Below are positions 1 through 23,044 of a DNA stretch of 23,044 nucleotides, in pieces. The translations under genes and the position numbers were made by a program. The notes below the pieces were generated by a model. That model was not told where the DNA came from, ran no database searches, and saw nothing but the letters and a program-made list of their open reading frames with translations. The first letter of the stretch is position 1; each line of letters opens with the position of its first letter. Origin of the DNA: Fonticula alba ATCC 38817 (Eukaryota > Protista > Nucleariida). Where the stretch lies: the NCBI GenBank assembly GCA_000388065.2, contig KB932221.1; one strand, given 5' to 3'.

Positions 1-240
1 GCGGATGAGGACGCGGATGAGGACGCGGATGGGGACGCGGATGAGGATGCGGATGAGGACGCGGATGAGGACGCGGATGAGGACGAGGACGACGATGAGG
101 ATGAAGACGACGATGAGGACGACGATGAGGACGAGGACGACGATGAGGACGAGGACGACGCCGGAGCTGATGCTGAAGAAGCTGACGTCGAGGAGGCTGA
201 GGCCGAAGATGCCGACGTCGAGGAGGCTGAGGCCGAAGAG
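1..240 (-). repeat. Coding tandem repeats of the Ser/Ala-rich stalk
   Basis: 12-nt unit GCGGATGAGGAC x7 (1-84), then GAGGAC/GACGAT-type units, then a 30-nt unit x2 (181-210, 211-240). On the minus strand these read SSSA and SSASASSTSA in the frame of exon 2. Confidence 0.85.
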
Positions 241-2784
241 GAGGCAGCAGAGGAGGAGGCGTCCAACTCGGCGGGGCTCGCCCGAAGTGAAGCCTGGCGG
301 CCGGACAAGGCGCTTGCCTGTTGGCCGGGAGATGGGCCGGCGAGGGGGTTGTTCGTGTGAACAAAGTCCGAATCGTCTGCCGAGGTTCGTGCATCGCCAA
401 AGCGGACGAGATCCCACGGATGGGCAACCAACCCGCCGGAGGGCGTTTGACGATAGAGCCAAGCCAGCGGCCGGCCGGTGGCCGGAGCCATGTGTGGCAC
501 CATGGTTGAGGGGCTGTCCGAATGGTTGTGCGGGTCGATCACCAGGAGCAGGCTGCCGTTGGACTGGAGCTCGAGGAGGTTGGCCCCGAACCGGGCTACC
601 GTGGGTGATAGACGCTGGCCAGGGGTGTTGGAAGTCCGGGTCCCGTTGATTTCAACCGGGCTGTGGGCCGTGAGGGCGCACTCGTCGGCCGGATTGGAGC
701 CGGGCAATGTGCAGCTGAGCACCATGCTGGACCGGCGGGAGTTATTTTCAAAGAGCAGGGTAAGATACACCCGGTTTTCCGAGACAACCTTGGTACTCAG
801 CTCCAGGAGAAGCTGCACCGGGCCGATGTTCGGGAAATTGGCCAGAGGCTGGAGCGGCAGCGGCCCGGTGGGATTGGCGACCAGTTGTGCTCCATCCAGA
901 GCTTGGAGTTGGCCATCATCCATGGCCACAATGAATGTCCCGGAGCCCTGGGAGTCAGCCAGCGAAGCATTGGACACATAGAGCCGCCCATTGCGGAGGG
1001 TGGCACGGGTGGAGGTCAAAGCCGACATCCGGCCTGCCCCTTGTTGGGGAATCGGCTGAATGGACGCCGCCATCCCCGACGAAGGGGCAGCCAGGATGCA
1101 TTCCTCCCCGGCAGGCTGGAAGCCCGGTGAGCATTCAGCCAGGCAGCTGGTTGGCGCCTGGCCGGGCGCGGTGGCCGGCTGCAGGAGGAAGCCCATTTCG
1201 CAGGCGGTGCACACTCCACCGACACAGGCACGGCAATGGTCCCCGGGACAGGGCTCGCAAGCATCTGGGGCGGGGGGCCGAAGGGGGGATTCGTGCGTCA
1301 AGCGGAGACAGTGAGCATGGGCGCATGTGAGAAAGGGTGGAAGGGAGAGAGAGAGGGAGGAGAGGGGGGGAGGAGGGAGAAATGTAGGTTGATGTGCTGG
1401 GAAAAGCAGGCGAGGGCCAGGCGTCGCCCGAAACGCGGCGAAGGATAAGCGCCAAGAGGGGAAAGGAGAGTGAGCGGAGAAATCCGGGCGGCCACGTACA
1501 TCGATGCGGCCCGAGGGACACTTGATAATAGCCATCTGCACAGCCGGCACACAGCTCCACCGGGGAGAGCAGCGGGGCAAAGGCGCGGCCCGGGGCACAG
1601 GCCCACCCTGCGCTGGACGAGTCACAGACGATGCTGGGATCGGCGCCGGCACAGGCAAACTGCTGGTCAGTGGGGAAGACACGCGAGCCGGAGCTCGGGA
1701 GCCAGTGCTCCATCAGTTCGCCCGACCCGTGGGCCATCAACGCGGGCAGGATGCCGGCCGAAGGGAGGTCCATCGATGCCGGAACCTGGACACGCTGCCA
1801 AAGGAGACCCTGTGGATGGTAGTTCACACGCCAGAGGACCGGCGAGTCGGCTGCCTGTTGGACCAGGAACAGATAGCCGGTGGGGCGGGTGATGTGCGGC
1901 ACGCGGGGCACCATGTGCAGGGAAAGGTTGTTCCGCGTGGCCGGCAGGGGATCCGTCAGGACATCCTGCCAGGCGCCATCACTGCTGACGCCGAGATAGA
2001 CCAAGAGCCGGGTGGCGGTCAGGACCACCAGGTCCATGCGGCTGGAGCTCGATGTGATCAGCCGAGTGGCGGCCAGGCCGAGCACCGGCTCATTGACATT
2101 GACGATCACCGGGTCCTCATCAAACTCGAGCCATGCCCAGCCGGTGGTGGTGGCTGCAAACAGGTGCCCAGGCAGGCCGGCGGTGGCCGAAGAGGCGCGG
2201 AAGGTCAAGCGCTCCGACTCCCATTCACCCTCGAATCGCTGGATGAGCTTGGCGTTGGAGCCCTCGAGTCCGACCAGTAGCCGGCCGGCTTGGCGACCGA
2301 TGGCCTCGGCCGCCAAGAGAGTGGCCGGCGGGTCGGATTGGGGGAGGTTGAAGATGTAGTTTCGGGGGCTGGTGGTGGTGAGGGCCAGCGTCCGGGCATT
2401 CTGCCAGGCAAACAGCGGAGACGCGCCGCGCAAGGGCAGGGCCATCAGCGAGCCGGCGGCCTCTTCGGGAATGCCCTGGAAGGTGAAGGTCTCGATGGGG
2501 TCCCGGGCGAACAGCGAGCCCAATCTCAGCCCCGGGAAGAGGGTCTGCTCGGTGCGCTGCTCGAAGAGGGCGCTTTCCAGGTGGCCAAGGGTGTACTGTG
2601 TGATGGGGATCGTGGGATGGATGCGCCCCTGGCGCGGTGCATCGAGGGGCCCCGATGTGTGGGGGCTCTGGACAAGCAGCAAGTCCGGCAGGTCGGCATC
2701 CGGGTCGAGGTCAGCGCGGGCCCGGAGTCTCACCGGGGCCAAGATGCCCAGGAGCAGCAGTGACTGCAACAAGCGCAGCAGCAT
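1..2784 (-). CDS. Large secreted/cell-surface Cys-rich protein, 5' part only: join(complement(1500..2784), complement(<1..1264)). Signal peptide, beta-rich (propeller-like) region, EGF/furin-like Cys repeats, second beta-rich region, Ser/Ala-rich stalk. May be the ectodomain of a receptor (kinase); the C-terminus is outside the window.
   Basis: ATG at 2784 begins MLLRLLQSLLLLGILAPVRLRA (signal-peptide-like); the in-frame upstream ORF extension is a CT-rich UTR. Exon 1 ends ...FACAGADPSIVCDSSSAGWACAPGRAFAPLLSPVELCAGCADGYYQVSLGPHR, followed by a phase-1 donor GTACGT at 1499. After the acceptor ccccgccccAG at 1266-1265 the frame continues Y-ACEPCPGDHCRACVGGVCTACEMGFLLQP...TSCLAECSPGFQPAGEEC (furin-like CxxC repeat) and stays open to base 1, ending in SSSA repeats. 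The + strand ORFs 663..1130, 1504..2280 and 2290..2763 are in-register antisense shadows. Confidence 0.88.
1265..1499 (-). other. Spliceosomal GT-AG intron, 235 nt, phase 1
   Basis: Donor GTACGT, long CT-rich polypyrimidine interior, acceptor CCCCAG. Removal joins two Cys-rich segments in frame. Confidence 0.85.
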
Positions 2785-3209
2785 GGGGGCATGGGCGGCG
2801 GGAAACCCGGGGAGGGGCACAGGCAACAGGCGAAAGTGGAAGAGAGAGAGAGAGAGGAGAGCCAAGAGGAAGAGCACAAGGGAAGCAAGAGGACGGGGGG
2901 GGAGGGGAGATGGGGTGTTCCGGCTCTTCCGGGCGACAAGGCAGGGGTCTTTAGAGTGCCAGAGGTGCCTTTCCCGCTGTGATGGTGCGGCGTATGATGG
3001 GATCTCTTGCGGGGAGAGGCCTGGGCAGGGTGCACGAAGAGTGCAAGCTGGCGGGAACAAGAGACAAGTGTGCTGGAGAAGGGGAAGCAGGACGAGCAGA
3101 AAGCCCAAGCGCAGTGACCAATTGCGCGACCGAGAGGGAGAAGGCGACGGGCACCGAGACTCGCGCACCCGCGCCGATGGGCATACGCCAAGACATTGTC
3201 GTTCAAGCT

Positions 3210-3332
3210 CACGCGCGCGTACCCATGCACACACACACACACACATTCACACACACATGGCTATGCCCAAAGACATACGCATTTACATTTACATACACAT
3301 TCACAAAGACAAATACACACACACACACATGC
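3210..3332. repeat. (CA)n microsatellite and degenerate NNNACA hexamer tract, about 430-550 nt upstream of the start codon at 2784
   Basis: cacgcgcgcgtac...(ca)n...tttaca tttaca tacaca ttcaca aagaca aataca cacaca. Confidence 0.8.
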
Positions 3333-4043
3333 AAAAAACACCTGCGCACAGGCCAACCACCGCTGGGGAAGATCCCCACAACCCGCGACACCCGTATCTG
3401 AGGCTGAGTCCAACGAGACCCCCTCGAATCCCAAACACCCGTCTGCCAGGCGGTCGGACAAGTCTGGCCACTGCCCCGCGCGGATGGGGGACCTCTTTCT
3501 TGGGGGAGTTTTTTCATGCTCGCTCTCGGAGAGGGGCCAGCTGGATCCCAGGCTTGCCGGGGACCACACTGCAAACCATGCTCGGCCTACGGTCGCGTGG
3601 AGATCGGCCCGACCACGATCGTGCGGATTGCCCAGGGAATAGCTCGGACGTGATTCCCCCGTCGCCGTCCCCACGCCCCTTGGCCTTATACAACGCCAGA
3701 TGTGCTCCGCGGCCCGGCCCAGCCCGGCCCGGCCCCGCGCCCCCCCCCCCCCCCCCCGTTTACAATGTGCGGCCACACCGCCGGGGGTGGGCCGGCGACA
3801 GGCGGCCGGCACAGGTACCACCGGACCCGGCTAAACCACGAAATCCGGGCCCCCTCTCGCCCGAGGCAGGTATGTGCGGGCGCGATATGCGCTCCCACAC
3901 GGAAGCCCACGTGCTCCTGCCATTTTTTCGGGTCAACCTAGAATGCAACCACCGGGATCGGGCGGCCTGGGCTTCGTTTGCCGGGCGCGGGTTTCACACT
4001 CGGGGGGCGGGCCTGCATCGCGGGGCATGCTACCCGTGCAGGA

Positions 4044-4229
4044 GGGGGGGGGGGGGGGGGGGGGGGGGCCGTGGCGAGCGAAACACGTGCGNNNNNNNNN
4101 NNNNNNNNNNNNNNNNNNNNNNNNNNNNNNNNNNNNNNNNNNNNNNNNNNNNNNNNNNNNNNNNNNNNNNNNNNNNNNNNNNNGGCCGCGGGATCGGGCC
4201 GGCCGGCGTGCCGCGCCTCCGGGGCGCCG

Positions 4230-4268
<39 letters not shown>
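4044..4268. repeat. Poly-G tracts (25 G at 4044-4068; 38 G at 4231-4268) flanking an assembly gap (N 4092-4183)
   Basis: Read directly from the sequence. Confidence 0.95.
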
Positions 4269-4270
<2 letters not shown>

Positions 4271-4388
4271 GGGCGGCGGTCAGCCGACAGACGCCGAGGA
4301 AGGCCCTCCGAGATATGTCGCTCTCGGAGGTTCGCGACCTCCGACTGGTCATTGGAAATGCACATGCCTTCCGAAAGGGCCACTCGCT

Positions 4389-4409
4389 CGCGCGCGCGCG
4401 CGCGCACAC
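4389..4409. repeat. (CG)8-(CA) alternating purine-pyrimidine tract
   Basis: cgcgcgcgcgcgcgcgcacac. Confidence 0.9.
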
Positions 4410-7400
4410 CCACACCCACCAAACACCAAGGCACGACGATTATTTGGATGCGGGCATTTGGCCACGGCAGTCTCCCACGTAGTTGTTGTTTCGGGCCCCG
4501 TCTCGCGCGATTGCTCGTCAGGACCACATGCATCTCCATCGGCATAGGACCTGAGAGGAGAGAAGTGCATTTGTCTCGGTGCCCCCCGTCCCTGGCTCGG
4601 GCCTATGGCGGCCTGGCCTGATCGACATCCCGCAAGAGGCGCATGCATCTGTGTCGCAATTTCGTCGCATTCCGCCTGAGCATACGTGGGGGTGTGGACG
4701 TCTCTCCGGCCGATGCTCGCCCCTGGCCAGTGAGCGCCGGTACTTATCCTCCCCGGTGGAAAGCCGACCAGCTCCCTATGTGGGGTTGGACATTTCGTCG
4801 GTCGGTGGTGTTGATAACCTGTGTCGGCCATTTGGCATATGCTGCTGCTTATGATGGTAGCCGCGAAAGAGCGAAGGGCGACCTTTCGGTCGGGGAGGGG
4901 AGGGACCATGCCCCGGTATCTCAGCAACATCACACGAGGCACCCAGTGATGCTGAAGTGGGATTTTCCTCGACGTTTGCCCCCCCGCAAGCTGTACACCT
5001 TTGGATCGGGAAGGGTAGCTGCCTCCCGGGAGCCTTCTGACTGCGCCTGCGAGTGACCATGGACCCGATGAGGCCCTTGATCCCCCTCGCTCCTCCCTTG
5101 CGCCTCTCCGAGAGGCAGTATTTTAATCCAAACGAACAGCGGGGGGGGGGAGAGAGAGAGAGACGAGGCAACACATGCACTTGGCGCTGACGTCTAAGAA
5201 GCTGACATCTCTGCTCCCCGAGCTAAGATGGGCCTGTTCCCTAGTTGTCGGCTGTGGACCGCTCGCCCGACAGGGCCTATCCACTGGGCCTTTCGCCTAG
5301 AGAGGCACACCAGGGCCCGGGATATCGGCTGAGGAATGTCTCGATACGCATCACTCTTCTGATCCTCTTGACCGAACAGTACCCAAACGGCACTGCCATC
5401 GCGCGGCCCTGGTCTCGGGCTCCGACTTACCTCCGGCCGGAGGATGGATTCGAAACGGAGATACTTGTGGGACATCCACGATCCACAGACCCAAATCACT
5501 CGGGCCTGCGCAGGGCTGACGCACCAACAGCGAGTGGAACATCTTTTCAGGGCACATGCACGGTGGCTGGCGATCACTGGATTCGGAACTCCCCGGCTGG
5601 CAGCCAGCCCTGGCTCCTTGGCTTTGGCGAAGAGGAGGCGATGCATCAGGGAAGAGAGTATGAGGGGGGGGGGGAATGATAGGCAAGGAGATGCGGGCCT
5701 AGCCAGGGATGTGTCCTCATTGGAACCCCCGACTCGAGGGGTGTCTCGACCGTGACACACCCGGCCAGGCATTGGTGGGCAGCCAGGACCGATGCCGCTT
5801 CCTGGCGAGGGGCCCCCGCGGTCCGTTGGGCTCGCAGCGGTCCCAGCCCGGCCCGACATCGAAGGGGCCGCGCAACTGCCCCCGGCCCCGCATCAGGGGG
5901 CGGACCTGCCTTGGCAAGTGGGACATACCAACGCATCGGAATCTGGTGTTTCATGCCGGTGGCACTACTCGGGCGTGGCCGAGGGGGCGCCAGACATGCC
6001 GCCCGGGTCTGGCTCCCGGTCCCCTGCCAGCAGGGGTCTGTCATCTCTAACGGACGCCAAGCCCAGGGGTCCGGCCGCCCGCCATGCCTCGGCCCCTCGA
6101 TGGGCGGCGGCGCGGGTGCCGAGTGAGACCGGCGCGCCCCTTTCGGCGCCCTCTCCCGGGCAGAGGGGGCGTCTTCCTCGACCCCTTTCGAGGAGGTCAG
6201 CCCCGCTCTGTGGACTTTCCCTTCTCCCTCTCGCTCTCTCTCCCTCCGTCTCCCCCCCCTCTCTCTCTCTCTCCCTCTCTCGGCCTCTTGAATCCCGGAG
6301 ATATTCCGGACCGTAGCCCTTTGGTGCTTCCTCCTCAGGCCGAGTCCTGTCCTCTCGCTGACCTGCGGCCGGTCAACCCGGCTATTGGTCCCAAGAAGGC
6401 CAATGTTCATGTTGTCGCGGTCCTTTCTCCTTCCGGATTGGCTTCTGCCGAGGACCTCACGGGTGGCCCTCCTTCTCGCCTGAAATGGACCCGCTTCCTG
6501 TGGTCTACCTTGCCCCGCATCTGTTCCGAAGCCCGTACATCCATCAGCCATCCACAATCCTGCCTCTCTTTTTATCTTGCTTTTTCTTTCGGCCCCTGGC
6601 GACATCCCCGGCGGTGCTGCAGTCTTCCTCGGCTGCCTCCATTTTTCGGGCCAAACGGACTGGAGGTCATTCTTCCCGGCTGAGTCCTTCTCTCTTCGAC
6701 TGACACTCTGTGGGGATGCTCGTCGGCCCGATGCGCTCTCTTTGGACTTGGAGACGCCATTCCACGCGAGATATCGCCCCATCCGGCGGTACACCTTGGC
6801 TCCGGCCGGATGCCCATCTATCGAGCCGTGCGTGAAGAGCCGGATGGCGATGAATCTGCGCTTCCCGTACCCGAGACCTGGCAGGTGCATTTTACTCCGC
6901 ACGAAGTGATCGCCCGTGGACGGGGCTGCGCATGGGCATCCCTGCGTGCCTACAACATGGCGGGAATGGATTGCATCCGGTGTTCGCAGCAGGGCAGTTC
7001 GGTTTCGCGTACAGCACATAGGGTCAAGATGCCGGTCATCCATTCACACCGGGCGGACCCTCGTTCGAGAGCAGGGGAGACTCCTCCATGTTCGAGTGCG
7101 ATCAACCTGGTGATGGCGGCACTCCAGGGGCATTGGGTCCGCCCATTTGGCGCGGCTCGGCTGTTGCACGGCCTCCTGTCCTCGCTGCCTGGGCCGGACA
7201 GTGCCGCACGATCGACCGCGTCCGGCCACTCTCGAACAAAGGCCGACGTCTGCCGGGGACCGAGATGACGGCCACGGAGGGGGATTCCGATGATGTGCGC
7301 CGAGCACTTGGGGCGGCATGACGCTGGAGCCCGGCGGCGGAAGGTCCCTCAATTGTTTGGGCTCCCTTCGTGCAGCGTGAGCCACTGGTTCACATTCCCT

Positions 7401-8191
7401 TGTTGAATTGCGTGGGTCGATTGCTCCCCCCGCCCCTCCCCGGGCTGGCTGAGGCCATGGGAGCTTTGTCGGCGTGGGCCTGGCATTCATTGTCCAGGTG
7501 GAGCTGAATGGAAAGTGCCATTTGGGAATGACCCTGTGGAGGACCATCCCTTCGAGGCCGGCGAGGGCCATGGGCACGGGGATACCGTCATGGGGGATGT
7601 CCCTTCCCTTCCTCACGGCCTACTGGCTGTCCGTCGTCCAAGCAGCAAAGGCGCTGCCAGGGGCCTGCAGGCGACATGCCCTTGCTGGTGCCTTGTCGGG
7701 GCGGGGAGGAGCCTCGCCCTGGGAAGCGGTGTATGCGTCGTGCTGTCGAACACGCGGACATCAGCCCTTCTGGGGACCCCTGGCGGATAGCTTTTCCGCT
7801 CGTTGGGTCAGCACACTCATGAGTGCCATCACGGGGGAAGGGGGGCCGGGACCCCAACACCGGTGGGCCGGCGTGGAGACGGCACACTGGCGAGACCCGG
7901 TCACACCCAGGGCGGTGGGTGCCCGGCCGTGGGGTTGACAGACTGGCGTGCCGTGACGGCCCCAATCGAATGCGGGCGGGCCGAACGCCCACTTTGATGG
8001 GACTGCATGGCGGGCTATTGTCCGGAGCTCGGGCAGTCCCGAGTGTTGAAAGGCTGGAGTGGCCGGGGCCGTGGGCGAGGAGGGGCCACTTTCCACGGGG
8101 GCTGCCTTGGCGAGGGAGTGTGCGCCAGGAGCCGAGAGATCCCATCCCCATGAGCATAAATGGGATATGTCGGAGCAGCTCGTCCAAGAGT

Positions 8192-8263
8192 GGGAGATTA
8201 GTCTAGTGGTATGATTCTCGCTTCGGGTGCGAGAGGTCCCGAGTTCGATTCCCGGATCTCCCC
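8192..8263 (+). tRNA. trnP-CGG: tRNA-Pro (anticodon CGG), copy 1, intronless
   Basis: GGGAGAT/ATCTCCC acceptor stem; A box TAGTCTAGTGG; anticodon arm CTCGC-TTCGGGT-GCGAG; T arm CCGAG-TTCGATT-CCCGG. Closely resembles eukaryotic tRNA-Pro. T5 at 8268-8272. Confidence 0.95.
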
Positions 8264-8267
8264 GTTC

Positions 8268-8272
8268 TTTTT
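8268..8272 (+). terminator. Pol III terminator (T5) of tRNA-Pro copy 1
   Basis: TTTTT 4 nt after the discriminator base. Confidence 0.8.
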
Positions 8273-9086
8273 GGGTCTGGTACGATCATGGCTCCGTTCC
8301 GGGCTTTTTCCAATCCCTGCCTGGTGGCGGGTGGCGAATCAGGTCATTCCGCTTTTTTTTTTTTGGGAGCACACTCCTGCCGGGGGCGCCTGAGCGCGAG
8401 TGCGCCTCGCACACGCCCCGATGACTGCACATGTGGACCGCGCCCCATACGCGGGGGCCCGGTGGCAGTCGCGGTCCATTGATGACATCAACGCTGCCGG
8501 AGCGTGGCCCTCTCTGTTGCCGGCGCTGTCGCCGCCGTCTCTTGGTGGACAGGGGAGAACGTCGTGCGCCATGGTCCTGGTGCCGGGGCCCTGGACGCGA
8601 GGCCGGGTAGAGAGTGCGCCGGGCGGGCAAAGTGCCTCGTCAGAAAAATGCGTATGGGTGCCACGGGCGGGGTGCTGCTACCATATCGGGGCTGGGTAAT
8701 TTCATTATTTTTTTACCGGCCCCGGCGTCGAGGGCGAGAACGGTCGAAAGCCTGGCGAGTCCGGCATACCTGACAATTGTGGCGGAAGCCCCCAAGACAC
8801 AAAGACGCGCAGCCCCGACATCGGAAAGGGTTCATGTCCCGGGCTGGGTAGCTGATCGCTGGGGAACCGCGAAAAGCGCTCGGCTTCAATCGAGCTGGTC
8901 AGGACACTTCGCGGAAAGCTCTTCCCCACAGGACGCCCCACAGAGGCAAGCAGCGAGGGGATCCCACCGCGCGGCCTGCTGCATGGGAGAATCGGTGCGC
9001 ACGGCCGGGTCGGCATCACTGCGTGCCCCACTCCTGGGGACCATCGAGAGGCGAGTGTCGACCGTTGAATGCTACAGGGGCCTCGT

Positions 9087-9177
9087 TGTCCGAGATGGGC
9101 TCTTTCATTTTTCGCGACACACGAGATGAGCCGCTCTTTCAGTCTGTCCTGCCAGCTGAGGCCGTCCCCCCCCCCCC
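9087..9177 (+). repeat. ~91-bp direct repeat, copy A; ends in poly-C at the gap N 9178-9187
   Basis: tgtccgagatgggctctttcatttttcgcgacacacgagatgagccgctctttcagtctgtcctgccagctgaggccgt+C12, identical to 10531-10621. Confidence 0.9.
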
Positions 9178-9187
9178 NNNNNNNNNN

Positions 9188-9247
<60 letters not shown>
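9188..9247. repeat. (CT)n microsatellite directly after a 10-N gap
   Basis: Read directly from the sequence. Confidence 0.95.
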
Positions 9248-9255
<8 letters not shown>

Positions 9256-10459
9256 CTCTGTCTCTTTCTTGGCCGCGTGTGGAGGGGAGGTTTTTTCCAC
9301 TCAGAGTATTATTCGGGGGTTACCTTCGTTTGGGCTTTTTTTCCTCCCATGCCTTTTCGGCCGTCCGATGGATGGATGCATCTCACTTGGCAGACAGTGC
9401 CCTTTGATTGTGTCTTGGCCTGCCTCGGGGACCGGTCGGGCGAGTGGAGGACCGAGGGCTTGCCGAGGCCAATGACCTCGGGTGGCTCTCCCACCGCAGG
9501 CCCACTGGCGAGGGTACTCGGAGTGTAGGAGCCCCAGGCTCGACGGGCTCTCTCCCGGGCATGTGTGTGCATGCTGGCCATGTCCAGTCAGAGGAACTTG
9601 ACAAGATTCACCACACTTCCCGGTAGGTCCCCGGGACATGGATCGAGGATCCGCGCGGCGGGCCGAGATAGCGACCGGCCCGACTCGATCCCTCGCGCCT
9701 TCGAAGGAGCATACGAGATTGGTCGGCCTGCCGGTGACTGGTGGACAAGGTGCTGCGGGGCCGGGATCGAGGTCGGGAGCTTAGCGACATCCGCCTGGGG
9801 GGAGGCCCTCGGGAGACGTTTATGGCCGGCAACCGGTGCGCGGATATCGCCAGGACGGGAACAATGCCTTTGGCGACGATGACGAAGCCGTCCCCCGGGC
9901 ACCCCGCGGCAGGGGGTGACACTCATCCCCCCGCTGTCCCTGGTGCAGCCGGGTTGGGAGGCCGCAATTCTCTTGCCGTTGCCATGTCCCAAAAAGCGAC
10001 AGAGAGACGGCCAGTCACAACTCTTGGCCATCGGCGATGTCTTTCACTGTGGACATGGGCAAATGGTAGATGGTTCAACGGGGTCCAGCGGATGGAGGCC
10101 GCTCCAGCTCGCTCGCCAGGAAGTCCCCTCGGAGCACCTAAGGGAAGGGGGGGAGATCTGCTGCCTATTCCCCTCCCGGAAGGAGCCCACCCTTAAAGCA
10201 TGAGGATGCCGTGCGGTCCTCCAACAAGATGTCAAATCGGCCTGGGTCATGTCGCCCCTCCACGATCGGCCTCAAACGGGACGATTTGTTCCAGCGGCCA
10301 GGGGGGCCCACCACGGTAGGGGATCCCTAACCATGCACAAGACCGCAGGGGAGACAGGGGAATGGCCCTCCATCCAAGGGCACAGACCAAACACCCGCTT
10401 GACCACTCTCCTGGGCCCTCCATCGAGCGATTACCCCGGATGCCGGGCACACACACATG

Positions 10460-10484
10460 CTCTCTCTCTCTCTCTCTCTCTCTC
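10460..10484. repeat. (CT)n microsatellite
   Basis: Read directly from the sequence. Confidence 0.9.
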
Positions 10485-10530
10485 CTTCCCCCCCTCTCAG
10501 AGGGCCCGGTATCCGACGCACTGGCCCCAA

Positions 10531-10622
10531 TGTCCGAGATGGGCTCTTTCATTTTTCGCGACACACGAGATGAGCCGCTCTTTCAGTCTGTCCTGCCAGC
10601 TGAGGCCGTCCCCCCCCCCCCC
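10531..10622 (+). repeat. ~91-bp direct repeat, copy B
   Basis: Identical to 9087-9177; ends in C13. Confidence 0.9.
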
Positions 10623-11508
10623 GAATGCCGAGCGTCAGCCAAGGGGGCATGACAGCGGTCGGCCTCTGTGGTGCGTCATTCGCCCGGCTCGCCCACCAAG
10701 CCGGCCAGTCGTGTTAGGCGCCCGGGCCAACGAGGCGTTGGCCCTTGCCGTTGCTGAACCGCTTGTGGCTGTCAACATGCCGGAAAAGCCGGATCATGGG
10801 CTCCCTCGCATTCGATCGACGATGTACCTGGGAATGGGAACACGGACATGCGTCAGGTACACCGGTGAGGCGAGGGCCAGAGTCTCCCGGCCATGCCTCA
10901 TCAAGTTCACCGGCTGGTAGGGGCCAAGCTCCTCACTGGGACGTACCCATTCAGGGGAGTCCTGAAAGGCCGCACCCCCGACCGCTCGGTTCCCATGAGA
11001 CCAACACGCCGGGGGGGCTTGTCGGAATGCGGCGCCAAACTGGGCGCTCCGCGCGACAAGCAAAGATGCCATTGTCGTTCTCCGGCGCGGCCCGGCGGCC
11101 TGTGGAGATTCCCGCTGGGCGCCCCAGGCTTGGTGCCCGACAGGCAAAAGTGCCTCCTTGTGCTTGGAACATTTGGAGGGGCTGGTAGCTCGAGAAAAGG
11201 GGGCGCTCCCTCGTCGCATGGCAAGGGGAGGTCCTCTCCTCGGGGCTGGCCTCGGCATCAGACCATGCAGGCCCCGGACAGGCCGATGCCAGTCCGCACC
11301 GGTGGGGCCCGGGCTTTAGAGAGCGGCCATGCGGGAAGTTCACCGGGCTCCCGGGCGGAGGACTGCGACTAGATTGGTGGCTCGCCGGCTGCCCCTCACC
11401 GGTCCAGGGCAGGAGACGGCGCCTGTTGGCAAGGACAGAAAGGTGGGGACGAGGGGCTGCCATTCGGAACTAACAAATAGGAAAACCAGGGGCCACTCAC
11501 TCATCGGT

Positions 11509-11580
11509 GGGAGATTAGTCTAGTGGTATGATTCTCGCTTCGGGTGCGAGAGGTCCCGAGTTCGATTCCCGGATCTCCCC
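11509..11580 (+). tRNA. trnP-CGG: tRNA-Pro (anticodon CGG), copy 2
   Basis: Identical 72 nt to copy 1; T5 terminator at 11586-11590. Confidence 0.95.
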
Positions 11581-11657
11581 CATTCTTTTTCCTGCGGTCG
11601 GCATCGGGAGCATTGTGTGACTCCATCCACACCCGGGGGCAAAGAGTGGGGAGTGGG

Positions 11658-11658
<1 letters not shown>

Positions 11659-11691
<33 letters not shown>

Positions 11692-12024
11692 NNNNNNNNN
11701 NNNNNNNNNNNNNNNNNNNNNNNNNNNNNNNNNNNNNNNNNNNNNNNNNNNNNNNNNNNNNNNNNNNNNNNNNNNNNNNNNNNNNNNNNNNNNNNNNNNN
11801 NNNNNNNNNNNNNNNNNNNNNNNNNNNNNNNNNNNNNNNNNNNNNNNNNNNNNNNNNNNNNNNNNNNNNNNNNNNNNNNNNNNNNNNNNNNNNNNNNNNN
11901 NNNNNNNNNNNNNNNNNNNNNNNNNNNNNNNNNNNNNNNNNNNNNNNNNNNNNNNNNNNNNNNNNNNNNNNNNNNNNNNNNNNNNNNNNNNNNNNNNNNN
12001 NNNNNNNNNNNNNNNNCCCCCCCC
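11659..12024. other. (CT)n (11659-11691), assembly gap of 324 N (11692-12015), then poly-C
   Basis: Read directly from the sequence. Confidence 0.95.
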
Positions 12025-12211
12025 CTTGCCGAGCCTATAGGCCCCGCTTTCCGATCGTTTCGACACATCTTCAGCGATCTTTCCCCCCTTCAGAGATCCC
12101 GGGCAGCTGGCAGCGGAGGTCGGGTGGGCGGGGCCGCCGGATGGTGAACTTCCGACGCACGGACAACAATCATCTTTAAGTGATTGTATTTCGATCTGAC
12201 CACTTATCGGT

Positions 12212-12283
12212 GGGAGATTAGTCTAGTGGTATGATTCTCGCTTCGGGTGCGAGAGGTCCCGAGTTCGATTCCCGGATCTCCCC
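12212..12283 (+). tRNA. trnP-CGG: tRNA-Pro (anticodon CGG), copy 3
   Basis: Identical 72 nt to copies 1 and 2; T5 terminator at 12289-12293. Confidence 0.95.
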
Positions 12284-13883
12284 CATACTTTTTCGATCTT
12301 TGGAGCTTGCTCATCTTGCCCGCCCGCGCACCACCGGAGCCCCTCCCGGAAGATGCGCGACGGGGCACATGTGTCTCTTTTGTGCCCAACATCTGTGTGC
12401 GTTCAGACACGCACGCGATCAATGACTTTGGCTCCCGGGCCCGGCTGAAGGCATGTCAGAAACAGGGGTTTCCTGGCGGGTATGTCCTCCAGCGGGGAAA
12501 AGTGACCCCGGATGGGCAAGGGATTGGAGCTTGATCACCCCCGATCCCGATGAAGGGATTCCCACTTTCAAGAGCAGTCAACCAGGCATACTATGCTGGA
12601 CGAGGTCCGGTTCGAGTCGTGCCTCGCCTGTGAGATGTGGAAACTGCCCCGGAAGTAGGGAAGATGGGGGGGGGGGGGGGGGGCGGGAGATGGAATAGGA
12701 GACATCAGTCAGAGGAAGGGAGATTCTCCCCGAGAGGAACTGGGAAAAGAGTGGCCAACCGTTTGGGGATCCCGCGAGGAATCAAGCGGGTTTCGCGTGT
12801 CGAGGCAAGCGGCAGCCATGTTGGCGGGAAAAAAAAAACCCGCGCGCCTGCTCCTCTTGGATGCTGCCAAATCCATCAATCCGAGCAGGCGGCATGCTGG
12901 TCCTGGTTGGGGCATACTTACCGCCCTTTTGTCCTTGCCTCCGGGGTGTCCGAAATGGTCGGACCTTGGCACGACAGACGTGACTCCAAAGTTGGGGCGG
13001 ACGCGACATCGGGTGTAATCTCTCGGAGATGGTTTCGCTTGGGCGATCGCGACCGCAAGATATCCGCCTGATATTTCGGGCCTCCCAGGAACAGGCCAGC
13101 ACGGCATGAGAGCCACCCTCGCCGGTGAGGGAAATCGTCGGCCGCACTTTCGGCATCACTTGCCGTGAAGGGAGCCCGCTACAAAGCCTATGTGCAGGTC
13201 TTTGAAAAGCCACAATGGTCCAAGCCACGCTCTGAGACATTACGACCTCGGCTCGAGGAAGGCCACCCCAGCCAGGGCCTCCAAGTTTGCTTGAACTGCA
13301 GACACACGCACGGACGAACACACACACACACGCACACACACACACACCGACATGGGCCTTTCCCTCGCCCTGCGAAAGCAATTGTCTTCCCAAGCTGGGG
13401 ATGACCAAGTTACGGCCCTCGCTCTCTCGGCATGTTCCGCCGGGGCGATGAGAGGGCAGGAAGGAGCAGGGGATTAAAGAACTGCCACCTCAGACACATT
13501 GACTGGCGAGGGGGGAGGAGGGGGCGGCGAAGGACCATGGCCCTCCACGTACAAGTCGCCTGAGTGATAGCCATGCAGAGCAAGCGCCTCTTTGGCCAAA
13601 TGGGCCGTATTGCTTGAGACGGGGCCAGCTGGCCAGCCAGCCCGTAGCTCGGCGTGACATGACTCTCTCCCTGGTGATTTACCCCGAAGGGCTGGCAATC
13701 GGGTGCCATTAGATCTGGAAGGTGGGGACGATTCTCCGGCCACACGGAGGACGACAAAGAAAGTAGTGCTGACCGGGCGGGTAAGTTCGAATGCCCCGAC
13801 GCCCGCGGCCATCGGAGACTAGTGCGGACGTGCAAAAGGACTTTGACGTGTCCCCCGTTGTCGCGACCTTACTTTGGACGCAC

Positions 13884-13995
13884 CTCGGCCAGGGCCCCCT
13901 CGCGCCAAAAGGAGCCCTTGTCGACAAAGGTCGACAGCTTGTGCGGATCGATGTGGCGGCAGATCGACAGGTGCTTGGCCCTTGCCGAGCCAACA
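13884..13995 (-). pseudogene. Isolated exon-like fragment (VGSARAKHLSICRHIDPHKLSTFVDKGSFWREGALAE); part of an unresolved gene or a pseudogene
   Basis: CTAAC branch-like motif (14010-14006), AAG acceptor, GAG|GTGCGT donor, and 32 of 37 codons ending in G/C. I could not join it into a full gene. Confidence 0.35.
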
Positions 13996-16900
13996 CTTAG
14001 GGAGCGTTAGGGCCGCTCGAGGACCGACGGGCCGAGCGTCGCGGCCGGTGCCTCGGTTCCCACTTGGACGGGGCACTTTTGGTCATCATGTAGAGGCCAA
14101 GAGAAACATCACCGAACACGGGCCACGGGACAGCCTTGGCGGTGCGGAGAAGATTTCAGTCGATTCAGGGGGAAGCTCAATTGCCATGCACAGCGCCTTG
14201 CTGCTTCCCGATCCACAGGCACGCGTGTCCGGAAGAATCGACCCGACTGGCGTGCCCTCCAGGTGAATACTAAGTTTTTCGTACACAAAGGCTCCACTCA
14301 GCAAGAGCAATGCATCCGCCAAGGCAGGCGACGGAAAGACGAAAACCCACTCGGATCCCCCTCGACAAGCCAGGAGATGGCCAAACAAATGGCCCCGTGG
14401 GCCATCCCCGACGAACGCGCTCACTACGCTGCGGGGGCGTGAACCGATTGGCTTCCATCCATGTGGACGCGCAGGAGGTGGAACATGTCATCTGCCCCGG
14501 CGAGCAGAGGTCGAAAACACACTTGCAATCATATGAGACACTTTTCTGTCCGGCCGACTTGCCATCTCGTCAACAGGAGATCGCCTCCGGGGAGGGGGGG
14601 GGGGGGGGGGGGTTCTGCAGCATGGGGTAGAATGTTCCGAAATCGAAGGGCCGCGACCTTGGGCTCACGAAAATGAGCGAGTGTCGTATTGGGACCACTG
14701 AGAGCCGTTTGTCGCGATAGCGACTTGGGATACCTCCTCCGCGACTCGAATTCCCGCGGGAGGAGGCTCTGGGTATTAATGCGTAGCTTTCGGGATGGCC
14801 ATTGGGGCCACAAGATGTGCATGCCGATGGCGCAAGGCGCCGGCCGCAGGCATTCTCGACAGGTGGGTGATGATGTGAGTTGGAGGGAGCTCACGCGGAG
14901 ACAGCCGGGATACTGGGAGCGATCCGTTTGTGTAGCTTCCCACACGAAGCCTCGGCAGGGGGAGGGAGCGCCATGTGTACTTGGCGCCGCCGGCTGCCAT
15001 TGGCGAGGAGGACGGTGCCAGCACTTGCAGCGCCCAAGAGTAGATCACGAATCAGATGCCCGTGGCCATCGGCCTAGCTTGTGTTCTTTGAGAGGGGTGA
15101 GCGGGCGTCATTGGCTTTCCCGCTTGCGAATGACGCATCAACTGTTTAAGGGTGAGTGGGGGAAAATGAAGTGCCCCACCGGGTAAGAGTGCCGTGATGT
15201 TGGGTTGTTGTGTCGATGAGCCCGAGCACTGGGGAATCGAGCTCCGGGGGCTGTCGGGTGACAAGGCAGACTACTAGTACCAGCTATAGTCCAAGAAAAA
15301 AGCCACGAAAGACGGGAACACATTGAGTCTCTATGACCATTCCTCAGGTAAAGTGGTCTGCGAACGCCTCCCCATTAGCTCTCTATAAGCCCTTAATGTC
15401 CACGAAAGTCATCCCTATGGGTGTCTGTTCGATTGGACTATGGTTCGCGGAACTCCAGGGCGTAGACGAGCGTTTTAAAATCAGGAGAAAGAAGAAAGAG
15501 GGGCGGAGGGCAGGCAGGAGGCGAGGGGAGTTTCAGCCTCCATGTTATAAGGATTGAAGGAGGCTTCGAACAGGGGCTCAAGACTCTACACTGACGAAAC
15601 GAAAAGATAGCCCACAGTCCCCCCCCCCTCCCTGACAACCACAATCTTTCCCAACCAGTTCAATTACTCATCTCCGTGAGCAGGCGACGAAGGGCTTGCC
15701 CATACTCAGGATCAGCCAATCAGAGGCTAAAGACGAGGACAATGTGACCCAGCAGGCAAGATTCTTGCGACGAAGAACTGCAACGCCAATGGTCAGCAGC
15801 GGCTATCATCGGCCGTCTGTATCACACGATCATTGAATGGAATGTGCAAAGTCAGAAAATGTCTCACATGATCGCACTTGATTGCAAGACCATGCGCCGA
15901 GGGGCTTCCTCTATCCATCACCAACCATTGTCTTCCAGACCAAGCCATTCGTCAATCGCTTTTAACCGGGATTATGTCGGGCGATGTATGGTGGCTGGAG
16001 TTCATATCTATTTGGGCAACCAGAAATGCGCAATATCCAACTAATTCATAGCTGGAAGGCGCAAGGCCCAGGAATAAACCGAGCGAATATTCCGAAGTGC
16101 AGGGACAATCTACCAAGGATTGATGCTTGGTACATTAGCCCGGATCGTTGACCGGACCGGCGGCCCCGGGTGCTAGGTGGTGCTGATGACGAAGCGGAAA
16201 GTAACCTCCAATCCCGATGTGTGTGTGGCAGACTGGGAGCATCTCAAGGACAGCGAAATATCGAAGAGTGATACATCCCAGGGTGGGTGCCGATGTAGCC
16301 TCCGCATCGACTACCTCCATTGTGACTGGTCGCGCGCATCGCCAGGAGACTCTGGCCCGCCCTGTCCGAGGGCAAATTTGCCGGGCGGAACATGGAAAAT
16401 GCGGAGCCCTGGCGAGCGTGTCTTGTGTGGCAGGCGCCCTGGTCCGGCTCCGGTGCCTGGTAGGAGATGCTCTGTCGCAAAAGGAAGCCCGGTGGGCTTC
16501 GCGAGGGCAATAGACCGCCAAAAAAAGCGAGGCCCTCCGCCAGCAGGTGTTCCCTGTCGGTGGGATCCCATTGGCTTCTTGGGTCTGGGGGGAATGAAAA
16601 GCGACTATGCCTCTCGGTGCTTGGAATCAATCACAAGCCCGAGACTGGAACACAGCCCTGTGGCATCAGCCAAGGTGGCGAGCAATCACCACAATCCCAG
16701 TTGTTTGGAAGGTCGACGCTCGATGTCGACTTTAAGGTCACCCCGGGTATCTGAAGGCGTGTGCCCCCCCCCCCCCCCCTCCGGGGGGATTAGGAGCGAG
16801 GGCCGGCTCTGGTCGGCTCGCTTGGTGTTTCGATTGGCATCCAAACCCCACAAGAACTCCCGCGAAGAGGCAAGCCGGGGCAAGAGCGGCAGGGGGCCAG

Positions 16901-18231
16901 GCTGGCTCGGGAAAATGAACACAAGTTCGGTGCCCTGTGGATGTTGAGATGCACGATGGTGCCAGGGCGCCCCCGACCTCATGGGCATTGATCGGCTGAA
17001 GGGTTTCCAAACACATACACAAATGCATGCCATTCTATTGGGTAAGGTGATCGATGTGTTGGCGATGACACCCTCGTCGGGATGGTGTGTACCCATAACT
17101 TGAAAGGAAGACTTTCCTGAGGACGAGGACGCTTGTCCAAGATAAGCCGACTGTGGAAAATGTCTCCCCTCTCAGGGCAGCCTCATGGACCAAAGGCGGC
17201 GTTGGAACCTCAGAGCAATCTCCGGTTACATATCGCGCCCCGCCCCTGAAAAAAAAGGCCCTTGGCTGTCTGCTCGCATGGGCCATGGGGACACCGCCCG
17301 AGACTGAATGTCTTTGAGGAAGGGAGCTCTCCTCCACTCGAAGGAACAACCGCATTGAACACTATGGTCTGGGACCATCAGGAGGGCGGCCCTAACGAAC
17401 CACAGGTCAGGCATAACAACTTGCCAAGTACCCTCGTGGACTGAGTCCACGACCCTTCGAGGTTCTTCACCGGGGCGAAGATGCACGGGACCCGGGAAGC
17501 CGCGGTGCCATCATAGTGAAGAAAAACATCGAAACGCGGCAGGAGCAAAGGGATCCTCGGAAGGACATTCCATCAAACATGATAGAATTGGGGCCCCGGT
17601 GCACTTGGAATATGCGATGGAAGGTGGATGGAGACCCGGCCTTGCCCGTTTCCATGAGAGTGGCACAAGCAAATGCACAGGGATAGCCAGGACGAATGGA
17701 CTCATTCTCGGCTAATTTTAAAATCAGCCCTTTTCTAACAGACACACCCTCAGGACAAGACCTTGGCCTCCCTGCTCCAATCCTGAAAGAGGGAAGTCTC
17801 TATTGCGTGGGAGCAGCGCCAGTGCGTGGAGCAAGAACGCCCTTCGGCAGAGGTGACTCCCCCTTGGTTGCGGGACTCTCTGGCAAACGAACATCAGAGC
17901 CCACCTACCCCCCTCCAGTACCGGCATCTGCCATTGACGAGGAAGGAGGGCCAAGACCAAGGACAACAGGAAAAACCATGTACAGAGGCCCTCGGGACCC
18001 GGCCCCTCCTTGGCATACTCCACAAGCAGTCACCATTGTCCCCCATAACCACCTGGCATGTCTTCCCCCCCCCCCCCCCCCCCCCCCCAACTTTGGGGTA
18101 GAGACGCTTGGCAACACAATTTGGGTACATTCATGAGCAAGCAGTATGTCCACCCGGACGCAAGCCAAAGGGATGCATGAAGAGAGGAAGACAGGAAGGG
18201 GAAAGAGGAGCCCCGGGGCTAAAAAGCAGAG

Positions 18232-18237
18232 TTTATT
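18232..18237 (-). promoter_or_regulatory. Polyadenylation signal AATAAA of the 18402..19193 gene
   Basis: AATAAA on the minus strand, about 165 nt after the TAA stop. Confidence 0.7.
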
Positions 18238-18401
18238 CGAGCGAGAGAGAGAGAGAGAGAGGACTGGATCTTGATCGGTTGTGGACCATATACCGGTCGG
18301 ACCAGGTGCCTTCGCGAGCTCTTGAAAGTGAGGGAGCCCCGGGAAAGGGGGACAAGGCCAAAGCCCAGGCTTGCATGTGCCAGCGCCGAAGAGAGGTGCA
18401 C

Positions 18402-19193
18402 TTAGGCAAGATCCCGGTAGTCATCCGCGACCAGGGCATACTTGTTGGCATCCTTGCAGTTGAGCTTGGTGAAGGTCTTGTAGCCGATGGAATCCTCCGG
18501 GCAGAAGACCGAGAAGGAGTAGGTGTTGTTGACCAGAGCACAAATGCCGAAGTCCTCGGCATACCGATCGACGATGCACTCAAAGGCATCCTCCAGGGCG
18601 CTGACACACTTCTTGTTGTTGCAAAGCGAGTCAAGAGAGAACCCGAGGAAATCGCCGTCCTCGCAGCTCTTGTAGGCACGGGTGAAGATCTTGTCCATGC
18701 CGATGTTGTCGCAGCCCTTCATCGGGAAGCTCTTGTTGCCGGCACTGGTAGGGTAGCGAGTCGGGCAGGAGAAGTACGAGAGATCGTCATTGGCAGCATC
18801 GGAATCGGGCTCGACCCTCTTGCAGAACTTCCGGTGCTCAATGGCATACTTGGAGCAATCCTCGAAGGCGTTCGAGGTGTTGACAGTCTTACCATCAAAG
18901 AGATTGGACTGCTCGACCATGCAAAGGCCAACCTGATGGGCACGCCGGAGGGCATAGGAAGAACAGGAGTCCTCCTCGATGGCGTCGGCGAAATCACGAA
19001 GGGCATACTCGCAGGGGTTGGAAGCGGAGTTGACCATGACACCGACCTCGTCGTTGATGGCCTGGCTAGCAACGCCCCGCTTAGCGGCAAAGCGGCTGGG
19101 CAGAGTAGCCAACTTCTTGGGGGCCTTCACGGAGCTGGCGGAGGCCACAGCCAGGATGGCGAAAAAGGCGAGCAGGAAGGTAGCCTTGAGCAT
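18402..19193 (-). CDS. Secreted 14-Cys protein, paralog 1 (263 aa), unknown family, intronless
   Basis: Start is AACG-ATG at 19193 (the ORF track starts 20 codons earlier at a GTG). Signal peptide MLKATFLLAFFAILAVASA; 14 Cys; strong C/G-ending codon bias; about 57% identical by hand count to 22276..23040 over the Cys core. Confidence 0.93.
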   Translation of the reverse strand: MLKATFLLAFFAILAVASASSVKAPKKLATLPSRFAAKRGVASQAINDEVGVMVNSASNPCEYALRDFADAIEEDSCSSYALRRAHQVGLCMVEQSNLFDGKTVNTSNAFEDCSKYAIEHRKFCKRVEPDSDAANDDLSYFSCPTRYPTSAGNKSFPMKGCDNIGMDKIFTRAYKSCEDGDFLGFSLDSLCNNKKCVSALEDAFECIVDRYAEDFGICALVNNTYSFSVFCPEDSIGYKTFTKLNCKDANKYALVADDYRDLA

Positions 19194-19240
19194 CGTTGGG
19201 GAGGGCGAGAGATTGGGGGCGAAGCAGACGGGGATGAGTG

Positions 19241-19387
19241 CGACTGAGGACACATGGATGGACTGAAGAGGTGGAGGGGCTGTCTTTTATACTTGCGGAA
19301 AAATATGATCCTGGCAGACTGGCCTGGATCATTTACACCATAAAGCCCCAGCGAAGGGCGTCGAGGGGAGGAGGGCTGACATATTGG
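19241..19387 (-). promoter_or_regulatory. Core Pol II promoter of paralog 1: CCAAT (19387-19383), TATAAAA (19291-19285), Inr-like TCAGTC (A at 19264; second copy with A at 19245)
   Basis: Perfect TATAAAA with an Inr-like TCAGT 27 nt downstream (canonical spacing) and a CCAAT about 95 nt upstream of the TATA. Confidence 0.7.
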
Positions 19388-19397
19388 CTGCATAGTT

Positions 19398-19483
19398 GGG
19401 GCGAGAGGGGGCGAGAGGGGGAGAGAGGGGGAGAGAGGGGGGGAGAGAGAGAGAGAGAAAGAAAGAAAGGGGGGTGGGGGGGG
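19398..19483 (+). repeat. 10-nt tandem repeat GGGG(C/A)GAGAG x~5 merging into a purine tract (G4/H-DNA prone), upstream of paralog 1
   Basis: ggggcgagag ggggcgagag ggggagagag ggggagagag gggggg(ag)n aaagaaagaaa ggggg t ggggggg. Confidence 0.8.
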
Positions 19484-19786
19484 TCCCCCACTCGGAATCA
19501 AGTAACAGGTGGGAGCATGTCCGGAGGGTAGAACAGCGATGAACGGGCTTGGGCCGAGGAAACGCGAGAACAACGCGCCTGATCGCCCCAATCCCGTCCT
19601 TTTACCCCGTTATAATGTGGCCTCATAAGAGACCTTCACCCCTGACCGATGTCTCAGATGAACACCCTGGTGTGAGGCAGCGTGGCCCTGGACAGCGAGG
19701 ACGGGCGGGGGCATTTGCGTCCCCGATTCATGCAAACAAATGCGCTTGCGTGCTTGTGGACGCCTCCGCGCGCGGGGGAGGGGGAA

Positions 19787-19788
<2 letters not shown>

Positions 19789-19842
<54 letters not shown>
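19789..19842. repeat. (AG)n microsatellite
   Basis: Read directly from the sequence. Confidence 0.95.
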
Positions 19843-20376
19843 GATGTACTCGAGCCTCTGGGGCGAGCCTTTCGAGGAGACAGAACTAGGACCTTGATGT
19901 TTGAGTCCTCGGAAGTGCCAACTCTGAACTCCAGAAAAGGCGGCGGCTCCGGAAGCGGGTGACGCACAAGGGGGGGGGGGGGATGTCTCCCCTGTGAACT
20001 CGACGCGGGGTCTAGGTCGGAGGATGGTCCGGGCCTCCAGGGGCCCGTTGGCAGCGCCGACTCGGGCGGGAACCGAGCCGGCCCCGGCCCAGGGCGGGGG
20101 CAACAGAAATCTTGAGTCGGAGGGGGTCCCTAAAAACCGATGCTGGTCCCTGGTCCTGGCTTCGCAGGATCTCCTGGCCACGCTCATCTGAGCGAACCAT
20201 TATATATGCAGCTCCATGGCCCTAAACCCACGCGATGGACCAACGACTACTCCTCATGCTCGGCCACCTGTTTGGGCGAAAGGGGCATTTCGCCCATGTG
20301 TAGCTGCAAGTTCGACTTTTAAAGGCAGGATTTTTACGCAGACAAGTTCGCGGGGCCCTTACTTGGTCTGTCGGCC

Positions 20377-20379
20377 AGA

Positions 20380-20424
<45 letters not shown>
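20377..20424. repeat. (AG)n microsatellite
   Basis: Read directly from the sequence. Confidence 0.95.
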
Positions 20425-20426
<2 letters not shown>

Positions 20427-20596
20427 CGAGCTCGCCCCTCGGACCGCGCGGATCGATCAACCCAGCAACGCGTCCTCATCCGCGATTACACTCAATAGGG
20501 CCGTCCCCCGGCTGCCCCCCTCCCCCCCCCTCCCTCCCCGAGCCTCCCTTTCTCGCATCTGGGGGACAAGCGCCCGGTCTGAGACCTTTCTTACAG

Positions 20597-20734
20597 GAGT
20601 GGCCCCTCGACCTGGAGATCGAAAGGATGCTCTCGAAGTTCTCCCGGTCCCGATTGTCCCTTCCAAATCTCGCTCAACACCAATCTCCCCTCAGGAGGGG
20701 CGTGAGCGATGTTGGCGCCGGTGTCTCCTCCACG
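20597..20734 (+). pseudogene. Isolated exon-like fragment (EWPLDLEIERMLSKFSRSRLSLPNLAQHQSPLRRG[VSDVGAGVSST])
   Basis: Acceptor ctttcttacAG; two phase-0 donors (GGC|GTGAGC after 20701, ACG|GTGAGG after 20734); 19 of the first 21 codons end in G/C. No partner exons found. Confidence 0.3.
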
Positions 20735-21721
20735 GTGAGGACAGTGGGAGGAAGAGCATCATGCTACCAGCAACCGGGCTGAGGATGCCCGCCATTGTCC
20801 AAGGGCTACTGCTCTCCAAGAGGCGCCTATGTCAGATGCTCGGACACATGCTGCTGCGCAGGACTCCGGACTAGTAGAGCCCTTCGAGAGCAGGATCCAA
20901 GGGCACCGTCTGGCGGGTAGACTGTGCTTGAATTTCGCCGGCGGCGAATCGTGGCTGGAAGCCTCTTGTAGAGGCCACAGCGGCGGATAGGATAGCGGGG
21001 CCATCGGCAGTCGGCACACCAGGGCAAGCCAATGGCAGAAGAGATCCAACGGTCCCGCAGACAAGACACCTTGGGGAAGAACAGCAAGTGGCCATGTTTT
21101 GTTTGCATCCGGCGGAGGCGTGAGCAATCCCGGGAGGGAGGGGGGGGGGAGGGGCGAGGGCAGCCAGGCCTGTATATGTGGGCCGAAAACCCTGAGAGCA
21201 CGGTCGGCTACCCTCCGGGCGCCGGGTTGGAGTCAAGGAGAAACGAGGCAGCCCGTGGTGTCCTTTTCCGGAAAAGCGAGAGCAACCCCGGCAGCTGGAG
21301 CAATTTGGGATGTGGAGAGTCCATATGTGCGGGACCAAAGTGTGTGGGCTTTTTTTCCCGAGGCTACTCTCATTCTCTTTGCACCCCTCTGAGAGGTAAT
21401 GCGACCAAAGGGAGGACAAAAAGGCGCGAACTCGAAGACGGTCCCCGCCGACAGGGGCCTGGCCACGGGCACTTGGGATTCGCCCTTCTCCTCGTCATCA
21501 TTGTCTTGGGCGTTGGGCAAAGGCGCCTGGGAGGCTGCCAGGGGTGCGCGTACACAGACTCGGGGGGTTGTGTTGGGGTGCCCCCCCCCCCCCCTCGGCA
21601 GGTTGGCTAGATTCTAGTCCCTCAAGTGCGAGGAGCAACTTCCTTTTGGGGTTTCGCAAACGGTATCTCGCACGTACCTCCTCCCTTTCGACGCATAATG
21701 GATCGTCTCTTTGGTGGCGTC

Positions 21722-21751
21722 TGTATGCACGTGCGCGCGCGCGCGCATGCA
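21722..21751. repeat. 30-nt perfectly alternating purine/pyrimidine near-palindrome (Z-DNA prone)
   Basis: tgtatgcacgtgcgcgcgcgcgcgcatgca. Confidence 0.85.
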
Positions 21752-22018
21752 GGGGGAGGGAACATGCAATACAAGCGCACTTCATGTGCATATCATTCTC
21801 CTTCCGTCTTCGAGGGGGGGGGGGGGGATAGAAAAAAGCTCTGAAGCCAGGTAACTTCTCTGACTGTGAAGGTATATCATCGCCCAGAGAACAGGATCTC
21901 TGGGCCATTGTGCCATCAAAAGTCGTCGACCGCTGCTTTCCAGCGGAGAGAGGGGGGGGAAAATATCAACAAGAAGTAGGCAGGATAATAATAAAGCAAG
22001 AAGGCAAGGTGTAAGACA

Positions 22019-22019
<1 letters not shown>

Positions 22020-22051
<32 letters not shown>
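22020..22051. repeat. Poly-G tract (32 G) downstream of paralog 2
   Basis: Read directly from the sequence. Confidence 0.95.
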
Positions 22052-22052
<1 letters not shown>

Positions 22053-22275
22053 GGGAGAATGCGTATATTTGTTGATTGCATCTGAATGCATGCAAGGAGA
22101 TGGGGGCACGGGGGAGAGAGGATTCCTAGAGCTTCTCCTTGGGTATGGCATCATCAAATGCATATCTGCCAGGCACAGGGGCAACAGGCAACGCATTGAG
22201 AGAAGAAGGAAGGGAGGAGGGCGGGGAAACGGAGAGAACCGTAGGAAGCCGGAAAACTGGAGGGACTCTTTCCTT

Positions 22276-23040
22276 TTAGTTGTTATCGGCGGGGGCAGGC
22301 TCGATGGGCTTGAGGTCGGTGGTCTTCTCGCTGTAGTCGTAGACGTGAGCAGGGACCTTGCAGTCGAACTTGGTGAAGGTCTTGTAGCCAACGGTGTCCT
22401 CCGGGCAGAAGACCGAGAAGGAGTAGGTGTTGTTGAGGAGAGCGCAAACGGAGTGAGGAGAGGCGTAGCGGTCCATGCCACACTCGTGAGCCTCCTCCAT
22501 GGCGGCAATGCACTTCTTGTTGTTGCACAGGGAGTCGAGAGAGACACCGGCGAAGCCGCCGGAGATGCAGTTCTTCTCGAGCTTGGCCTCAATCTTCTCG
22601 AGGGCCAGGTTATCGCAGCCCTTCTTGGGGAAGCTCTTGTTCCCGGCGTAGGTCTGGTAGCGAGTGTAGCAGTACTCCTCGTGGAGCTCGTACTCGGCGG
22701 CATCCGAGTCGGGCTCGTGCTTCTTGCACCAGTCGCGATGCTTGATGGCAATCTCCGAGCAGTCCTCGAAGGCCTTGGAGGTGTCGACCGGCTTGCCGTC
22801 GTACTTGTCGGCAGCCCAGACAATGCAACGACCAAGCTCAACAGCGATCTCAATGGCGTCATCATCACAGCGGTCGCGCTCATTCTCGATGATGTCGGCA
22901 AACTCGGCAAGGAGGTGCTGGCAGGGGCTCGGGGCCTTGTTGACCAGGATATCAATGTTGTTGCTGGCAGGAACGGCGTTGGCGGTGCCAACGGCGGCCA
23001 GAGCGGCGAAGAGAGCGACAAAGAGGGTAGCCTTGATCAT
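22276..23040 (-). CDS. Secreted 14-Cys protein, paralog 2 (254 aa), unknown family, intronless
   Basis: Kozak-like CACC-ATG; signal peptide MIKATLFVALFAALAAVGTANA; the same 14 Cys as paralog 1; strong C/G-ending codon bias. Confidence 0.95.
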   Translation of the reverse strand: MIKATLFVALFAALAAVGTANAVPASNNIDILVNKAPSPCQHLLAEFADIIENERDRCDDDAIEIAVELGRCIVWAADKYDGKPVDTSKAFEDCSEIAIKHRDWCKKHEPDSDAAEYELHEEYCYTRYQTYAGNKSFPKKGCDNLALEKIEAKLEKNCISGGFAGVSLDSLCNNKKCIAAMEEAHECGMDRYASPHSVCALLNNTYSFSVFCPEDTVGYKTFTKFDCKVPAHVYDYSEKTTDLKPIEPAPADNN

Positions 23041-23044
23041 GGTG

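Follow-up and report, generated by a model that had tools for sequence, protein, structure and literature searches.

Lineage-specific secreted cysteine-rich proteins, a class rather than a homologous family, are characterized by a signal peptide, a fixed cysteine scaffold and fast-evolving residues between the cysteines, and are encoded by intronless genes that form multi-copy, partly tandem sets of paralogs confined to a narrow lineage. The proteins of Fonticula alba described here share these features and constitute a new family inside this common class; unlike the class, they possess a large helical domain (~200 residues, 14 Cys) and belong to a free-living bacterivorous amoeba, not a pathogen. 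The spore-coat and stalk-matrix proteins of Dictyostelium (SP96/SP70, EcmA/EcmB), whose sequences consist of short cysteine repeats in tandem, resemble the Fonticula family in being secreted, Cys-rich products of an aggregative amoeba, some with Ser/Gly-rich tails, whereas the Fonticula proteins consist of one non-repetitive helical domain. Tandem Cys repeats of the Dictyostelium type were rejected (hhalign of the two halves, 0.07%; no repeat-family Pfam match), and the likeness would be one of functional analogy only.

The GFR-alpha domains are, like the predicted structure of the Fonticula proteins, extracellular, all-helical and held by many disulfides, but differ in the Cys pattern. In the top Foldseek rows for model 1, GFR-alpha was the one example of an extracellular helical protein rich in disulfides, and it did not appear in the best 50 VIA-align rows; membership finds no support in the noise-level Foldseek match (6q2o_C, E 0.63, probability 0.09, TM 0.13) or in Pfam, which gave no match.

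The two genes and the spacer between them

The window, that is, the whole 23,044-nucleotide stretch of F. alba DNA analyzed here, contains two genes on the minus strand. Gene A (18402..19193) is an intronless coding sequence for 263 amino acids plus stop, publicly annotated as a hypothetical protein; the listed open reading frame spans 18402-19253, and its first ATG, at 19193, yields the 263-residue product, with a signal peptide at approximately residues 1-19 and a 14-Cys helical core at approximately residues 50-247. Gene B (22276..23040), likewise intronless, encodes 254 amino acids plus stop, with a signal peptide (approximately residues 1-22), a 14-Cys helical core (approximately residues 34-231) and an acidic unstructured C-terminal tail. 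The two proteins align by BLASTP with 113/200 identities (57%, E 1e-82), close to the ~109/190 matches that had been counted by hand in the first-pass annotation. Within the window, third-position GC periodicity (0.78-0.88) is restricted to the open reading frames of genes A and B, and none was seen in the 3.1-kb spacer; the genes are therefore intronless, co-oriented, as originally claimed, and set apart by non-coding DNA.

The strong codon bias that had been noted in both genes is present (GC3 0.83 and 0.78, ENC 31 and 36.8 for genes A and B, respectively) but is normal for the genome: 20 F. alba kinase-domain sequences show a median GC3 of 0.87 and ENC of ~35, and actin a GC3 of 0.84 and ENC of 26.9. 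Codon bias was dropped as a proxy for abundance after this comparison, and the description of the proteins as 'abundant', which had been drawn from it, is unsupported because the bias is typical of F. alba.

A TATA box, TATAAAAG, is located at 19284..19291 (minus strand), 91-98 nt upstream of the gene A ATG; the element occurs only this once in the 23-kb window, where 0.08 matches would be expected. Upstream DNA is readable for five signal-peptide paralogs, and each of them has one such element at -98 to -165 (TATAAA[AT]G in four cases, TATATAAATG in the fifth); the promoter region of gene B falls within C21:23045-33044, which is N in the sequence. The non-coding spacer (19292..22275), comprising the upstream flank of gene A and the downstream flank of gene B, contains AG microsatellites, a 36-nt G run and tandem repeats at 19398-19462, 19789-19842, 20377-20424 and 22020-22055. 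It showed no similarity beyond simple repeats to the flanks of other paralogs; comparison of paralog promoters and UTRs, the TATA box excepted, likewise produced only microsatellite matches, and no convincing case of a neighbor gene recurring from one paralog locus to another emerged.

A species-restricted family with a fixed cysteine scaffold

Protein and profile searches of the 31.3-Mb F. alba genome identified eight copies, including a second tandem pair; neither search found a third copy on the window contig, of which C21:23045-33044 is N. Besides the two window genes, the members are H696_03664, H696_05689, H696_05990, H696_06103, H696_06104 and H696_04791, all annotated as hypothetical proteins. 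All eight are alignable over their full length, with profile E-values of 1e-92 to 1e-117, and all have intact reading frames. The closest paralog of gene B is not gene A, which is more distant, but the contig 5 copy, H696_03664 (71% identity), so that a recent local duplication as the origin of the window pair is ruled out. H696_06103 has lost one scaffold Cys and shows a weaker codon bias (ENC 49.9); short Ser/Gly tails are found in two paralogs only.

The Cys spacing in genes A and B, 17(15)-13-21-10-18-17-15-13-4-9-11-12-14, is computed exactly as the first-pass annotation had given it, with all 14 Cys aligned and only the first interval differing. This spacing is identical in five of the eight members, the other three deviating by 1-3 residues at a few intervals, and 13 of the 14 positions are invariant across the family, the remaining one being absent only from H696_06103; the A1 alignment puts the first Cys of H696_04791 in the wrong place. 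The five sequence blocks reported as invariant were all recovered in the gene A/B BLASTP alignment, and the reported alternation of conserved blocks with variable segments is apparent in the conservation profile of the family. The stretch running from residue 81 across the C-terminal lobe is the most conserved (0.69-0.71), and values drop to 0.54 for the first two helices and to 0.37 for the tail; the best-conserved non-Cys stretches are the NKSFPKKGCDN, DSLCNNKKC and YSFSVFCPED..GYK blocks. Of the two sequons described as conserved, both NKS and NNT occur in the two window proteins, but family-wide they are present in only 5/8 and 3/8 members.

That both genes encode signal peptides, as proposed, was borne out by hydropathy and reading of the sequence: each protein begins with M-[IL]-K, after which come ~15 hydrophobic residues and a cleavage motif made up of small residues. 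The signal peptide is near-identical in seven of the eight paralogs (M-[IL]-K, 12-residue hydropathy maximum of 2.9-3.1, ASA/ASG/ANA cleavage motifs). For the divergent eighth, H696_04791, none was found in the open reading frame, the annotated model or 1.3 kb upstream; judging from its hydrophobic C-terminal tail (hydropathy 2.84), which follows an NSGPAS stretch, this protein may be tethered to the membrane directly or through a GPI anchor. The pI ranges from 4.8 to 7.2 across the family, which disfavors a cationic antimicrobial role. Pairwise dN/dS among the seven close paralogs is below 1 (0.44-0.92, NG86 values inflated by codon bias).

Predicted fold and searches for relatives

The AF2 models, built on only eight sequences, are predominantly helical for both window proteins, consistent with the earlier suggestion of a helical fold (gene A core, pLDDT 84.5, pTM 0.70; gene B, pLDDT 76, pTM 0.66), and the two independent models agree in helix order. 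An internal duplication of the two lobes was rejected, with no match by hhalign between the N-terminal and C-terminal halves (probability 0.07%). Fold searches with Foldseek and VIA-align, in libraries that did not include AlphaFold DB, produced generic helical matches only. Among the weak Foldseek matches were GFR-alpha2 (6q2o_C, E 0.63; 6gl7_C, E 1.5) and a VAR2CSA DBL6-epsilon domain (2y8d, E 1.9); no CFEM, saposin-like, stanniocalcin, elicitin, hydrophobin or EGF structures were among the fold-search rows.

At the sequence level, a profile search of 1.84 billion representative proteins and a word search of 5.8 billion clusters retrieved F. alba family members only. The word-searched database includes sister-lineage data, because an F. 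alba kinase used as a control query retrieved the nucleariid Lithocolla along with many environmental relatives; absence from other nucleariids is mostly transcriptome-based, the genomes of Parvularia and Nuclearia lying outside the direct search. A scan of the JGI metagenomes with a 6-sequence alignment found no relatives, the ESM Atlas contained no usable match and no model, and a profile search of PDB sequences found nothing below E 0.3. An hmmscan of all eight members against Pfam at E<=10 gave nothing above the cut-off; the only model to recur was the sub-threshold DUF7107 (PF23416), a short domain with cysteines and no assigned function, to which membership was rejected (~14.5-14.7 bits against a gathering cut-off of 24.6 bits, E 0.03-0.045); this match involves 4/8 members and ~31 residues spanning C-x4-C-x9-C-x11-C, 15% of the domain, and was treated as a chance cysteine-pattern match. 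The initial statements that the proteins belong to no recognized family and, specifically, are not EGF, CFEM, saposin, hydrophobin, elicitin, GFRa or stanniocalcin thus agree with the Pfam, PDB-sequence, profile and word searches.

Secreted phospholipase A2 is also a 14-Cys helical secreted protein, with a CC-x-x-H-D-x-C active site in a ~120-residue domain; it was rejected given the absence of adjacent Cys in the family (minimum spacing 4), the lack of a Pfam match and the ~200-residue domain. The literature on the family locus tags and on F. alba transcriptomes and secretomes contained no mention of these genes and nothing usable, and the 'Logan' source was uninformative as a sign of expression, F. 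alba actin being also without it.

Possible roles in an aggregative amoeba

Taken together, the eight paralogs very probably represent an F. alba-only family of secretory glycoproteins of ~26 kDa, mildly acidic to neutral, with a compact, two-lobed, all-helical domain stabilized by up to seven disulfides. As to function, we tentatively favor an extracellular binding module that belongs to the matrix, the cyst or spore wall, or the cell surface of this aggregative amoeba. The protein would act as a rigid binding module outside the cell, in which the conserved blocks, located in the models in the linker and C-terminal-lobe loops and short helices, may together make up a surface through which all paralogs contact the same partner, for example a polymer of the matrix or wall or a component of the cell surface. 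The N-terminal helices and C-terminal tails are the parts that differ among paralogs. The likeliest setting would be the secreted extracellular matrix, the cyst or spore wall, or the surface of F. alba cells, and the TATA-box promoters would point to regulated, stage-specific expression. Repeats or low-complexity sequence are the rule in structural matrix proteins; against a matrix role, the members of the family are single compact domains that lack internal repeats and have short Ser/Gly tails in just two paralogs, the codon bias of the window pair gives no sign of high abundance, and no carbohydrate-binding or adhesion motif was recognized in the family. In favor of a matrix role, the fruiting body of F. 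alba rests on a secreted matrix stalk (PMC9097593).

Alternatively, the proteins might be feeding-stage secreted carriers of a lipid or small hydrophobic ligand, or prey-processing factors acting on eaten bacteria, which we consider rather unlikely. Ligand and lipid carriers typically consist of a compact, disulfide-rich, all-helical secreted domain like the one modeled for both window proteins; examples of disulfide-locked helical binders of lipids or small hydrophobic ligands are saposins, elicitins, nsLTPs, CFEM and odorant-binding proteins. The occurrence of several paralogs with variable helices is compatible with such a function, as is the collective feeding of F. alba on bacteria (PMC9097593). 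However, neither Pfam nor the fold searches produced a carrier-family match, the ~200-residue domain is two to three times the size of the known small helical carriers, and the acidic-to-neutral pI is unlike that of cationic antibacterial proteins.

Still less likely, the proteins could be secreted ligands that serve signaling or recognition during aggregation or collective behavior, with the conserved face contacting a receptor and the variable surfaces conferring paralog specificity. The interleaving of conserved blocks with fast-evolving segments, the relatively high dN/dS, the restriction of the family to a lineage with independently evolved aggregation and the TATA promoters, compatible with regulated expression, would all fit. 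Nevertheless, positive selection is not established by dN/dS because codon bias inflates the NG86 ratios, and neither a receptor partner nor a conserved neighbor gene at the paralog loci was found. Kin-recognition systems usually show allelic polymorphism, and the eight dispersed paralogs, from one sequenced strain, provide no evidence of it.

It is improbable that the family represents a known disulfide-rich helical fold of extracellular proteins (GFR-alpha-like or Duffy-binding-like, for instance) in very divergent form; the weak Foldseek rows for GFR-alpha2 and VAR2CSA DBL6-epsilon point in this direction, with the predicted structures of AlphaFold DB outside the comparison, but the former is at the noise level. 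Finally, although GC-rich DNA gives many long spurious ORFs, of which the window holds dozens, and H696_06103 has lost a scaffold Cys (ENC 49.9), the notion of decaying duplicates or chance open frames is hardly credible given the strong frame-specific codon periodicity in exactly the gene A and B ORFs, the eight intact frames, the conserved Cys scaffold and signal peptide, dN/dS below 1 and the correctly placed TATA boxes.

Beyond the extracellular binding module preferred here, a bolder version, in which the family is a new seven-disulfide all-helical fold of the Fonticula lineage and a main organizer or component of the Golgi-derived secreted matrix of the volcano-shaped stalk or of the cyst or spore wall, seems unlikely. 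To our knowledge, F. alba is alone in the fungal branch of the opisthokonts in becoming multicellular by aggregation, and none of its secreted stalk-matrix or cyst- and spore-wall proteins has been identified so far. If correct, the bolder version would tie a lineage-specific protein invention to an independent origin of aggregative multicellularity in this branch; if this is merely another orphan secreted family, its definition would still be worthwhile, with the larger picture unchanged. Being species-restricted, routed to the secretory pathway, present in eight copies, equipped with TATA promoters and devoid of a relative or fold match, the family is a testable and concrete candidate for extracellular biology specific to this lineage and may perhaps represent a new disulfide-rich helical fold.

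A tandem pair within an eight-member family

Two complete, intronless ORFs on the minus strand of the window, as described in the first-pass annotation, encode a pair of 14-cysteine proteins. Gene A is listed as an ORF at 18402-19253 starting from a GTG; from the first ATG, at 19193, it encodes 263 aa (18402-19193) and begins with the M-[IL]-K-A motif common to all its relatives. Gene B (22276-23040) encodes 254 aa. The two proteins share 57% identity (113/200, E 1e-82 by BLASTP) with a single 2-residue gap; all 14 cysteines align, and the computed intervals between them are exactly those reported previously, the only difference being in the first (15 vs 17). All five blocks proposed as invariant are visible in the same alignment. 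The observation of a 14-cysteine gene pair is thus confirmed, far beyond chance. GC content at the third codon position reaches 0.78-0.88 in one phase within both ORFs and stays level at 0.55-0.67 in every phase throughout the 3.1-kb spacer between them, which contains AG microsatellites (19789-19842 and 20377-20424) and a 36-nt run of G.

The window spans positions 1-23044 of contig 21 in a 31.3-Mb genome of 214 contigs. A six-frame search of this genome with gene B identified eight family loci; a profile built from all members found these eight again, with nothing further above E 0.18, and these whole-genome searches gave no third copy on contig 21, where the 10 kb adjoining the window upstream of gene B (23045-33044) reads as N throughout. 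Besides genes A and B, the family includes one copy each on contigs 5, 13 and 16 (H696_03664, H696_05689 and H696_05990, respectively), another tandem pair in shared orientation on contig 18 (H696_06104 and H696_06103, about 3 kb apart), and a divergent copy, H696_04791 (contig 8:593343-594176, minus strand; 20-24% identity). The conserved domain is an uninterrupted ORF in all eight. In the case of H696_06103, the genomic ORF (contig 18:132806-133639, minus strand) encodes 278 aa and the public model 233 aa; the difference is an annotated intron that removes about 45 residues from the uninterrupted ORF. As these residues match the family alignment and include three of the scaffold cysteines, the intron is probably spurious. 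H696_06103 has also lost scaffold cysteine 6 (13 cysteines in total) and shows the weakest codon bias, with an effective number of codons (ENC) of 49.9.

In the maximum likelihood tree, gene B groups with the copy on contig 5 (support 82/87), those on contigs 13 and 16 form another pair (86/91), the contig-18 pair is monophyletic (85/99), and gene A stands alone, without a paired paralog. These placements rule out a recent local duplication and indicate that the pair in the window is an old arrangement.

Examination of the surrounding DNA shows little coding periodicity from about 3 kb to 18 kb, so genes A and B sit in a gene-poor stretch. A 703-aa ORF (1135-3246, minus strand) lies in strong third-position GC periodicity and, like a 214-aa ORF at the start of the window (5-649, plus strand), has no Pfam match. 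Between 7764 and 12455, short translated segments (77-97% similar over 23-32 aa) recur on both strands between 7.7-9.5 kb and 10.2-12.5 kb, adjoining a masked stretch (11692-12016) and a dip in GC to 0.44; they may derive from a repeat or from a decayed mobile element. Each gene is followed, 220-340 nt past its stop codon, by a long G/C homopolymer tract (22020-22055 for gene B, about 18065-18090 for gene A); relative to the gene, the two tracts run in opposite orientations (sense-strand poly-C for gene B, poly-G for gene A), and similar homopolymer or microsatellite tracts flank most paralogs. No convincing recurring neighbor genes were found at the paralog loci; ORFs at contig 13:23743-26499 and contig 18:142488-142997, 6-7 kb from two different family members, are 41% identical over 70 aa (E 5e-11), which may reflect a common domain rather than a conserved neighbor.

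The motif TATAAAWG occurs once in the 23-kb window (0.08 expected), 91-98 nt upstream of the gene A ATG and on the same strand, and one TATA box is present at -98 to -165 in each of the five signal-peptide paralogs whose upstream DNA is readable. None precedes the divergent copy, and comparison of the paralog flanks revealed nothing in common beyond the TATA box and simple repeats. The suggestion that strong codon bias marks the window pair as abundant was not borne out: third-position GC (0.83 for A, 0.78 for B) and ENC (31 and 36.8) fall within the range of 20 kinase-domain control sequences (median third-position GC 0.87, ENC about 35), and the bias is weaker than that of actin (ENC 26.9). 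Actin-like bias was found only in the contig-13 and contig-16 paralogs.

Protein features and predicted structure

The predicted signal peptides hold for seven of the eight members, which share M-[IL]-K, a hydrophobic core of roughly 15 residues (hydropathy 2.9-3.1) and cleavage motifs of the ASA/ASG/ANA type. Conservation of the signal peptide (0.72) at least equals that of any part of the mature domain (0.52-0.71). H696_04791 has no signal peptide in the ORF, the annotated spliced N-terminus or the 1.3 kb upstream, making its 5' gene model doubtful; its 17-residue hydrophobic C-terminal tail, preceded by small residues, would be compatible with a GPI or membrane anchor. The mature proteins of the seven signal-peptide members are 25.7-29.4 kDa, and mature pI values are 4.8-7.2, with 5-6% cysteine. 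Conservation peaks in the stretch that begins with the third helix and takes in the C-lobe (0.69-0.71); helices one and two (0.54) and the C-terminal tails (0.37) are the least conserved, the tails being Ser/Gly-rich in two paralogs. Of the two N-glycosylation sequons considered conserved, NKS is present in five of the eight members, and NNT, less widely kept, in only three. Pairwise NG86 dN/dS ratios among the seven close paralogs are 0.44-0.92 (those involving the contig-8 copy are saturated), values inflated by the extreme third-position GC bias, which depresses dS; accordingly, they indicate rapid but constrained protein evolution rather than positive selection.

Two AlphaFold2 runs, both on the shallow eight-sequence family alignment, yielded models with an identical order of elements (gene B full-length, mean pLDDT 76, pTM 0.66, core blocks at 80-97; gene A core, mean pLDDT 84.5, pTM 0.70). 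The predicted N-lobe consists of three long helices, followed by a long loop bearing the NKSFPKKGCDN block and then a second lobe, in which five to six helices are accompanied by a small beta-hairpin. The lobes do not appear to be duplicates of each other (hhalign probability 0.07%). Foldseek searches with the models produced no match with E below 0.5 in PDB or below 0.39 in BFVD, that is, nothing above noise in the structural libraries searched.

Restriction to Fonticula alba

The assessment that the proteins belong to no recognized family withstood every sequence search. Nothing in Pfam exceeded the cut-off; the only recurring entry, DUF7107, scored about 14.5 bits in four of the eight members, below the 24.6-bit gathering cut-off, and membership was rejected. 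A profile search of PDB sequences gave nothing below E 0.3. A word-indexed search of 5.8 billion clusters returned F. alba paralogs only, and an exhaustive HMMER profile search of 1.84 billion representatives, which, being free of length restriction, also covered fusions and fragments, returned four matches, all F. alba family members. The ESM Atlas yielded no usable neighbor, and a JGI-metagenome scan no relative. As a control for the word-indexed database, an F. alba SGK-type kinase produced thousands of matches, including Lithocolla globosa, a nucleariid (EukProt), and environmental sequences at 74-81% identity; the database thus contains sister-lineage data and the blank for the family is meaningful, though limited, because these data are largely transcriptomes rather than genome assemblies such as those of Parvularia and Nuclearia. 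As a sign of expression the Logan source flag is uninformative, since F. alba actin too lacks it. A literature search found no mention of the family locus tags or of an F. alba stage transcriptome. The gene models are already public as hypothetical proteins; as far as could be found, there is no earlier description of the family, its scaffold or its restriction.

Possible roles

Taken together, these results firmly define an F. alba-restricted, eight-member secretory-pathway family, unrelated to those already described, in which a fixed 14-cysteine scaffold accompanies a domain predicted to be helical and two-lobed. The domain would be rigid, disulfide-locked and extracellular, conserved best, cysteines aside, in loops of the linker and C-lobe and variable in the N-lobe and tails. 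Such an arrangement might constitute a binding module that engages a common partner and presents paralog-specific surfaces.

F. alba is a sorocarpic amoeba that branches with nucleariids, sister to fungi, and what sets its biology apart is a stalk of secreted matrix, along with walled spores and cysts (PMC9097593). Given this biology and the apparent absence of the family from sampled relatives, we tentatively rank first a matrix, wall or cell-surface role. A carrier or prey-processing role in the feeding stage comes second and is doubtful, and a signaling or recognition ligand, third, is somewhat less probable still. That the family is a divergent member of a known fold ranks fourth and appears unlikely; the libraries searched gave no evidence of a known fold; a new fold is a possibility, and the disulfide pairing is putative. 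An artefact, ranked last, is scarcely credible.

Protist and fungal genomes commonly carry secreted cysteine-rich families peculiar to one lineage, so that this one would not greatly surprise a specialist. What gives it value is the possibility of a new helical disulfide fold, together with a concrete set of candidates for the extracellular matrix of Fonticula.
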